From NCBI GenBank assembly GCA_963740085.1, contig CAVUCU010000007.1, positions 32,001 through 96,000 on the forward strand: a stretch of DNA of 64,000 bases. The letters are read 5' to 3'. The translations under genes were made by a program, and so were the position numbers. Under the pieces are notes generated by a model. It saw only the letters and a program-made list of their open reading frames with translations. It was not told where the DNA came from and did no database searches. The stretch is from Nitrospirota bacterium (lineage in GTDB: Bacteria > Nitrospirota > UBA9217). Below, in pieces: positions 1-64,000 of the stretch (position 1 is the first letter of the stretch; each line of letters starts with the position of its first letter).

Positions 1-300
1 CTCAACATCCCCTGCCAGCCTCGCCAGCTCATCAGGGGTCGGTTCATGTTCGACCTTCTGCATGAGCGCAACCCTGCCCGGTCCCGAAAGAATGACCGCA
101 TCGGCTCCTGCCTGCTGAAAGCGCCATGAGTCCTTGCCCGGCTTGTCGAGGTCAAACCCTGCCGACGCATGCTTGATCACTGCGACGCGCAAACCGCGGC
201 CCTTGAGGATGCGTACCACTTTTTCTATGAGCGTGGTCTTGCCGCTATTTGAAGACGCGGCTACGAAAGAGACCACTCGCTGTATTTTTACCTTCCGCAT
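1..300 (-). CDS. mobB: Molybdopterin-guanine dinucleotide biosynthesis protein B (3' end runs off the window)
   Basis: Manual translation: MRKVKIQRVVSFVAASSNSGKTTLIEKVV...VAVIKHASAGFDLDKPGKDSWRFQQAGAD. P-loop and KH...D..GKDS motifs. Not in the ORF track. Confidence 0.9.
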   Translation of the reverse strand, partial: MRKVKIQRVVSFVAASSNSGKTTLIEKVVRILKGRGLRVAVIKHASAGFDLDKPGKDSWRFQQAGADAVILSGPGRVALMQKVEHEPTPDELARLAGDVE

Positions 301-319
301 TCTGAAATCCGCATTCGAC

Positions 320-1120
320 CTACGTCTCCGTCAGATCCGTGGAATCAGGTTTCGTTTTCCTGCCGAAGAAACGCACGCCGAGGATGCCGATCTCATAAAG
401 AAAGTAAATGGGCAGGGACATGAGCGTCATGTTGAACACATCGGGCGTTGGCGTGATTAAAGCCCCGATGACGAAGGAAATGAGAAAAGCGTACTTCCGG
501 AACTTGGAGAGGACATCGGCGCTGATGATGCCCATACGTCCGAGTATGATCATGACCAGGGGCAGCTCGAACACCGCACCCGACGCGAGCATGAACTTGA
601 GGGTAAAGTCAATATAGTCCGCAAGCTTGATGATCGCCTTCAGGTGCTCGGTCTTATAGGTTATGAGAAACGGGATGGCAAAGGGCAGGAGCATGAGGAA
701 GCAGAAAACGACACCAATGTAGAAAAAAAATGTCGCAAAGAAAACGAACTGGCCGGCGTATTTCCGCTCCCGCGGCAACAGGCCGGGTGAGATGAACTTC
801 CATATCTGGAAGAGAATAACAGGGACCATGAGCATGATGCCGGCAATGAACCCGATCTTCAAATGCGACATAATGGGCTCGATGAGCGTGGTAAAATAAA
901 GGTCCTGTGCGGCCTTATTGGGTTCAAAATGGAGGAAGGGAAAGATCGCGTGGTACGTCATTGTCGAATTCATCGGCAACAGCAGTATCCCGAGGATATC
1001 CTCTGAATAGTTGAAGCAAACAATGAAACCAATGCCGATGGCGATCGCGGCGTAAACGATCCTTTTCCGGAGCTCCGTCAGATGGCTCCAGAACGACATC
1101 CGAAATTCGTCCTCAGCCAT
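320..1120 (-). CDS. tatC: Twin-arginine translocase subunit TatC
   Basis: SHLTELRKR, FISPGLLPRE and ITPTPDVFNM motifs; ~6 TM segments. Start re-set to MAEDEFRM, overlapping the tatA stop. Confidence 0.95.
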   Translation of the reverse strand: MAEDEFRMSFWSHLTELRKRIVYAAIAIGIGFIVCFNYSEDILGILLLPMNSTMTYHAIFPFLHFEPNKAAQDLYFTTLIEPIMSHLKIGFIAGIMLMVPVILFQIWKFISPGLLPRERKYAGQFVFFATFFFYIGVVFCFLMLLPFAIPFLITYKTEHLKAIIKLADYIDFTLKFMLASGAVFELPLVMIILGRMGIISADVLSKFRKYAFLISFVIGALITPTPDVFNMTLMSLPIYFLYEIGILGVRFFGRKTKPDSTDLTET

Positions 1121-1463
1121 TCCCTTTGGTCTCCTCGTCCTTTTTCGGTTCCGGCTCTTGTTCAGGCCCTGTTCCGGCCTTTTGCTCATCCTGGCGCTGC
1201 TCCGCGGACGCTGCCGCATCAATCTCCTTGGCGAGAGACTGATCAGACAGATTGCCGAGCTTTTTGAGCTCGTCCAGGTTGGCGGTCTTCTGGACCTCTT
1301 TCATTTCCGACTGTACTGATTCCTGAAATTCCTGCTGGGCCTTTTTGAACTCGGCCATGGCGCGGCCGATGGACTTGCCCAGGTCCGGCAGCTTTTTAGG
1401 TCCGAAGACCACAAGAGCGATAACAAAGATAACGATCAGTTCCGGTAATCCAAGGCCAAACAT
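1113..1463 (-). CDS. tatA: Twin-arginine translocase TatA/TatB subunit
   Basis: MFGLGLPELIVIFVIALVVFGPKKLPDLGKSIG signature. Confidence 0.9.
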   Translation of the reverse strand: MFGLGLPELIVIFVIALVVFGPKKLPDLGKSIGRAMAEFKKAQQEFQESVQSEMKEVQKTANLDELKKLGNLSDQSLAKEIDAAASAEQRQDEQKAGTGPEQEPEPKKDEETKGNG

Positions 1464-1524
1464 ATGTTCCTCCCCTTTGTGATTGCGGGTTTCGGTTTTA
1501 ATGTCTTCCGTGATCCGCAGTCAA

Positions 1525-2583
1525 CTACTTCTCCGGCTTTGACTCAACCACAACCTTCATTTCCAACAACGCATTCTGCCGGAATACTTTGAGAACAACG
1601 GTTTTTCCGATATGGCCGAATGCGACCATCCGGGGCAGCTCTGAGGGGTCGAGGACCTTCTTACCGTCAAGCTCCACGATCACATCGCCGCGCTTCAGGC
1701 CGGCCTTGTTTGCCGGCCCGCCCTTCACGACAGAGGTTACCAGCGCGCCGGTCGGCTCGGAAAGGCCGACCGCAGCCGCCAGGTCCGGCGTAAGAGACTG
1801 CGCCGAAACCCCAAGCCAACCCATATCAGGCCTGCCCTTTTCCTTGATCGACGGCAGCACTTCTTTCACCATGCTGATGGGGACGGCAAACCCGAGGTTC
1901 TGTCCCGACGCAATGATCACGGTGTTGATCCCGACCACTTCGCCCTTGATGTTGAACAGCGGCCCGCCGCTGTTGCCGGGGTTGATGGCCGCGTCGGTCT
2001 GGATAAGGTCATCATAGGGACCGACGCCGATGACCCTGCCCTTCGCGGAGACGATGCCGGCGGTGACCGTATGGGAGAGCCCGAAGGGATTGCCGATCGC
2101 CACGACCCAGTCGCCCACCTCGAGCGCGTCCGAATCCCCGAGCTGTACGATGGGAAGGGCCGTCGCATTCACCTTGATCAGGGCGATGTCGATCTCCCTG
2201 GACCGGCCGACGAGCTTGGCCTCGAGCACCCGGCCGTCGGAGAGCGCGACCTTGATGTCACGCGCTTTGTCCACCACGTGGTTATTGGTAAGAATATACC
2301 CATCGGAGCTGATGATGAATCCGGACCCGAGGCTCTGCCTTATCTGCTCGCGCTGCGGGACATCGCCGAAAAAGTGATAGAAGAACTCGTCCATCCGCGG
2401 GTCGCCGAAGGGAGACTGCTGCTGCACCCTGATCACCTGCCTGGTAGAGATGTTCACCACGGCAGACCGCTCCTTTTTTACCAGGGGCGCGAATGACTCC
2501 GGAGCAGACGCTGCAAGCGCCCCGGAGGGAAAGAGAACTGCAATAAGAAGAAGGATCGATGACGGTTTTAACGCTGCTTTCAT
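1525..2583 (-). CDS. HtrA/DegQ-family serine protease with one PDZ domain
   Basis: Signal peptide; TNNHVV, DIAL and GNSGGPL triad motifs; single PDZ. Confidence 0.93.
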   Translation of the reverse strand: MKAALKPSSILLLIAVLFPSGALAASAPESFAPLVKKERSAVVNISTRQVIRVQQQSPFGDPRMDEFFYHFFGDVPQREQIRQSLGSGFIISSDGYILTNNHVVDKARDIKVALSDGRVLEAKLVGRSREIDIALIKVNATALPIVQLGDSDALEVGDWVVAIGNPFGLSHTVTAGIVSAKGRVIGVGPYDDLIQTDAAINPGNSGGPLFNIKGEVVGINTVIIASGQNLGFAVPISMVKEVLPSIKEKGRPDMGWLGVSAQSLTPDLAAAVGLSEPTGALVTSVVKGGPANKAGLKRGDVIVELDGKKVLDPSELPRMVAFGHIGKTVVLKVFRQNALLEMKVVVESKPEK

Positions 2584-2609
2584 TCGCCTCCCTGATGGAC
2601 GCTTGCTGA

Positions 2610-2978
2610 TTACATCGCGACGCGGATGATGGTCTTCACATTGCCCCGGACGTTAAAATCGCCTGCCACCTCCAGGGCGCGCGGCTTGAGATCCTTCTTG
2701 AGCGTGTCAAAGATCAGGTTTGTCACGGCCTCGTGAGAAAGGCTCTGGTCACGGAAGCTGTTCAGGTAGAGCTTCAGCGCCTTGAGCTCGACCACCTTTT
2801 TGTCAGGGGTATAGGTGATCCTGATGGTCGCAAAGTCAGGATAGCCGGAGCGCGGACAGAGGCAAGTGAATTCGGGGTAGGATATGTCTATGGTGTAGTC
2901 CCGGTCCGGGTTGGGATTGGGCCACAACTCCAGTTTTGCCTGTTTGACCGCCTTTGTTCCGTATTTCATGGACTGCAT
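2610..2978 (-). CDS. queF: preQ0 reductase QueF (type I)
   Basis: [24 protein letters not shown] and SHE motifs. Confidence 0.95.
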
Positions 2979-3179
2979 TCTACAGAGTTTCCTTTTTTCT
3001 GTAAAGATGAAAGTTACATCAATTCATGACCTCTCATCACCAACCACGCCTGCTCACGATCGGTTTCTCGGGGCAAACGTAAAAAGAAGCGGGATTTTTT
3101 TGTTTTTAAGTTGTTTTTTCCCGGTGTAGAATATATAATCGATGATACGATATTATTGCATGAAAACGAGGGAAACAGA

Positions 3180-4226
3180 ATGACCTGCCACTTCAACTGC
3201 ATAGCCACGGGCATCGGAAGTCTTCCGGTCGTCGATCCCGACAAGGCCGCGGCGCTTTCGCTCAAATATGTCATGGAAGCGCCGTTCTGGCCGCAGCTCC
3301 CGCAACGGGACTTCCGCGAGCACATGGATGCACAGTACAGCGAGACCCTGCCGGGAGCGATCCTGGACGACGCGAAGAAAAAGGTTTTTTTCGACACGTC
3401 CCGCGACCTCACGCCGGAGCTCGAAAAGTTCTTCGAGCGATACCTGGAGAAGGATTACGGGTTTTTCAGGATGACCGATGAATATGCACCCGGGTTCGCC
3501 GCCTTCATCCGCGCCATGAAGAAAGGATTTCCGCGGGGGGTGCGGTTCGTCAAGGGCCATATCACGGGCCCGCTAACCGCAGGCACCTCCTTGAAGGACG
3601 AGACAGGCAGGGACATCATTCATAACGAGGTTATTTTCGACGCCTTGGTCAAGGGGCTCGCCATGAAGGCCGCGTGGCAGATCCGGGAGCTGAAACAGTT
3701 CAACAAACCGGTCATCATCTTCATCGACGAACCTGCCATGGAGTCTCTCGGCTCCGCCTTCTCCGCCGTTTCTTCGGACATGGTGGCTGAAAAGCTGAAC
3801 GAGATCATCGACACGATCCACGAACTGGGCGGCATCGCCGGCATCCACTGCTGCGGGAACGCGGACTGGCCCATGATATTCAATACGAGGGTGGACATCG
3901 TGAACTTTGACGCCTTCGGATATATGGAAAAGGTGATGCTCTACCCCGGCGACATCAGAAAATTCACTGACCGGGGAGGCGCGCTGGCCTGGGGTGTTGT
4001 CCCCACGGGCGCCTTCACCGGAAATGAGACCGTGGATATGCTCATCGCAAGACTCCACAAGGGCATGAACCGGCTGGAGAAGGAAGGCGTGGACCGTAAA
4101 AGGATCCATCGACAATGTCTCATCACCCCTTCCTGCGGGTTGGGCAGTCTGACACCGGACAAGGCCGAGGCGATCCTGAGACTGCTCAGGGAAGTTTCGG
4201 ACAGGATGCAGGAATCAATCGTGTAA
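3180..4226 (+). CDS. Single-barrel MetE-like core methionine synthase (MesB-like)
   Basis: TGIGSLP, FWPQLP, TGPLT, FIDEP, GIHCCG, WGVVP and TPSCG (Zn ligands). Confidence 0.75.
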   Translation: MTCHFNCIATGIGSLPVVDPDKAAALSLKYVMEAPFWPQLPQRDFREHMDAQYSETLPGAILDDAKKKVFFDTSRDLTPELEKFFERYLEKDYGFFRMTDEYAPGFAAFIRAMKKGFPRGVRFVKGHITGPLTAGTSLKDETGRDIIHNEVIFDALVKGLAMKAAWQIRELKQFNKPVIIFIDEPAMESLGSAFSAVSSDMVAEKLNEIIDTIHELGGIAGIHCCGNADWPMIFNTRVDIVNFDAFGYMEKVMLYPGDIRKFTDRGGALAWGVVPTGAFTGNETVDMLIARLHKGMNRLEKEGVDRKRIHRQCLITPSCGLGSLTPDKAEAILRLLREVSDRMQESIV

Positions 4227-4236
4227 CCACGGATTC

Positions 4237-4335
4237 ACCCCGTTAGAGATTGGATGAAACGATTTGATGTAATAGCGCGTTGCTCGGGAATTTATCATTG
4301 GCGTGTATCGATACACTATGAATCTCTAACGGGGT
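4237..4335. repeat. 99-bp MITE-like element with perfect 15-bp terminal inverted repeats
   Basis: ACCCCGTTAGAGATT (4237-4251) and AATCTCTAACGGGGT (4321-4335). Confidence 0.75.
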
Positions 4336-4405
4336 CAACATGGTAAGAACAGAGGATTAATACATACTGGACCCTTGTCCCTTGCCCCTTGACCCCCGGA
4401 ATCTT

Positions 4406-5221
4406 ATGTCCTTTCGTTTACGCTTCTCTATATTTCTCATTATTTCCGTCGTGCTTCATGCGCTGGTTATTGTCGGGATCATTTTGATAAAGCCGCAAAC
4501 ACCGGAGATGCCCCTGATCATGCCGGTCACGATCGCGAACCTGCCGCAGCAGGAGATCAGACAGCTTCCGCCGCTGAATCAGCCGACACCGGTACCTCAG
4601 GCACGTCCTGTTGTTCCTCCCTCACCCCCCGTTCCGGAACGCTTTGTTCCGGAAAAACCTCTGCCACCCGGCGCCGTGCCCATGCCAAAGAAATTCGGCA
4701 CAAGCGACGAGCTCAAACTCCCGAAGACCTTGCCGCGCACCGGTGTGCCTGAGGGAGCGGAGCAAGGCAAGGAAACGGGAAAGACGGGGGCCCAACAGCA
4801 TAAAGAGACCGGCCCTCTCCCCTTTTTGACCCAGAACGACATCGACGAACTCGCTCGCAAAGGCATGCCCCAGAAAAGACCGGGCGAGGATTCCGTCACC
4901 CTCGATACGGACGAATTCAAATTCATGTCCTACAACCGCTGGCTCAAGATCAAGGTCGAGAGCGTGCTCCAGTATCCCGAGCTTGCGGCAATATCCGGGT
5001 ACCAGGGAACGCTTTATATCCTGTTCGACATTATGAAGGACGGTTCCCTCGGCAGGCTGGAGATATTGAAGTCGTCCGGGTACAAGATCCTGGACGACGA
5101 GGCGCTCCGTTCGATCCGAGCCGCAGCGCCGTTCCAGCCGCTCCCTGATGAGTGGCACATGGAGCGATATTCCATTCGTGCGGCCGTCTTGTTCTATCTG
5201 GGTGCTGGATATATCCGATGA
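4406..5221 (+). CDS. TonB-family energy transducer
   Basis: N-terminal TM with SVVLH, Pro-rich linker, C-terminal YPELA...SSGYKILDDEAL. Confidence 0.88.
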   Translation: MSFRLRFSIFLIISVVLHALVIVGIILIKPQTPEMPLIMPVTIANLPQQEIRQLPPLNQPTPVPQARPVVPPSPPVPERFVPEKPLPPGAVPMPKKFGTSDELKLPKTLPRTGVPEGAEQGKETGKTGAQQHKETGPLPFLTQNDIDELARKGMPQKRPGEDSVTLDTDEFKFMSYNRWLKIKVESVLQYPELAAISGYQGTLYILFDIMKDGSLGRLEILKSSGYKILDDEALRSIRAAAPFQPLPDEWHMERYSIRAAVLFYLGAGYIR

Positions 5222-6414
5222 CGGACCTGCTGAAGATCGGCGCCGCCTTCGGGCTCATCGTGTTCCTTCTCCGCCTCCGCTGGAATCTCGGCCTGGTTAT
5301 GCTGCTTGGCTCGGTCTTCCTCGGGTCGCTCTCGCTCCTCGGGCCGGTGCAGCAGGCGCGGATCATCCTTGCCGCCGGCATCGATCCGGTGACGATAAAC
5401 CTCGTGACCGGTCTCGTTCTCATCATGGTGCTCGAGAACATCATCAGAAAACGGGGCGTCCTCAAACGCATGATGGAGGCCGTGGTGAACGTGGCCGGGG
5501 ACCGCCGCGTCGCCATGGCCGTGCTGCCCGGCGTGATCGGCCTCCTGCCCTCGGCAGGCGGAGCGGCCTTCTCGGCGCCCATGGTGCAGGAGGCGGCGGC
5601 CGATGCTGACATGCGACCGGAACGCAAGGCCTTCGTCAATTACTGGTTCCGGCACATCTGGGAATATATCTCGCCGCTCTATCCCGGCATCGTGCTGGCA
5701 GCCGCGGTGACGAAAACACCGATAAACAAGCTGCTTCTTTCCCAACTCCCGCTGCCGATCGCGGTCATCGCAGTCGGCGCGCTGCTCGGCTTCCGGGGAA
5801 CAGCGGTCGGGACCATTGAAGGGAAACGGGACAGGAACGAGCTCAAGGCGCTCTTCGTGTCCCTGCTCCCGATCACGGTCCCGATCGTCCTTGTTGTCGT
5901 ATTCAAGCAGCCACTGGCAATAGCCATGGCATCGATCGTGATCGCGATGCTCTTGTTCTACCGGTACGTGTTCAGCGAGCTTTGGACCACGCTTCGGGAA
6001 AGCGTTTCGCTCAATGTCATGCTCATGGTCTTCGGCATCATGGTGTTCAAGGGAATGCTCGATGCATCAGGCGCCATTGAAGTCCTGCCCTCCTTATTCA
6101 AACAGAGCGGCCTCCCGACAGGGGTTGTCCTGTTTGCGCTTCCGTTCATCGTGGGACTATTGACAGGCCTCACCGTCGGTTTCGTCGGCGCCACCTTCCC
6201 GATCATTACGGCCATGATGGGAGGCCATCCGGACCCCGCCACGGTCACCTTCGCCTTCGCGAGCGGCTTTGCCGGTGTGATGCTCTCCCCCACCCACCTC
6301 TGCCTGCTGCTGACGATCCGTTACTTCAAAGCCGACATGGCAGGCACCTACCGTTTAATGTACCTTCCGGTGCTCCTTGTCTTCCTCGTGGGACTGGTCA
6401 GGCTGTGGTTGTGA
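5218..6414 (+). CDS. DUF401-family multi-pass membrane protein
   Basis: GLLPSAGGA, NYWFRHIWEY and SPTHLCL motifs. Confidence 0.8.
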   Translation: MTDLLKIGAAFGLIVFLLRLRWNLGLVMLLGSVFLGSLSLLGPVQQARIILAAGIDPVTINLVTGLVLIMVLENIIRKRGVLKRMMEAVVNVAGDRRVAMAVLPGVIGLLPSAGGAAFSAPMVQEAAADADMRPERKAFVNYWFRHIWEYISPLYPGIVLAAAVTKTPINKLLLSQLPLPIAVIAVGALLGFRGTAVGTIEGKRDRNELKALFVSLLPITVPIVLVVVFKQPLAIAMASIVIAMLLFYRYVFSELWTTLRESVSLNVMLMVFGIMVFKGMLDASGAIEVLPSLFKQSGLPTGVVLFALPFIVGLLTGLTVGFVGATFPIITAMMGGHPDPATVTFAFASGFAGVMLSPTHLCLLLTIRYFKADMAGTYRLMYLPVLLVFLVGLVRLWL

Positions 6415-6792
6415 TCGGACACTGACTCTGACTGACTCTGATCCTGACAATAACCAACCACAGGGTCAGATTTTTCAATCTTATTCATAATAGGCCAGTC
6501 AAAATATCCCATTCGAATATCATCTCATATTTTATAATTTGAATAAATAATAATTTCAACGTAATAGCATTTACGGCTGCTTAGCATCGTTTTTGCAAAT
6601 TTATGGGATAACTGGCAAATAGTTAAAGCAAAAAAGTAATCCTTTCGCATGGCCGTATTGTTTTATCGACATGCATATTCGAAAGGCATAGCTGAATCCA
6701 TTCCGTCAATAACGACACAGACTTGCGATACTCTTTACTTATTTCTCGAGAAATCTATCTTGATTAGCCACAACACTGGAAAGGAGTAAGAC

Positions 6793-8180
6793 ATGACTAA
6801 TTTGCGAGCTGAGAAGATCGAGGGGTTGAAAGACGGCTTCAACGGAGAGATTCTTCTTCCGAGCGACGGGGCTTATGAAAGCGCGCGCAAGATCTGGAAC
6901 GCGATGATCGACAAGCGCCCCGCTGTCATCGCTCGCTGCGCCACCACCTCGGACGTCGTCCGCGGGGTGAATTTCGCAAGGGATAACGGGCTCTTGCTCG
7001 CCGTCCGCGGCGGCGGGCACAACATCGCCGGCAATGCCCTGTGCGACGACGGGCTCGTGATCGACCTTTCGAAGATGAAGGCCGCGCGAGTTGACCCTGC
7101 AGGGCGCCGCGTTACCATCGAAGGCGGTGCCACCCTCGCGGACCTCGACGCCGCCACCCAGGCCCACGGCCTCGCCACGCCGGTCGGCATCAACTCCACC
7201 ACCGGCATCGCCGGACTGACGCTCGGCGGGGGCTTCGGCTGGCTCAGTCGCAAGTACGGCATGACCGTTGACAACCTCGAGTCCGCCGAGGTCGTGACCG
7301 CGGCCGGTGAGGTGGTGCGCGCCAGCGCGAGCGAGCACCCCGACCTCTTCTGGGCCCTCAGGGGCGGCGGGGGCAATTTCGGCGTGGTCACCCGCTTCGA
7401 GTTCCGGCTCCACCCCGTCGGCCCTGACGTGCTCAGCGGACTCATCGTGTATCCGATCTCGGAGGCGAAGTCGGTGCTGCAGCAGTACCGCGAATTCATC
7501 GCCAAGGCGCCGGAGGAGCTCTCCGTGTGGATCGTCCTTCGCCAGGCTCCGCCGCTGCCGTTCCTCCCCGAGAAGGTCCACGGCACGGGGGTCATCGTGC
7601 TCGCGCTGATCTATGCGGGTGACCCGAAGCAGGGTGAGCCGCTCATCGAGCCGTTGCGCAAATTCGGCACTCCCCTGGGCGAACATGTCGGCGTCCAGCC
7701 TTACGTCGCCTGGCAGAAGGCTTTCGACCCGCTGCTCACCACTGGCGCCCGCAATTATTGGAAGTCCCACAATTTTTCCACTCTCAAGGACGGGCTCTTC
7801 GACACCGTCATCGCGTACGTCGGGAAGTTGCCGTCACCTCAGTGCGAGATCTTTTTCGGTGCGCTCGGCGGGGCCACTACACGGCCCGCTCCGGGCTCCG
7901 CGGCGTATCGCGCACCGCGACACCAAGTTCGTCATGAACTTCCACGGCCGCTGGGAGGACCCGGCCGACGACAAGCGCTGCATCGGCTGGGCGCGCGATT
8001 TCTTCAAGGCCACGGTACCTTTCGCCAGCGGCGGCGTCTACGTCAATTTCCTCGAGCGCCGACGAGGGCGATCGCGTGCGCTCGGCCTACGGCCCGAACT
8101 ACGATCGCCTTGCCCAGGTGAAGCGCAAGTACGACCCGGCCAACCTCTTCCGCATGAACCAGAATATAGAGCCGGCCTGA
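6793..8180 (+). pseudogene. FAD-binding (BBE/VAO-type) oxidoreductase, split by two +1 frameshifts (~7909 and ~8054)
   Basis: RGGGHN, GLTLGGG and LFWALRGGGGNFG. The C-terminus (AHRD...YVNF, then YGPNYDRLAQVKRKYDPANLFRMNQNI) continues in other frames. Could be an assembly artefact. Confidence 0.8.
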
Positions 8181-8270
8181 GAGAACAAGAAGCGCCCGAC
8201 AACCGGTTGCTGATTTATCTTTTTGCTTTTAGCAAAACCACCACTGAAGAGAAGAAAGGAGGTGAGGACC

Positions 8271-8435
8271 ATGGCGGGAAAACTTAAAAAACTGGAATGC
8301 GACCCAAAATGCGGCTTTGCCATTCAAAGCCATGACGAAAAGGAAGTCATCGACATTGCTATAAAGCATGCGAAAAAAGCGCACAGCATGGACGTATCTG
8401 AAAAAGAGGCAAAAGGGATGATAAAAGATGCATAG
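8271..8435 (+). CDS. DUF1059-family small metal-binding protein
   Basis: CDPKCGF...HAKKAH; strong AGGAGG RBS; hairpin-U terminator downstream (~8467-8492). Confidence 0.8.
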   Translation: MAGKLKKLECDPKCGFAIQSHDEKEVIDIAIKHAKKAHSMDVSEKEAKGMIKDA

Positions 8436-8718
8436 TACTGTCGAATGCCAGGATTTTTGACTGCGAGGGCTTGGAAATTCCAGGCCCTTTTTAATTTTCC
8501 GGTACTCACAGGAAATCTTCGCCGACAAAAAACATCATGCGGCTATATTGTCGGCAATTCATCTATCTCTCGTCGGAAACTGACCTCGACACCGGCTTTA
8601 AGCACGCCGGTTCAGGCCCTGATCCGGCGTGACTTCACGATTAATTTCCCCGCCCTCCAGGTCATAACCTCTCAATTTCCGTTTGATTTTTCAGACTATT
8701 TATGTTACTTTCGTCAGC

Positions 8719-9912
8719 ATGATCACCAACGACATTCTTTCGGATTCTCATCAGTACATCATGAACACCTACAGCCGGCAGCCGCTCGTGCTCGTGAAGG
8801 GCCGGGGCACGAAGGTCTACGATTCCGACGGACGGGAGTACCTCGATTTCGTGACCGGCGTTGCCGTATGCAACCTCGGTCACTGCCACCCGCGGGTTGT
8901 GGTGGCGCTCCAGAAACAGGCACAGCGGCTGATGCACGTGTCGAACCATTTTCACAATGAGCCGCAGATCAATCTGGCAAAGCTGCTTGTTTCCAATTCT
9001 TTCGCGGACAAGGTGTTCTTCTGCAACTCCGGCACCGAGGCTGTCGAGGCCGCCATCAAGCTCGCGCGGCGATATTCCCGCGAGGTATTGAAACAGGACC
9101 GGTTCGAGATCATTACCATGAGGGGATCTTTCCATGGACGGACCTACGGTTCCCTGTCCGCCACGGCACAGGAAAAGTTTCACAAGGGGTTCGAGCCGAT
9201 CGTGCCGGGATTCCGGTACGTCCCATTCAACGATATCGGGGCCGTCGCAGCTGCGGTGAATGAACACACCTGCGCCGTGCTCGTGGAACCGGTCCTGGGC
9301 GAGGGCGGGGTGATCGTGCCGGCGCCAGGGTATCTGAAGGAACTGCGGGACCTCTGCGACAGGAACAATATGCTGCTCATGCTCGATGAGATCCAGACCG
9401 GCATGGGCCGGACCGGAAAGTTCTTCGCTTACGGCCATTCCGGAATTACCCCCGATGTCATCATGCTCGCCAAAGGGCTCGGCGGAGGCATGCCGATCGG
9501 CGCGCTCCTTGCCACGGACAAGGTTTCCCAGGCCTTCACGCCGGGAACCCACGGCTCGACCTTCGGCGGGAATCCGCTGGCCTGTGCCGCGGCAATCGCG
9601 TCGATCGAGGTCCTGATCGAAGACAACATCATCATCCCGAACGTGGTTCAGCTTGGCGCATACTTCCGGCAGGGTCTTGAGAAACTGAAACAAAAATATT
9701 CCTTTGTAAGGGACGTACGGGGGCAGGGTCTGCTCATCGGCATGGAACTGGACTTCCACGGCAAGGAGATCGTCTCCGCCTGCATCAGGGAAGGCATGCT
9801 GATCAATTGCACCATGGACACCGTACTGCGGTTCATGCCGCCGCTCATCGTCACCGAGGAAGAGATCGACCTCCTTATCGAGGCACTTGACCGGATCTTC
9901 GCAAAACGCTGA
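8719..9912 (+). CDS. argD: Acetylornithine aminotransferase
   Basis: NSGTEAVEAA, SFHGRT, DEIQTG, AKGLGGG and HGSTFGGNPLA. Confidence 0.95.
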   Translation: MITNDILSDSHQYIMNTYSRQPLVLVKGRGTKVYDSDGREYLDFVTGVAVCNLGHCHPRVVVALQKQAQRLMHVSNHFHNEPQINLAKLLVSNSFADKVFFCNSGTEAVEAAIKLARRYSREVLKQDRFEIITMRGSFHGRTYGSLSATAQEKFHKGFEPIVPGFRYVPFNDIGAVAAAVNEHTCAVLVEPVLGEGGVIVPAPGYLKELRDLCDRNNMLLMLDEIQTGMGRTGKFFAYGHSGITPDVIMLAKGLGGGMPIGALLATDKVSQAFTPGTHGSTFGGNPLACAAAIASIEVLIEDNIIIPNVVQLGAYFRQGLEKLKQKYSFVRDVRGQGLLIGMELDFHGKEIVSACIREGMLINCTMDTVLRFMPPLIVTEEEIDLLIEALDRIFAKR

Positions 9913-10019
9913 GCTGACTCGCGGCCGATAGCTGATAACTCCCCGCTGACGGCTTTTTTTATTCGTCCTTCGCGATCATGGGCCATGACCTGTGAGCTAT
10001 CACCTCCTCTGGAGAACAC

Positions 10020-10940
10020 ATGAAAAAAGACCTGCTTGCCATTACCGACCTTACCTCCAATGACATTGAGAAGATACTCAAACGCTCCGCGACCTTGAAA
10101 AAGCTGCTGAAACAGGGGAAGCCGCATCAGACGCTCAAGGGCAAGTCTCTCGGCATGATCTTCGAGAAATCCTCGACCCGCACAAGGGTGTCCTTCGAGG
10201 TGGGCATGTTCCAACTCGGCGGCCAGGCGCTGTTCCTGTCGCCGAACGACCTTCAGATCGGACGCGGCGAACCAATCGAGGACACGGCGCGCACCCTCTC
10301 TCGCTACCTCGACGGTATAATGATCCGCACCTTTGCGCAGAAAACGATCGAGGAGCTGGCGCGCTTCGCATCGATACCCGTGATCAACGGGCTGACCGAC
10401 GCTCATCACCCGTGCCAGGCCCTTGCGGACCTGTTTACCATCCAGGAGAAAAAGAAAAAACTGAAGGGGATCACGCTCGCGTACGTGGGAGACGGGAACA
10501 ATGTCGCCAACTCGCTTATCCAGGCCTGTGTGAAAGTCGGCATGCACTTCGCCATCGCCTCTCCCCGCGGGTACGAGCTTGATCCCTCTATCTTGAGGCA
10601 GGCGAACAGAGATGGACAACGGAGCAACGCGGGCGTACTGGTTACGACTGATCCCTTTCATGCGGTCAGGAAAGCCGACGTTGTGTACACCGATGTCTGG
10701 GCAAGTATGGGACAGGAGGCGGAGCACGCGAAACGGCTGAAAGCGTTCAAGGGATACCAGGTTGATGCGAAGCTCATGAAAAAGGCCAACCCGGGGGCGC
10801 TGGTGATGCACTGCCTGCCCGCCCATCGCGGCGAGGAGATATCCGCGGAGGTTCTCGATGGTCCGCAGTCGTTGATCTTTGACCAGGCAGAGAACCGTCT
10901 GCACGTACAAAAGGCGGTGCTCGATATGCTCCTGGGATAG
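10020..10940 (+). CDS. argF: Ornithine carbamoyltransferase
   Basis: SSTRTR, HPCQ, MHCLP and DQAENR. Confidence 0.97.
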   Translation: MKKDLLAITDLTSNDIEKILKRSATLKKLLKQGKPHQTLKGKSLGMIFEKSSTRTRVSFEVGMFQLGGQALFLSPNDLQIGRGEPIEDTARTLSRYLDGIMIRTFAQKTIEELARFASIPVINGLTDAHHPCQALADLFTIQEKKKKLKGITLAYVGDGNNVANSLIQACVKVGMHFAIASPRGYELDPSILRQANRDGQRSNAGVLVTTDPFHAVRKADVVYTDVWASMGQEAEHAKRLKAFKGYQVDAKLMKKANPGALVMHCLPAHRGEEISAEVLDGPQSLIFDQAENRLHVQKAVLDMLLG

Positions 10941-10945
10941 TGGCA

Positions 10946-11106
10946 AATCAAATTCTTCTCGAAATGGAAACAAAATTCAGCCACGAAGACTCCAAGACGC
11001 GAAGAAAACACAACGAATTAGGGACTTAGTGCTGGTCTATGCATGAATTTCTTCATGCCTTCGTGACTTTGTGGCATATTCGGTTCGGACTTGATCCGGC
11101 TTTGGA
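10946..11106. repeat. ~160-bp dispersed element, family A, copy 1
   Basis: Closely similar to 28838-29003 at both ends: AATCAAATTCTTCTC...GCCACGAAGACTCCAAGAC...TGCCTTCG...GGCATATT.GGTTC. Confidence 0.85.
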
Positions 11107-11199
11107 TAATAAATCTCAAATTAGAATGTCACACTGACAAACCTCCCCAAATATGTTATAAATATTTTCATTGACCGTGATCATTCTCATTGGGGAGGA

Positions 11200-11913
11200 A
11201 TGCACATGAAACCCTTGATCGGTATCACCATGAACCATGAGGCGCAGCCAGCCAGGGACCTTAATCTTCTCGATCAGGATTATGGCAAGGCGGTATTTCG
11301 GGCGGGCGGATTTCCCGTCCCCATCCTGGGGATCGAACAATCCATTCCCGATCTGGCGAAACGCCTGGACGGTTTTGTATTCACCGGGGGAGATGATATT
11401 GACCCGCGCTTCTATAAAGAGAAGCCCTTGTCGGGCGTGCGCGTCACGATCTCTCCCGATGAGCGCATCCGATTCGAGATCGAGCTCTTCAAGGCTGTGA
11501 CATGTGCGAAGAAACCCGTGCTGGCCATTTGCTACGGCGCGCAACTCGTGAATGTCGCCCTGGGAGGGAAGTTGTATCAGGACATCGGGCAACAGATCCC
11601 GAACCCCATTAAACACGGCGCGGCGCGACCCGGGGAAAAGGTCTTTCATGATGTCGACATCTTCGAGGGGACGCTGCTTTCGCGGATTCTGGGGGCTCCC
11701 CGGATCCGGGTCCGGAGCTCTCACCACCAGAGCGTGAAAAACCCGGGCAAGGGGCTCCATCTTTCCGCGGCCTCTCACGACCGGGTGATCGAGGCCTTTG
11801 AGCCGCGGACGCATAACTTTCTCATAGCCGTACAATGGCACCCGGAAAAGACACCCAATGACCGATACACGAAGAAACTTTTCAAGGCACTCGTCAGCGC
11901 ATCCCGGAAATGA
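11200..11913 (+). CDS. Peptidase C26 / gamma-glutamyl-GABA hydrolase family
   Basis: TGGDDIDP, AICYGAQ and AVQWHPE triad motifs. Confidence 0.9.
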   Translation: MHMKPLIGITMNHEAQPARDLNLLDQDYGKAVFRAGGFPVPILGIEQSIPDLAKRLDGFVFTGGDDIDPRFYKEKPLSGVRVTISPDERIRFEIELFKAVTCAKKPVLAICYGAQLVNVALGGKLYQDIGQQIPNPIKHGAARPGEKVFHDVDIFEGTLLSRILGAPRIRVRSSHHQSVKNPGKGLHLSAASHDRVIEAFEPRTHNFLIAVQWHPEKTPNDRYTKKLFKALVSASRK

Positions 11914-11932
11914 TCCCCGGAGATCGACCTGG

Positions 11933-13516
11933 ATGCGCGCCGCGTTCCTGCGCCTTTTCCTTTGTACACTGTTCCTCGCCGCTGCCCTCGGCTGCCACAG
12001 GTCCGACGAGGGGCGACTTCCGGGCCATCTTTACCTCCGGCTGAACAACAACCCGACAACGCTCGATCCCGCTTTGATAACCGATGTTCAAGGAGGCGGG
12101 ATCTCGGCTAAACTCTTCAATGGTCTCGTCCGCTTCAACGAGAACCTCGACCTTATCCCCGATATCGCCCATTCATGGAAACTGTCCGATGACCACGTGA
12201 CCTATACGTTTCGGCTCAGACGTGATGTCCGTTTCAGCAATGGCAGGAAGATCACGGCGCAGGACTTCAAATATTCCTTTGAACGCGTACTCACCCCCGG
12301 GACGAAAGCTCCTCTCACCTGGGTGCTCGACAGGATCGAAGGGGCAGGCGACTTTATCGCGGGTAAGGCCGCGAGCGTCTCCGGTATCCGCGTCGTCAAC
12401 GACCACACGCTCCAGCTCAAACTGCAAAAACCGTTCGGACCCTTCCTCTCCCTCCTTGCCATGACCACGGCATATGTGGTTCCCCATGAGGAGGTGGAGC
12501 GGCTCGGACAGGACTTCGGCACCCACCCTGTTGGCAGCGGCCCTTATCTGCTCACGGAGTGGAAACACGGTCAATTCATCATCCTCACGGCGCGAGAGGA
12601 CTATTTCGAAGGAAGGCCGAAGCTGAATGGCATCGTCTACCGTGTCATCCCCGAAGACCTCACTGCGGTGATGGAATTCGAGACCGGACACCTGGACGTG
12701 CTCCAGATACCCTCATCGGAATACAAGCGCTATACGACCGATCCCGCATGGCGTGACCAGGTATACGGCAAACCCGGCTTGAACAGCTATTATCTCGGCC
12801 TCAACTGCACACGACCTCCATTCGATGATATCCGTGTTCGGCAGGCAGTGAATTTTGCCGTCGACCGAAAGCATATTTTAAATACGCTCTTTGAAAAAAG
12901 GGGCGTGCTTGCCGTTGGACCGGTCCCGCCCGGGCTTTGGAAGAGCAAGGTGTTCCTGCAGAATAGAGAAGGATACGGTTATGATCCGGTCAAGGCCAGG
13001 AAACTCATTCGCGACGCAGGCGCTGCGGGGAAAACAATTAAGATCTACATCACTGCGGATCCCGAGGTTCTCGATATCATCGAGGTCGTCCAGAGCTATC
13101 TTTCCAAGGCAGGGCTCAAATCAGATATCGTACAACTTGACTGGAGCGCCTTCAAGAACGCGGTAAATGAAGGAGAACCTGACGCGTTCTGGCTTTCCTG
13201 GTGGGCCGATTATCCGGACCCGGAAAACTTCCTCTTTCCTCTTTTCCATTCAGCGAACGCCGGTTCCTCCGGGAACCGGACACGTTGTTCCGATCCGGAA
13301 CTCGACCGGCTGATCGACACTGCTCAACAGACCATGGACGAAAGACTCCGCTACCGCCTCTACCGTCAGGCCGAAGACCGGATCATCAAGAACGCGCCCT
13401 GGCTCTTCATGTGGCATAAAGCCGACTATTTCGTGATCCAGCCGTGGGTAAAGGATTTCAAGATCTATCCTATTTACTCCATTGACAAACGAGTCGATGC
13501 GACCGTGACGAGATAA
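11933..13516 (+). CDS. Family 5 (peptide/nickel) ABC substrate-binding lipoprotein
   Basis: Lipobox AALGC; TLDP, PVGSGPY and WADYPDP. Confidence 0.92.
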   Translation: MRAAFLRLFLCTLFLAAALGCHRSDEGRLPGHLYLRLNNNPTTLDPALITDVQGGGISAKLFNGLVRFNENLDLIPDIAHSWKLSDDHVTYTFRLRRDVRFSNGRKITAQDFKYSFERVLTPGTKAPLTWVLDRIEGAGDFIAGKAASVSGIRVVNDHTLQLKLQKPFGPFLSLLAMTTAYVVPHEEVERLGQDFGTHPVGSGPYLLTEWKHGQFIILTAREDYFEGRPKLNGIVYRVIPEDLTAVMEFETGHLDVLQIPSSEYKRYTTDPAWRDQVYGKPGLNSYYLGLNCTRPPFDDIRVRQAVNFAVDRKHILNTLFEKRGVLAVGPVPPGLWKSKVFLQNREGYGYDPVKARKLIRDAGAAGKTIKIYITADPEVLDIIEVVQSYLSKAGLKSDIVQLDWSAFKNAVNEGEPDAFWLSWWADYPDPENFLFPLFHSANAGSSGNRTRCSDPELDRLIDTAQQTMDERLRYRLYRQAEDRIIKNAPWLFMWHKADYFVIQPWVKDFKIYPIYSIDKRVDATVTR

Positions 13517-13589
13517 AGTTCGGGACAACAGGCCCTTTTGTCTTCAACCTTCCGTCTTCGGCCTGTTGTTCGCGGATCCGCCCTTCGAT

Positions 13590-13976
13590 CTATCCTTTCC
13601 ATAAATGGAGCGACTTTTCCACCTTTGCTTTCAGCTCAGGGGTAAACTCCTTGATACCGTGGGCATCACGCGTGTGAACCGCAACACCGTCGGCGATCAA
13701 CTCCTCGGTCTGCGCAACGTACTTCCAGTCACAGGAATAACCCAGGTCCTTGCACCTGAATTCCTTCATCTCCAGACCCTCTGCTTTTTCTGCTTCGATC
13801 GGGTCGGGATTGCTAAAAGCGTTCTTGATCTTCGCCACCATATCCGCCGTAAGCGACTTCATCCCGTGGACGTCGCGCAGATGGACCGCTACGACATCTG
13901 CAAGCAGCTCCTCTGTTTTGGCAATATGCTTCCACGAACATTTATTTCCAAGGCTTGCGCATTTAAACTCTTTCAT
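13590..13976 (-). CDS. Tandem two-domain DUF1059 protein
   Basis: Two MKEF(K/R)C..LG..C.W...A.TEEL.......H..D.HG repeats. Confidence 0.85.
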   Translation of the reverse strand: MKEFKCASLGNKCSWKHIAKTEELLADVVAVHLRDVHGMKSLTADMVAKIKNAFSNPDPIEAEKAEGLEMKEFRCKDLGYSCDWKYVAQTEELIADGVAVHTRDAHGIKEFTPELKAKVEKSLHLWKG

Positions 13977-14133
13977 GTCACTCCTCCTCTCCCGGTTCCC
14001 GGCATTGAAATAAGATGGTATATATCCTGCTTAAAGTATAGCACAAAAACCGGAATCGGTTTACCAACAACCCGCGAAGCGATACTTTAGTCAGACAACA
14101 GAGAATTTTTTTTAATTCGAAGGACCTGATTAA

Positions 14134-14171
14134 CAAAAAAAACGCCGGTTAAAAGAAAATAACCGGCGGTC
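14134..14171 (-). terminator. Intrinsic terminator after ccsB
   Basis: CGCCGGTTA/TAACCGGCG stem followed by a T-run on the minus strand. Confidence 0.75.
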
Positions 14172-14217
14172 AAATACTTATTGAGACGTTGTCTTGCAAA
14201 GACGGATATTTTTACTC

Positions 14218-15459
14218 TTAGTTCATGCCGCCGTACGAATGGAGTCCGGAGAGCACGAGATTGACTCCGAGATACGTAAAGATCACGGCAAGGAACCCCA
14301 CGGCGGAAATGACCGCCATCTGCGTCCCCTTCCATCCGCGCACATAACGCGCATGGAGATAGATGGCGTACACGAACCAGGTGATGAGCGACCACGTTTC
14401 TTTCGGGTCCCAGCTCCAGTACGTGCCCCAGGCGCTGTTTGCCCAGACCGCGCCCGTGATGATACCGCCGGTCAAAAGCGGCCAGCCAATGGCTATCATG
14501 CGGTAGGTCACATCGTCGAGCTGGTCCAGCGCAGGCATATACTGCTTCAGCAGTTTCTTGAGCCTCATGCCCTGCGACCAGATCAGCCAGAACACGGCAA
14601 GCACCGCCAGCCAGCTGACAAGCGCTATTGGAACGGATGGATTGAGAAAGGTCGCTTCGAAAAGATGTTTCTTGAACGACTCGCCTTCAGCCAGGGGGTG
14701 GGAAAAAAGGGATATGGAATCGATGCCCATGCCCGCGAGGAGACTGATTGTCATGGTCACGCAGAGCGACCAGAACAGAAAGACCTGGGACTTGTGTTTC
14801 GACCCTGCACTGATCAGATAGATGAACCAGATGAGGATCAGCGCGCCAAGACCCATCCAGAAGGCGGTCTTCAACCGCTCTCCCTGGCTTGCCATGAAAT
14901 TCCCGAGCAGCGCGAGGACCACGATCGCCCCGATCCCGGTATAGAGGTGGCGCGTGGGACCGTGCTCCTCCGTGTCCATGAGCAGATAGATCATGCTGAC
15001 GGCAAAGGCTATCCCGAAGGCCGCGTAGCCCAGGAAGCTGATGAGGACATGATAGAACAACCAGTTGCTCTTGAGCGCCGGGACCAGCGGCGTTATGTCC
15101 TTGCTGATCCCCGCCACGTTGATGAACGCGAGCGCGAGAAAGGCAACCGGAAGCACGAATGCGCCGAAGGCCCTGGTTTTATACTTGTACTCGACGACGA
15201 GATAGATGAGCACGGTGCTCCAGGTGAAAAAGACGAGGGATTCATACAGATTCGATAAAGGCACCCTGCCGATATCCATCTGGTACGATTCCCTCCATCG
15301 AAGGAAAAGGGCGACCGTCTGGATCACCCACCCGGTCAAGGTCACGATCGATGCGATCTTGCCGATCCCTTCCTTGCGAAATGCGAGGTAGCTGATATAG
15401 AGCACCATCGCCACCAGATATGCCAATGTTGCTAAATTGAAAAGCAAGGAACTTTCCAT
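14218..15459 (-). CDS. ccsB: Cytochrome c biogenesis heme-handling protein CcsA/ResC (CcsB)
   Basis: WANSAWGTYWSWDPKETW (WWD domain), YLH and GLHSY. Confidence 0.95.
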   Translation of the reverse strand: MESSLLFNLATLAYLVAMVLYISYLAFRKEGIGKIASIVTLTGWVIQTVALFLRWRESYQMDIGRVPLSNLYESLVFFTWSTVLIYLVVEYKYKTRAFGAFVLPVAFLALAFINVAGISKDITPLVPALKSNWLFYHVLISFLGYAAFGIAFAVSMIYLLMDTEEHGPTRHLYTGIGAIVVLALLGNFMASQGERLKTAFWMGLGALILIWFIYLISAGSKHKSQVFLFWSLCVTMTISLLAGMGIDSISLFSHPLAEGESFKKHLFEATFLNPSVPIALVSWLAVLAVFWLIWSQGMRLKKLLKQYMPALDQLDDVTYRMIAIGWPLLTGGIITGAVWANSAWGTYWSWDPKETWSLITWFVYAIYLHARYVRGWKGTQMAVISAVGFLAVIFTYLGVNLVLSGLHSYGGMN

Positions 15460-15483
15460 CTATCCCTCCTGAACGATACGCTC

Positions 15484-16992
15484 TTACTTGGAAATCTCGT
15501 CAATAATTACATTAAATTCGCGCTCGAACCCCATGCGGTTCCTGTTGACGGTGCCCGCCACGGTGACCACGGCATGTCCTGCCCGGTCCTGGACCCTTAC
15601 CCACAGCTTCTTGTGGGAACCGAAGAACGCGATCAGCGGTCCGATGCAGAGTAAAATAAATCCGGTATACACCACCAGGACTCCCGGGTCCTTCGTTACC
15701 TGCAAACCGGTGTACCGCGTGCCCCAATAGCCGCCGTAGCCGATGACGTAGCCCTCAGGCAGGTAGGGCTGTCCCGAGTCCGTCTTCATAACAGTGGTCT
15801 TGTAAACCGGCTTCTTGCCGTCATATATTTCGAGTTCCACCGTGGGGTTGATGTATTCATCATTCTGGGATTGATAGAACATGACCTGACCCGAGGCCGG
15901 GTCCCTTATTCCATACGGCGCGAAGCCGAGCGCTTTGATCGTCCGGTTGATCGAGGGAACGTACACCGATCCGCCCGGATCAACGGTCACCGTCTCACCG
16001 ACGGACTCGGGACTGCTCTTGCTTCGGATGTTCAGGATTATCTTTCCACGGGCCTCCGGGATCGTCCCGTAGCTGGACTGATAGAAGGTGATGCCGCGAT
16101 AGGTGAGCGGATCGTTCACCCGGATGCGCTTGTCCAGGACCTTATGGCTATCAAGGTCGAAGACGGAGAGCGTGCTGTGAAATTCCGACGGCATGCCGGT
16201 CGGCTGACCCGAAGGACTGACGTAATAGTCCACGTCAAAATTGTCGCATCGGACAAAGAAACCCAGCGGCATGGAGGGAACTCCTCCCTCCGGATTGGGG
16301 ATCACCGGACTCCCGGCGATGCCCAGGGCGGACATGATCTTGTCCCACATTGGCTCATTCCTGAGATAAACGACTTTTGACGCAGAGCCCTCGGGAAGGT
16401 TCAAGAATGCCTTGAACCCGAAAAAGGAGCCGATCAGCGCTCCGACAAAAATGAGAATAATGCTGGTATGCGTAACGTACACACCCAGACGGCTGAAGAC
16501 GCCTTTCTGGGTCATGAACTGGGTCATCCCGGCGCTCTTTGATTCGACAAAGCGGTATCGGCGCGCATTCAGAACCTTGACCGCGCGCTCCTCGGCCTTA
16601 TCCATGCCGCCCTTGAAAGATATCTCTTTTTTGAACAGTACGGCCTTCAAACTGTCTTCGTCGATCGGTTTGAGCGGAGCCGAGATGATCCGCAACGTAT
16701 GCGGCAGGCGCTCGAGGGTGCATACCGTCAGATTCGCCGTAAGGAGGAAAAGAAGGAGCACGAACCACCAGGTATGGTACATGTCGAAGAAGCCGATCGT
16801 CTCGAACAGCTGGACCGTTGTCTGGCTGTACTCGAGCAGGTATCTTTCCGGGGCTTCATTCTGCTGGATCACCGTGCCAATGACCGAGACGATCGCCAGA
16901 ATGATGAGCAGGACGACCGCAAGCTTTACGGAAGAGAAAAATTTCCAGACCTTATCTGCAGCGATTTCAATTATTCCTTTTTTATTCTCCAA
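15484..16992 (-). CDS. resB: Cytochrome c biogenesis protein ResB/Ccs1
   Basis: FFSSVKLAV, GTVIQQ, VTHTS, VNDPL.Y.GITFYQSSY and GLQVTKDPG; TTG start. Confidence 0.93.
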   Translation of the reverse strand: MENKKGIIEIAADKVWKFFSSVKLAVVLLIILAIVSVIGTVIQQNEAPERYLLEYSQTTVQLFETIGFFDMYHTWWFVLLLFLLTANLTVCTLERLPHTLRIISAPLKPIDEDSLKAVLFKKEISFKGGMDKAEERAVKVLNARRYRFVESKSAGMTQFMTQKGVFSRLGVYVTHTSIILIFVGALIGSFFGFKAFLNLPEGSASKVVYLRNEPMWDKIMSALGIAGSPVIPNPEGGVPSMPLGFFVRCDNFDVDYYVSPSGQPTGMPSEFHSTLSVFDLDSHKVLDKRIRVNDPLTYRGITFYQSSYGTIPEARGKIILNIRSKSSPESVGETVTVDPGGSVYVPSINRTIKALGFAPYGIRDPASGQVMFYQSQNDEYINPTVELEIYDGKKPVYKTTVMKTDSGQPYLPEGYVIGYGGYWGTRYTGLQVTKDPGVLVVYTGFILLCIGPLIAFFGSHKKLWVRVQDRAGHAVVTVAGTVNRNRMGFEREFNVIIDEISK

Positions 16993-17212
16993 CGCACCCT
17001 CCCGCGTGAAAACAGTGGCAATACGTTAACATATCGGCCGGCAACGTGTCAAGAAGTTTACCGTTCTTTTGCCGATCTTCAGCTGCTCCGCGTCACTAAA
17101 TATGGACGAGCAAATCTCCCCTCGATCCTCTCTGCCGGGGAGGGATATCATTCCCTGCGGAGCCTGCCCTCAGCGAAGTCGAAGGGAAGGGAAAGCCGAG
17201 GTTGGGAAGGAT

Positions 17213-18631
17213 TTAATAAATATGCCAAGACAAGTATGAGACGGTGAATAAATACGCATGGATCGCCTGCGCCGCTTTTCTTCCGGCTCCGAGCGCAGAG
17301 ATGACGGTTGCGGACCCGGTCACGATGTCGCCGCCGGCGTACACCCCCGTGCGGCTGGTACGGCCCTTCTCGTCGGCGATGATGTAGCCGCAATTGTTGA
17401 CCGCAAGGTCACTGGTGCTCCGCGATACGAGCGGATTGGCGTTCGTTCCCACAGCCATGATCACCGTATCGGCCTTGACCAGGAACTCCGACCCCTTCTT
17501 CGGGAACGAACAACAGCGTCCAGATGCATCGGGCGCTCCCAGCTCCATACGCTCGCATTCAACGGCGGTCACATGGCCGTTCTCTCCGACGATCCTGACC
17601 GGACTCGTCAGGAGTTCGAAAATAAGACCTTCTTCCTTTGCATGATGGACCTCTTCCCGGCGCGCCGGCATCTCCGCTTCAGAGCGGCGGTAGATGATCA
17701 CCGTTTCCCGGGCCCCGAGGCGCATGGCGGTCCGGGCGGAATCAATGGCCACATTCCCTCCACCCACCACGGCGACACGCTCTCCCCTCCTGATCGGAGT
17801 ATCGTATTCCGGCGTCGAATAGGCCCGCATCAGGTTGATCCGTGTAAGAAACTCGTTGGCTGAATACACGCCGGAGAGATGCTCGCCCTCAATGCCCATG
17901 AATTTCGGCAACCCCGCTCCTGTTCCGATGAAGACGGCATCAAAATCCCGCATGAGTTCGTCCACGCTTATGAGTTTGCCTACCACGGCATTCGTGACGA
18001 TCTCAACGCCCATTTTTCTCAGGACCGCGATCTCACGAGCCACGATCCTTTTCGGAAGACGGAACTCGGGGATCCCGTAGACAAGCACTCCGCCCGCCTC
18101 ATGGAGGGCCTCAAAGATGGTCACCTTATGACCCAGTTTTGCGAGATCGTAAGCGCAAGCCAGACCGGACGGACCGCTCCCCACGATCGCGACCTTTTTT
18201 CCCGTCAGCACGACTGCCGTCGGAGCATCTTGCCGCCCCTGCTCGGCCGCCCAATCCGCAATAAACCGTTCCAGACGGCCGATGGCCACGGGTTCGAATT
18301 TTTTTCCAAGCGTGCAGCGTTGCTCGCACTGGGTCTCCTGGGGACAGACACGGCCGCAGACGGCGGGCAGGAGGTTTTCGCTCAGAATGATCTTGAGCGC
18401 CTGGTCGAACTCTCCCCCCTTGATCGCCTGGATGAACCGGGGTATGGGGACGCCCACCGGACAACCGGCAATACACTTCGGGTCCTTGCAGTTCAGACAT
18501 CGTCCCGCTTCCGTGCGCGCCATCTCCGGTGAGTAACCGAGAGAAACCTCGTCAAAGTTCGCTCGTCGCTTCCGGGGGTCCTGTTCGGGGATTGGTGTTT
18601 TATGCGGGATGATCTTTGACGGCTTGTTCAA
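17213..18631 (-). CDS. nfnB: NfnB (GltA/SudA-like) large subunit of electron-bifurcating transhydrogenase
   Basis: RCLNC..P.C..GCP, GRVCPQETQCE, GSGPSG and GGGNVA; paired with nfnA. Confidence 0.88.
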   Translation of the reverse strand: MNKPSKIIPHKTPIPEQDPRKRRANFDEVSLGYSPEMARTEAGRCLNCKDPKCIAGCPVGVPIPRFIQAIKGGEFDQALKIILSENLLPAVCGRVCPQETQCEQRCTLGKKFEPVAIGRLERFIADWAAEQGRQDAPTAVVLTGKKVAIVGSGPSGLACAYDLAKLGHKVTIFEALHEAGGVLVYGIPEFRLPKRIVAREIAVLRKMGVEIVTNAVVGKLISVDELMRDFDAVFIGTGAGLPKFMGIEGEHLSGVYSANEFLTRINLMRAYSTPEYDTPIRRGERVAVVGGGNVAIDSARTAMRLGARETVIIYRRSEAEMPARREEVHHAKEEGLIFELLTSPVRIVGENGHVTAVECERMELGAPDASGRCCSFPKKGSEFLVKADTVIMAVGTNANPLVSRSTSDLAVNNCGYIIADEKGRTSRTGVYAGGDIVTGSATVISALGAGRKAAQAIHAYLFTVSYLSWHIY

Positions 18632-18685
18632 CTGAAAATACCTTTCAGCAATCAGGTCCGATGAAAAACCTTTCGTAGATACACA

Positions 18686-18830
18686 GCCACAAAAAGCACA
18701 TAAGTCACAAAATGAGCTTCTTAATTTCTATCTTTGGAGAACCATACTTTATCAGCTGAGATCTGATTACGCAACCCTAAGATATCCTTTTCGTTCCTCA
18801 CTTCTTGTGCCCTCGGTGCTTTATGTGGCC
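18686..18830. repeat. Periodic palindromic element between nfnA and nfnB
   Basis: GCCACAAAAAGCACATAAGTCACAA ... TTGTGCCCTCGGTGCTTTATGTGGC inverted arms. Confidence 0.7.
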
Positions 18831-18845
18831 ATCATGCCACGGTTA

Positions 18846-19712
18846 TTATTCACAAACAGGCTGCCTTTCTTTACCCAGCATCCGGTCGTGGCGCTGTTTC
18901 CATGTTTCGAAGGACTCCTGCTCTTCGCTCTTATAAGCCTTCTGTCGGTTCATGAGCAGGTCCCAGTCCACCAGGTGACCATCGAACTCGGGTCCGTCGG
19001 TACACGCGAATTTCGTCTCACCGCCCACGGACACGCGGCAACCGCCGCACATCCCGGTGCCGTCGATCATGATGGGGTTCAGGCTGACGATCGTCCTGAC
19101 GTTGAACGGCTTCGTGGCCTCGCACACGAACTTCATCATGATGGCCGGTCCCACGGCCATGACCAGGCCGGCGCCGACCATTTCCAGTTCCTGCTTCAGT
19201 GCCGTGGTCACGACGCCCTTTATTCCTTTGCTTCCGTCATCGGTCGTGACCAGCACCTTGTCGCTTACCTGCTGCATCTCCTGCTCATAGATCAGCAGGT
19301 CCCTGCTCCTCGCCCCCATGATGACCGTTACCGCGTTTCCCGCTGCCTTAAAGGCCCGCGCGATAGGGTAAAGCGGCGCTGCGCCGAAACCTCCGCCCAC
19401 AAGGATCACCTTGCCCACCTGTTCGATATGGGTCGGCATGCCCAGGGGGCCGCAGAGATCAAGGATGTCATCACCGGCCCGGCATTGCGACAACTCGGTC
19501 GTGGTCTTGCCGACGGCCATCACGATCAGGCTGATCGTCCCATCGACTGGATCGATATCCGCAAGAGAGAGGGGAATACGCTCGCCTCTGTCGTGGAGGC
19601 GAATGATTACGAACTGGCCGGGCAGCGCTTTCCTGGATATCAGGGGCGCGGCGATTTTATAATAATATACGTCGGGCGTACGAATGAGCCTTTTCTCAAG
19701 AATCTTGGCCAT
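18846..19712 (-). CDS. nfnA: NfnA (PyrK/SudB-like) small subunit
   Basis: PGQF, GERIPL, GPLG and DGTGMCGGCR...CTDGPEF. Confidence 0.9.
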   Translation of the reverse strand: MAKILEKRLIRTPDVYYYKIAAPLISRKALPGQFVIIRLHDRGERIPLSLADIDPVDGTISLIVMAVGKTTTELSQCRAGDDILDLCGPLGMPTHIEQVGKVILVGGGFGAAPLYPIARAFKAAGNAVTVIMGARSRDLLIYEQEMQQVSDKVLVTTDDGSKGIKGVVTTALKQELEMVGAGLVMAVGPAIMMKFVCEATKPFNVRTIVSLNPIMIDGTGMCGGCRVSVGGETKFACTDGPEFDGHLVDWDLLMNRQKAYKSEEQESFETWKQRHDRMLGKERQPVCE

Positions 19713-19851
19713 AGCGGGCTATACTACCACATTAAAAAGAACTTTTTCCACCATTAAATTTTCAGGGGGGCTTCTCTCATGAAGCAGGGGAAGACTCTGC
19801 GCAAACCGGGTGCTGCACATTCACCTGTCTTTTTCACGGCTCTTTACCCGC

Positions 19852-20757
19852 CTACTTGCAGATCTCGTCCTGTTTGCACATGCCTTCTTCCCCTGCCGAC
19901 ACGCTCGGCTCCGTCAAGAGGAAGGGCTGAATGAACATATCGCCCGCAGCACCTGTTCCCGGCGCAGAAACAGCGCGCGACGCGTCCTCTTTTGTTTTTC
20001 TCCCGTCGCCCGCCTTGGTTTCCTGCGGCAGCGTGCAGGCCACCAGGTAGCGGAGGATCGCCTCTTTGCCGGTTATGAAGATCTTTTGAGAAGGACTGTT
20101 CACCATGAGCGTTGGGACGGTATCGATACCCATGCTTTTCAGGAAGGTGGAATATTCGGCAACATTGAGATGCTTCACGTTGATCTTCTTTTCATCAAGG
20201 TTTTGTATCACCTCAGCGCAATACTTGCAGTCCTTGCTGAAAAACAGGATGAAACGGTCACCGGCGGGAAGGTCAACAGGAACACCCGCCGGCATCACCA
20301 GATAGAGCAGGCTGAAGACGGCCACGAGGGACAGGAATCCCGCGATGACCTCTCGTTCTCCCTCAAGGAGCCTGACGATCCCAAGGACGACAATGACCGC
20401 GAAGATAATGAGGCAAAAAAGACAGGGGGTATGGATGCTGAAGGCCTGATACCCGGTGAAGAACCCTTCGCATGCCAGAGACACGATCAGGAGCAGGTTG
20501 ATGTACGAACCTGCATTGGTTTTGCTCCAATAGATGTCCAGGAGCGATAAGAGCGCCAGCACAGAGAAGGTCGCGAGACCGATGAGCAGGATCGAGATGT
20601 CGCCGTAGCGAACATACTGCGCCACGACCTTGCATCCCTCGGTCTGGCAGATGCTCCTGCCGAAAGAATTCATGACGATCTCCGTCAGGACAAAGACCGC
20701 TGCCAGCGAGCTCAACGCAAAAAAGATTCTTTTGTAAACTTGTTTTCCGTTCTGCAT
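19852..20757 (-). CDS. VKOR-like membrane domain fused to a thioredoxin-like domain
   Basis: Loop CQTEGC, TM CLFC, then DCKYC and TVPT (cis-Pro motif). Confidence 0.7.
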   Translation of the reverse strand: MQNGKQVYKRIFFALSSLAAVFVLTEIVMNSFGRSICQTEGCKVVAQYVRYGDISILLIGLATFSVLALLSLLDIYWSKTNAGSYINLLLIVSLACEGFFTGYQAFSIHTPCLFCLIIFAVIVVLGIVRLLEGEREVIAGFLSLVAVFSLLYLVMPAGVPVDLPAGDRFILFFSKDCKYCAEVIQNLDEKKINVKHLNVAEYSTFLKSMGIDTVPTLMVNSPSQKIFITGKEAILRYLVACTLPQETKAGDGRKTKEDASRAVSAPGTGAAGDMFIQPFLLTEPSVSAGEEGMCKQDEICK

Positions 20758-20857
20758 TTCGCTTTAAACTCTCCCGCTCTGGTAAATCTGTGCTGCGCAG
20801 TGTACACCCGTAAGCGAAAAACTTCAACACCCTCCCTGGTACGGGGAAGGGGAAGTC

Positions 20858-21003
20858 TTTGACACGGATTTGCACGGATAAAATTCGGATAACAGCGGAT
20901 CATTCCAAAAAGAGTGTTTCTCCCGGCTCGTGACAGCTGAGCAGAAGAATAATTCGTTTTTTATCCGCTTTATCGTATGGCAATCCGCACCTTCAGTGTC
21001 AAA
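20858..21003. repeat. Periodic palindromic element (CACGGAT type)
   Basis: TTTGACACGGATTTGCACGGATAAAATTCGGATAACAGCGGAT ... ATCCGCTTTATC...ATCCGCA...GTGTCAAA. Confidence 0.65.
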
Positions 21004-21457
21004 TGCTGCTCTTTACCGGGACCACCAGCACCTTGCAGGGCGCGTGACCGATGACCCTGGAAACAACGCTGCCCATCATAAGCCGGGTAAGCCCGGTCCG
21101 GCCGTGGCTTCCCATGATGATGGTACTGACCTTGCGTTTTTTCGCCTCCGCGACAATATCCTTGTAAGGCTCGTCACCCAGGTGCAGGATGATCTCGCAT
21201 TTGATGCCTTCCCCGGCGGCCCTCGTTTTTATCCCGTCGAGATATTTTCTCATTTGCCTTTCGAGCTTGTCCGCGGACTTCGCATCCCATATTTCGACCT
21301 CGGCGTTCACCTCGATCACCATCAAAACATATAAGGTGCTCGAACAGGCACTGGCTATCTTGATCGCCTCGTGAACTGCCGTTTTGCTGAATCCCGAACC
21401 GTCCGTGGCAACCAGCAATTTCCCGAATCCCGGTGTTGGACATATCCGTTTTGCCAT
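20999..21457 (-). CDS. Universal stress protein
   Basis: LVATDGS and IIMGSHGRTGL...GSV. Confidence 0.93.
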   Translation of the reverse strand: MAKRICPTPGFGKLLVATDGSGFSKTAVHEAIKIASACSSTLYVLMVIEVNAEVEIWDAKSADKLERQMRKYLDGIKTRAAGEGIKCEIILHLGDEPYKDIVAEAKKRKVSTIIMGSHGRTGLTRLMMGSVVSRVIGHAPCKVLVVPVKSSI

Positions 21458-21518
21458 TGATGCCTCCCTGTAGTGAGATTAAATGACTTGGTTTATAAAG
21501 ATCTTTTAAACCCTGGTT

Positions 21519-21590
21519 TAACCACAGAATCACGGAGAACAGAACTATTAATATGCTTTACTCCTCCGTGTCTCAGTGTCTCCGTGGTAA
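21519..21590. repeat. Periodic palindromic element
   Basis: TAACCACAGAATCACGGAGAAC ... CTCCGTGTCTCAGTGTCTCCGTGGTAA. Confidence 0.7.
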
Positions 21591-21622
21591 ATTCCAGCTG
21601 TATTGCACCTGATTCTTTGATG

Positions 21623-22939
21623 TTACAGAAGCGTAGCCGCAAGCTCCGCAAGGTCGGAGCGCTCTCCCTTAACAAGCGTAATGTGTCCGGCAATGGACTC
21701 TTCCTTGAACCGGTCCACCACGAAGGTCAGGCCGTTGCTCGACGAATCGATGTAAGGATTGTCGATCTGGTACGGGTCGCCGGTCAGTACCACCTTGGTC
21801 CCTTCGCCCGCACGGGTAATAATCGTCTTGATCTCGTGCGGAGTCAGGTTCTGCGCCTCGTCGACGATAAGGTACTGGTTCGGCATGCTGCGGCCGCGGA
21901 TGTAGGTGAGCGGCTCCACCTCGATCATGCCGAGATCAAAGAGGCTCTGAAGGTCCTTCTTGCCCTTGACCCGCCCGGGCCCCCCCGAGGACCCCACGAG
22001 GAAGTCGAGGTTGTCACGGATCGGCTGCATCCAGGGCCTGAGCTTCTCTTCAATGTCTCCGGGCAGGTACCCGATGTCCTTGCCCAGGGGGAACACGGGG
22101 CGGGACACGACAAGCCGCTGGAACGTCCGCGCCTCGATGGTCTTCTCCAGTCCCGCGGCGAGCGCCAGAAGCGTCTTGCCCGTTCCGGCCTTTCCCACGA
22201 GCGTGACCAGCCGGATATCGTCGTTCAAGAGCAGGTCGAGGGCAAACTGCTGCTGTTTGTTCTTGGCCGAGATCCCCCAAACGCCGTGCTTCGCGGTCGT
22301 GATCGGGACAAAAACGCTTTTCTGCTTGCTATACCGGGCCAGGGCCGTCTGTGATTCGTTGGCGTTATTCTTAAGCAGCGCGAACTGGTTAGGGAAGAAC
22401 TGCTGGTCAACGGGCTTCATCTCTCCCCTGGCATAGAATTCGTCGATCGCCCCCGGCGGTACCAGCAGTTCGGTCTCTCCGGAGTACAGCTCATCGAGCA
22501 TGATCGTGTCCGACTCATAGTCTTCCGCCGTCATGCCGAGCGCGTCAGCCTTGATCCGGAGGTTCGTGTCCTTGGTCACGAGGATCACCGGCAGGCCGTC
22601 ATTCTTCAGGTTGAGTGCCGTGGAAAGGATCCGGTTGTCCGCCTTGGCCGCGATCAGCTCGCTCGGCAGGCACTCCGGCGACTGATGGTTGAGCTCCACC
22701 CGCAGGTTCCCGCCGCCCTCGAGCTTCACGCCCAGCGAGAGCTTTCCCTTGAGCCGGTGCTCATCGAGTATCCGCGAGACCTGGCGTGCGTTCCTGCCGA
22801 TCTCATCAACGCCTTTTTTGAATTTATCGAGTTCCTCGATCACGACGATCGGGATCACCACGTCGTTGTCCTCGAACGAAAAGATCGCCCGCGGGTCGTG
22901 GAGCAGCACGTTGGTGTCCAGAACGAATATTTTTTTCAT
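21623..22939 (-). CDS. PIN-PhoH ATPase (PhoH2/YlaK family)
   Basis: VLDTNVLLHDP (PIN), GKAGTGKT, RGRS and DEAQN. Confidence 0.95.
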   Translation of the reverse strand: MKKIFVLDTNVLLHDPRAIFSFEDNDVVIPIVVIEELDKFKKGVDEIGRNARQVSRILDEHRLKGKLSLGVKLEGGGNLRVELNHQSPECLPSELIAAKADNRILSTALNLKNDGLPVILVTKDTNLRIKADALGMTAEDYESDTIMLDELYSGETELLVPPGAIDEFYARGEMKPVDQQFFPNQFALLKNNANESQTALARYSKQKSVFVPITTAKHGVWGISAKNKQQQFALDLLLNDDIRLVTLVGKAGTGKTLLALAAGLEKTIEARTFQRLVVSRPVFPLGKDIGYLPGDIEEKLRPWMQPIRDNLDFLVGSSGGPGRVKGKKDLQSLFDLGMIEVEPLTYIRGRSMPNQYLIVDEAQNLTPHEIKTIITRAGEGTKVVLTGDPYQIDNPYIDSSSNGLTFVVDRFKEESIAGHITLVKGERSDLAELAATLL

Positions 22940-23000
22940 GAACGATCCTTTAAAAAGAATTTAACGCCTTAACACGAACATACATGAAACAAAACCTCGG

Positions 23001-23096
23001 AACCGCCAAGGCGCGAAGGTCGCGAAGGAGTGCTCAGATTTTTCAGTTCAAGCCAGGAGGAAAAGCCTTCCTTTGCGTCCTTGGCGGCTTCGCGGT
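23001..23096. repeat. Periodic palindromic element
   Basis: AACCGCCAAGGCGCGAAGGTCGCGAAG ... CTTTGCGTCCTTGGCGGCTTCGCGGT; left 27 nt identical to 25427-25453. Confidence 0.85.
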
Positions 23097-23134
23097 AAAT
23101 TTCTTTTCCATTCTGCGATGAATTATATTTGCAA

Positions 23135-23758
23135 CTATCCCAGGATCTCCCTCGAAGGTATCGCCCCTTCCCTGATCATTCTCGGTTCATCCCCGCTCAC
23201 ATCCACGACCGTCGAAGGGTTGCCGCCTTCGGTCCTGCCTCCGTCGAGGACCAGATCGACCATCCCCCCGATCGCCTCAGCCGCCTCCCGTGCTGTGCGC
23301 GGATTTTTCCCGCCCGAGATATTCGCGCTCGTACCGGTAAGCGCGGTGCCGAGAGATGCAAGTAAAAGCCGCGTCAGCTCATTTCCGGGAACTCTGAGCC
23401 CGATCGTCTCCGAGCCGCCGGTCAGTTCCACCATCACCCCCGGCTTTGCTTTGAACACGAGGGTGAGCGGACCGGGCCAGAATTTTTTCATGAGCCCCTC
23501 CGCGCGCGGCGTGATCACCGCTGCCCAGTCCGGCACCTCGTCTGGATCCCTGATCAGCAGCAGGATCGGCTGGTCAGCCTGCCTGCCTTTGATGGCGAAC
23601 AATTTTCTGACCGCTTCGGGATTCCTGGGATCCGCGCCCAGGCCGTACAAGGTGTCGGTCGGGTACACGATGAGGCCGCCGGCACGGATCACGTCCCTGC
23701 AGCGGGAAAAAGCTTTTTCGGGATGGGCGGGATCGATCTCAACTATCGGTGTCCGCAT
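23135..23758 (-). CDS. tsaC: L-threonylcarbamoyladenylate synthase (TsaC/Sua5)
   Basis: YPTDTLYGL, KGR, WPGPLT and TSAN.SG. Confidence 0.93.
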   Translation of the reverse strand: MRTPIVEIDPAHPEKAFSRCRDVIRAGGLIVYPTDTLYGLGADPRNPEAVRKLFAIKGRQADQPILLLIRDPDEVPDWAAVITPRAEGLMKKFWPGPLTLVFKAKPGVMVELTGGSETIGLRVPGNELTRLLLASLGTALTGTSANISGGKNPRTAREAAEAIGGMVDLVLDGGRTEGGNPSTVVDVSGDEPRMIREGAIPSREILG

Positions 23759-23828
23759 ATGACATGCTCGCCGCGCATAGCAGATCGCGGAATACGGATT
23801 TCTGATGAAGTCCACCCCGCGCTCCGCA

Positions 23829-24683
23829 CTAGCTCGCCCCTCCCGTCAGTACGATATCCCCATTCCGGCGCTTCAGAAAGGCGGCTACGACAGGGCACTT
23901 GACCTTAAAGAGAAAAAAGATGCGCTTATCGTTCTCCTGTTCCAGCGTTTCATAATTCGCCTGGCCCTTGCTGATGATCAGATCGGCCGATCGGTACGCA
24001 TCCATGAATTGCATTGAACACGCTTCCAGCAGCGTTCCGATGCCGTCATTGCCGTTGTCGATCACCGTGGCGCATTCATGGAGACCAGCGGCATGCGCGT
24101 CGTCGAGCGTGGCATCGTTGATCACCGGAGAGCCTTTGACGACGGCGACCACGTCCTTCCCGCTGTCGCGCAGGATCTCGAGCAGGACCCGGTCGAACAC
24201 GATCTCTCCGGCATTATCGCAGAGGTAGAGGATACTGCGCGCGCGCTGGACCGCCCGGGAAAAATTGCGAAGATCGGTTTCGGACAAGGGCAGTCGGAAA
24301 GACTCTTCCAGAGAGCGGTCCAGATCAACGCTGTCGTAAATACCGAAATCGATCACGTTGCCGGCGATCGCGATCCGCACGCCGCCTTCAAGACGATCGG
24401 CTGCTCCGGCGGCCATGCGTCTCAGGGCGGGAAGACGGTCGAGCGCGCTTTGGTTATACGTTTCCTTGAGCAGCTTATAGGGGTCGACGCCGGTCCCGTC
24501 ACGCAGGATCCGATGAATATGCGTGGTGGTCCTGGCAGGGACCTCGTCAAGGGAAGCGTCCTCGATCACCTTTTCCGCCATGCGGCCGATGCCGCGCCCC
24601 CGGTCGCCGTTCACCCCGGCGTGGTTCAGCGAGCGGGTTATCTGCCCGAAGAAGCAGGGCAGACACTCGAGCTCGGTCTTCAT
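23829..24683 (-). CDS. DUF89/ARMT1-like damage-control phosphatase
   Basis: CLPC, AGNVIDFG, DNAGEIVFD and KGQANYE. Confidence 0.9.
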   Translation of the reverse strand: MKTELECLPCFFGQITRSLNHAGVNGDRGRGIGRMAEKVIEDASLDEVPARTTTHIHRILRDGTGVDPYKLLKETYNQSALDRLPALRRMAAGAADRLEGGVRIAIAGNVIDFGIYDSVDLDRSLEESFRLPLSETDLRNFSRAVQRARSILYLCDNAGEIVFDRVLLEILRDSGKDVVAVVKGSPVINDATLDDAHAAGLHECATVIDNGNDGIGTLLEACSMQFMDAYRSADLIISKGQANYETLEQENDKRIFFLFKVKCPVVAAFLKRRNGDIVLTGGAS

Positions 24684-25378
24684 TCCGTCGGTCCCTGGGG
24701 CGTGTCGGCCCCTCCTGGTTTTTTCTTCCGCCGTCTGCGCCTTGGCTTCTTCTTGGCAAGGGCATTCTCGACAAGGGGCTCCGCTTTCACGGCGGGCGCG
24801 GTCATTTTGGCAGGCGCCGATACCTTGACCGGCGCCGATATCTTGATCGGAGCCGAAACCTTAACAGGCGTGGCCATCGGGTTGAAAGAGAGGAGCCGCT
24901 TGGCCTTTTCCTCCACATCGCGTTCCATCTCGACCTTGAAGACCTTGAGGCGGTTCGCCACCTTCACGTCGCTCACGGCGATTATCTGCGCAGCGAACAC
25001 TCCCGCGTTCTTGGCGCCCGCCTTGCCGAGCGACATGGTCGCCACCGGCACGCCGCCCGGCATCTGCACGGTGGCGAGAAGCGCGTCGAGCCCCTTGAGC
25101 GGGGACGAATCGATCGGCACGCCGATCACCGGCAGGGTGGTCTGCGACGCCACCACCCCGGCAAGGTGCGCTGCCCAGCCCGCTCCGGCTATGATCACCT
25201 TGAGACCGCGCTTCTCCGCGCTCGAGCTGTATTCGAGCACCTTCTTCGGCGTGCGGTGCGCTGACGCGATCGTCATCTCGTACTCGATCCCGAACTCCTG
25301 GAGCATTGCCCCTGCCTCCTGCATCACCGGCAGGTCGGAATCGCTCCCCATCAATATCCCCACAACTGGTTTAGCCAT
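24680..25378 (-). CDS. purE: N5-CAIR mutase PurE with a C-terminal low-complexity/basic extension
   Basis: MGSDSD, SAHRTP, AAHLAG and VQMPGGVPVA. Confidence 0.95.
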   Translation of the reverse strand: MAKPVVGILMGSDSDLPVMQEAGAMLQEFGIEYEMTIASAHRTPKKVLEYSSSAEKRGLKVIIAGAGWAAHLAGVVASQTTLPVIGVPIDSSPLKGLDALLATVQMPGGVPVATMSLGKAGAKNAGVFAAQIIAVSDVKVANRLKVFKVEMERDVEEKAKRLLSFNPMATPVKVSAPIKISAPVKVSAPAKMTAPAVKAEPLVENALAKKKPRRRRRKKKPGGADTPQGPTE

Positions 25379-25426
25379 ATGGCCCCCTTCTATATAATCT
25401 CTGAATGTAATATCACCATAAACGTT

Positions 25427-25537
25427 AACCGCCAAGGCGCGAAGGTCGCGAAGAAGGACCCAGCGACGTAACCACAGGGGGTTATCTCTGCCTTGATAAA
25501 ACCACGATCCTCTTCGCGTTCTTTGCGTCTTCGCGGT
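25427..25537. repeat. Periodic palindromic element
   Basis: AACCGCCAAGGCGCGAAGGTCGCGAAG ... CTTCGCGTTCTTTGCGTCTTCGCGGT. Confidence 0.85.
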
Positions 25538-25577
25538 AATTATTTTCGTTTCTGCAAAGTTTCATCAGCAACTAACA

Positions 25578-26342
25578 TCACAGCTCTTTCGGATCTGAAA
25601 CAAAAACGGTTTCAACGCCAAAGGTCTTTTGAATGACCGGCATCAACGCCTTGACGCCGACGGTTTCCGTGGCATAGTGGCCGGCGACAAGAAGGTTCAT
25701 GCCGTATTCCTTTGCCGCATTATACACGGCCAGATCGATCTCGCCGACGAGAAAACAACCGAGCTTGTCAACACACGCCTCTTTCAGCATGCCCCCGCCC
25801 CCGCCCGAGACAATGCCGATCGAACGGACGCGCTTGTTCCCAAATCTGAACACGCGGCACGACGTGTCCAACGTTTCGTTCAGGACCGAGGCCAGGGTGT
25901 CCAGGGCGGTCGCCTTTTTGAAGACGCCCGCATAGCCGATCCTGATGCCGTGATACCGGCCGAACCTTCTCGGTCCCCGCGCGCCCAGGATACGGAGCAA
26001 CTGCATGTTGTTCCCGTATTCCTCGTGGAGATCGAGCGGCAGATGCGCGGCATAAAGCGCAATATTATTTCTCTTCAAGTGCTCCGCTCTTCCGGTCTCG
26101 AGGTCCCGGTCCTTTTGCGGCCTCCACTTGATGCCATGGTGAACGACAAGGAGATCGACACCGAGCTTTTTTGCCTTCACAAAGGTGGAGACGCAGGCGT
26201 CAACGGCAAAACCGACCTTCCTTATTTCGCCGCTCTTGCGGGACCTCACCTGCAGGCCGTTCACGGAAGCGTCTTTGATCTTTCCGACCCGCAGCGTCTT
26301 GTTCAAAAAACCCGTGATGTTCCTGATCGTCGCCCGGCGCAT
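25578..26342 (-). CDS. Nif3-like dinuclear metal protein
   Basis: NGLQV, VHHG, HLPLD.H and AGHYATE. Confidence 0.93.
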   Translation of the reverse strand: MRRATIRNITGFLNKTLRVGKIKDASVNGLQVRSRKSGEIRKVGFAVDACVSTFVKAKKLGVDLLVVHHGIKWRPQKDRDLETGRAEHLKRNNIALYAAHLPLDLHEEYGNNMQLLRILGARGPRRFGRYHGIRIGYAGVFKKATALDTLASVLNETLDTSCRVFRFGNKRVRSIGIVSGGGGGMLKEACVDKLGCFLVGEIDLAVYNAAKEYGMNLLVAGHYATETVGVKALMPVIQKTFGVETVFVSDPKEL

Positions 26343-26371
26343 GTTACCTTTTGGCCTCCGCATTCTCAAGT

Positions 26372-26528
26372 GGTCCCGGCCCGGACAAGCCGGAACTAAA
26401 AACGTGGAACCGCGAAGGCGCGAAGGAGTTCTAATTCTATGTTTAAATACCAGGAGTTAAGGATTTCCTTAGCGTTCTTTGCGCCCTGGCGGTAAATTTT
26501 TTTTGCCGTTTTGAGAAGAGTTTGACTC
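26372..26528. repeat. Family A dispersed element in inverted orientation
   Basis: CCGGACAAGCCGGAAC ... periodic palindrome ... TTTTGAGAAGAGTTTGACT; the ends are reverse complements of the family A ends. Confidence 0.75.
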
Positions 26529-26536
26529 CTTAGTTA

Positions 26537-27816
<1,280 letters not shown>

Positions 27817-27924
27817 TTAACTCCTTGTAATAGACCAGCAGATATCAGCACGTGGATCCGCTGAGCGAACTGCACGATGGACGACCGTTCGCTTCGCTCA
27901 CTAAGACGTTGGACGTAAAAGACT

Positions 27925-28749
27925 CTACGTCTCTCGTCCCTCTCGTTTCATTCCCTCATTCATGCTTCCCGTCCGGTATCCTGCGAGGTCCAGACAAACG
28001 TAGGTATAGCCGATCTCCTTGAGCGCCGCCGTGATGCGCTCCGCAACGCCGTCCGAAAGCAGCTTCGTAAACTCCGCGCGATCAACCTCGATCCGCGCCG
28101 TGTCCCCGTGGTGCCGCACGCGCACCTGGCGGAATCCGCGGGCGCGCAGCTGGTCCTCTGCTGTCTGAATTGACTTGAGTATCCTGGGCGTGATCCGTGT
28201 ACCATAGGGGATCCGGGAGGAAAGGCAGGCGAGCGAAGGTTTGTTCCAGACAGGAAGTTCAAGACCGCGGGCGAGCTCCCGGACCTCTGACTTCGAAAGT
28301 CCGGCCTCGACAAGAGGGCTGCGCACGCCATGTTCCTCCGCGGCCCTTCGGCCCGGACGATAGTCGATCAGGTCGTCGATGTTCGAACCTTCGAGGACAA
28401 AAGTGATCCCTTCTGTATCGGCAAGCTTCCTGAGCTTTTCAAACAACTCCTTCTTGCAGTGATAGCAGCGGTCCGGGGAGTTCCGGACAAAGGCTTCCGA
28501 GGCGAGTTCTTCCGTACGGAGGATCCGGTGGGTGACGCCCAGAGACCGGACAAAGTCCTTGGCCGACTGCAGTTCACCGGCGGGATAGGTCTCGGAAACA
28601 GCGGTAGCTGCAATGAGGCCCGCACCCATGACTTCGGAAGCGGCCCTGAGCAGAAGCGAGCTGTCCACCCCGCCGGAATAGGCGAGAACGGCCGGTTTCA
28701 TCTCGTGAAGCAGTGCCTTGAGGCGTTCCCATTTTTGTTCGGTCGGCAT
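27925..28749 (-). CDS. larE: LarE-family ATP-dependent sulfur transferase
   Basis: SGGVDS (PP-loop), CYHCK, DYRPG and CLSSRIPYG. Confidence 0.9.
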   Translation of the reverse strand: MPTEQKWERLKALLHEMKPAVLAYSGGVDSSLLLRAASEVMGAGLIAATAVSETYPAGELQSAKDFVRSLGVTHRILRTEELASEAFVRNSPDRCYHCKKELFEKLRKLADTEGITFVLEGSNIDDLIDYRPGRRAAEEHGVRSPLVEAGLSKSEVRELARGLELPVWNKPSLACLSSRIPYGTRITPRILKSIQTAEDQLRARGFRQVRVRHHGDTARIEVDRAEFTKLLSDGVAERITAALKEIGYTYVCLDLAGYRTGSMNEGMKREGRET

Positions 28750-28837
28750 CTGGGCGATAATAGCATAGCTTGAACGGGGGTGTCAATAAAGTCCTGCACC
28801 CGGTCAGGCCGCAGCAAGGATAAGGCAATTACTAAAG

Positions 28838-29003
28838 AATCAAATTCTTCTCAAAATGAAAACATAATTCAGCCACGAAGACTCCAAGACACAAAGAGAG
28901 CTCAAAGGATTAGGGTCTTAGTGAATCACAAACCTTTATATGATCTTCTTCGTGCCTTCGCGTCTTTGCGGCATATTTGGTTCCGGCTTGTCCTTGGTCG
29001 GGA
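28838..29003. repeat. Family A dispersed element, copy 2
   Basis: Matches 10946-11106; ends in TTTGGTTCCGGCTTGTCC. Confidence 0.85.
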
Positions 29004-29007
29004 TGGA

Positions 29008-29811
29008 TTATTTTTTCCCGGCCGGCAGGTTGAACCCCATCTTCGCAGAGACGGCTTTGCCTGCATCCTGCACCATGGAAATAAGAACGCCCTTTTCAAG
29101 GAGCTCTTCCGTGAGTCGGTACGACGGGGCAACGATGCCTACTGCGCCGATCACCTTCCGGGAAAAGTCCCTGACCGGCACAGCTATGCTCCGCACGTCC
29201 GGATCAGCCTCCTCGCGCTCAAGCGCATATCCTTTTTCAGCGATCTTTTTCAGTTCAGTGAGAAGGACATCGCGCGTCTTGATGCTCTTTTCGGTGAGCG
29301 GGGGCAAATTCACCTCCGGGTACAACCGCTCGATCTCAGCCGCCGGCAGAGCGGCAAGCTGCACTTTGCCCACCGCCGTGCAGTGGGCGGGAAGCATGGC
29401 GCCGATGCGCGAGGTCACGCGCACTGTCCTCGCCGACTCCGCGCTGTCCATATAGATCACCTTGTTCCCGCGCAGGACCGCCACGACAGAGGTCTCTCCC
29501 GATGCCGCCGTAAGGCCTTCGATGAGGGGCCGCGCATGGCGGCGGCACTCGCGCTGCTCGAAAAAGATCGCGCCGATCTGGACCGTCTTGGGGCCAAGGC
29601 GGTAGTTCTCGGACAACAGGTTCTGCTCGATGTAGCCGCGGTGCTCGAGCGTGGCAAGCAGCCGGAACACGTTGTTCTTGTGAAGCCCGAGCCGCTTCGA
29701 CAGTGCGGTCACGCCGAGTTCGTCCTCGGTCATGGTGAATGATTCCAGGATGTCGAGCGCGTGCGAGACCGACTGGATCGTATAATTTTCTTTTTCCCTC
29801 TTTATGACCAT
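29008..29811 (-). CDS. IclR-family transcriptional regulator
   Basis: QSVSHALDIL HTH region, HCTAVGK and GYA...EE. Confidence 0.95.
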   Translation of the reverse strand: MVIKREKENYTIQSVSHALDILESFTMTEDELGVTALSKRLGLHKNNVFRLLATLEHRGYIEQNLLSENYRLGPKTVQIGAIFFEQRECRRHARPLIEGLTAASGETSVVAVLRGNKVIYMDSAESARTVRVTSRIGAMLPAHCTAVGKVQLAALPAAEIERLYPEVNLPPLTEKSIKTRDVLLTELKKIAEKGYALEREEADPDVRSIAVPVRDFSRKVIGAVGIVAPSYRLTEELLEKGVLISMVQDAGKAVSAKMGFNLPAGKK

Positions 29812-29839
29812 GGTATGACACTCCCTTGCAAATTTGACC

Positions 29840-30259
29840 TTACTTCAGGTGCCCCGTCTTCTTGCCTTTTTGCACGGGATAACCCTTCGAGAACCAATCC
29901 GGCATGCCTGCCTGATATATCATGAGAGAGGTGTATCCCAGCTCAGTGGCCGCACCTGCGGCCATTCTGCTGAGGCCTCACTCCAAGCCTCTGCAATAAA
30001 AAATGATCAGTGCTGTTTTATTCTTCGGCAAATATGCGGCCCTGGCCTTCATCTCCTCCGGCATGATATTGATAGCTCCCGGGATGTGCGCCAGCTGATA
30101 TTCTTCAGCCGTCCTTGTATCGACAAGCACCGCGTTCTTTTTTCCCATCAAATATGACCGCAGTTGCTCCGCATCAATGACCGTAAATTGCGCCATGACT
30201 GACGTGGAAAATAAAAGCAGAATACCGAACAAAAACAGGAAGGTCCTTGTTTTAATCAT
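29840..30259 (-). CDS. Exported rhodanese-domain selenoprotein (139 aa; UGA at 29978-29980 read as Sec)
   Basis: Signal peptide, DTR...EY..AHIPGA, FYCRGLE-U-GLSRMAA...GY...YQAGMPDW..KGYPV. The rhodanese C-terminus continues in frame after the TGA; SECIS hairpin present. Confidence 0.88.
29942..29974 (-). promoter_or_regulatory. Bacterial SECIS element
   Basis: CTCAG-cagaa-TGGCCGC-AGGT-GCGGCCA-CTGAG; apical loop starts 20 nt after the UGA and shares GCAGGU with the E. coli fdhF SECIS. Confidence 0.85.
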
Positions 30260-30315
30260 AGTAAGTCCTCTCTTTTAAAACAGGTGTTTAATCTTAAGTC
30301 GCTACGGCGAGTTTG

Positions 30316-30864
30316 TCAAGAGGTAAGTCCCCAGAGGCCGAAGGCGATAAAGATCAGCGCGGCGAACCATTTGATCTGTTTTTCAGGGATGTTCTTGTGC
30401 ACTACGATGCCGGCAATGATCCCGATCGCGTCCGCGATCAGCATCCCGGTCGTGGTGCCGATCCATACCGGGATGACCGTATTGAAGTCAGCGGCAAGCG
30501 CCACGGTTGCGAGCTGGGTCTTGTCCCCCATCTCGGCGATAAAGAACGCCACCGCAACGGTCCAGAAGGGGCTGAAGTTGAACCTTTTGTCCTCGTCCGT
30601 CAGCTTGTCACCGCGGAGCGTCCAGAGACCGAAGAGAATGAAGGACACCGAAGCCGCGATCTTGAGGTAATTGAGCGGAATGATATTGGTGAGATAATTT
30701 CCCACGAGGACGGCGAACAGGTGGTTTGCAGCCGTCGCGACGAATACACCCCACATCACTGTCTGCCACCTGAACCGCGAGGCAAAGGCCATGGCCAGGA
30801 GCTGGGTCTTGTCGCCCATCTCGGCCAGGGCAACGATCGCAAGCGACGTGAGAAACGCCGTCAT
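30316..30864 (-). CDS. TMEM165/GDT1 (UPF0016) Ca2+/Mn2+ transporter
   Basis: Two AEMGDKTQ motifs. Confidence 0.95.
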
Positions 30865-31568
30865 GCAAGCATTTCTTTCTGTTTTTTTACAAGCGCGCGA
30901 ATGCCTTTCTCGCCGAGCGTGAGAAGTTCTGTGAGCTCTGCCTTGGAGAACGGTTCGCCCTCGGCAGTGCCCTGCACCTCAACGATCCTGCCCTTGCCCG
31001 TCATCACGAGGTTCATGTCAACTTCCGCTGTCGAATCCTCGGTGTAGCAAAGGTCGAGCATGGGTTTCCCGTCTACGATGCCGACGCTGATCGCGGCAAG
31101 ATAGTCATTGACCGGCACGTCCTCGATCAGCCCCTGCCTTTTTACATGTCGAAGCGCGTCAACGAGCGCGATATAGGCACCGGTGATCGATGCCGTGCGC
31201 GTTCCGCCGTCCGCCTGGATCACGTCGCAGTCGATCAGTACGGACCGTTCGCCAAGCGCCTTCATGTCCACCACCGAGCGAAGGGACCTGCCGATGAGCC
31301 GCTGGATCTCGTGCGTACGGCCGCCCACCTTGCTCCGTTCGCGCTGGATCCTCTGGCCCGAGGAGCGCGGAAGCATGGCGTATTCCGCCGTGACCCAGCC
31401 CGTGCCTTTGCCGCGCAGAAAAGAAGGGACGGAATTCTCGACCGTGGCCGTGCAGATGACCCGCGTGTCGCCCATCTCGATCATCACCGAGCCCTCCGCC
31501 GCCTTGATGTAATTCCTGATGATCTTCAGCTTGCGGAGCTCGTCCGCCTTTCTTCCGTCTTTACGCAT
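30861..31568 (-). CDS. rph: Ribonuclease PH
   Basis: [25 protein letters not shown] and [12 protein letters not shown]. Confidence 0.97.
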
Positions 31569-31601
31569 TAAACGTCTCCTCTCGGTCTCCCCAACCGCAT
31601 A

Positions 31602-31678
31602 ACTATAGTAATATCCATGGGTTATGTCAATTCGTTTTTTTTATACAGTTTGACACCTCGTATATTTTCCGTTAAAGT
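31602..31678. promoter_or_regulatory. Divergent sigma70-type promoters (rph on minus; accessory region on plus)
   Basis: Minus: TTGACA-17-TATAGT (31630-31602). Plus: TTGACA-17-TAAAGT (31650-31678). Confidence 0.6.
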
Positions 31679-31711
31679 CGGGAAAAATCACTCAATCATT
31701 GGTTAACCACT

Positions 31712-31860
31712 ATGCAAACCTGCGACTGGACATCCGTAATACAGGATGCTTCCGTCACGATAGCATCACTTGCCGTGATCTTCGGGATTGATGCATGGCG
31801 TCGTGAGCACATCGGAAAGCGCCGTATGGAGCTGGCAAAGGAAGTACTTTACTTCTTATG
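31712..31860 (+). pseudogene. Truncated hypothetical membrane-anchored gene remnant
   Basis: TM segment then WRREHIGKRRMELA; runs into the AT-rich promoter region of the TA pair. Confidence 0.4.
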
Positions 31861-31919
31861 TTCCTTCCCAAATAATGCTTGCGTAATATATAAAAACTTA
31901 TATAATATAAGTCCTGATT

Positions 31920-32235
31920 ATGAAACCGCTAAACTTCATAGGTTCAAGCTTGGACGACCTTCGGAACTTCCCGGATGAAGCTCGCAAAGCGGCAGGTTTT
32001 GAATTATATTCCGTACAATCCGGACTTGAGCCGAACGATTGGAAACCTATGCCCAGTAATAGGACGCGGGGTCAAGGAAATCCGTATTCACGTCCTGGGA
32101 GAATGGCGCATTATTTATGTGACAAAGTTCGAGGACGCGGTATATGTCCTCCATTCGTTTCAAAAGAAGAGCAAAAGAACGAATCAAAACGATATTGAAT
32201 CAGCTCGCAAGCGATTCAAGCAAATTGGAGGGTAG
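31920..32235 (+). CDS. RelE/HigB (Gp49-like) toxin with a +1 frameshift at ~32058
   Basis: MKPLNFIGSSLDDLRNFP...DWKPMPS, then IGRGVKEIRIH...VYVLHSFQKKS in the next frame. Confidence 0.88.
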
Positions 32236-32239
32236 TATT

Positions 32240-32524
32240 ATGAAAGAACCTATTATTAAATCATCCGGCAACGTATTTCTTGATCTCGGGTTTTCCCCTG
32301 AGGACGCCGCAATTCTTCAGATGCGTTCTGAGATCATGGCTGATCTTCGGAAGTTCATCAAGAACAAAAAGCTGACGCAAGCAAAAGCGGCTGAGATTCT
32401 TGGCGTTAGTCAGTCCCGCATCTCTGATCTTACAAGAGGCAAATGGGAGAAGTTCAGTTTGGAAATGCTTATCGCTCTTGCGACTAAGGCAGGCATGCGT
32501 ATCAGTCTCAAAAGAGCCGCATAG
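32240..32524 (+). CDS. XRE-HTH antitoxin (HigA-like)
   Basis: SSGNVFLDLGF and TQAKAAEILGVSQSRISDL..GK..KFSLE. Confidence 0.9.
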   Translation: MKEPIIKSSGNVFLDLGFSPEDAAILQMRSEIMADLRKFIKNKKLTQAKAAEILGVSQSRISDLTRGKWEKFSLEMLIALATKAGMRISLKRAA

Positions 32525-32529
32525 ACATG

Positions 32530-32587
32530 ACTTAACAAGTCGTTCGAGCCCCGCGCTTTACAGCGCGGGCTCAACTCGTCGATATGT
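32530..32587 (+). mobile_element. Degenerate attC-like site
   Basis: ACTTAAC-aagtc-GTTCGAG-cccc gcgctttacagcgc ggg-CTCAAC-tcgtc-GATATGT. Confidence 0.65.
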
Positions 32588-32675
32588 GCAAAATAAATAC
32601 TAAAATAATGAAGAAAATAGCCCTGGTGCTGATATGTCTTATCGTTCTAACAGCAGAGACGGGAGGAGTCTATCT

Positions 32676-33335
32676 ATGTCTAAATGCAGAAGCGGATTAA
32701 GGCTTTTTTTGCTGATCATAGTCGTGCTCACAGTCGGTGTGCCGATATTGACGCATCCGGCACATGCTGCGGATACGACCGAAGCTGCTATGCAGGATTA
32801 TGAGGCGACTATCCGTAAGGCCGAAAACTACTTTTCGGTCGGCAACTATTTCGAAGCGGTCCTCAGTTATGAGCGTGCCCGACGGGTTGCCTACAATAAC
32901 AAGCTTCGGACAGACACTGCTGCGCTCGAAAAGAAGTTGGCCCAGGCCCGTGATGCGCGCGACGGCAAGCTGCCGGTCGGCGGATCTCAATCTTCACCTG
33001 GATCAATACCGCAGAGAGCAGGAACTGGCCCGGCTGGCGTTTCTGTTTTTGCCGAGCTGACAACTTCGCGCGGCAGCGTTCCCTGGGTCCTGACAGCCCG
33101 CGACGTGCCGAAGGGTAACAAACTAAACTTTGGACCGTATGATCCCGCATCGCGCTGGGACATCTCTAATCCGTTTCTTCGGCATGATGCACGCTTCTTC
33201 AGTAATATCTGGAACGTGGCCTGCACTGCGGACGGGACCATCTATCTCGGCGCGGAAAGCGTCGTTCCGGCTGAAGAATTCCGGCGCATGCCGCGGGCAA
33301 ACCGCGACTGGTATAGTGGCGTAAGAGAACATTAA
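32676..33335 (+). CDS. Secreted hypothetical protein with a TPR-like helix, probably 3'-truncated
   Basis: GGAGGA RBS and signal peptide (..PAHA/A); ends abruptly where the sequence turns AT-rich. Confidence 0.55.
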   Translation: MSKCRSGLRLFLLIIVVLTVGVPILTHPAHAADTTEAAMQDYEATIRKAENYFSVGNYFEAVLSYERARRVAYNNKLRTDTAALEKKLAQARDARDGKLPVGGSQSSPGSIPQRAGTGPAGVSVFAELTTSRGSVPWVLTARDVPKGNKLNFGPYDPASRWDISNPFLRHDARFFSNIWNVACTADGTIYLGAESVVPAEEFRRMPRANRDWYSGVREH

Positions 33336-33405
33336 TGTTCGTTGTAAATTTTTTAGTAAAATGATAAGATAATACAATGTTATTCACGGTAAAAGGAGGC
33401 AATGT

Positions 33406-33627
33406 ATGCGCGTTAAAGACCTTCCCGAAATATCAAAATTAAGCACACCTGAAAAGATACTGCTGGTCGAGGATCTTTGGGACAATATCTCTGCAGATGA
33501 CGCTTCCATACCTGTGCCAGAAAGCCACAAAGCCGAACTCGATAAACGTTACAGACGATTTCAATCTGCGCCCGGCACCCTCCTGTCTCTTGATGATCTC
33601 AGAGCGAGAGTAGAAAAAAGGAAATGA
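33406..33627 (+). CDS. Putative addiction-module antitoxin (TIGR02574-like)
   Basis: LSTPEKILLVEDLWDNI...HKAELDKR. Confidence 0.88.
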   Translation: MRVKDLPEISKLSTPEKILLVEDLWDNISADDASIPVPESHKAELDKRYRRFQSAPGTLLSLDDLRARVEKRK

Positions 33628-33935
33628 CGTACACCCTTCGCTTTCTGCCAGAAGTCGAAGATGATGTTATCAGCGGCTATTCATGGTATGAATCGAAATC
33701 GCCGGGACTTGGAGAAGATTTCCTTCGGATGTTTTATGCCTGTGTCGGGGATATTCCCAGAAACCCCCTCATGTACCACAAAGTTCATCACGAATTCAGA
33801 CGTTGCCTGCTCCGGCGCTTCCCTTATGCAATCTATTTCATAATCAACGACAATCAAATTATCGTAACTGGCCTCTTCCATGGTGCCCGTGATCCCAGTA
33901 CTATCGAGTCGATGCTGAGGAACCGAAAAGCGTGA
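33624..33935 (+). CDS. RelE/ParE-family toxin
   Basis: WYE...GLGEDF, RRFPYAIYF and H.ARDP; ATGA overlap with the antitoxin. Confidence 0.9.
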   Translation: MTYTLRFLPEVEDDVISGYSWYESKSPGLGEDFLRMFYACVGDIPRNPLMYHKVHHEFRRCLLRRFPYAIYFIINDNQIIVTGLFHGARDPSTIESMLRNRKA

Positions 33936-33938
33936 GTT

Positions 33939-33994
33939 TTTTAACGAATCGTTCCACGCCGACCGCTTCGCGGCGTGTGAACTCGTCATTGTCC
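33939..33994 (+). mobile_element. Degenerate attC-like site
   Basis: TTTTAAC-gaatc-GTTCCAC-gccgaccgcttcgcggcgt-GTGAAC-tcgtc-ATTGTCC, immediately after the toxin stop. Confidence 0.6.
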
Positions 33995-34232
33995 TGACTA
34001 CGTTTACAACGTCCGTCTGGTGTTCCTCGAAACGAACTCGGACGCGAAAGCGCGGAAGGACAGGGTAAGACGATAGCGCAAAGCAAAACGAGCTTTCCGA
34101 AAGGCGCGCTGTTCCATTGCCGTTATTTATCCCCGAGAGTCTCTACCGGGGATCAAGATGAAACGAAATAGATGACTCTCACCCTGCCCTGTTCCACAAG
34201 GGGAGAAGATAAAGGCGGATACATCCTCGACC

Positions 34233-35012
34233 ATGGAACACGATTTCTGGCTCATCCTCTTTGGTTTTCTCGTCGGCGTCTTCGGCACCATGATCGGCGC
34301 CGGCGGGGGCTTCATCCTGACACCGGTCCTTTTGCTGTTATATCCTCACGACAGCACGGACACCATCACGAGCATATCGCTCGCGGTGACCTTCGCCAAC
34401 GCTTTTTCCGGCACCATCGCCTATGCGCGCATGAAGCGCATCAACTACAAGTACGGGCTGATCTTTTCGGCCGCCGCTGTTCCCGGTGCAGTGCTGGGCG
34501 CAATGGCGACCTACTATGTCCCGCGGAGCGTCTTCGACCCCATCTTCGGCGTAGTGCTTCTGGCGATCGCGGCGGTCATAATCGTCAAGCCGCCCCGGGA
34601 GCATGACGGGGACGGGAACGGTCAGGTGCATCTGTCGCGCCGGCGCCTTCTCCTCGGCATCGCGATCAGCGTCGGCGTGGGCCTTGTCTCGAGCTTCCTG
34701 GGAATCGGCGGCGGAATTGTGCATGTCCCTGCACTTTCGACCATCCTCGGCTTCTCCGTGCACATGGCCACGGCAACGTCGCACTTCATTCTTGCCATCG
34801 TGACCGCAGTCGGCGTCCTGGTGCACATCGCGACCGGGACCTTCAATCACGGCGTGGTGCGTACCGCGTTCCTTGTTACGGGAGTCCTGCTCGGAGCGCA
34901 GCTGGGCGCTCTTATCTCATCGAAGGTGGAAGGAAAGTCCATTATCCGCGTGCTGGCGGTGGCCCTTGCGCTCGTCGGGGTCCGACTGCTGTATCTGTCT
35001 GTTTCCGCATAG
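34233..35012 (+). CDS. TauE/SafE (TSUP) sulfite-exporter-family protein
   Basis: GAGGGFILTP, GIGGGIVHVP and ATATS. Confidence 0.92.
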   Translation: MEHDFWLILFGFLVGVFGTMIGAGGGFILTPVLLLLYPHDSTDTITSISLAVTFANAFSGTIAYARMKRINYKYGLIFSAAAVPGAVLGAMATYYVPRSVFDPIFGVVLLAIAAVIIVKPPREHDGDGNGQVHLSRRRLLLGIAISVGVGLVSSFLGIGGGIVHVPALSTILGFSVHMATATSHFILAIVTAVGVLVHIATGTFNHGVVRTAFLVTGVLLGAQLGALISSKVEGKSIIRVLAVALALVGVRLLYLSVSA

Positions 35013-35074
35013 CATAACTGGAGTTAATTCATATCAAATAATTTGTCGAAGAAGCTTTTCAACAGGACGCCGGC

Positions 35075-35692
35075 ATGCTTCATATGGACAAAACCATCTT
35101 CTCGGATACCTGTGATCTTCCCGAATGGCACCACGGGCGTCAGGACTACTCCGTCTGGCTCATTGAACTCAGCAGTATGGAGGTTTCTCAAAAAGTCCGC
35201 GATGCGAGAGAACATCTTTCCGAATTCCTCATCCAGCCCTATCAGCGACAGCCGCATATTACGATCTTTGTCTGCGGCTTTTTAGCCGATACCGCGCGTT
35301 ACGCTGACGATTACAGCGTTGAGCAGTTCGAACGCCATGCGCAGTTGTTGAGGGCGGCGGATTTTAAGCCCTTTACCGTGGAGATCGGGGGACTGAACAG
35401 CTTTGCTTCTGCGCCATATCTGGAAGTCGCTGATCCGGAGGGCGGGATAGAACGTTTGAGGACCCTCTTCCTGGCCAATGGATCGGAGATCGCCCGAAGC
35501 ATGACATATGCTCCCCATGTAACCATTGGACTTTACGCGGCAGCATTTCCGGGCAGCGTGGTGTACGAGAGAATAGCTTCTTTCCCCAGGACGTATTGCA
35601 AACATGCCGTGGATCGGGTGACGTTTGCGACCTATCGGCCACAGGAAACGGCCGGGGAACTAACGTGGCGGCATGTAGTTGCCTTTCTTTGA
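35075..35692 (+). CDS. 2H phosphoesterase (2'-5' RNA ligase family)
   Basis: Two HxT motifs: PHITI and PHVTI. Confidence 0.8.
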   Translation: MLHMDKTIFSDTCDLPEWHHGRQDYSVWLIELSSMEVSQKVRDAREHLSEFLIQPYQRQPHITIFVCGFLADTARYADDYSVEQFERHAQLLRAADFKPFTVEIGGLNSFASAPYLEVADPEGGIERLRTLFLANGSEIARSMTYAPHVTIGLYAAAFPGSVVYERIASFPRTYCKHAVDRVTFATYRPQETAGELTWRHVVAFL

Positions 35693-36019
35693 AATCAAGC
35701 GGGCTACATCTGCATTTGCTGGAATGCCGTGAATTGCCTTGCGCGAGCTTTGAGCCGCAGAGGAAGTATCTCCCCTTGATACCGCTAAACGCGAAGATGG
35801 TCAGACGGCTCTGCGCTGGATACTGATGTTCGATGCCGTGACCTGCGCCTTCCCGGGAGCAAAGCGCCTGACACAGACAGAAGACAATATCGCTTCCCCG
35901 TCAATCGAAGGCGGTCCTTCCGCACAACATCCGCACAGCATGCTCTTGACAAACGGCCTTCATTGTCTTACTCTATACCTGCTTCAGACGAGAATGAACC
36001 TCAGGTATAACCCAATAAT

Positions 36020-37354
36020 ATGAACCCTATCTGTATAGTAGACGACGAATCTTCCATTTGTTCCACGGTAGCCAGCATCCTGAAGGACGAGGGATATCAG
36101 ACCATCGCATTTCCGGATGCGGAGAGCTTCTGGCAGGAACTCGATACCATGGAGCCCGCTCTCGTCCTGCTGGATATCTGGCTTCCCGGCATAGACGGAA
36201 TGCAACTCCTGAAACGTCTTCATGGCCGATTGCCCGCGCTCCCGGTCATCATGATGAGCGGACATGCCGGTATCGAGGCGGCGGTTGCCGCCATAAAGGC
36301 CGGTGCCTATGATTTTTTGGAAAAACCGCTGCACCTCGAGGTTTTACTCGACAAGGTGGAGTCTGCGCTTAAGCACAGCCCTTCCGTGAGCGGCGCAACC
36401 CTGCCGTCGGATACGAGGCTCGAGATCGTCAGCACCGACCTTTTGATGCCTCCCGGCATGGTGGACGTGGTGGATTCCCGCGAACCTCAGCGCACTCTCA
36501 GAAGGAATGTGGTCCTTAACGGCATAGGGCTCCTGAGCGGCCGGAACACCGGTATCATCCTGACCCCCCTCGGGATCAACGAAGGGATCATCTTTCAAAC
36601 TCTTGACGGTCAAACCATCCGTGGACATGTCACTTCCCTTGAGGATTTCTCCCGAAAAGTCCTGTCAAAGACCTTCGCCGCCAACTCCACCACACTGGAC
36701 AACGGGAGGCGGCGGGTGCGCACGGTTGAACATCTGATGGCGGTTCTTTCGATGTACGGAATAACCAACGTGCTCATAAAGGTCGACGAGGAGATCCCGA
36801 ACATAGACGGCTCCGCCATGGGTTTTTGCGGCCTCATAGAAGAGGCCGGGATAGAGGAACAGCCCGCCTTCACCAGGGTTGCGGTCATCCGTCAGAAGAT
36901 AGGGGTGGGAAACGAGGAGAAGCATGAAAAACACGTCTATGCAGAGCCCTTTGAGGGGTTCGAGATATCGATGCGGGTCGACTACCTTCCACCCATAGGC
37001 GAACAGGTCCTCACGTTCAATCCCGAAAAGGCGTCTTTTGCAAAGGAGATCGCCCCTGCCCGCTCCTTCAACACGTTTGAGAATATAGAAATGGCCCAGA
37101 AACTTGGAAAGGTCGGCGGCGGATATCTCAATTCGCACATCATCATGTACGATGGCAAGGTCATCAACACGGAGCTTCGTTATCCCGACGAATTCGTTCG
37201 CCACAAGATATTGGATCTGATCGGAGACCTCTACCTCCTCGGCTTCTCCATCAGAGGACGCTTTACCGCCAATATGACCTCGCACGGTTACAATCAGGCC
37301 ATGGTGGAACGCCTGTACCAGGCTATCCAGAGCAGCTCCGGGAAAAGACCGTAA
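36020..37354 (+). CDS. lpxC: Response-regulator receiver domain fused to LpxC deacetylase
   Basis: REC: IVDDE, LLDIWLPG, MSGH, LEKP. LpxC: QRTL...GIGLLSG, TVEHLMAVL, EIP.IDGSA, EIAPARSF, HKILDLIGDL, SHG.N. Confidence 0.9.
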   Translation: MNPICIVDDESSICSTVASILKDEGYQTIAFPDAESFWQELDTMEPALVLLDIWLPGIDGMQLLKRLHGRLPALPVIMMSGHAGIEAAVAAIKAGAYDFLEKPLHLEVLLDKVESALKHSPSVSGATLPSDTRLEIVSTDLLMPPGMVDVVDSREPQRTLRRNVVLNGIGLLSGRNTGIILTPLGINEGIIFQTLDGQTIRGHVTSLEDFSRKVLSKTFAANSTTLDNGRRRVRTVEHLMAVLSMYGITNVLIKVDEEIPNIDGSAMGFCGLIEEAGIEEQPAFTRVAVIRQKIGVGNEEKHEKHVYAEPFEGFEISMRVDYLPPIGEQVLTFNPEKASFAKEIAPARSFNTFENIEMAQKLGKVGGGYLNSHIIMYDGKVINTELRYPDEFVRHKILDLIGDLYLLGFSIRGRFTANMTSHGYNQAMVERLYQAIQSSSGKRP

Positions 37355-37397
37355 ACAACCGTCATCTTTATTGCCCGCCCGCCATCAATCCGTCATT

Positions 37398-38165
37398 TCA
37401 GAATTGGAAATATTTCGTCTGGCCCTTCCCCACCGGCCTCGCAGTTTTCAACATCTTATCCACAAACTGTTTCGCCTTTTCCACAGCCTTTTCCACAGGC
37501 AGTCCCCGGGCTATGAACACGGTTATTGCCGAGGAAAGTACGCACCCGGTGCCGTGAAACTCACCCTTTCGGCGCGTTGTGGAGAAGCTGAGCACGGTTT
37601 TACCGCCGTATAAGGTATCGGTAGCGGGACCATACCCATGCCCTCCCTTGATCAGCACGTACGCCGGCCCCATGTCGAGGATCTTTCCGGCGGCGTAATC
37701 CATGTCCGCGTCTTTTCTGATCAGCATCTTTGCGAGGGTTTCTGCCTCGGGAATATTGGGTGTCACGATCAATGCCCGGGGGAGGAGTGCTTTCTTGAAT
37801 GAAGCGAGCGCGGCGGGCTGAAGCAGTGCCTTGCCTGAACTCGATCTGAGCACGGGATCGACCACGAGGTTCTTGATATTGTACTTTCCGAGGACCGCAG
37901 CCACGGCTTCCACATTCTGTCTGGTCAGGATCATTCCGGTCTTGACCGCATCAGGCCTGATATCCGACAACAGCGCATCGATCTGCTGCAACAATACCTT
38001 TGGTTTGATTGCGTGCGTCGCTGATACGCCCCTGCTGTTTTGGATGGTAAGCGCTGTTGGAATGGCCATGCCGAAAACGCCGAGGATTTGAAAGGTCTTC
38101 AGGTCTGTCTGAATACCCGCGCCCGAGGAGGGGTCGGAACCCGCTATGGAGAGGACTTTGATCAT
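37398..38165 (-). CDS. thiD: HMP/HMP-P kinase
   Basis: AGSDPSSGAGIQTD, TPNIPEA, KGGH and HGTGC. Confidence 0.95.
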   Translation of the reverse strand: MIKVLSIAGSDPSSGAGIQTDLKTFQILGVFGMAIPTALTIQNSRGVSATHAIKPKVLLQQIDALLSDIRPDAVKTGMILTRQNVEAVAAVLGKYNIKNLVVDPVLRSSSGKALLQPAALASFKKALLPRALIVTPNIPEAETLAKMLIRKDADMDYAAGKILDMGPAYVLIKGGHGYGPATDTLYGGKTVLSFSTTRRKGEFHGTGCVLSSAITVFIARGLPVEKAVEKAKQFVDKMLKTARPVGKGQTKYFQF

Positions 38166-38172
38166 AATTTTC

Positions 38173-38260
38173 GAGAAGTCAGGAGCCAGAATCCAGAAGT
38201 CAGAAAAAACCAGATGTCCGTTTTCCTGACTCCTGACTCCTTACTCCTGTCTCCCCTGCT
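38173..38260. repeat. Inverted 7-mer tandem-repeat element
   Basis: AGAAGTC AGGAGCC AGAATCC AGAAGTC AGAA ... TCCTGAC TCCTGAC TCCTTAC TCCTGTC. Confidence 0.75.
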
Positions 38261-38263
38261 TCT

Positions 38264-39115
38264 TTATTCCAATTTGAGCTTGATCAACTCAAGCGGGTCC
38301 ACCTTCGCGCCTTGCAGGCGCACGCCCCAGTGCAGGTGGGCGCCGGTAGCGCGGCCGGTGGAACCGACGAGTGCTATAACATCACCCTTCATGACTGCCT
38401 GCCCGTACCGGACGTTGATCTTCGAGAGATGAAAGAACATGGTGTAGATCCCCTGTCCGTGATCGAGAACAACACTGTTCCCCGAAAAGAACTGGTCATC
38501 AACCAGCACCACCACCCCGTCATTGGGCGCCAGCACCGGGTCTCCCTCGTCCGCCGTAATGTCAACTCCCGAGTGAGAATTCTTCGGAATTTTATTGATG
38601 ATCCTTCTGACGCCGAACGGGGTGCCGATCTTTTTCCCCGGCAGGGGGTCGATGAAGTTCCCCTTCCAGAAGCGCGCCGAGTCGACTGGCCATATGGCAG
38701 ATGTCTTTTTCTGGTCCCGCTCCGCTCTCGCCTCGTTCTCGGGCGAGAGGACCACCATGTCCTTGGGCAAGGTGAGCCGCTGGATCGGATACCTCTTCTT
38801 CCTGATTTTGATTTTTTTCAAAATCTTCTTGCCGTTGCTCATGACCTCAAGCGGATAGACCCCCGGCTCTCTGTTCAGGTCGATGCCGAGAACGGCCTTA
38901 TAGGAGGTCTTCGCAATATTAAAGTAAACCTTCTTGCCATTGAACGTGCCTTCCACCGGTCCGGCAACATTCGTGACTACGACGGTGACGATATCACCGG
39001 GACCGATCTGTTTCGGCTGTATAATGATCGTTGGCGGCGCACCGGTCGCAGCGCGAGCAAGGACGGGAGAAATAACCAGCGCAAAAATGAGTAAGATGTT
39101 CTTCAATGTCTTCAT
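38264..39115 (-). CDS. M23-family metallopeptidase
   Basis: Signal peptide, HSGVD and GAHLHW. Confidence 0.93.
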   Translation of the reverse strand: MKTLKNILLIFALVISPVLARAATGAPPTIIIQPKQIGPGDIVTVVVTNVAGPVEGTFNGKKVYFNIAKTSYKAVLGIDLNREPGVYPLEVMSNGKKILKKIKIRKKRYPIQRLTLPKDMVVLSPENEARAERDQKKTSAIWPVDSARFWKGNFIDPLPGKKIGTPFGVRRIINKIPKNSHSGVDITADEGDPVLAPNDGVVVLVDDQFFSGNSVVLDHGQGIYTMFFHLSKINVRYGQAVMKGDVIALVGSTGRATGAHLHWGVRLQGAKVDPLELIKLKLE

Positions 39116-39135
39116 ACCTCGGCCCTTCTTACTTC

Positions 39136-40458
39136 TTACTTCTTACTTATGGCCTCTGTCTTCTTTTCCCTGTCTTCTTTCTTCAAATATTTGCTCACGC
39201 CCTTCATGGAGCAGAACTCGCCGCACATGCTGCAGACGTCTGATTCCTGCGGCAGGCTTGACTCGCGCAGCTTGCGCGCCCGTTCAGGATTGATCGAAAG
39301 CTCGATCTGGCCTTTCCAGTCGAGCGCTTTGCGCCGGCGTGCCATCTCGTTGTCCCAGTCCATCGCGCCCCTGACACCCTTTGCGATATCCGCGGCATGA
39401 GCGGCAATGCGCGACGCGATCACGCCCTCGCGCACGTCCTCAAGGTCAGGCAGACGCAGGTGTTCGGAAGGAGTAACATAGCAGAGAAAATCCGCGCCGG
39501 CGGCTCCGGAGATCGCTCCGCCGATGGCCGAGGTGATGTGGTCGTATCCCGGCGCCACATCCGTAACGAGCGGACCGAGCACGTAGAATGGAGCTCCCTT
39601 GCACAGTTCTTTTTGAATTTTGATATTGGTTTCAACCTGGTTGATCGGGACATGGCCCGGTCCCTCGATCATCACTTGCACACCGGCTTCGTGCGCCTGG
39701 TCGCGCAGTTCTCCAAGGGTGATCAGCTCCTCGATCTGCGCCCTGTCCGTAGCATCGGCGAGACAGCCGGGCCGCATACCGTCGCCGAGCGAAAGGGTCA
39801 CGTCGAACTTCTTGCAGATCTCGATCAGCCGGTCGTACTGCGTGTAGAGCGGGTTTTCCCTTCCATTCACGACGATCCATTCGAGGTGGAACGCGCCGCC
39901 GCGGCTCACCACGTCCATGATCCTGCCCTGGCGCTTGAGCCGCTCCACGCTCGCGATGGTCACGCCGCAGTGCACGGTCACGAAGTCCACTCCCTCTTCG
40001 GCCTGCTGCTCGATCACGCGGAACAGCACCTCGGGGTCCATCTGTACGATCGATTTGCCCTGAGCCACGGTCTCGACAGCGGCCTGGTAGATCGGCACGG
40101 TGCCGATGGAAACCGTTGACTGCTTCAGGATCTCCTTTCGGATCTCGATGATCGGGCCGCCGGTCGAGAGATCCATGACCGCGTCGGCCCCGGCGGAAAC
40201 CGCGACCTTGAGCTTCGCGATCTCGTCATCGATCGACATCCGGTCCCTGGATGTACCGATGTTCGCATTGACCTTGGTTCGCAGACCCTTCCCGATCCCG
40301 AGCGGGGTGATCGACGTATGCCGGTTATTCCGGGTAATGACTATCGTCCCGTTGACAATTCCGTTCAATATATGTTCAACACTCACGCCCTCGGCCCTGG
40401 CCACCGCTTCCATCTCGGGAGTGATGTTGCCTTTTCGCGCTTCGAGTATCTGCGTCAT
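39136..40458 (-). CDS. thiC: Phosphomethylpyrimidine synthase
   Basis: KVNANIG, MDLSTGG, VSRGG, EGPGH and CSMCGEFC. Confidence 0.96.
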   Translation of the reverse strand: MTQILEARKGNITPEMEAVARAEGVSVEHILNGIVNGTIVITRNNRHTSITPLGIGKGLRTKVNANIGTSRDRMSIDDEIAKLKVAVSAGADAVMDLSTGGPIIEIRKEILKQSTVSIGTVPIYQAAVETVAQGKSIVQMDPEVLFRVIEQQAEEGVDFVTVHCGVTIASVERLKRQGRIMDVVSRGGAFHLEWIVVNGRENPLYTQYDRLIEICKKFDVTLSLGDGMRPGCLADATDRAQIEELITLGELRDQAHEAGVQVMIEGPGHVPINQVETNIKIQKELCKGAPFYVLGPLVTDVAPGYDHITSAIGGAISGAAGADFLCYVTPSEHLRLPDLEDVREGVIASRIAAHAADIAKGVRGAMDWDNEMARRRKALDWKGQIELSINPERARKLRESSLPQESDVCSMCGEFCSMKGVSKYLKKEDREKKTEAISKK

Positions 40459-40498
40459 AGTACACCTCGCTCCGTTTTTTAACCTGGTCCGATCCCGT

Positions 40499-41176
40499 TC
40501 ACCTGCGGCCGCACTGAACACAGATAGACCTGTCGACAATACGCACCATGTTGACGGTGTTCTGCGCCGCCTTCCGTATATCCTCCGCGCCAAAGATCGC
40601 TGAGATCATGGAAACACCATAGGCGCCGGCCCACAAGACATTGCCGATGTTCCTTCCTCGTATCCCGCCCAGAGCGAATATCGGGATCGAAACAGCTCTC
40701 TTTACGCCTCTTAGTGCCTCCAGCCCCACGGGAGCGCCGAGCTTCACTTTTGACGGCGTTTCATAGATGGGCCCGAACGTAATGAAATCAGCGCCTTCAC
40801 TCTCGGCAACAACCGCCTCGTCAACCGTGTGCGTTGATGCTCCGATCAGCATCTTCGTGCCGACGATATTCCTGACCGCTGACGGCGGCATACTCTGATG
40901 ACCGAGGTGGACGCCGTCGGCCACTGCTGCCACGGCAATGTCCACATGGTCATTAATGAAGAGCAACGCGCCAAATTCGTTCGTCAGCGCCCTCATCTCC
41001 TGCGCAAGGGCGAGCAACTCTCTGACCGGAAGGTCCCGCTCCCGCAGCTGTATCGCATGAACGCCGCCTTGAAGCGCCAGTCTCACCGCATCAGGAAGAG
41101 GCATCTTTGTCTGCTGACGGTCTGTAATAAGATAGAGGTTGAAATCAACGGCCAATGGACCCTCCGCAATAGGCAT
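40499..41176 (-). CDS. thiE: Thiamine phosphate synthase
   Basis: LYLITD, QLRE, IND, DGVHLG, STH and ALGGI. Confidence 0.95.
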   Translation of the reverse strand: MPIAEGPLAVDFNLYLITDRQQTKMPLPDAVRLALQGGVHAIQLRERDLPVRELLALAQEMRALTNEFGALLFINDHVDIAVAAVADGVHLGHQSMPPSAVRNIVGTKMLIGASTHTVDEAVVAESEGADFITFGPIYETPSKVKLGAPVGLEALRGVKRAVSIPIFALGGIRGRNIGNVLWAGAYGVSMISAIFGAEDIRKAAQNTVNMVRIVDRSICVQCGRR

Positions 41177-41235
41177 GGAGCAGAGGGCATAGTGAAGTGC
41201 TTCACGCTATACTCTCTCCGCTCGCGCTTTGATTC

Positions 41236-42015
41236 CTACGTCCCGATCATCCCGTCCAGCGGGCTGCTGGCCGTGGCATAGAGCTTCTTCGGGATCCTCC
41301 CCGCTTTGTACGCGAGACGGCCGGCAAGCACGCCGTACTTCATGGCCTCGGCCATCACGATCGGGTCCTTTGCTCCGGCGATCGCGGTGTTCAGCAGCAC
41401 GGCATCGCACCCCAGTTCCATGGCAAGCGCAACATCCGAGGCCGTTCCCACGCCCGCGTCAACGATCATCGGCACCTTCACGGTTTCCATGATGATCCTG
41501 AGATTGTACGGGTTCCTGATTCCGAGGCCGGAGCCGATAGGCGCCGCAAGCGGCATGACCGCGGGACAGCCGATGTCCACAAGCTTCCTGGCCATGATCG
41601 GGTCATCGCTCACATAGGGAAGCACGACCAGGCCTTCCTTCACCAGTACCTTCGCCGCCTCAAGCGTCGCTTCGTTGTCCGGAAACAGGGTCTTGTCGTC
41701 TCCGATCACTTCGAGTTTCACGAGCTTCGAGATTCCCGCCTCCGCCGCGAGCATGGCCGTGCGGATCGCGTCCTTTGCCGTGTAGCAGCCGGCGGTGTTC
41801 GGAAGGATCTTATATTTTTTCGGATCGATATAATCGAGCAGGTTATCTTTGCTCTTGTCGATAATGTTGACCCGCCGGACCGACACGGTCACGACATCGG
41901 TGCCCGAGACCTCGATCGCCCTCTTCGTCTCCTCAAAATCCTTGTATTTCCCTGTCCCCACCCAGAGCCGCGAACTGAACTCAATGCCTGCAATGGTCAG
42001 TTTGTCGTCAGTCAT
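41236..42015 (-). CDS. thiG: Thiazole synthase
   Basis: [21 protein letters not shown] and [10 protein letters not shown]. Confidence 0.97.
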
Positions 42016-42032
42016 ACTAAACCCATCCTTGA

Positions 42033-42281
42033 TTATTCAATTTCCAGCATGCAATTTGTAATTTCCGATTGCGCTTGCGCGCACCCTCCCGCCATAAAGC
42101 TCACCACTTCCAGAACATCACCGTCCCTGATCGTTGTCTCGCCGTACCGGTCCTTCTTAACGATCTCCCTGTTCAGCTCGACCGCAACGCGCTGCTGCTG
42201 GACCTTCAGAAAATCGAGCAACCCGGGGACCGTAATGCCGCTCGGAACTTCTTTCTTTTCACCGTTCAGCGTTATGATCAT
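42033..42281 (-). CDS. thiS: Sulfur carrier ThiS with a 16-aa extension after GG
   Basis: MIITLNGE...[10 protein letters not shown]...[30 protein letters not shown]. Confidence 0.9.
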
Positions 42282-42360
42282 TCGGCCTCTCCCTTTTTTG
42301 GACCAGGATAACCGCCTTAGCGTGATCGGCAACAACACGCCGACATGGTGGGCTCGATCC

Positions 42361-42396
42361 AAAAAACAAAAAAACCACGCCGGATGGCGTGGCTCG
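42361..42396 (-). terminator. Terminator of the TPP riboswitch expression platform
   Basis: GCCACGCC-atcc-GGCGTGG followed by a long T-run. Confidence 0.8.
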
Positions 42397-42421
42397 AAAA
42401 GGTTTTACACGATGCGCTACT

Positions 42422-42513
42422 CGCCTTCCCTACGCCGGTACTACCCGGATCAGGTTCTAAGGGTCGTCCCTGATATCAGGACTCTCAGCCCCGCCCTGCG
42501 GGGCTCCCCCAGC
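42422..42513 (-). promoter_or_regulatory. TPP riboswitch
   Basis: GGGGAG...GCTGAGAG...GACCCTTAGAACCTGATCCGGGTAGTACCGGCGTAGGGAAG upstream of thiS; TTGACA-17-TATTGT promoter just upstream. Confidence 0.95.
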
Positions 42514-42582
42514 TTTCTGTAGTGGTACAATACAGCACGTCAGAATCATTGTCAATAACATTTAGGCGCCGTTGCCGCGCTT

Positions 42583-43179
42583 TTACCCGTTCAGCAGTTT
42601 TACAACAGCCATGCCGTCATCATAAAAATCGATGATATTGAGACCGCCGAAGGCCTGTTCTATCCGAAAAATATTCAGCGGTTCCATGCCGAGCGTGTCG
42701 GCAAGGATGACCCTGTTCACGCCGCCGTGGAGGAGCATGGCGATCTCCTGCTCCCGATGGGACGCGACCAGCCGTTTGAACACCGGCAGGACCCGCGCGC
42801 TCACGTCGAGGAGACACTCTCCGCCGGGAGGGCGATAATGGAGCAGGTCTGCCCGCCACGCCGCGTATTGTTCGGGGAAGCGCGTTTTTATCTCTTCGGC
42901 CGTCAGGCCTTCCCATGCGCCTACGCTGCGTTCCCGGAGTTCGGGAAGGGGCGTGTACGATATGCCGAAACGGTCGGAGATGATTGCGGCGCCTCTGGTC
43001 GAACGGATGAGGTCGCTCGAATAGACGGCGGAGATCTTCTTGTCTTCAAGCAGCCCCGCCAGCCGGTGCATCTGTTCGATGCCCTTCTTCGTGATGTCGA
43101 TATCAATATGACCGTTGTACCGCTTCTCACCGTCGTTCGCCACTTCGCCGTGGCGCATGAGGTAAACCCGGGTAGGCAT
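42583..43179 (-). CDS. cobC: Alpha-ribazole phosphatase (histidine phosphatase)
   Basis: RHG, SSDL.R, LRE...G.WEG and HGG; in the cob operon. Confidence 0.85.
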   Translation of the reverse strand: MPTRVYLMRHGEVANDGEKRYNGHIDIDITKKGIEQMHRLAGLLEDKKISAVYSSDLIRSTRGAAIISDRFGISYTPLPELRERSVGAWEGLTAEEIKTRFPEQYAAWRADLLHYRPPGGECLLDVSARVLPVFKRLVASHREQEIAMLLHGGVNRVILADTLGMEPLNIFRIEQAFGGLNIIDFYDDGMAVVKLLNG

Positions 43180-43183
43180 TGCC

Positions 43184-43969
43184 CTAATTCCCACTCGATA
43201 AGATCACAAAGAGAAAGAGCACAAGCACCTCGTTCAATTCGCTCATTGCACCGATCGCGTCCCCGGTCACCCCGCCCAGCTTTCGAACAAGGTATCGCTT
43301 ACCGAGATAGGTAAGCAGCAGAACACCGCCGATCAGGGTAAAAAAAAGGATAACGGAATGTACATCCAGCCGCACCACCACGAATGCCGACAACCCGATG
43401 GCTACTGCGGATGTTGCGAGCACGCCGCTTGTTCTGAGATGTCCCACAAAGGCCTTGCCCATGCCGTGCTCACGGACGTACTCCGCATTGGACACCATGA
43501 GCGTCTGCGACCAGCGGGCCAGCACCGGCGCGACAAGCAGCGCGACGATCCTGTCAGTCTCAAAGAGATTGTTGAGACACAGATATTTCATGAACAGGAC
43601 GAAGACGATACCAAGCGCCCCGGCGGTCCCAAGCCTGCTGTCCTTCATGATGGCAAGCCGTGAGGAGTGGTCGCTTCCGCCCATCAGTCCGTCGAGCGTA
43701 TCGGCCAGTCCGTCGACATGGAGCGCCCGGGTGATGAACACGGAAATGATGACGAGAAGGAACGTGGCAACGGTCTGGGGCAGGGCGATCAGGGCAAAGA
43801 TCTTGTCCGCGTTGACCAGAAGAACCCCGATCAGAAAGCCGATAAACGGGAAATAGACCATGGACTTCGCCAGGTCCCCTTCCTCTACCTCATGATCCTT
43901 GCGTATGGTGAAAATGGTGAGAAATTGCAGCGCGGTAAGAAAGTTTTTAATCATCTTTTCATCCTGCAT
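43184..43969 (-). CDS. cobS: Adenosylcobinamide-GDP ribazoletransferase
   Basis: LHVDGLADTLDG, MKDSRLG and GGVTGD. Confidence 0.95.
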   Translation of the reverse strand: MQDEKMIKNFLTALQFLTIFTIRKDHEVEEGDLAKSMVYFPFIGFLIGVLLVNADKIFALIALPQTVATFLLVIISVFITRALHVDGLADTLDGLMGGSDHSSRLAIMKDSRLGTAGALGIVFVLFMKYLCLNNLFETDRIVALLVAPVLARWSQTLMVSNAEYVREHGMGKAFVGHLRTSGVLATSAVAIGLSAFVVVRLDVHSVILFFTLIGGVLLLTYLGKRYLVRKLGGVTGDAIGAMSELNEVLVLFLFVILSSGN

Positions 43970-44052
43970 CCGCTGCGGAAAACCATCCCGCTTGCCTCTC
44001 TGTTTTACTCCTTACGCTTGAGACTTACTCCTGTCTCCTGATTGCCATTTCC

Positions 44053-45120
44053 TCACGCCTTCACCCCTTCGGCCTTCTCTGCCACACCTGCATCCGCAAA
44101 GGTCGACATCTCACCAAGTATCTTCACACCTGCTTCAACGAGGGACATGCCGAGGGCGGCGCCGGTTCCTTCTCCGAGCCGAAGGTTCAGGTCCAGAAGC
44201 GGGACCTGTTCGAGGTGTTCGAGCATCTTCCTGTGGCCGATCTCCACCGACTGATGCGCGGCAATAAGGCAGCCTGTGACCAGAGGATTCATTTCCGCCG
44301 CAATAAGCGCGCCCGCGGTCGAGATAAATCCGTCGATAACAACAGGGATCCGGTACAGCGCGGCCCCAAGCACGAGGCCCGTGATTCCGGCGATTTCAAA
44401 CCCTCCGACCTTGGCGAGCACGTCAAGGGCGTCCTTGGGATCCGGGTTATTCACGGAGATCGCCTTTCTGATAACAGCGATCTTGTTCTGCAAAGAACGG
44501 TCGTCAATACCCGTACCGCGGCCGGTAACTGTACCCGGGTCCGCGCCGGTGATGACGGCGACTATCGCCGAAGACGGCGTCGTGTTCCCGATGCCCATGT
44601 CCCCGGTTCCCAGAAGGTCGAGGCCATCTTTATATTTTTCCACCAGTTCTATCCCGTTCAGCACGGCCCGCTCGGCCTCGTCGCGAGTCATGGCCGGGCC
44701 TTTGGTCATATTCCGGGTGCCGCGGCGTATCTTCCTGATCTCAAGTCCTTCCATCGGCTCGAAATCGTAATCAACGCCCATGTCAACCACGATAACCCTC
44801 GCGCCCACATGCTTTGCAAGCACGTTCACCCCGGCGCCGCCGCGGATGAAGTTCAAAACCATCTGGGGCGTTACTTCTTTGGGAAATGCGCTGACACCCT
44901 CTTCGGTCACTCCGTGATCGCCGGCAAAGGTGAAAATGATCTTGTTACGGATCGTCGGCTTGTCTTTGCCCGTGATAAGACAATATTTTTTGGCGAGTTC
45001 CTCAAGCCGCCCGAGGCTCCCCTGCGGTTTCGTCAGATTATCGAGCTGTGCCTGGACCGCATTGCTGCGCGATACGTCGACAGGCTTAATGCCGTTTATG
45101 ACTTCCTGGAGTTTGCTCAC
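44053..45120 (-). CDS. cobT: Nicotinate-nucleotide:DMB phosphoribosyltransferase
   Basis: [21 protein letters not shown] and RLGEGTGA. Confidence 0.96.
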
Positions 45121-45347
45121 TTTGTTCTCCTTTTAAGCAAAAAAAATATTATGGGGCAAGGGGCATTTCTTTCATAACCTTCGGCAATATAAGCAGGGAT
45201 AGAAACAACAGCACGTTGTATTTGTGATATCAATCCATACGTTTCAGCCTTCGGGAATATCTTTGTAAGCCGATAAATCTCCAAGGTTAGTTCATATGCC
45301 ATTTGCCAAACAGTAAGTTGCCTAAATCCCTTTGTTTCTTTTTCCAT
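45117..45347 (-). pseudogene. Truncated four-helix-bundle (23S-IVS/Avd-like) protein flanked by inverted 7-mer repeats
   Basis: F..L.VWQ.A..L...IY..T..FP..E.YGL.SQ..RA..SIP..IAEG..R, then cut off; AT-rich. Confidence 0.85.
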
Positions 45348-45386
45348 GACCCATGACCCCTGCCCCCGCCGCTTGCCCCTGACCCA

Positions 45387-45908
45387 TTATTTGATCTTCA
45401 CCGGTATTCCCGCCGCAGTGAAATATACCTCATGTGCCGCCAGTGCCACCCGCTGGTTCAGGATCCCGGCAAAATCCCGAAATCTCCTCGCAAGCGGATT
45501 ATCCGGCACGATGCCGAGCCCCACTTCGTTGGACACAATGATGCATGCGCCGTCAAACTTTTCTATCGCCGCCACCAGATCTTCGGTCCTGGAGGTCACT
45601 GCGCCGTCACCCTCCGTATGGGCCATGACGTTGCTCAGCCAGAGGGTGAGGCAATCGAGGAGCACCACGTCATAGCGGCCGGAGAGCCTCTTGAGCAGTT
45701 GAGCCACCGCGATCGGCTCCTCATAGGTGTCCCATGCAGTGCCCCGGTCTTTTCTGTGTTTCTGGATCCTCGCCGCCATCTCGGGGTCGAGCGCCTGCGC
45801 TGTGGCGAGGTACGCCCGCTTACCCCCCAGTTCGCCGGCCAGTTTCTCGGCAAACGCCGACTTCCCGGACCGTGCCCCGCCGGTAATGAAGTATATTTTA
45901 TGAGACAT
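45387..45908 (-). CDS. cobU: Adenosylcobinamide kinase/guanylyltransferase
   Basis: GGARSGKS, DCLTLWLSN and VSNEVG.G. Confidence 0.96.
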   Translation of the reverse strand: MSHKIYFITGGARSGKSAFAEKLAGELGGKRAYLATAQALDPEMAARIQKHRKDRGTAWDTYEEPIAVAQLLKRLSGRYDVVLLDCLTLWLSNVMAHTEGDGAVTSRTEDLVAAIEKFDGACIIVSNEVGLGIVPDNPLARRFRDFAGILNQRVALAAHEVYFTAAGIPVKIK

Positions 45909-45927
45909 GACAAGGCATCATTCGCAG

Positions 45928-45959
45928 AAAAAAACCCCGCCTGTTCCTTCAGGAGGGGT
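45928..45959 (-). terminator. Intrinsic terminator directly upstream of cobU
   Basis: CCCCTCCTG-aaggaa-CAGGCGGGG-TTTTTTT. Confidence 0.75.
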
Positions 45960-46083
45960 GAACATTCAGACTGACACGTGACAGCTCGTCAGATCGCAAA
46001 CAAAATTCCGTTACTCCTTCAAAAGCCTTTTTGTCCGTCGCCTGCCAGTCTGTCTCAGTAAATCTGTCTTCGTAATGCATGTA

Positions 46084-46126
46084 TGGACCGGGCGACGGGA
46101 TTCGAACCCGCTTTGACTCAACCCGG
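46084..46126 (-). ncRNA. tRNA-like minihelix (acceptor stem + T-arm + CCA), or displaced tRNA-Gly 3' att fragment
   Basis: CCGGGTT-gagtcaaa-GCGGGTTCGAATCCCGT-CGCCCGG-T-CCA; 27/28 identical to the tRNA-Gly 3' end. Confidence 0.65.
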
Positions 46127-46131
46127 AAGTG

Positions 46132-46160
46132 ATTATAATTCAAGTGTTACATCTTGTCAA
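46132..46160 (-). promoter_or_regulatory. Consensus sigma70 promoter
   Basis: TTGACA-17-TATAAT, with the -10 box ending ~5 nt before the minihelix. Confidence 0.8.
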
Positions 46161-46529
46161 TAGCGTAAAAAGTGCTTTACTTTTCCTTTACACATTCAAG
46201 TTGGCGATTAGATTCTCACCCCCTTGCAAATTACTTCAGTCCGTCTATACTCTACCCCATCACTAGCACAATCGAGGAAAGAACACCCCCACATGACCCT
46301 CTCCCTATTCGGTTTACCAATAGACATCCTCGGCGTTCCCAGCTACGATTTCACACCCCGTACCTTCTCATAGTAAACTGTCCTTCAAAAGCCTATATAT
46401 CAGATGGAACCGTACCCCACCAAAAGCAAACCATTTATAATGGTCTTGACATATTTTAGATGGAATGTTACAATATTTCATAACTGATGGCTATCATGGT
46501 TTCTGCTGAGAGGAGAGAGGAGATAGGAA

Positions 46530-46784
46530 ATGAAGGATGGATTAGATTTGCAAATCAATCAGTCACAAGATACTTCAGCAACTGTGAATTTTGCTGCCTT
46601 TATTCCCCGATTGTGGATGATAATGATTGTTTTTGCCATTCCCTTTTTGATTATCACTTGGCACTTTTTTGAAGCGTTAGAAAGACGTGGAGACACTTGG
46701 GCTTTTATTGCAGATATGCTTCTGCCAGCAACCAACATAGCTTTCGTGGCGTTGATATTTATGTTAAAAAGTAAAAAGATTTAA
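46530..46784 (+). CDS. Small two-TM hypothetical protein in an AT-rich island
   Basis: Purine-rich RBS, TTGACA-17-TACAAT promoter at ~46446 and two hydrophobic segments. Confidence 0.55.
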   Translation: MKDGLDLQINQSQDTSATVNFAAFIPRLWMIMIVFAIPFLIITWHFFEALERRGDTWAFIADMLLPATNIAFVALIFMLKSKKI

Positions 46785-46893
46785 TTTTTCATGAAAAAAG
46801 ATAGCAACAGAAGGATGTTGCATATTAGGTAAATCATCAAAACAAGGAAACCATATGTAGAAGTAACAATCAAATATTCCGCTGTTAAGAACT

Positions 46894-46980
46894 ACGTAAT
46901 TTCGGCAAACCCGGTGAAAATCGGTGACGCAAAGCTATAGGGGCTTCGATTAATAACCATGCCAGCCAGCTGTAATTACG
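46894..46980 (+). promoter_or_regulatory. c-di-GMP-I (GEMM-I) riboswitch
   Basis: GGCAAACC-CGGT-GAAA-ATCG-GTGACGCAAAGCTATAGGG...ATGCCAGCCAGCTG matches the GEMM-I consensus. Confidence 0.85.
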
Positions 46981-47095
46981 GGCATCTAGGAACGGATGCG
47001 GCTAAGAGGGTAGTAGATGGGTAATTTAGGTACGTTACAGATACTTTACACTCGGCTGAAACGTTATAATTTGCCTAATGAATTCATGTAAATAA

Positions 47096-47171
47096 TGGAG
47101 CGGGCGACGGGATTCGAACCCGCGACACCAAGCTTGGGAAGCTTGTACTCTACCAACTGAGCTACGCCCGC
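47096..47171 (-). tRNA. tRNA-Gly(CCC)
   Basis: 76-nt cloverleaf GCGGGCGTAGCTCAGTTGGTAGAG...CTTCCCAAG...GGTTCGAATCCC...CCA; TTGACA-17-TATAAT promoter upstream. Confidence 0.97.
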
Positions 47172-47248
47172 TTTTCCGAAAATCATTATAGCGGCCGGCC
47201 TCTGTGTTGTCAATCAAAAACCCCGACGTCGCGTGCGACGCCGTTGCA

Positions 47249-47731
47249 TTACAGGTAAGCCTTGATGTCCTTTTCCAGCTCCTCGTCGCTGCCCATACCG
47301 AGATACCGCTTCGATATCTTGCCTTCTTTATCCAGCACCAGCATCATGGGGATCGAGCGCACCTGGTATTTTTTGGCGACATCCTCGGTGCCCTTCAGTA
47401 TGGTATAGGTAATTCCGCTTTCCTTTATAAACGACTGTACCTCATCCCATCCGCCCTCGTCCATTGACACCGCGAGCAGCACCAGCCCCTTGTCCTTGTA
47501 TGCCTTATGCAGCTTCTCAAGACCCGGCACGGATGCGCGGCACGGCGGGCACCAGGTGGCCCAGAACTCGAGCAGCACAACCTTGCCTTTGTAATCCGAC
47601 AGTTTAATGGTCTTCCCGCTCATGTCCTGGAGCGAAAAATCAGAGGCCATGGTGTCCAGATGTGCGCCTTTGTCAGTGCAGCCGGCCAGCAACGCCATCG
47701 CGATGATTGATAGAACAACGAATCTCTTCAC
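47249..47731 (-). CDS. TlpA/ResA-family thiol-disulfide reductase lipoprotein
   Basis: LLAGC lipobox and FWATWCPPC. Confidence 0.92.
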   Translation of the reverse strand: MKRFVVLSIIAMALLAGCTDKGAHLDTMASDFSLQDMSGKTIKLSDYKGKVVLLEFWATWCPPCRASVPGLEKLHKAYKDKGLVLLAVSMDEGGWDEVQSFIKESGITYTILKGTEDVAKKYQVRSIPMMLVLDKEGKISKRYLGMGSDEELEKDIKAYL

Positions 47732-47850
47732 AGAAGCATCTCCTTCTCAAACAACCGATAAAACAAAAACTGCCCGCCAAAGCGGGCTGTCGATCCGACG
47801 ACTTGCATTCGAACCCAACATACCGGTGTCCAGCCATGCAGGAAAGACAA

Positions 47851-48174
47851 TTATTTCGATAGTAGTGTGTCCACCTTGGTCTTAAGCTGGGCCTTGGGCA
47901 CAGCACCGACCACCTGATCCACGGTCTGACCGCCCTTAAAGAACATGAGCGTCGGAATGCCCATGATGCGGTACTTGCCGGCTATGTCGGGATTCTCGTC
48001 CGTATTCAGTTTAACGACCTTGAGCTTGCCCGTGTAATCCTTCGCGATCTCGTCAACAATCGGTGCAACCATCCTGCAGGGCCCGCACCAGACCGCCCAG
48101 AAGTCCACCAGTACAAGACCTGGCGCTTTCAATACTTCCTGCTCCCATGTCGCACTCGTCACCGCTTCAGCCAT
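47851..48174 (-). CDS. trxA: Thioredoxin
   Basis: WCGPC and GIPTL. Confidence 0.96.
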
Positions 48175-48191
48175 TGTAATCCTCCTCTTGA

Positions 48192-48386
48192 TTAAGCCTT
48201 TGCGACCGTTATGGATAGAACCTTCTTGATCGCTCCTTCGGGGCAGACGCGCGGACAAGCCCCGCAATCAATACATTCAAACGTAATGACCGCGTGCCCG
48301 TTTTGCATCTTGATCGCCTCGGTAGGACACACATCCAGACAGGTACCGCATCCGGTGCACTTATTTTCTGTAATTTGATACTGCAT
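48192..48386 (-). CDS. 2x[4Fe-4S] ferredoxin
   Basis: [12 protein letters not shown] and [12 protein letters not shown]. Confidence 0.92.
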
Positions 48387-48687
48387 ATAACATATAACAA
48401 CTGTTTGCAATAATAAACCTTGCGATAGTCATTGTCAATAAATTTTACCTGTCCCGTAAATACATACTATCGCAGGCAGCGCTAAAAACCTGTTATAGTT
48501 TCGCCTCGTGATGGAGTAATTATGTTAAATTCTTCTTAAAAGAGCAAGAAGATCCAGAAACTATTTTGCCCCGTATTAAACCGGCGACATGGAACTACCC
48601 TGATTCAATTTATAGGTCCGGCTTATCCGGCCCAGGGAATGCGAAATCATTGTCTATTTACGGGACTTGTGGCATAATCAAAACGAG

Positions 48688-51600
48688 ATGAAATGCATCA
48701 TTTTGCCATACGGGAACGTTGGTTGGGTGGAAAAGAACAGGCTCATGGAACAGGTTATCGCGTCCAGGCCGGGCCCGCCGTTTATCTATAATGATGTTCT
48801 GATCCTCGTGCCCTCTTCTCGCATGAAGCGAATATATGCCCGGATGTTCCTCGATATCGTTCATCGCAAAGGATCCTCCGCGCTCGTCCAACCCGAGATC
48901 CATACGCTCCATCACTTCTTCGAGAAGCTCTACTCCTCCCTCAACGGCCCGCGGCTCATGGACGAGAACGGCAGACTGGTCCTGCTCGAGGGCCTGGTCA
49001 AGAAGCGCCTCATCAGCAGTTCACTATTCAACCAGAGCCCGGATCTGCTCGCACCTTCTCTCTCAGCCGCGCTCGCCACGATGATCGAACAATTATCCGC
49101 GTCGGGAGTGGGTCCTGACGAACTGTCTCGAAAGATAAAAGACGCCGATTTTTTCGACAAACCCCAGGTCAAGCTGCTCGTTGAGGTCTACGAACGGTAT
49201 GCGGCCCTCCTGGAAAAACGCGGCCTGATCGACCCGGCTGGCATGCGCGCCTATCTGCGCGACCACTTCGAGCCCGCGTGGCTCGCGGGCTATTCCCGGA
49301 TCATCATTGATGGGATCCAGGACGCGGGCAGGCTTGAAGCGGACATTCTGCGCAGGATGATCGATCGCGGCAATTGCGTCTACCTGCTGGATGCCCCATC
49401 AACGGACCTGCTCAAGCGCGCCGGAGAATTCCATCCCCTCAGGCTGACGAAGGACTTCATCTCCGGCATCGGGATCATGCCGGAGGAAGAGAGCGCCGTC
49501 ATGAACAACGATGACCTGTTCCTTGCATCAACACTGTTCTCGGACCGGCCCTTTGCCGAGATAATGCAGAGCGCGCCCGCCCCATCGCTGTTCTCAAAGA
49601 CGATCAACCTGCTCTCAACGGTCAATACCCGGGAAGAAGTGTCGATGATCGCGGGAATGGTGAAGGACTCGTTACGGAACGGCGCCGCGCCGGACTCCGT
49701 TCTCGTGTCCTTTCCTGCGCTCGACGAATATGGTCCCCTCGTGGAGGAGATCTTCAACGATTACGGCATCCCGTTCAATCGCGCCCTCGGCAGGCAGATC
49801 AGCGCGTCGCCGGTCTCAACAGCGGTGATTTCGCTCCTCCGGTCCTGCCAGGAAGACTTCTCCGGCCCATCGTTGCTCAGGATATTCAGCTCTCCATTCC
49901 TGAAGTTCGGCGAGCATCCGGCCCTTGCGCCTGCCCTCGACCGGCTCATGCGGGACGAGAGAATATCCGGTGGTAAGGAGAAGCTGCTTTCCGCGCTTGC
50001 GCGTTTTCCCCCGGGAGATGAACGCAGGGGCATCCTCTCAGGACCGCTGACCGAACTTTTTATTGCCCTCGAACCCTTTGCGGAGAAAGCGGCGATAACC
50101 CTTTCGGTCTGGATGAAGCGTCTTTACGGCCTCATAGCCTGGTCGGGACTCGCGGAGCGGGTGGACAAAATTCACGGTCCCTTGAACATCAATCTTCAGG
50201 CATTCAGGAAATTGAGCGATACCCTCGACTCCCTCAATCGCGCTGGATTGCTCTTTCCGGAATATCCCCTTACGTTTAACGAATGGCTGTTCCTGCTCAA
50301 GAAGACCTTCATGCACGCCCGGTTCCAGGTGCCCCCTGAAGATGAAGGCGGCGTCCAGATACTTGGCCTCGAAGAAAGCATGGGCCATCCGTGGAAGGAG
50401 GTCTATATCGGCGGACTCGTTGACACCGCGTTTCCCCGGCGTTTGCCGCAGAACATCTTCCTGCCCGAACAGGCGCTCGAGACCATGGGCGTTCGCACGG
50501 TCGAAAAGGCGCGCCTGGCCGCGGCATACCATTTCTATCGTCTCCTGCTCTCCGCCGATGTCGTGACGCTGACCTGTCCCGAGAATGAAGGCGACCGGCC
50601 AATGGCGCGGTCGCCGTTCCTGGAAGAGCTGACACCGCTCATGAAAGCCGGCCTCCTGAATCGCGGTATCGAGAAGACCTCCGGCATCCAGTTCAGTCTG
50701 AAGATAGAAGAGAGCCGTGGCCTTCCCGAGCTGGCAAAAGCACTAAGCCTTTCAGTGAATGTGAAAGGCATCCAGGACGTCCTGAATGCAGGGATCGACG
50801 GCCTGTCCGGGATAAGGTCCGCGTTCGAGTTCAAACCAACGGGCTCGGCCCTGCCGGTCGTGCGGCGGCAGAAGCGCGCGTTCCGGGTCACGGAGCTGGA
50901 CGCCTATATCAACTGTCCTTATGACTACTACATCACCAGGGTCCTCGGCATTGAACCGCTCGAAGAGCTGTCCGAGGATATCTCTCCGATGGACCGCGGC
51001 AGCAAGGTCCATTCGATCCTGCGGAACTTCTACCTTTCATGGAACAGGTCCGTTACGCGGGATACCCGCGATGAGGCGCGGGCGCTCTTGCGAAAGCTCG
51101 CGGACTCCGCCTTTGATAAGGAGGCCGACACCTTCCGCAACAGACGTGACAAAGAGCTGTTCACCGGCGTGATGGCGGAACGGTTCCTCGATGCAGAGGA
51201 AGCTTTCTGGCGACAGGGAATGAAGCCGGCCTGTCTCGAAAAGAAGATCGAGCGATATCGCATTGTCCTTTCGAATGGCGAGGCGGTCGAGCTGTCGGCC
51301 AGGATAGACCGCATCGACATGGACGAAAACGGCAACTTCATCGTCGTGGATTACAAGACCGGCAGCTATCCTCCGCCGAAGATGGATCTGGAGCAGGACA
51401 TCTTCCAGCTCCCGGTCTACGCGGTTATGGCAATGCACGCATTGTCCGGTGAGGGAGGGTCACCATGCGCCGTAACCCTGCGAAAGCCCATCGGCGTGGC
51501 ATATTACGATCTCGCCGGGAAGACCGGGGGCGGGGCAAGGGATGTGGTGCTTTTTAACCGAGAAGCGCGCAACGACCACCCGATGGCAAAACCCAAGACG

Positions 51601-51768
51601 AGCCCCAAGAGCGAAGAGGAATTTGAGGCGATATTAAAACAGAGCATGGACAAGGCCCGCAAAGCGGTAGAAGGCATCCTCGCGGGCGATTTCTCAGCCA
51701 GACCGCGAGACGAGAACAAATGCCGGTATTGTCCGAACGAGATGATGTGCGAGAAAGAGGAATCGTAG
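48688..51768 (+). CDS. addB: AddB-like helicase/nuclease subunit
   Basis: C-terminal PD-(D/E)XK motif RIDRID...DYKTG; Fe-S staple CPY...CRYCP...C. Confidence 0.85.
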   Translation: MKCIILPYGNVGWVEKNRLMEQVIASRPGPPFIYNDVLILVPSSRMKRIYARMFLDIVHRKGSSALVQPEIHTLHHFFEKLYSSLNGPRLMDENGRLVLLEGLVKKRLISSSLFNQSPDLLAPSLSAALATMIEQLSASGVGPDELSRKIKDADFFDKPQVKLLVEVYERYAALLEKRGLIDPAGMRAYLRDHFEPAWLAGYSRIIIDGIQDAGRLEADILRRMIDRGNCVYLLDAPSTDLLKRAGEFHPLRLTKDFISGIGIMPEEESAVMNNDDLFLASTLFSDRPFAEIMQSAPAPSLFSKTINLLSTVNTREEVSMIAGMVKDSLRNGAAPDSVLVSFPALDEYGPLVEEIFNDYGIPFNRALGRQISASPVSTAVISLLRSCQEDFSGPSLLRIFSSPFLKFGEHPALAPALDRLMRDERISGGKEKLLSALARFPPGDERRGILSGPLTELFIALEPFAEKAAITLSVWMKRLYGLIAWSGLAERVDKIHGPLNINLQAFRKLSDTLDSLNRAGLLFPEYPLTFNEWLFLLKKTFMHARFQVPPEDEGGVQILGLEESMGHPWKEVYIGGLVDTAFPRRLPQNIFLPEQALETMGVRTVEKARLAAAYHFYRLLLSADVVTLTCPENEGDRPMARSPFLEELTPLMKAGLLNRGIEKTSGIQFSLKIEESRGLPELAKALSLSVNVKGIQDVLNAGIDGLSGIRSAFEFKPTGSALPVVRRQKRAFRVTELDAYINCPYDYYITRVLGIEPLEELSEDISPMDRGSKVHSILRNFYLSWNRSVTRDTRDEARALLRKLADSAFDKEADTFRNRRDKELFTGVMAERFLDAEEAFWRQGMKPACLEKKIERYRIVLSNGEAVELSARIDRIDMDENGNFIVVDYKTGSYPPPKMDLEQDIFQLPVYAVMAMHALSGEGGSPCAVTLRKPIGVAYYDLAGKTGGGARDVVLFNREARNDHPMAKPKTSPKSEEEFEAILKQSMDKARKAVEGILAGDFSARPRDENKCRYCPNEMMCEKEES

Positions 51769-51826
51769 GGCAGGCCCCGGTGACTGGCCGGATAATCATG
51801 AGGACAACCACGGGGGCCGCCCCGAC
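51765..51826. repeat. REP/REPIN-like GTAG palindrome between addB and addA
   Basis: GTAGGGCAGGCCCCGGTGACTGGCC ... GGACAACCACGGGGGCCGCCCCGAC. Confidence 0.55.
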
Positions 51827-51834
51827 AACAGAGT

Positions 51835-54800
51835 ATGACCACCAACCCAAAAAATGAGACCGCGTCAAACGCCGCCGACACCGCCAGGTCCGTGCACCTT
51901 TCGGCCTCGGCCGGCTCCGGCAAGACCCGCGCGCTCAAGGACCGCTACCTTGCCCTGCTTGACGCGCTCGACAAACGCGGGCTCAACATCGACCAGGCCG
52001 TGGCCATCACGTTCACCGACAAGGCAGCCGCGGAGATCAAAGAGCGCGTGATGCGCGACCTGCCGGAGGCCATGCTCAAGAGGATCATCCGCGGCAGACA
52101 GGACCTCCGTATCTCGACCATCCACTCCTTCTGCATGAACCTGCTGAAGCGCTACCCGCTCGAAGCGGGACTCCCGCCGGACTTCGGCGTGCTCGACTCC
52201 CGCGATCAGGCCGCCAAGATCCAGAAGGCCATCGAAGACACCCTCGAAGAATCCGACCGGGACCAGGAGATCATGGCCCCGCTCAAGGGGTTCACGGTTA
52301 ACGAACTGATCTCCACGGTCGAGTACCTGCTTTCGGTCAGAAGCAGGCTCAAGCGCATGGAGATCGACGCGCAGGGACCGGACGGCCTGCTTAAGTCCAT
52401 CCGCGCCGGAATGGAAACGGATGCCGCGGAGGCAGAGCTCACGGCCCTCATCTCCAGCGCTGAATGGCGGACATCCTTCCGGGAGATGGGGCGCCTGCTC
52501 AAGGCAGAGGGCGACAATTATTACGATTGCAGGGGACCGGGACATGTTCTCCTCGCAGAGGCACAGTCCGCCGATGCCGCGTTCGGGACAACGGAGGCGC
52601 TCTTCCCGATTTACTTCACCCTCGAAGGCGCTCCGCGCAAGAACGCGAAGATCACCGCAAAGTCATTTAAGGGCCGGAGCAGAAAGGAATACGAGAAGCT
52701 CTTCTTCCACATCCAGACATTGCTTTACCGGCTCAGGAACGCGTATCAGCGCGCACAAGCAGGCCGAGAGTCGCTCAGCATGCTCCGGCTGTATCTGCGC
52801 GCCGCGGAACAGTACCAGACAGCAAAGCTCAGGGAAGGCCTTCTCGACTTCGATGATCTCGAGATCTGCGCCTACCGCCTTCTTCAGAACATTGAATCGC
52901 CTGAGATCCTCTACTGGCTCGACCGGAAGATACTGCACTTCCTCGTTGACGAGTTCCAGGACACCAGCGATATACAATGGGCCATCCTCGATAAGCTGAC
53001 CAGCGAGATCTTCGCCGGCCAGGGTGCGGAAAAACGCATGTCGCCTACCTTGTTCGTTGTCGGCGACGAGAAGCAGTCCATCTACCGGTTTCGGGAAGCG
53101 AACTACCGATTGTTCGAGAACGTCAGGCAAAAAATGGAGGCACTGCTTCCTCCCGGATCGCGGGCAATCCTCACGCTCGACAAGAACTTCCGCTCAACGC
53201 CCGAGGTCGTTGAGACCGTGAACAAGGTCTTTACAGGGCTGTGGGGGGAAGAGTATAAATCCTCTGACGTTGACCGGAAAGACCACAAGGGTAGCGTCCA
53301 ACTCATCGAGCTTCAGTCTGTTTCCGGAGAAGGGGGCCCTTCCGGCCCTGCCGAAGCCGGGGTGCTTGCGCAGAGGATACTATCGCTCGTGGGATTTGGA
53401 ACGATCGTCTACGAAAAGATCGACAATGACTGGATCACCCGTCCCGCAGCCTACGGCGACTGCGCAATCCTGATCCAGTCGCGCACAAAGCTCAAGGAAT
53501 ACGAGACTGCGCTGCAGCAGGCAGGCATTCCCTTCCGCGTGATCGGCGGCATCGGCTTTTACGACGAGGACGAGATCCAGGCCTTGATGAGCACCCTCTC
53601 CTTCCTCTGGAACAAGGATGACAAGCTGGCGCTTGCCGCGGCGCTTAAATCGGACCTTTTCGGGTTCACGGACGAAGACATCTTCGACCTTATGCAGCAG
53701 GGTGGCGATATGGCCGATTCACTCCGAACACTGAGGCCGGAATCGCGGGCGTTATTGCACCGCTGGCAACAGATCGCAGGCGTCGCGCCTCTTGCGACTC
53801 TCATTCATATGATCATCAATGAGAGCGGCGCCTATGTGCGGTTCGGCAGGAGGAACCCTCAGGCGATCTTCAATCTCGATAAACTGCTGGATACTGCCCG
53901 CGAGTTCGACCGCCGCGGCTACACCACGCTCCAGGACTTCGTGGAGTGGGTCAGGAACATCCGGAGGACGGAACAACGCGAAGCCACCGCTGACATGAAC
54001 CTTCCCGGCTTCCAGGGTTCCGTCAGCATCCTGACCGTGCATAAGGCAAAGGGTCTGGAATATCCCGTCGTGTTCCTGCCGGGAATGAACCAGGCTGCGC
54101 GGTCGCTTACCATCGGACCGGAGGCGCTCATCAGCGAAGCGGACGGGACCAAGCGCATCGCGATCAAGGACGCGACCAATCCGGTGTACGGCGATATGTG
54201 GAAGGGAGACAGCAGTGAGCAGGAAGAACTGAAGCGGGAGCAACAGCGGCTTCTCTACGTCGCGATGACTCGGGCGCGTGACCACCTGGTCATGCTCGGC
54301 ACCCTCGGAACCGGCAGGACACCGATCAAGCAGGATACCTGGCTGGATTACCTGCACACCACGGCTCCGCAGCCCTTATTCGAACAACCGATCGACGGTC
54401 CGGCGGGCATGCGTCTCTATTCGATTCCAATGTCCGCATGGGCGTCAACCATAATCATGAATCCCCCTTCATTCCCCGCCCCGGCAAAGAGGGGCCGGGG
54501 GGAAGATGAGCAGGGCGTTTCAGCACAGGTAGATTTGCAAAAGGTCCTCGACCATATCTCCCCTCTCCTGCGCTCGGACGCCTTAGAATGGAAGCGCGCG
54601 ACAGACTTCATTGCGCAGGACATTGGATCACTGCCAGAGACTCCGGTAGCTTCAGACGAAGCAAGGGTCGTCTCTCCACTCACCCGGGGGAGTGTTCTCC
54701 ATCGCTGCCTTGAGGAATATGCAAAGACCGGTGCGTACGACATCGACAGGATCACTGCCGAATATCCTGAGATACTGGCGCTCGGGCACGATGCTCAAAA

Positions 54801-55158
54801 TAACATCAGGGTTGCCGTCGAGTCGATCCTGGGATCGGTCCTGAAGAATCGGGACACCTCATGGATCTTCGAACGCCGCGATACCTCATATGCGGAACTG
54901 CCCTTCCTGTACAAAAAGGGCCGTTCCCTGGTAAGCGGAATCATCGATCGCGTTGTTGTCAAGGATGGGAAAGGATTCGTTATCGATTATAAGTCCATTC
55001 TGGTCGAGAATGACGACGCACTCAAATCCTGGACGGAACATTACCGCCCTCAGATTGTGGTATATTGTGAGGCAGTGAAAGAGATCTTCCAGCTGGGGCG
55101 CGTTGAAGGATATATATTCTTCCTTGACAGCAACCGGTTGGAATTGGCAGTACCCTAA
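51835..55158 (+). CDS. addA: AddA-like UvrD helicase/nuclease
   Basis: ASAGSGKT, DEFQD, GDEKQSIYRFR, TVHKAKGLE, YVAMTRA and GIIDR...DYK. Confidence 0.92.
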   Translation: MTTNPKNETASNAADTARSVHLSASAGSGKTRALKDRYLALLDALDKRGLNIDQAVAITFTDKAAAEIKERVMRDLPEAMLKRIIRGRQDLRISTIHSFCMNLLKRYPLEAGLPPDFGVLDSRDQAAKIQKAIEDTLEESDRDQEIMAPLKGFTVNELISTVEYLLSVRSRLKRMEIDAQGPDGLLKSIRAGMETDAAEAELTALISSAEWRTSFREMGRLLKAEGDNYYDCRGPGHVLLAEAQSADAAFGTTEALFPIYFTLEGAPRKNAKITAKSFKGRSRKEYEKLFFHIQTLLYRLRNAYQRAQAGRESLSMLRLYLRAAEQYQTAKLREGLLDFDDLEICAYRLLQNIESPEILYWLDRKILHFLVDEFQDTSDIQWAILDKLTSEIFAGQGAEKRMSPTLFVVGDEKQSIYRFREANYRLFENVRQKMEALLPPGSRAILTLDKNFRSTPEVVETVNKVFTGLWGEEYKSSDVDRKDHKGSVQLIELQSVSGEGGPSGPAEAGVLAQRILSLVGFGTIVYEKIDNDWITRPAAYGDCAILIQSRTKLKEYETALQQAGIPFRVIGGIGFYDEDEIQALMSTLSFLWNKDDKLALAAALKSDLFGFTDEDIFDLMQQGGDMADSLRTLRPESRALLHRWQQIAGVAPLATLIHMIINESGAYVRFGRRNPQAIFNLDKLLDTAREFDRRGYTTLQDFVEWVRNIRRTEQREATADMNLPGFQGSVSILTVHKAKGLEYPVVFLPGMNQAARSLTIGPEALISEADGTKRIAIKDATNPVYGDMWKGDSSEQEELKREQQRLLYVAMTRARDHLVMLGTLGTGRTPIKQDTWLDYLHTTAPQPLFEQPIDGPAGMRLYSIPMSAWASTIIMNPPSFPAPAKRGRGEDEQGVSAQVDLQKVLDHISPLLRSDALEWKRATDFIAQDIGSLPETPVASDEARVVSPLTRGSVLHRCLEEYAKTGAYDIDRITAEYPEILALGHDAQNNIRVAVESILGSVLKNRDTSWIFERRDTSYAELPFLYKKGRSLVSGIIDRVVVKDGKGFVIDYKSILVENDDALKSWTEHYRPQIVVYCEAVKEIFQLGRVEGYIFFLDSNRLELAVP

Positions 55159-55344
55159 TAGTACCAGCATACACGGCGTTCTTAATTCCTGGAAATATCA
55201 CAATCTTTGTTAAACCAATTTCCCTATTGAGTGTCAAACATCTACATACCCCATGCGGTCATAGAGAGATGACAACACCACCCGGAATTAATACAGATTT
55301 GTTGTTACCACAGAAGAGGCTTATCATTTAAAGAGGAGGAGCAC

Positions 55345-56805
<1,461 letters not shown>

Positions 56806-56911
56806 TGATTTTTACCTCCCGAAAAATCCCCACTCGCTTAGTCCTCTCCCACGAGGGAGAGGACTAAGTCCGTCTTTGCAGCGACAATTTTGCAGAGCTG
56901 CTAACCTCATG

Positions 56912-57118
56912 ACCCCTGACCCGGACAAGCCGGGACCAAAAGCAAAAATTGAAAGGCGTCTCTCGCAAAGACGCAATAGCCTATGAAAGAAAAGCGGCCA
57001 CTGAGGGAATCACGCCAGGAAAATCTTTAAGTCTTGGCTTGATAAAAACTAAATACTATGGCCTTTCTTTGCGAGCTTAGCGTCCTTGCGAGAAAATTTC
57101 TGGCCATATGACCTGATT
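56912..57118. repeat. Family A-related element
   Basis: CCCGGACAAGCCGGGACCAAA; TCTCGCAAAGACGCAA ... CTTTGCGAGCTTAGCGTCCTTGCGAGA. Confidence 0.7.
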
Positions 57119-57226
57119 GACACTCCGCGGGAAAATGTTACAATGTTTGTAACTGCTCAGGTTCAATGTTTCAAGGGTTCAGAGTTCGAGGTTTAGAAGA
57201 GAAAGGCTCCTCTTGAAAGGACTACC

Positions 57227-58606
57227 ATGAAAGAATACGACATCATCATCATCGGCTCAGGCAGCGGGGCGAACCTTGTCAATGACGCACTGTCACACAA
57301 TAAGACCGTTGCGATCGTGGACAAGGGGCCCGCGGGCGGCACCTGTCTGAATGTCGGTTGCATACCCACGAAAATGATCGTCTACCCGGCTGACAGGATC
57401 ATGGAGATCCGCGAGGCGAACAAATTAGGCATCACCGCAGAGATCAAGGAGATCGATTTCGCATCCATCATGGAGCGGATGCGCAAGGCCGTAAAAAAAA
57501 GTCGCGATAATATCCAAAAAACGTTGGACGAGGCCAGGGATTTCGATTACTACCGGGGCGAGGCGCGTTTTACCGCGGACTATACGCTCGAGGTTAATAT
57601 TAAAACGATCAAGGGGAAAACAATATTTCTGGCTTCCGGCGCCCGGCCGCTCATTCCTCCCCTCAAAGGCATCGAGAGCATCGAGTACCTCACGAACGAA
57701 AGCGCGCTCCAGCTTACCGAACGTCCGGAAAGCATGGTCATCATCGGAGGCGGATACATTGCCGCTGAGTTCGCCCATTTCTTCGAGGCCATGGGCACGA
57801 AGGTAACTATCATACAGAGGAACGAGCGGCTCGTACCCGAAGAGGAGCCTGAGATCTCCGAACTGCTGAAGACAGCCCTTTCCCGCCGCATGACAATTCA
57901 TACGAATACAGAAGCCGTTGAGGTCCGCCAGACCGGGAAGGTCACGACGGTCGTGGCAAGAGAACAGAACAGTGGAAAACAGCTGGAGATCATTGCCCAA
58001 CAGATCCTGATCGCCGCGGGACGAAAATCAAATGCCGATATCCTGATGGTCGAAAAGACCGGCGTGAAGACGGACGAAAAGGGGTACATCAGTGTGGATG
58101 AGATCCTGGAGACCTCGAAGAAAAACATCTGGGCGTTCGGAGATGCCATCGGCAAAAAGATGTTCCGGCACTCGGCCAATCATGAGGCCGAGCTTGTCTG
58201 GCACAATGCCATCCACGGCAAGAAATCACGGATGAACTTCATTACCGTACCGCATGCCGTGTTCTCATATCCCGAAATCGCTTCCGTGGGACTTACCGAG
58301 GAGCAGGCGATCAAGCTCATGGGCAAACACGAGGTGTTGGTGGGCAAGGCCATGTACCGGGAAGTGGCACGCGGCGAGGCCATGATGGAAACCGAGGGAT
58401 TCACCAAGACCATGGTGCACCGGAAGACGGGAAAGATACTGGGATACCATATCATCGGTCCGCAGGCGTCTATCCTGATCCAGGAGGTCGTGAACGCCAT
58501 GGCAGGTGACGGGAACATCTGGTCCGTTGCAAAAGGAATGCATATTCACCCGGCGCTGTCTGAGGTTGTGCTGAAGGCATTCGGGCAGCTGAACGAGGTG
58601 GAGTGA
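57227..58606 (+). CDS. Pyridine nucleotide-disulfide oxidoreductase (Lpd/mycothione-reductase-like)
   Basis: GGTCLNVGCIP, GGGYIAAE and HIHPALSE. Confidence 0.9.
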   Translation: MKEYDIIIIGSGSGANLVNDALSHNKTVAIVDKGPAGGTCLNVGCIPTKMIVYPADRIMEIREANKLGITAEIKEIDFASIMERMRKAVKKSRDNIQKTLDEARDFDYYRGEARFTADYTLEVNIKTIKGKTIFLASGARPLIPPLKGIESIEYLTNESALQLTERPESMVIIGGGYIAAEFAHFFEAMGTKVTIIQRNERLVPEEEPEISELLKTALSRRMTIHTNTEAVEVRQTGKVTTVVAREQNSGKQLEIIAQQILIAAGRKSNADILMVEKTGVKTDEKGYISVDEILETSKKNIWAFGDAIGKKMFRHSANHEAELVWHNAIHGKKSRMNFITVPHAVFSYPEIASVGLTEEQAIKLMGKHEVLVGKAMYREVARGEAMMETEGFTKTMVHRKTGKILGYHIIGPQASILIQEVVNAMAGDGNIWSVAKGMHIHPALSEVVLKAFGQLNEVE

Positions 58607-58634
58607 TCCTAAAAACAGCGACGCCGCATTCGCG

Positions 58635-58695
58635 GGACCAACACTTCGCGTGAGGGGCGCGGTTTCAGCGACCCCCTCCAAACGAATGGTTATCC
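58635..58695 (-). mobile_element. Solitary attC-like site
   Basis: GGATAAC-cattc-GTTTGGAG-ggggtcgc tgaaacc gcgcccc-TCACGC-gaagt-GTTGGTC, downstream of the beta-barrel gene. Confidence 0.55.
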
Positions 58696-58776
58696 TTGTC
58701 TTTCATCATCACCTATAGCCAGTGTGCTCCACCACGTTCTCGGCTCACGATTGGGAAGCTAAGCGAATCGGCTCGT

Positions 58777-59601
58777 TTAAAAGACATATCCCAGTCTTAA
58801 CCCGAGGAGATCAGAAGTGGAACGGGGCTGAAACACGATATACCCACCGGCGTGTTCATCGTCGGACCGCGAGAACCTCATGCCGTCATAGAACAGGCTG
58901 GTCTTCAAATGGCGAAACTGCAATCCCAGCTCGCCGAACAGCGAGGCCTGCCTGCCGGGATGCAGGGTAACATCGCCTATGCCGAAAGAGCTGAGATCTA
59001 CCGAACTTTCGTTATAGACAGGCAGCTTTACTCCGGACTCCGCGAAAAGCCGCACCCCGCTTGACACGTCAAGCCGTGCGCGCAGGCCAAGACGCACATG
59101 CAGTGTTTTCCAATTTTCCTTGTACCCGTATGCCGTCGCTCCGTTCGCTGAGGTTCCATCATTGATCGTCCTCAACCAGGCGGCAAAACCCAAACCACCG
59201 AAGGGTTCTATTTGCACGCTGTCTGCGGAGCCGAAGACGTGTCCAGCCTCGATCTTGAGCTTTACCCCGAAATAATCGACCGTGGTGCTGCTCTGTATGC
59301 CGGATTGCGTCATGCCGTCGTAATCGACATTGCCGCCGAAGAGCTCGGCCCCCGCTTGCAGGGATACCGGACCCCTGGGTTTCCACCAGTAGGAACCGCC
59401 TATCCCGAAGAGCGTACCCGATTCCTTGAGAAGGCGCGAGCCGTTGTCATCGAACTCCTTCCAGGAGAAGCTCGAAACCATGGTATAGATATTGACATCC
59501 CCGGCCCATGCGGTTCCGCAAACCATGATGCCGGCCGAGGCCAGCGCGAGTACGAGCGCCGTCCTTCGAAGTCTGATTAAAACAAAGCTCAACAGGTTCA
59601 T
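58777..59601 (-). CDS. Outer-membrane beta-barrel protein
   Basis: Signal peptide, alternating beta-strands and a C-terminal LGYVF. Confidence 0.8.
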   Translation of the reverse strand: MNLLSFVLIRLRRTALVLALASAGIMVCGTAWAGDVNIYTMVSSFSWKEFDDNGSRLLKESGTLFGIGGSYWWKPRGPVSLQAGAELFGGNVDYDGMTQSGIQSSTTVDYFGVKLKIEAGHVFGSADSVQIEPFGGLGFAAWLRTINDGTSANGATAYGYKENWKTLHVRLGLRARLDVSSGVRLFAESGVKLPVYNESSVDLSSFGIGDVTLHPGRQASLFGELGLQFRHLKTSLFYDGMRFSRSDDEHAGGYIVFQPRSTSDLLGLRLGYVF

Positions 59602-59698
59602 TACAGTCCCCTTATCATCGAGGTTATTCAACCAATCGACGGCTTTTCCTCTTCAACTCCTTATGACTCTTCCCAGGCAATACGGCTTCCCGCGTCAA

Positions 59699-61103
59699 TT
59701 ATGACCCCGTGGGACGCGGTATATGAATCGCTTCTTTATGCACATCTTCTGCCGCTTCCATCAAGGCCTCTGCCAACGTAGGATGCGCATGGATCATCTC
59801 CCCGAGCTGCTTTGCCGTGGCGCCCAACTGCATGGCCAGCGCACCCTCATGGATCAGGTCCGTTGCATGGGCGCCGCAGATGTGAACGCCGAGGACCTTG
59901 TCCGTTGCCTCATCGGCGATGATCTTTGCCATACCCGTGATCTCTCCCATGGCGTGCGCCTTGCCAAGCCCCCGGAATTGGAACCTGCCCACACGGTACT
60001 TGATGCCTCTCTCGACGGCCTGCCCTTCCCTGAGTCCGACGCTGCCGATCTCGGGCATGGTGAAGATGCCTGCCGGGACCACGCTATAATCCATGCGTGA
60101 ATCCCCGCCGAGCGCGTTAGCAACAGCCACGAGACCCTGCTGCGACGCGACATGAGCCAGCATCATGTTCCCTGTCACGTCGCCGATCGCGTAGACGCCG
60201 GGGACGCTGGTCTCCATCCTTTCATTTACCGTGATCTCACCGCGTTTGCCGATGGCCACGCCGACGCTCTCGAGCCCGAGGTTTTCCGAATTCATGCTCC
60301 GGCCGATGGAAACAAGAATCCGTTCGGTCATTACCTCTGTCCCGTTCGAGAGCTTCGCGACCATCATGCCGTCGGTGCCTTTCTCCACCTTTTCCACCTT
60401 TACCGTCGTCACCAGCTTGATCTTCGCTTTTTTAAGCTCCCGTTCGAGAATCCCGGACATTTCCTCATCCTCGGTCGATATTGCATGCGCCATCATCTCG
60501 ACCATGGTCACCTCGGCCCCAAAGGACCGATAGATGAAGGCAAATTCGGAACCGATCACGCCCGCACCAACGATCAGCAGGCTTTTGGGAATGCTGGTGA
60601 GTTGGATCGCTTCATCGCTCGTGATCACGCTCTCGCCGTCGAACGGGAAACCCGTCACCTTCGCAGGCCGCGAGCCTGTGGCGATAATGATCTTGTCGGA
60701 CTTCATGTCCGTCACGGTGCCGTCCTTATTGACAACCCGCACCATGTCGGGAGAGAGTAGTGAGCCCCGGCCCTCGATAAGAGTTACACCCCAGCTCTTG
60801 AACAGGCGCCCGGATGCCCTTGACCTGAGTGGAAACGACCTTGTCCTTGCGCTCGCGGATCTTTTCCAGGTTGTAGCCGACCTCGCCTGACACCTGGATG
60901 CCGAAATCAGCTGCGTTCCTCGTGCGCTCGAGCACCTCGGCTGAAGCGATAAGGGTCTTCGTCGGTATGCATCCCCGGTTCAGGCAGGTGCCGCCCACTT
61001 CAGCTCCTTCGACGACTGTCACCTGCGCGCCCTTCTGAGCTGCGCGGATCGCGGCCACATAACCGCCCGGTCCCGCGCCAATTATGGTCAGTTTTATTGT
61101 CAT
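59699..61103 (-). CDS. lpdA: Dihydrolipoyl dehydrogenase, split by a +1 frameshift at ~60806
   Basis: [10 protein letters not shown] and [11 protein letters not shown] in the first ORF; HAHPTLAE in the second. Removing one C gives KGIRALFKSWGV. Confidence 0.92.
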
Positions 61104-61331
61104 AAGATTCTCCCGGCTTGTTCGGTCATCCTCAAGCGCCCCCATAAGGGACATGGCTCTTCCAAGTGAAAATTACCAGGTTCATGCTGAAAACCTGCAC
61201 CCGCATGTTGAAAACCGGGGCGGAAAAGGACAAATGGAAAAGACACCTTCACTAAACGCCAATGATCGCTGCGGCTGTATGCCGTATCCCGCTTACGCGA
61301 TTTTATTACGTATGACCTATGCCACTGTCTT

Positions 61332-61763
61332 TCAACCTGCCTGACCTTTTCCCACGATAAATTTGCCCGTAAAATATTTTTTCCTTATTTGTCCTGCCTC
61401 CTCTTCAATCCAGAGATCGAGCCCGACCTTCTTGATTCGGCAAAGATTGTATAATTTTATGTTGTGAGGGCGAAGGCCAGCAAGGTCTGCCATCGGAGCC
61501 AGGAAGGCACACGGGAAATCATTACAGTCGCAACACATCTCCACACCTTTAGCCTTGACACAGTCGAGTGTCGCGCACCCGTGCGGCAGATGAACATGTT
61601 TCCCATCCTGTGCTCGGCAACCTTTGCAAGCTATTTCTTCTGTCGGCCAGCCATATTTGCCATGCAACAGTTCTGCAACGTCACTCGACAAATTATCTTC
61701 GTAAATTTCGCAGTTGAAGCAGTCGATTCCGCAAGGTGCCGTCAAAACCTTTTTGTTTTTCAT
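61332..61763 (-). CDS. DUF3795 Cys-rich protein
   Basis: APCGIDCFNC, CKGCR and C...C...CCDC..FPC. Confidence 0.85.
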   Translation of the reverse strand: MKNKKVLTAPCGIDCFNCEIYEDNLSSDVAELLHGKYGWPTEEIACKGCRAQDGKHVHLPHGCATLDCVKAKGVEMCCDCNDFPCAFLAPMADLAGLRPHNIKLYNLCRIKKVGLDLWIEEEAGQIRKKYFTGKFIVGKGQAG

Positions 61764-61898
61764 AGATCCTCCTTATGACCAATGACCCGGCCCTCTTCGA
61801 CCTCTGAGAGAAACACAATCCTTTCAGTAAAAAAAGGGAGAGTATACACTCTCCCTTTCGGTTGTCTCTTAACCATATGCAGCTCCAAGAACGCTCCG

Positions 61899-62288
61899 CT
61901 ACTTCGCCTCTTCTTCCTTCAGGAACTTCTCGTACTCCGATTTGGTCATCAGATCGTTCAACTCCGTGGGATCGCTCATGTCAAGCACGACAAGCCATCC
62001 GTTGCCGTACGGATCTTCATTGATAATCTCAGGCGAGTCGGTAAGGTCCCCGTTCACTTCCACGACCGTGCCCGATACCGGGCTGACGACGGGCGAGGTC
62101 GCCTTCGTGGACTCGACCTCGGACAGTTCCGAGTCAGCATCGATCTCGGTATCAACCTCGGGCAGATCGATATACACGATATCGCCCATCTGCTGCTGAG
62201 CATAGTCAGTGATCCCGATAGTGGCACGCTTACCTTCTGCTCGCACCCAGGCGTGTTCCCTATGGTATTTGATATCATCAGGATTCAT
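61899..62288 (-). CDS. gcvH: Glycine cleavage H (lipoyl carrier) protein
   Basis: GITDYAQ, ESTKA (lipoyl Lys) and INEDPYG.GW. Confidence 0.96.
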   Translation of the reverse strand: MNPDDIKYHREHAWVRAEGKRATIGITDYAQQQMGDIVYIDLPEVDTEIDADSELSEVESTKATSPVVSPVSGTVVEVNGDLTDSPEIINEDPYGNGWLVVLDMSDPTELNDLMTKSEYEKFLKEEEAK

Positions 62289-62595
62289 ATGTGTACCTCC
62301 AGAAAATGGTCGCGTCGAAATTGAGCAGAATGACGAATGAGTCTGTTTTTAACCTAAGCGCGGAATTTTGTCAAGCAGAAAAAGGAAGTGTTGCCGATCT
62401 GCGTTTCTGTACAAATCGTCCACGAACTGCGTTCACCGGGGACATGCAATTCCCTTCACCCTCCCCTTCCCTTCCATCGAGGAGGGGCAAAACCTTTTCC
62501 CCTCTGCTTGAGAAAGCCGGGGTGAGCGGGCTTTTTAGGTAAAAAAAGGGAATGCGCTTAGCGCATCCCCTTCTCTCGCATTGGTTAAGGTGACG

Positions 62596-63760
62596 TTAAA
62601 CAGCGACCGGCTCCTTCACTTGTGCGGGTTTCTTCACCACACCCGCAGAGGGCGCTTCGACCATCGTAATGGCCTTCTTGGGGCACCGGGACTCGCACAT
62701 CCTGCAACCGATGCACTTCTCCTGATCGACCGTATGCACCGATCGGATGTCTCCGGAGATGGCACTGACCGGGCAGACCTTTTCACACACATCGATGCCC
62801 ACACACTTTGATGGATCGATATATGCCTTTGGCCGCGCCGGGATATAATCGCGGATCGCGTTCGTCGGACATTTCTTGACACAGAGGCCGCAGACGATGC
62901 ATTTGCTGTGGTCGATCCGCGCGAGATTATTGTCGATGCTGATGGCATTCACCGGGCAGGTCCTGACGCAGATGCCGCAGGCGATACAACCGACCTGGCA
63001 CTTTTTCTTGACGTCGATGCCCTTGTCCTTGCTGTGGCAGCTGATGACCACGGCCTTGGACTCTACCGCAAGTTCGATCACCTGCTTCGGACAGGCGGCA
63101 ACGCACTTGCCGCAGGCAGTGCATTTTTCCTTACTGATGATCGGCAGATTGTCGGCGCTCATCGTAATCGCGTCGAAGGGACAGGCGCGCATACACGTGG
63201 CGTATCCGAGGCATCCATACTCGCAGGACTTGTCGCCTCCTGCCGCAAGCACCGCGGCTGTGCAGTCCATTACGCCGGTGTAGATGAATTTTCGCTGGCT
63301 CAGGGATCTGCCACCCTGGCAGAAGACCCGTGCGATCTTCGGGTCCATCTTCTCCGCCTTTTTGCCCGTGATCTCCGCTATCTTCTCGGCTACTGGCGAT
63401 TTGCCGGGGGCGCACATGCTCACGGCAACATCGGGGTTCCCCACCACGGCCTCGGCATATCCCATGCATCCGGCGAAGCCGCAGGCGCCGCAGTTTGCTC
63501 CCGGCAGAACATCGCGCACCTTCTCTACTTTGGGATCGGTTTTCACGACGAACCGGGCCGCGATAATGGCCAGCGACACGCCAAAGACGATACCCAGCCC
63601 GGCGAGCACGATCAGTGTCGTATACACGGTTGAGAGGGGCACTGTTTCCGGCAGCCTCGGCTCCGGCACCGGCTTCGACGAGGAAGATCAGTTTATTGGC
63701 TGCCATTGACAGCGCGTGCGACAATACCTGGACCAGGATATGCACTGATTGTTCAATCAT
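62596..63760 (-). CDS. rnfB: RnfB polyferredoxin subunit (probable +1 frameshift at ~63638; downstream frame 62596-63669)
   Basis: LPGANCGACGF.GC plus many CxxCxxCxxxCP motifs. The ATG at 63760 joins the frame if one C is removed from GCCCCT. Confidence 0.9.
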
Positions 63761-63786
63761 GGTTTTATACCTTCACTATTATATTT

Positions 63787-63856
63787 ACCACTCAGGACGC
63801 CAAGACGCTTAGAGCACTAAGAGAATCTAACTCTTCTTTCGCGACTTCATGGTTTT
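63787..63856. repeat. Periodic palindromic element between rnfA and rnfB
   Basis: ACCACTCAGGACGCCAAGACGCTTAGAGCACTAAG ... CTTTCGCGACTTCATGGT. Confidence 0.6.
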
Positions 63857-63867
63857 AATTTACATCT

Positions 63868-64000
63868 TTACAGCGTGATCATCCCCGAGAACCCCAGAAA
63901 TGCCAGGGCGATCAACCCGGTCAGAACGAATGAGATGGGCAAACCCTGAAATGACTTGGGCACATCGGCGAGTTCAAGCTTTTCCCTGATGCTCGCCATG
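63868..64000 (-). CDS. rnfA: RnfA subunit, C-terminal part only
   Basis: Manual translation: MASIREKLELADVPKSFQGLPISFVLTGLIALAFLGFSGMITL*. Confidence 0.92.
   Translation of the reverse strand, partial: MASIREKLELADVPKSFQGLPISFVLTGLIALAFLGFSGMITL

Follow-up and report, generated by a model that had tools for sequence, protein, structure and literature searches.

The question raised by this locus is whether a rhodanese gene on the minus strand of the window (the whole 64-kb stretch of Nitrospirota DNA that was analysed) ends at an in-frame TGA or is read through it as a selenoprotein and, if so, what chemistry the protein would carry out. As originally predicted, the open reading frame, which starts with ATG at 30259, stops at FYCRGLE*, and the frame stays open for 45 more sense codons before a terminal TAA (29842-29840 on the minus strand); coordinates and read-through translation agree on this. 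The peptide stretches quoted in that prediction occur in the read-through protein, whose active-site loop would be C89-R-G-L-E-U94-G-L-S. The features of the locus are collected in Table 1.

Table 1. Features of the rhodanese locus, in coordinates of the window.
Feature	Position	Strand	Basis or remark
Single-domain rhodanese selenoprotein CDS	29840..30259	-	139 aa, ~116 aa mature; Pfam match, L008 orthologue with TGA
Probable cleavable signal peptide, residues 1-23	30191..30259	-	Hydropathy and conserved A23/Q24 (inferred)
Cys89 codon, canonical rhodanese catalytic position	29993..29995	-	Alignment A1, model, PDB alignments
In-frame TGA, codon 94, read as Sec (inferred)	29978..29980	-	Homologue comparison, four other TGA loci
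bSECIS-like hairpin	29937..29974	-	Upper stem 29964-29947, AGGT loop 29957-29954; lower stem not conserved
Shine-Dalgarno-like GAGGA	30266..30270	-	Sequence
Sigma-70-like promoter TTGACA-17-TAAGAT	30291..30319	-	Overlaps GDT1 stop codon; directly upstream of rhodanese
Imperfect palindrome AAACA-N2-TGTTT, candidate IclR-family operator (tentative)	30276..30291	.	Just downstream of -10 box
IclR-family regulator	29008..29811	-	Starts 28 nt after rhodanese stop; Pfam HTH_IclR and IclR_C

With read-through, the match to the Pfam rhodanese family (PF00581), which begins at profile position 3, reaches position 101 of 102 instead of 70, and the score rises from 45 to 59.3 bits (cut-off 22.2), in keeping with the earlier claim that the fold is completed downstream of the TGA. 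Chance gives a frame of 45 open codons in 13% of random sequences with the local composition, and the open frame downstream of codon 94 is weak support by itself. An AlphaFold model was built from 33 sequences with Cys placed at residue 94 (pLDDT 87.5). In this model, the read-through protein is predicted to fold as one rhodanese domain, and residue 94 lies near the start of a helix spanning residues 92-106, so that a protein ending at the TGA would lack this helix, which completes the active site. The best structural matches were sulfurtransferases (identity 12-34% in the structural alignments), and comparison with GlpE gave a Z score of 13.9 and an rmsd of 2.5 over 107 aligned residues, tied with several other rhodaneses. 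Cys89, invariant in alignment A1, follows the strand formed by residues 84-88, and the prediction thus has a catalytic Cys opening the active-site loop, as in an active sulfurtransferase. In most of the solved rhodaneses aligned, this loop is shorter by two residues.

The N terminus of the protein has a basic start and a hydrophobic core, with a hydropathy peak of 3.1 over residues 7-17, and A23 and Q24 show conservation of 90% or more in an alignment of 56 sequences. Judged from sequence, this hydrophobic stretch and the Ala-Gln junction at 23/24 make export, which had been proposed at the outset, probable, with cleavage of the signal peptide after Ala23. Neither a lipobox Cys nor a twin-Arg motif is present in the window rhodanese sequence. 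A lipobox-like Cys was seen by eye at the N terminus of one related protein (locus L004, below).

Homologues were sought with the rhodanese sequence in which codon 94 was read as Cys, and 119 were recognised among 134 candidates. Among them, 83 stop precisely four residues past the loop-Cys position, a number that includes the window's own shortened record and one protein with Tyr for the loop Cys, and that is a count of protein records rather than of stop codons. A Cys stands at the position equivalent to Sec94 in 21 of the 119, with Trp and Gly in one each, and the other 13 are more distant. A further 19 homologues, single-domain and full-length, came from a profile search, every one with Cys at position 94 (19/19). 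The original prediction had placed the TGA at the second Cys of the subfamily and had named a search for homologues with Cys there as a check; that check has been run, and both sets of Cys forms bear the claim out. Close Cys-containing relatives are 60-69% identical to the window rhodanese, and Cys-containing multi-domain relatives are abundant in both searches.

At the DNA level, a genome scan returned at least 80 loci, mostly of unrelated rhodaneses, and 31 were translated. The subfamily loci among the matches listed were L001, L002 and L008, which are from Nitrospirota according to their record titles, and L004, from a delta proteobacterium; in all four, codon 94 is TGA, never TAA or TAG, and is followed by an open frame. 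The full-length orthologue in L008, which also carries the TGA, is 74% identical to the window rhodanese. Between these two, the 45 downstream codons show no indels; 29 are identical, 8 differ synonymously and 8 non-synonymously, while third-position differences dominate the downstream codons in the more distant locus pairs. The terminal TGA codons of rph, nif3 and usp in the window are TAG in L008, and TGA is therefore an ordinary stop in the source genome. Genetic codes 4 and 25, with TGA as a sense codon, were considered and ruled out, since ordinary genes here terminate with TGA.

The strong evidence for recoding is thus comparative, namely the pairing of Cys forms with truncated forms together with the conservation of the TGA, and it indicates that TGA94 is very probably recoded as Sec. 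As to whether Sec gave way to Cys or the reverse, a tree of 69 columns and 124 rows gave a hint that the Cys forms are nested among the shortened forms, but when it was thinned to 78 rows the data were compatible with one Sec clade (p-AU 0.57), so that either direction of change fits. The homologue that has Trp in place of Sec (P0002) groups within the shortened forms, and its Trp may be a TGA that the gene caller translated with a different code; the one with Gly (P0030) nests among the Cys forms.

A SECIS element had also been proposed, as a 7-bp stem with an AGGT loop placed 20 nt from the TGA on a lower stem of CTCAG/CTGAG. The 7-bp stem and AGGT loop are present in the window, and the loop begins 20 nt after the TGA. 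The lower stem did not hold up, the predicted pairing there being CUCAGC/GCUGGG instead, and the pairing common to all five TGA loci (the window and the four above) is limited to the inner 5 bp. The bSECIS rules given in a selenoprotein catalogue (PMC13188914), a loop of 3-9 nt with G in the first two loop positions, a spacing of 16-37 nt and an MFE of at most -7.5, were applied in an implementation of our own. All five loci pass at a spacing of exactly 20 nt, which agrees with the SelB-type geometry originally suggested, at low specificity: the same implementation passes 145 of the 2267 TGA triplets in the window, and 33 of the 2267 have a stem of at least 7 bp. Moreover, 544 of 2000 synonymous recodings of the window rhodanese pass (27%; 250 with a stem of at least 7 bp), as do 27-36% across the peptides of the five loci, because the codons of Ala-Ala-x-Ala-Ala tend to pair. 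The rough chance of three independent lineages all passing is 0.03. The folding z of the hairpin is about -2, covariation is limited to a single compensatory pair, no more than in shuffles (252/500), and no Rfam family matched at the hairpin at gathering thresholds. Taken together, the hairpin is consistent with Sec and adds modest weight, being weak by itself. The AAxAA peptide was considered as a Sec-specific feature and set aside: it occurs in 5/21 Cys forms of the first set, and this is weakened by 12/19 in the second (17/40 in all). When other hidden selenoproteins were sought in the window, 20 TGA read-through frames passed the hairpin rules, and only the rhodanese matched Pfam.

No selA, selB, selD or tRNA-Sec gene was found in the 64-kb window (53 ORFs scanned in one search and 7 in another), and no sel genes adjoin the rhodanese at any of the five TGA loci. 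SelB and SelC are reported to occur in Nitrospirae (PMC8124441). Directly upstream of the orthologue in L008 lies a second selenoprotein candidate (L008:8967-9785, plus strand), a rhodanese with a rubrerythrin/ferritin-like domain, in which a TGA (9150-9152) occupies the catalytic Cys position and is followed by a hairpin 18 nt downstream. It resembles form 2 of the catalogue discussed below and has no counterpart at the corresponding place in the window. This candidate second Sec rhodanese, together with SelB and SelC in Nitrospirae, would provide indirect support for Sec decoding.

What the protein does is a separate question. In the mechanism that we favour, SelB, guided by the hairpin, would insert Sec at UGA94, and the protein would be exported and then cleaved after Ala23. 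In the periplasm, Cys89 would take sulfane sulfur from polysulfide or thiosulfate to form a persulfide. Sec94, positioned at the start of the next helix, would attack this persulfide, so that sulfide is released or the sulfur is handed to an acceptor, and the resulting Cys-Sec selenylsulfide intermediate would be reset by a periplasmic reductant. A persulfide on the loop Cys is described as the general mechanism of the rhodanese family (PMC10925157). A parallel may be drawn with MccSep, a periplasmic enzyme reported to need both Cys and Sec to reduce polysulfide and to be common in Nitrospirota, whose authors leave room for further periplasmic sulfur-transfer components (PMC13510729). MccSep is used here as an analogy for Cys/Sec polysulfide chemistry and not as evidence of a partnership with the rhodanese. 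Given the recoding, the odds lie slightly on the side of the proposed Cys89/Sec94 sulfur transfer; for a selenoprotein and periplasmic sulfane-sulfur transfer chemistry taken together, the probability is roughly 0.55. The original prediction had named selenium transfer as a further function, and nothing specific in its favour was found.

A selenoprotein whose Cys/Sec site serves more general redox or metal(loid) handling, either exchanging thiols and disulfides or reducing or binding oxyanions of As, Sb, Se or Te, is rather unlikely, perhaps one chance in a few. Phosphatases and an As/Sb reductase share the rhodanese fold (structural matches at ranks 34-40), and single-Cys sulfurtransferases do not typically have a second redox residue in the loop. 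However, C-x5-R is the phosphatase loop motif and the Arg six residues after Cys89 is absent, so that no such loop is present, and the best structural matches are sulfurtransferases, though the shared fold shows no function. MccSep, which bears on this reading as well, is reported to reduce selenite too (PMC13510729). It is more doubtful that the selenoprotein carries or scavenges periplasmic selenium, with a perselenide on Cys89. A selenium-substituted rhodanese was reportedly proposed as a selenium delivery form in an earlier study, and two Sec rhodaneses lie side by side in L008; against this, the sel genes adjoin none of the five loci, and many homologues use Cys instead.

The readings that deny Sec altogether fare worse. 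It is very improbable that translation truly stops at TGA94 (leaving a shortened protein or a pseudogene), that the triplet is an error of sequencing, or that code 4 or 25 applies and makes it a sense codon. The window does carry at least one indel error or frameshift (in purD), and the place of Sec is taken by Trp in one homologue and by Gly in another. Note, however, that the same break recurs in 83 proteins, that TGA is found in 5/5 DNA loci among the matches listed, that the frame downstream is conserved, and that a stop would cost the protein the helix completing its active site; in addition, ordinary genes of the genome end in TGA, and the Trp and Gly records nest among the shortened and the Cys forms, respectively. 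Decoding by a selC*-type tRNA-Cys(UCA) is rare compared with Sec decoding, and a UGA94 read as Cys in this way, to give a C-x4-C protein, is the least probable alternative. The selC* tRNA-Cys is reported from Nitrospirae, some with a UCA anticodon, but the UCA form with a dedicated CysRS was described for Desulfobacterales (PMC7609411).

The kind of recoding is not new, and neither is the position of the Sec residue: the loop matches the first of the rhodanese selenoprotein forms already catalogued. The representative of that form, WP_010941598.1, is a protein from Geobacter sulfurreducens. The catalogue, of 2026, lists five rhodanese forms, with form 1 given as PF00581 and UxxS and WP_010941598.1 as its representative (PMC13188914). 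In the deep-Sep supplement, the latter has 423 residues and the loop C-G-G-V-T-U-V-L-S (PMC12013277). It has in common with the window rhodanese the PF00581 domain, one Sec, the C-x4-U-xx-S arrangement (by eye) and a hydrophobic N terminus. A further likeness to the form 1 entry is a Cys-containing protein of similar length and with the same loop, which aligns at 41% identity over 79 residues. The 423-residue representative, however, has an extra N-terminal domain and further rhodanese-like repeats, whereas the window protein has 139 residues and a single domain; this multi-domain architecture is not stated as defining in the catalogue's table (PMC13188914). The window rhodanese is filed here as a variant of form 1 and not as an orthologue. 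The C-x4-U rhodaneses among 14 matches in the deep-Sep supplement are all longer and multi-domain (PMC12013277), and the motif is entered in the catalogue as predicted only, with none of its members marked there as experimentally verified (PMC13188914).

No NCBIfam model reached its own cut-off with the window rhodanese. The best match was NF045694 (E 4e-19, profile positions 41-161 of 572), which describes TsoB, the rhodanese/DsbD fusion-like form 5 with UxxxxU and the same five-residue spacing. TsoB has two Sec residues and a fused membrane part, whereas the window protein has one Sec and no fusion, and its score of 68 bits falls below the cut-off of 805. Form 3, rhodanese_LYCAU (NF041203, CxU), is likewise a single-domain Sec rhodanese with a hydrophobic N terminus, but its Sec follows the Cys by two residues rather than five, and the score of 52 bits falls short of the cut-off of 115. 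Form 2 (UxxG), a rhodanese with a ferritin-like domain, also has Sec in the rhodanese loop, and a member adjoins the L008 orthologue; unlike in the window protein, its Sec replaces the catalytic Cys itself and there is no signal peptide. The fold is shared with GlpE, PspE, Wolinella Sud and BH2092 (3NHV), none of which has Sec, and BH2092 has a C-x4-C loop of equal spacing. GlpE, PspE and Sud use one loop Cys. Sud is periplasmic and, according to the title of its structure entry, a polysulfide-sulfur transferase.

What sets the window rhodanese apart from the catalogued type is a stand-alone single domain with a probable signal peptide. In the literature and in a motif search of the deep-Sep supplement, this single-domain subfamily was not found described, and Haft and Tolstoy 2025 and Zhang and Gladyshev 2005 may list members. 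The gene is almost certainly a real hidden selenoprotein gene, an often mis-annotated compact version of a catalogued type. The annotation error looks systematic, as about 80 database clusters of the subfamily appear cut at the Sec codon. The protein is the smallest natural scaffold for the C-x4-U rhodanese loop among those compared, and Cys relatives at 60-69% identity would serve as controls, making what Sec adds to a sulfurtransferase easy to test.

The rhodanese had been described as co-transcribed with rph and GDT1, which lie upstream, and with iclR, which lies downstream and is followed by larE. The link to iclR probably stands, with 28 nt between the genes and the same order in L008, where IclR is 86% identical; that to rph and GDT1 is weakened by the rhodanese gene's own sigma-70-like promoter and by the differing genes upstream in L008. 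The promoter is kept in L008 as TTGACA-17-TAATAT, although a different gene lies immediately upstream of the rhodanese there, and for this reason rhodanese-iclR is the likelier unit. The two genes probably share a transcript headed by the rhodanese. The rhodanese-iclR linkage is kept in 1/4 of the related TGA loci. Promoter-like sites number five in 3.1 kb against 1.6 expected, and rph and larE each have a sigma-70-like site of their own. Between GDT1 and the rhodanese no terminator was detected on the minus strand, and read-through transcription from rph-GDT1 is possible. Elsewhere, larC lies upstream and trpC downstream of the rhodanese in L001/L002, and L004 has other neighbours; the differing neighbours among L001/L002, L004 and L008 give no functional clue.

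The palindrome next to the promoter differs by two mismatches from the group-2 IclR operator consensus TGRAACA-N1-2-TGTTYCA given in PMC8222616, a score tied by two other sites in the window, and is kept in L008 (9962-9977). A relaxed operator pattern, written after the site had been viewed, matched the window once and was rejected; 23/100 shuffles match too. Autoregulation by IclR through this putative operator is a tentative lead only. In a broader scheme, the stand-alone Cys/Sec rhodanese would be widespread but overlooked by gene callers and would shuttle sulfane sulfur through the periplasm of Nitrospirota that respire or disproportionate sulfur, feeding enzymes such as MccSep and switched by the co-transcribed IclR via the promoter operator; as a whole, this is a long shot.

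Several other observations were made on the two loci. The window and L008 share gene order, with protein identities mostly of ~75-94% for the real genes, and the window thus probably derives from a Nitrospirota relative of L008. GDT1 (window 30316-30864, minus strand; L008:8241-8810, plus strand) is an outlier at 32% identity between flanking genes at 74-89%, which suggests replacement in place. The larE gene (window 27925-28749, minus strand) lies two genes downstream of the rhodanese in both the window and L008, and larC (L001:8509-9666, plus strand) lies upstream of it in L001, as does a similar ORF in L002. Both larE and larC are genes of the nickel-pincer cofactor; the link may be chance, and an exported protein would not meet their products. 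L008 also encodes a fusion of a VTT (DedA-like) and a rhodanese domain (5107-6051, plus strand) ~4 kb upstream of the orthologue, giving three rhodanese-domain genes within 6 kb.

In the window itself, purD (26537-27813, minus strand) has a single-base deletion near 27097 relative to the intact L008 gene, probably a sequencing or assembly error, and a dihydrolipoyl dehydrogenase gene (59699-61154, minus strand) is split over two frames near 60730. Between rph and thiD, toxin-antitoxin-like pairs (an HTH antitoxin-like match and a TIGR02574 addiction-module component) occupy 31975-33935 on the plus strand, and L008 has other genes in this interval. A response-regulator receiver domain is fused to LpxC in one ORF (36020-37354, plus strand). 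Finally, a TPP riboswitch (42409-42520, minus strand) precedes thiamine genes, and a c-di-GMP-I riboswitch (46894-46977, plus strand) lies near a tRNA-Gly gene.

Follow-up and report, generated by a model that had tools for sequence, protein, structure and literature searches.

A response-regulator receiver fused to the only LpxC of its genome, a candidate for direct two-component control of lipid A synthesis

Known controls of LpxC

LpxC, the UDP-3-O-acyl-N-acetylglucosamine deacetylase, catalyses the committed step of lipid A synthesis, the one under the tightest control, and is a drug target. In Escherichia coli the known control is FtsH/LapB proteolysis, not phosphorylation. All the controls known to us, proteolysis in enterobacteria and partner proteins in a few further species, are exerted through separate proteins. 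Phosphorylation sets enzyme output in CheB, PleD/WspR and RpfG. In Desulfovibrio vulgaris, the NtrC-type regulator DVU2934 of the DVU2931-DVU2934 system is described as having lpxC as its single target (PMC3333781), the same system appears in PMC4114195 and bioRxiv 10.1101/2021.11.05.467447, and the former account places lpxC of Syntrophobacter fumaroxidans directly upstream of the orthologous operon (PMC3333781). The D. vulgaris system is an independent functional link between two-component control and lpxC.

A receiver placed on LpxC itself would be a different solution, namely direct two-component control of outer-membrane synthesis. The gene considered here, found in a 64-kb window (the whole stretch of DNA that was analysed), has this make-up, and the literature outside subscription journals returned no description of a REC-LpxC fusion, in line with the initial annotation, which was not aware of any characterisation of such a regulatory mode.

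Architecture and upstream DNA of the fusion gene

The proposal of one continuous receiver-LpxC reading frame was borne out: the ORF list holds a single ATG-started ORF of 444 aa without internal stops, in which both domains are complete.

36020..37354, + strand, stop codon included: REC-LpxC fusion gene (ORF list; Pfam and NCBIfam matches; database entry P0001)
36020..36379, + strand: receiver (REC) domain, NtrX-like, residues 1-120 (PF00072, 99.7 bits; D8, D9, D52, S80, K102)
36380..36487, + strand: linker, residues 121-156 (no Pfam match; low pLDDT; lower conservation)
36488..37327, + strand: LpxC domain, residues 157-436 (PF03331, TIGR00325, phmmer, residue columns, AF2 model)

Database entry P0001 is 100% identical to the fusion and carries both Pfam domains, and all 11 relatives examined share its start codon and the N-terminal sequence MNPICI(V/I)DD. 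Pfam Response_reg (PF00072) matches residues 4-113 well above its cut-off (99.7 vs. 30.2 bits), Pfam LpxC (PF03331) matches residues 157-433 with 243.9 bits (cut-off 27) over profile positions 1-267 of 268, that is the whole domain, and the NCBIfam equivalog model for lpxC, TIGR00325, is likewise above its cut-off (216.2 vs. 187.25 bits).

The receiver holds, beside its Pfam score, every motif that had been read from the sequence at the outset: the acidic pair D8-D9 (IVDDE), the phospho-Asp D52 (LLDIW), S80 (MSGH) and K102 (EKP). Among 39 fused sequences D9 is conserved in 37, D52 in 36, S80 in 37 (Thr in the other two) and K102 in 38, and D9, D52, S/T80 and K102 are retained in fused sequences of as little as about 30% identity. 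The best NCBIfam receiver model is NtrX (NF051870), which matches by its receiver part only; the NtrX and NtrC models score 111 and 93 bits, from the receiver region alone, against cut-offs of 600 and 559. Of the receiver-bearing chains with solved structures, 5m7n ("Nitrogen assimilation regulatory protein") and 4d6x match best. The NtrX-like character is accounted for by the clade of regulator-fused LpxC, which includes full NtrX-like regulator-LpxC proteins.

Neither an HTH nor an AAA+ remnant was detected with Pfam in the linker, whose residues 122-132 have a pLDDT below 50 in the AF2 model. Across the 120 close homologues listed, the mean majority fraction is 0.82 in the linker vs. 0.91 in the receiver and 0.92 in the LpxC part; 3 of 36 linker columns and 61 of 120 receiver columns are invariant, and the C-terminal tail is the least conserved region of the fusion.

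The LpxC motifs first noted, E237-H238 (VEHL), H395-K396-D399 (HKILD) and H422 (SHGYN), are likewise all present, their residues being positioned by alignment with the LpxC of Pseudomonas aeruginosa and E. coli. The predicted catalytic residues E237, H422, D403 and K396 correspond to the catalytic E78, H265, D246 and K239 of E. coli LpxC. The predicted Zn ligands H238, H395 and D399 correspond to its ligands His79, His238 and Asp242 (PMC10254716). These seven columns (E78, H79, H238, K239, D242, D246 and H265 in E. coli numbering) do not vary in any of the 49 fused-clade sequences or of the 120 close homologues listed; judging from such alignments, the catalytic and phospho-acceptor residues are under selection. 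The AF2 model of the fusion (pLDDT 89.3, pTM 0.75) has the LpxC fold, as the top Foldseek matches are all LpxC (E 5e-31, target-normalised TM 0.80-0.93), with a target-normalised TM of 0.89 to P. aeruginosa LpxC 7cid; phmmer against the P. aeruginosa protein gives 2e-42.

Three elements were noted in the DNA preceding the gene.

35667..35683, + strand: terminator-like hairpin at the end of the upstream gene 35075-35692 (pattern scan)
35920..35941, + strand: tandem 11-bp direct repeat, CCGCACAACAT CCGCACAGCAT, abutting the -35 hexamer
35946..35974, + strand: promoter-like element TTGACA-17 nt-TACTCT (found by reading the sequence; about 45 nt upstream of the start codon)

The promoter-like element is kept in 8 of 12 aligned upstream regions despite differing flanking genes and would presumably function as the promoter. 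A sigma-70 consensus scanner made no call at it, because the second hexamer matches the consensus at only 3 of 6 positions, and no sigma-54 promoter was seen by eye upstream of the fusion. The repeat pattern occurs four times genome-wide, compared with about 8.6 expected, and two of the four occurrences are this pair; relative L028 also has two copies and other relatives one. The tandem repeat is a possible operator for some regulator. The hairpin may set the fusion apart as a transcription unit of its own, an argument that is weak when taken by itself: the scan found one site, against 1.7 expected in shuffled sequences.

Distribution, descent and the loss of the stand-alone gene

Whether the architecture might be unique to this assembly had been raised from the start, and it is not. 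The fusion is present in 41 of 64 genomes of the source family at 79-93% identity (the LpxC match spans the full length in 37 and is partial or broken in 4). Of 80 loci retrieved from public species-representative genomes of several phyla, 59 have it as well, one of them in the cultured strain Desulfopila sp. IMCC35006, whose homologue is 86% identical; the closest 120 database proteins among the matches listed all carry both domains. The 64 family genomes divide into 19 with the fusion only, 22 with both genes, 19 with the stand-alone gene only, 1 with an unclassifiable fragment and 3 with none, and the fusion-only genomes are spread over 8 genera, with 8 of the 19 at least 95% complete. This is the pattern that two redundant genes would show. 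It also makes the source family a clean natural experiment, in which close relatives differ in whether they carry the fusion, the stand-alone gene or both, so that, with a cultured fusion strain at hand, the idea of a controlled LpxC becomes testable by ordinary biochemistry and complementation.

Broken copies were considered as further evidence of redundancy and dropped. The fusion of G020 is in two pieces, the stand-alone gene of G064 in three, and the fusion of G047 has a frameshift in the linker; the kinase gene discussed below is also split in the assemblies of G020, G064, G004, G001 and G067. As the first two assemblies break the kinase gene as well, the breaks may be sequencing errors and were not counted as pseudogenes. 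In 7 genomes with both genes (21 pairs) the mean identity was 86% for the fused LpxC part and 68% for the stand-alone protein. Transfer among members of the family may explain part of the fusion's high identity, since its gene context varies and some between-genus identities exceed those within a genus.

All sampled regulator-fused LpxC domains fall on one side of a branch with 97% SH-aLRT support, apart from 68 stand-alone sequences, the source family's own included. Within this fused clade REC-AAA-HTH-LpxC, REC-HTH-LpxC and REC-LpxC forms are intermixed, and the architectures are graded from REC-AAA-HTH-LpxC (about 730 aa) to REC-LpxC; relatives P0124 and P0125 keep REC, AAA+ (Sigma54_activat) and HTH_8 in this order before LpxC. 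The AAA+ domain of the long forms is decayed, a GAFTGA-like motif being found by regular expression in 0 of 15. At six unfused loci lpxC, kinase and regulator are consecutive. Arranged as a series, the unfused lpxC-kinase-regulator cluster, the full regulator-LpxC protein and REC-LpxC suggest a route by which a transcription factor and its target gene may merge into a post-translational switch.

In the source genome (98.54% complete, 7 contigs) the PF03331 profile has one match, the fusion. A second, stand-alone lpxC, for which the initial annotation had proposed a check, was found neither with this profile nor on inspection of the syntenic site: where three relatives of the same genus carry the stand-alone gene, the source genome has a 210-bp gap with no lpxC remnant, internal to a 1.62-Mb contig and with both flanks conserved with respect to relative G008. 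In G018, G052 and G072 no LpxC ORF was found around the orthologue of the conserved flanking gene. LpxB, LpxD and LpxK are all retained in the source genome. That no other LpxC homologue accompanies these three is the indirect ground on which UDP-3-O-acyl-GlcNAc deacetylase activity is predicted for the fusion. As the only LpxC, it implies that all lipid A flux of this organism passes through what is formally a response regulator with an enzyme output.

Proposed working, alternatives and comparison with described systems

We consider it fairly probable, on sequence grounds, that the fusion is a working LpxC with an NtrX-type phospho-receiver, in which D52 is phosphorylated by a histidine kinase encoded elsewhere and LpxC output changes as a result. 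The direction of the change is presumptive, as is its mode, for which we would favour a shift in oligomeric state through receiver dimerisation, by analogy with NtrC/NtrX-type regulators, followed by steric auto-inhibition of the CheB type and, in third place, phosphorylation-dependent turnover.

The kinase would have to come from outside the locus. Adjacent kinases had been reported missing, and tblastn (E <= 1e-3), with the NtrY-like kinase of the source genome and the fusion's own receiver as queries, agreed with this, detecting neither a kinase-like sequence nor a further receiver-like one anywhere in the window; the locus has no adjacent cognate histidine kinase. The best candidate is the orphan NtrY-like kinase at C1:395445-397916, the single NtrY_N-bearing kinase of the genome. 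It was the best match of five query kinases, four fusion-adjacent and one from an unfused lpxC-kinase-regulator cluster, at 385-469 bits, the next match reaching at most 157 bits, and it is an orphan in all 10 neighbourhoods examined. Co-occurrence of kinase and fusion was set aside, since with 60 of 64 family genomes encoding the kinase, fusion-less ones included, it says nothing about the pairing.

The source genome also has an orthologue of the sigma-54 regulator that adjoins the NtrY-like kinase in sister families (C1:595957-597327, 456 aa, with GSFTGA intact), and this protein may be the real, or only, partner of the kinase. The idea that genomes have either the fusion or an unfused NtrX-like regulator was rejected, the regulator orthologue being present at 71-84% identity in nearly every family genome; that idea had arisen from more similar receiver matches in some fusion-less genomes.

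A wider and tentative reading, which we hold with low confidence, is that in these bacteria, which are of the sulfate-reducer type, a regulator with LpxC as its output has taken the place of the housekeeping lpxC, under minute-by-minute control by the NtrY-like kinase as a membrane sensor, with a branched sigma-54 arm and a remodelled substrate pocket. If so, the same kinase would drive REC-LpxC and the separate sigma-54 regulator, coupling envelope building to the sensed signal, and the remodelled sugar-nucleotide pocket would be the sign of an altered substrate or of an allosteric site newly made by the fusion.

The receiver might instead set the lifetime of the enzyme and not its rate, by exposing or hiding a degron or by recruiting a protease, in replacement of or in addition to the FtsH/LapB route. 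E. coli LpxC is indeed controlled by proteolysis (PMC3333781), PDB 8v24, entitled "LapB cytoplasmic domain in complex with LpxC", is among the Foldseek matches of the model, and the source genome encodes a LapB-like protein with an N-terminal hydrophobic segment, a TPR region and a C-terminal zinc ribbon. That protein, however, scores 92 bits against an NCBIfam cut-off of 363; PF18073, used in the LapB search, also matches Gram-positive controls, and one of its two matches in the genome looks like RadA by its N-terminus. With no sign of a degron in the sequence and the C-terminal tail less conserved than any other part, control of lifetime appears unlikely.

The substrate pocket raises the question of whether the protein is a housekeeping LpxC at all, or rather a specialised second deacetylase, regulated by conditions and acting on another UDP-acyl-sugar or a GlcNAc3N-based lipid A precursor. 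Five positions in or close to the sugar-nucleotide pocket differ from E. coli: H19L (L172), T191S (S349, a conservative change), F194T (T352), D197N (N355) and K262M (M419). They are fixed or nearly so in the subclade, H19L, F194T and D197N each in 120 of the 120 close homologues listed, T191S in 119 and K262M in 117. The fusion thus lacks the canonical His19, Phe194, Asp197 and Lys262, residues that fall outside the formal definition of the LpxC family, while at these columns the 68 stand-alone LpxC sequences have H in 63, F in 51, an acidic residue (D or E) in 66 and a basic one (K or R) in 55. In the E. coli enzyme the hexose pocket includes F194 and the UDP site includes K262 (PMC10254716). 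The PF03331 score is also some 110 bits lower (about 245 bits for the fusion class vs. about 355 for the stand-alone class), and these changes together suggest that substrate or kinetics may differ; 22 of the 64 genomes, moreover, have the fusion alongside a canonical lpxC. Against a second deacetylase, 19 of the 64 genomes, including the 8 of high completeness, have no LpxC but the fusion, the stand-alone gene is absent from its uninterrupted syntenic site in a source genome that retains LpxB, LpxD and LpxK, and most other members of the fused clade keep H19 (39/49), T191 (44/49) and F194 (37/49). We regard this specialised role as decidedly improbable.

It is very doubtful that the receiver has ceased to be a phospho-switch and persists, as a remnant of the ancestral regulator, for dimerisation or folding alone, with LpxC constitutively active. 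Such a relic would fit an orphan gene with no kinase in the window and no conserved neighbour in 12 relatives beyond the closest, as well as the decay of AAA+ in the long forms. It does not fit the retention of D9, D52, S/T80 and K102 in 36-39 of 39 fused sequences, the conservation of the receiver at the level of the enzyme part, or the NtrY-like kinase found directly upstream in 13 of the 48 fused loci with enough upstream DNA. An assembly chimera or gene-calling artefact, for which nothing was found, is refuted by the recurrence of the same single ORF in the 41 family genomes and 59 public loci, one cultured isolate included, and by the two domains shared by the closest 120 proteins listed; its chance is practically nil.

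Set beside the described systems, the fusion has the Zn ligands and the catalytic Glu, His, Asp and Lys of canonical LpxC (E. coli, P. aeruginosa, Aquifex aeolicus) and the same predicted fold, but at 33-38% identity it adds an N-terminal receiver and a 36-residue linker, has the five altered pocket positions and belongs to a separate clade. Another natural fusion, LpxC-FabZ (NF009667), has its partner at the C-terminus and the partner is a pathway enzyme; the present protein scores 171.5 bits with that model (cut-off 465), aligns with no more than profile positions 4-226 of 464 and lacks the FabZ part. The receiver resembles those of NtrX and the NtrC family, and NtrY-like kinases, as in the NtrY/NtrX system, directly precede 13 of 48 fused loci; unlike NtrX and NtrC, however, the fusion has neither AAA+ (Sigma54_activat) nor HTH_8 in Pfam, its output is an enzyme and no kinase is adjacent. 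Lacking AAA+ and HTH, it cannot act on transcription. In joining a receiver to a catalytic domain it is like CheB (REC-methylesterase), PleD/WspR (REC-GGDEF) and RpfG (REC-HD-GYP), whereas its output is unrelated to theirs, a biosynthetic enzyme of the cell envelope and not a signalling enzyme. A functional parallel is DVU2931-DVU2934 of D. vulgaris, from its published description a two-component system that serves lpxC alone and belongs to the same broad bacterial group; there, as described, a separate lpxC is controlled at transcription, while here regulator and enzyme form one polypeptide from which the DNA-binding part is gone.

The receiver-LpxC gene and its surroundings

The fusion gene is a single ORF in which Pfam recognizes, over the whole protein, Response_reg (residues 4-113, 99.7 bits against a cut-off of 30.2) and LpxC (residues 157-433, profile positions 1-267 of 268, 243.9 bits against a cut-off of 27) and no further domain. 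In NCBIfam it passes the lpxC equivalog TIGR00325 (216.2 vs. 187.25 bits), and among receiver models NtrX scores best, ahead of FixJ and NtrC, all aligned to the receiver part only. The closest solved chains are P. aeruginosa and E. coli LpxC (2e-42 to 7e-38) and, for the N-terminus, 5m7n ("Nitrogen assimilation regulatory protein") and 4d6x. The motifs listed by the initial annotation were all recovered (D8, D9, D52, S80, K102, E237-H238, H395-K396-D399, H422), and the G+C content of the gene resembles that of the adjacent DNA.

Features of the window around the fusion gene
32634-33335: 233-aa ORF, N-terminal segment hydrophobic, without a Pfam match at E <= 0.001
33406-33935: toxin-antitoxin-like pair with a 4-base overlap, 73 aa (Pfam Unstab_antitox) and 103 aa (Pfam ParE_toxin)
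34233-35692, same strand as and upstream of the fusion: TauE/SafE-type membrane protein (259 aa) and 2H-phosphoesterase / 2'-5' RNA ligase-like protein (205 aa)
35946-35974: TTGACA, 17 nt, TACTCT, upstream of the fusion start codon; conserved in 8 of 12 relatives, flanking genes differing
36020-37354 (+): REC-LpxC fusion gene, ATG start, 444 aa
37398-41176 (-), convergent: ThiD-like kinase, M23 peptidase, ThiC and an overlapping 225-aa ORF

The gene appears to form an independent unit, with a promoter and perhaps an operator of its own, because a terminator-like hairpin ends the gene upstream, the thiD-like gene downstream converges on it, the promoter-like element is conserved, and a tandem 11-bp repeat, as a pair unique in the genome, abuts the -35 hexamer. 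The 205-aa gene lies beside the fusion only in the closest relative (G003), and the same ThiD-like/M23/ThiC run occurs near the fusion gene of another relative (G001).

Distribution in the family and the missing stand-alone gene

The doubt that the fusion could be a chimera of this assembly was removed by the architecture survey, the same single frame recurring across the family and in the 120 closest database proteins listed. These 120, the closest of 7262 matches (8000 candidates scored), are 83-100% identical over 98-100% of their length and all carry both Pfam domains. Among 40 relatives' genomes and the window's own (G000), most genomes of the family hold the same unbroken frame at 79-93% identity, and it is absent from the 16 genomes sampled from ten further families in the phylum, where only stand-alone LpxC occurs (30-39% identity). 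The family falls in Desulfobulbales by the names given to close homologues and loci ("Desulfobulbaceae bacterium", "Desulfocapsaceae", "Desulfopila sp. IMCC35006", "Desulfoprunum"); two submitters' labels read Nitrospirota and Myxococcota.

A PF03331 search of 64 genomes of the family gave two clean score classes, 341-365 bits for stand-alone genes and 237-257 bits for fusions, and the states tallied from these scores were the fusion only in 19 genomes, both genes in 22 and the stand-alone gene only in 19, with a single unclassifiable fragment in one (G078, 63% complete) and no match in three (65, 87, and 92% complete). The 41 fusion calls include four from partial or broken matches (G016, G020, G022, G071). 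The fusion-only state is spread over eight genera and includes eight genomes at least 95% complete (G000, G003, G006, G018, G021, G051, G052, G072). This split is what would be expected were either gene able to supply LpxC. Since the family's stand-alone genes group in a single clade broadly tracking kinship, their absences would most simply reflect repeated loss. Broken copies of the fusion were seen in G020 (C14:235004-236330) and G047 (L037:7578-8904, a single frameshift in the linker) and of the stand-alone gene in G064 (C43:28102-28908); they were set aside as evidence on either gene, being as likely sequencing errors as pseudogenes, because in G020 and G064 the NtrY-like kinase gene is split in the assembly as well.

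The second, stand-alone lpxC whose presence the initial annotation had left to be checked was not found in G000 (3.46 Mb, seven contigs, 98.54% complete), where the fusion is the sole PF03331 match. In three genomes of the same genus (G004, G005, G008) the stand-alone gene adjoins an orthologue of a 266-aa gene, and its other neighbour in G008 is a 196-aa gene also present in G000. The G000 counterparts of these flanks (C1:1269521-1270321 and C1:1270532-1271122) lie 210 bp apart, with no lpxC remnant detectable by tblastn between them, inside a 1.62-Mb contig, and the absence is therefore real rather than an assembly gap. Likewise, in G018, G052, and G072, from two other genera, the uninterrupted sequence surrounding the 266-aa gene's orthologue shows no LpxC ORF. 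LpxB, LpxD, and LpxK are clustered on contig C4 of G000, and contig C1 encodes a LapB-like protein of 435 aa (L137:1477-2781, -) with an N-terminal hydrophobic segment, a TPR region and a C-terminal zinc ribbon, aligned end to end with LapB models at 92 bits against a cut-off of 363.

Relatives of the fusion and its possible origin

A search of 1.84 billion cluster representatives returned many fused forms at 27-72% identity. The 150 representatives listed, classified by Pfam on ten of them and by a local domain map of all, compose a graded series of architectures, from REC-AAA+(Sigma54_activat)-HTH_8-LpxC (about 730 aa) through REC-AAA+-LpxC and REC-HTH_8-LpxC (about 490-505 aa) to REC-LpxC (412-483 aa). 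In an unrooted tree built from 117 LpxC domains (quick search in IQ-TREE, with SH-aLRT as the sole support measure) every fused domain falls on one side of a 97% branch, together with four short "alone" sequences of 283-292 aa, possibly fragments; the opposite side holds 68 stand-alone sequences, including 11 from the window's family and two from other families of the phylum. Architectures are intermixed within the fused side: supported groupings unite REC-HTH-LpxC with REC-AAA-HTH-LpxC (P0125 with P0127) and REC-LpxC with long forms (P0136 with P0124 and P0153), and supported branches require at least four changes of the REC-only state. We read this mixture as repeated loss of the middle domains, since AAA+ and HTH are unlikely to have been inserted several times over in one order. 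All remaining fused domains together form the sister group of the window's subclade (99% support), and the window's protein can only be said to descend from, or to be sister to, the long form. A GAFTGA-like motif, searched with a crude pattern, was found in none of 15 long forms, which fits an NtrX-like module independent of sigma-54.

In a scan of species-representative genomes, 80 loci were kept and classed by tblastn and ORF checks: 59 were fused in one ORF (44 short, 15 long), one was probably fused and broken or at a contig edge, six were unfused, the genes for LpxC, a kinase and an NtrX-like regulator following one another, four had the regulator with lpxC on the opposite strand, and ten had LpxC only. 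Titles of fusion records include Thermodesulfobacteriota, Nitrospinota, Acidobacteriota, Binatia, and Thermodesulfovibrionia, among others. Fused genes were also seen on bins labelled Promethearchaeota archaeon, Patescibacteria group, and Myxococcota (L048, L083, L111), labels that may reflect mis-binning; L111 shares 84% identity with the LpxC part of the window's protein. The unfused clusters (L068, L069, L078, L087, L094, L117) are labelled NC10, Acidobacteria/Acidobacteriota, Holophagales, and "Deltaproteobacteria"; the kinase passes a strict NtrY-like test in four of the six, the other two having a kinase match between the genes, and this arrangement is likely the state before fusion.

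LpxC function and its possible control by the receiver

Both halves of the protein are conserved. With E. coli LpxC numbering, E78, H79, H238, K239, D242, D246, and H265 are invariant in the 49 sequences of the fused clade (window plus 48 cluster representatives) and in the 120 close homologues, and of 39 fused sequences, 37 retain D9 of the receiver, 36 D52, 37 S80 (T in the other two) and 38 K102. The mean majority fraction among the close homologues is equal for receiver and LpxC part (0.91 and 0.92) and lower for the linker (0.82) and for the last eight residues of the protein (0.67). Residue 323 of the fusion (36986-36988), next to the position aligned to E. coli F161, is Leu in the window's protein and Pro in 111 of 120 close homologues (Leu in six). 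In the seven genomes compared that hold both genes (21 pairs), mean identity is 86% for the fused LpxC part vs. 68% for the stand-alone protein, which means stronger constraint, some within-family transfer, or both; certain between-genus identities exceed within-genus ones, and the genes flanking the fusion vary from genus to genus.

Positions strongly conserved in LpxC that are altered and fixed in the window's subclade (close homologues; stand-alone sequences)
H19 to L: 120/120; H in 63/68
T191 to S: 119/120; T in 67/68
F194 to T: 120/120; F in 51/68
D197 to N: 120/120; D or E in 66/68
K262 to M: 117/120; K or R in 55/68

The five positions, H19 and D197 included, lie at or near the sugar-nucleotide pocket of the E. 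coli enzyme. A review (PMC10254716) assigns F194 of E. coli LpxC to the hexose pocket and K262 to the UDP site. Most remaining fused-clade members retain H19, T191, and F194, so the changes are a trait of the subclade and not of fusion as such. The AlphaFold2 model (63-row alignment, pLDDT 89.3, pTM 0.75) is confident for both domains and poorly defined at linker residues 122-132, and its top Foldseek matches are exclusively LpxC structures. The fusion protein is very probably a working LpxC, a judgement held below certainty mainly because the pocket changes leave room for altered substrate handling.

How the receiver would act on it is a more guarded matter. We lean towards a reading in which a kinase encoded elsewhere phosphorylates D52 and thereby modulates LpxC output. 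An NtrY-like kinase lies directly upstream of 13 of the 48 fused loci having more than 2.5 kb of upstream sequence (3 of 13 long, 10 of 35 short).

Candidate kinase and sigma-54 regulator in G000
C1:395445-397916 (-): sole NtrY_N-bearing kinase (NtrY_N, HAMP, PAS, HisKA, HATPase_c)
C1:595957-597327: sigma-54 regulator orthologue

Five locus kinases, four adjacent to fusions and one from an unfused cluster, have the NtrY_N kinase as best G000 match (385-469 bits vs. at most 157 for the next). It is a candidate partner, perhaps feeding both the fusion and the sigma-54 regulator, and no more than a candidate because it is an orphan in all ten family neighbourhoods examined, occurs in 60 of 64 family genomes with or without the fusion, and adjoins the sigma-54 regulator in two sister families (G026, G027). 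The two genes are about 200 kb apart in G000 and about 28-33 kb apart in G059, G063, and G068, where both lie on one contig, so that the pair is dispersed in these genomes.

Within the phosphorylation reading, control through receiver-driven oligomerisation would be favoured. In the long relatives the same receiver stands before an AAA+ ring-former, the linkers of fused forms differ in length (about 20-65 residues), and the short form would have arisen several times; these points would speak against one precise docking surface. Steric auto-inhibition by the receiver and controlled turnover of LpxC remain as alternative modes of the same phosphorylation-dependent control.

No publication on the REC-LpxC fusion itself was found in the literature searched; it is a real, conserved fusion, unstudied as far as that literature goes, of clear interest to envelope biology and directly testable in this family. 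Response regulators with an enzymatic output are known proteins, and LpxC is new among their output domains. The unfused lpxC-kinase-regulator loci suggest that a regulator may have merged with its target gene. They fit the picture of Desulfovibrio vulgaris, where lpxC is reported as the single target of the NtrC-type regulator DVU2934 (PMC3333781, echoed in PMC4114195 and bioRxiv 10.1101/2021.11.05.467447); according to PMC3333781, lpxC of Syntrophobacter fumaroxidans lies directly upstream of the orthologous operon.
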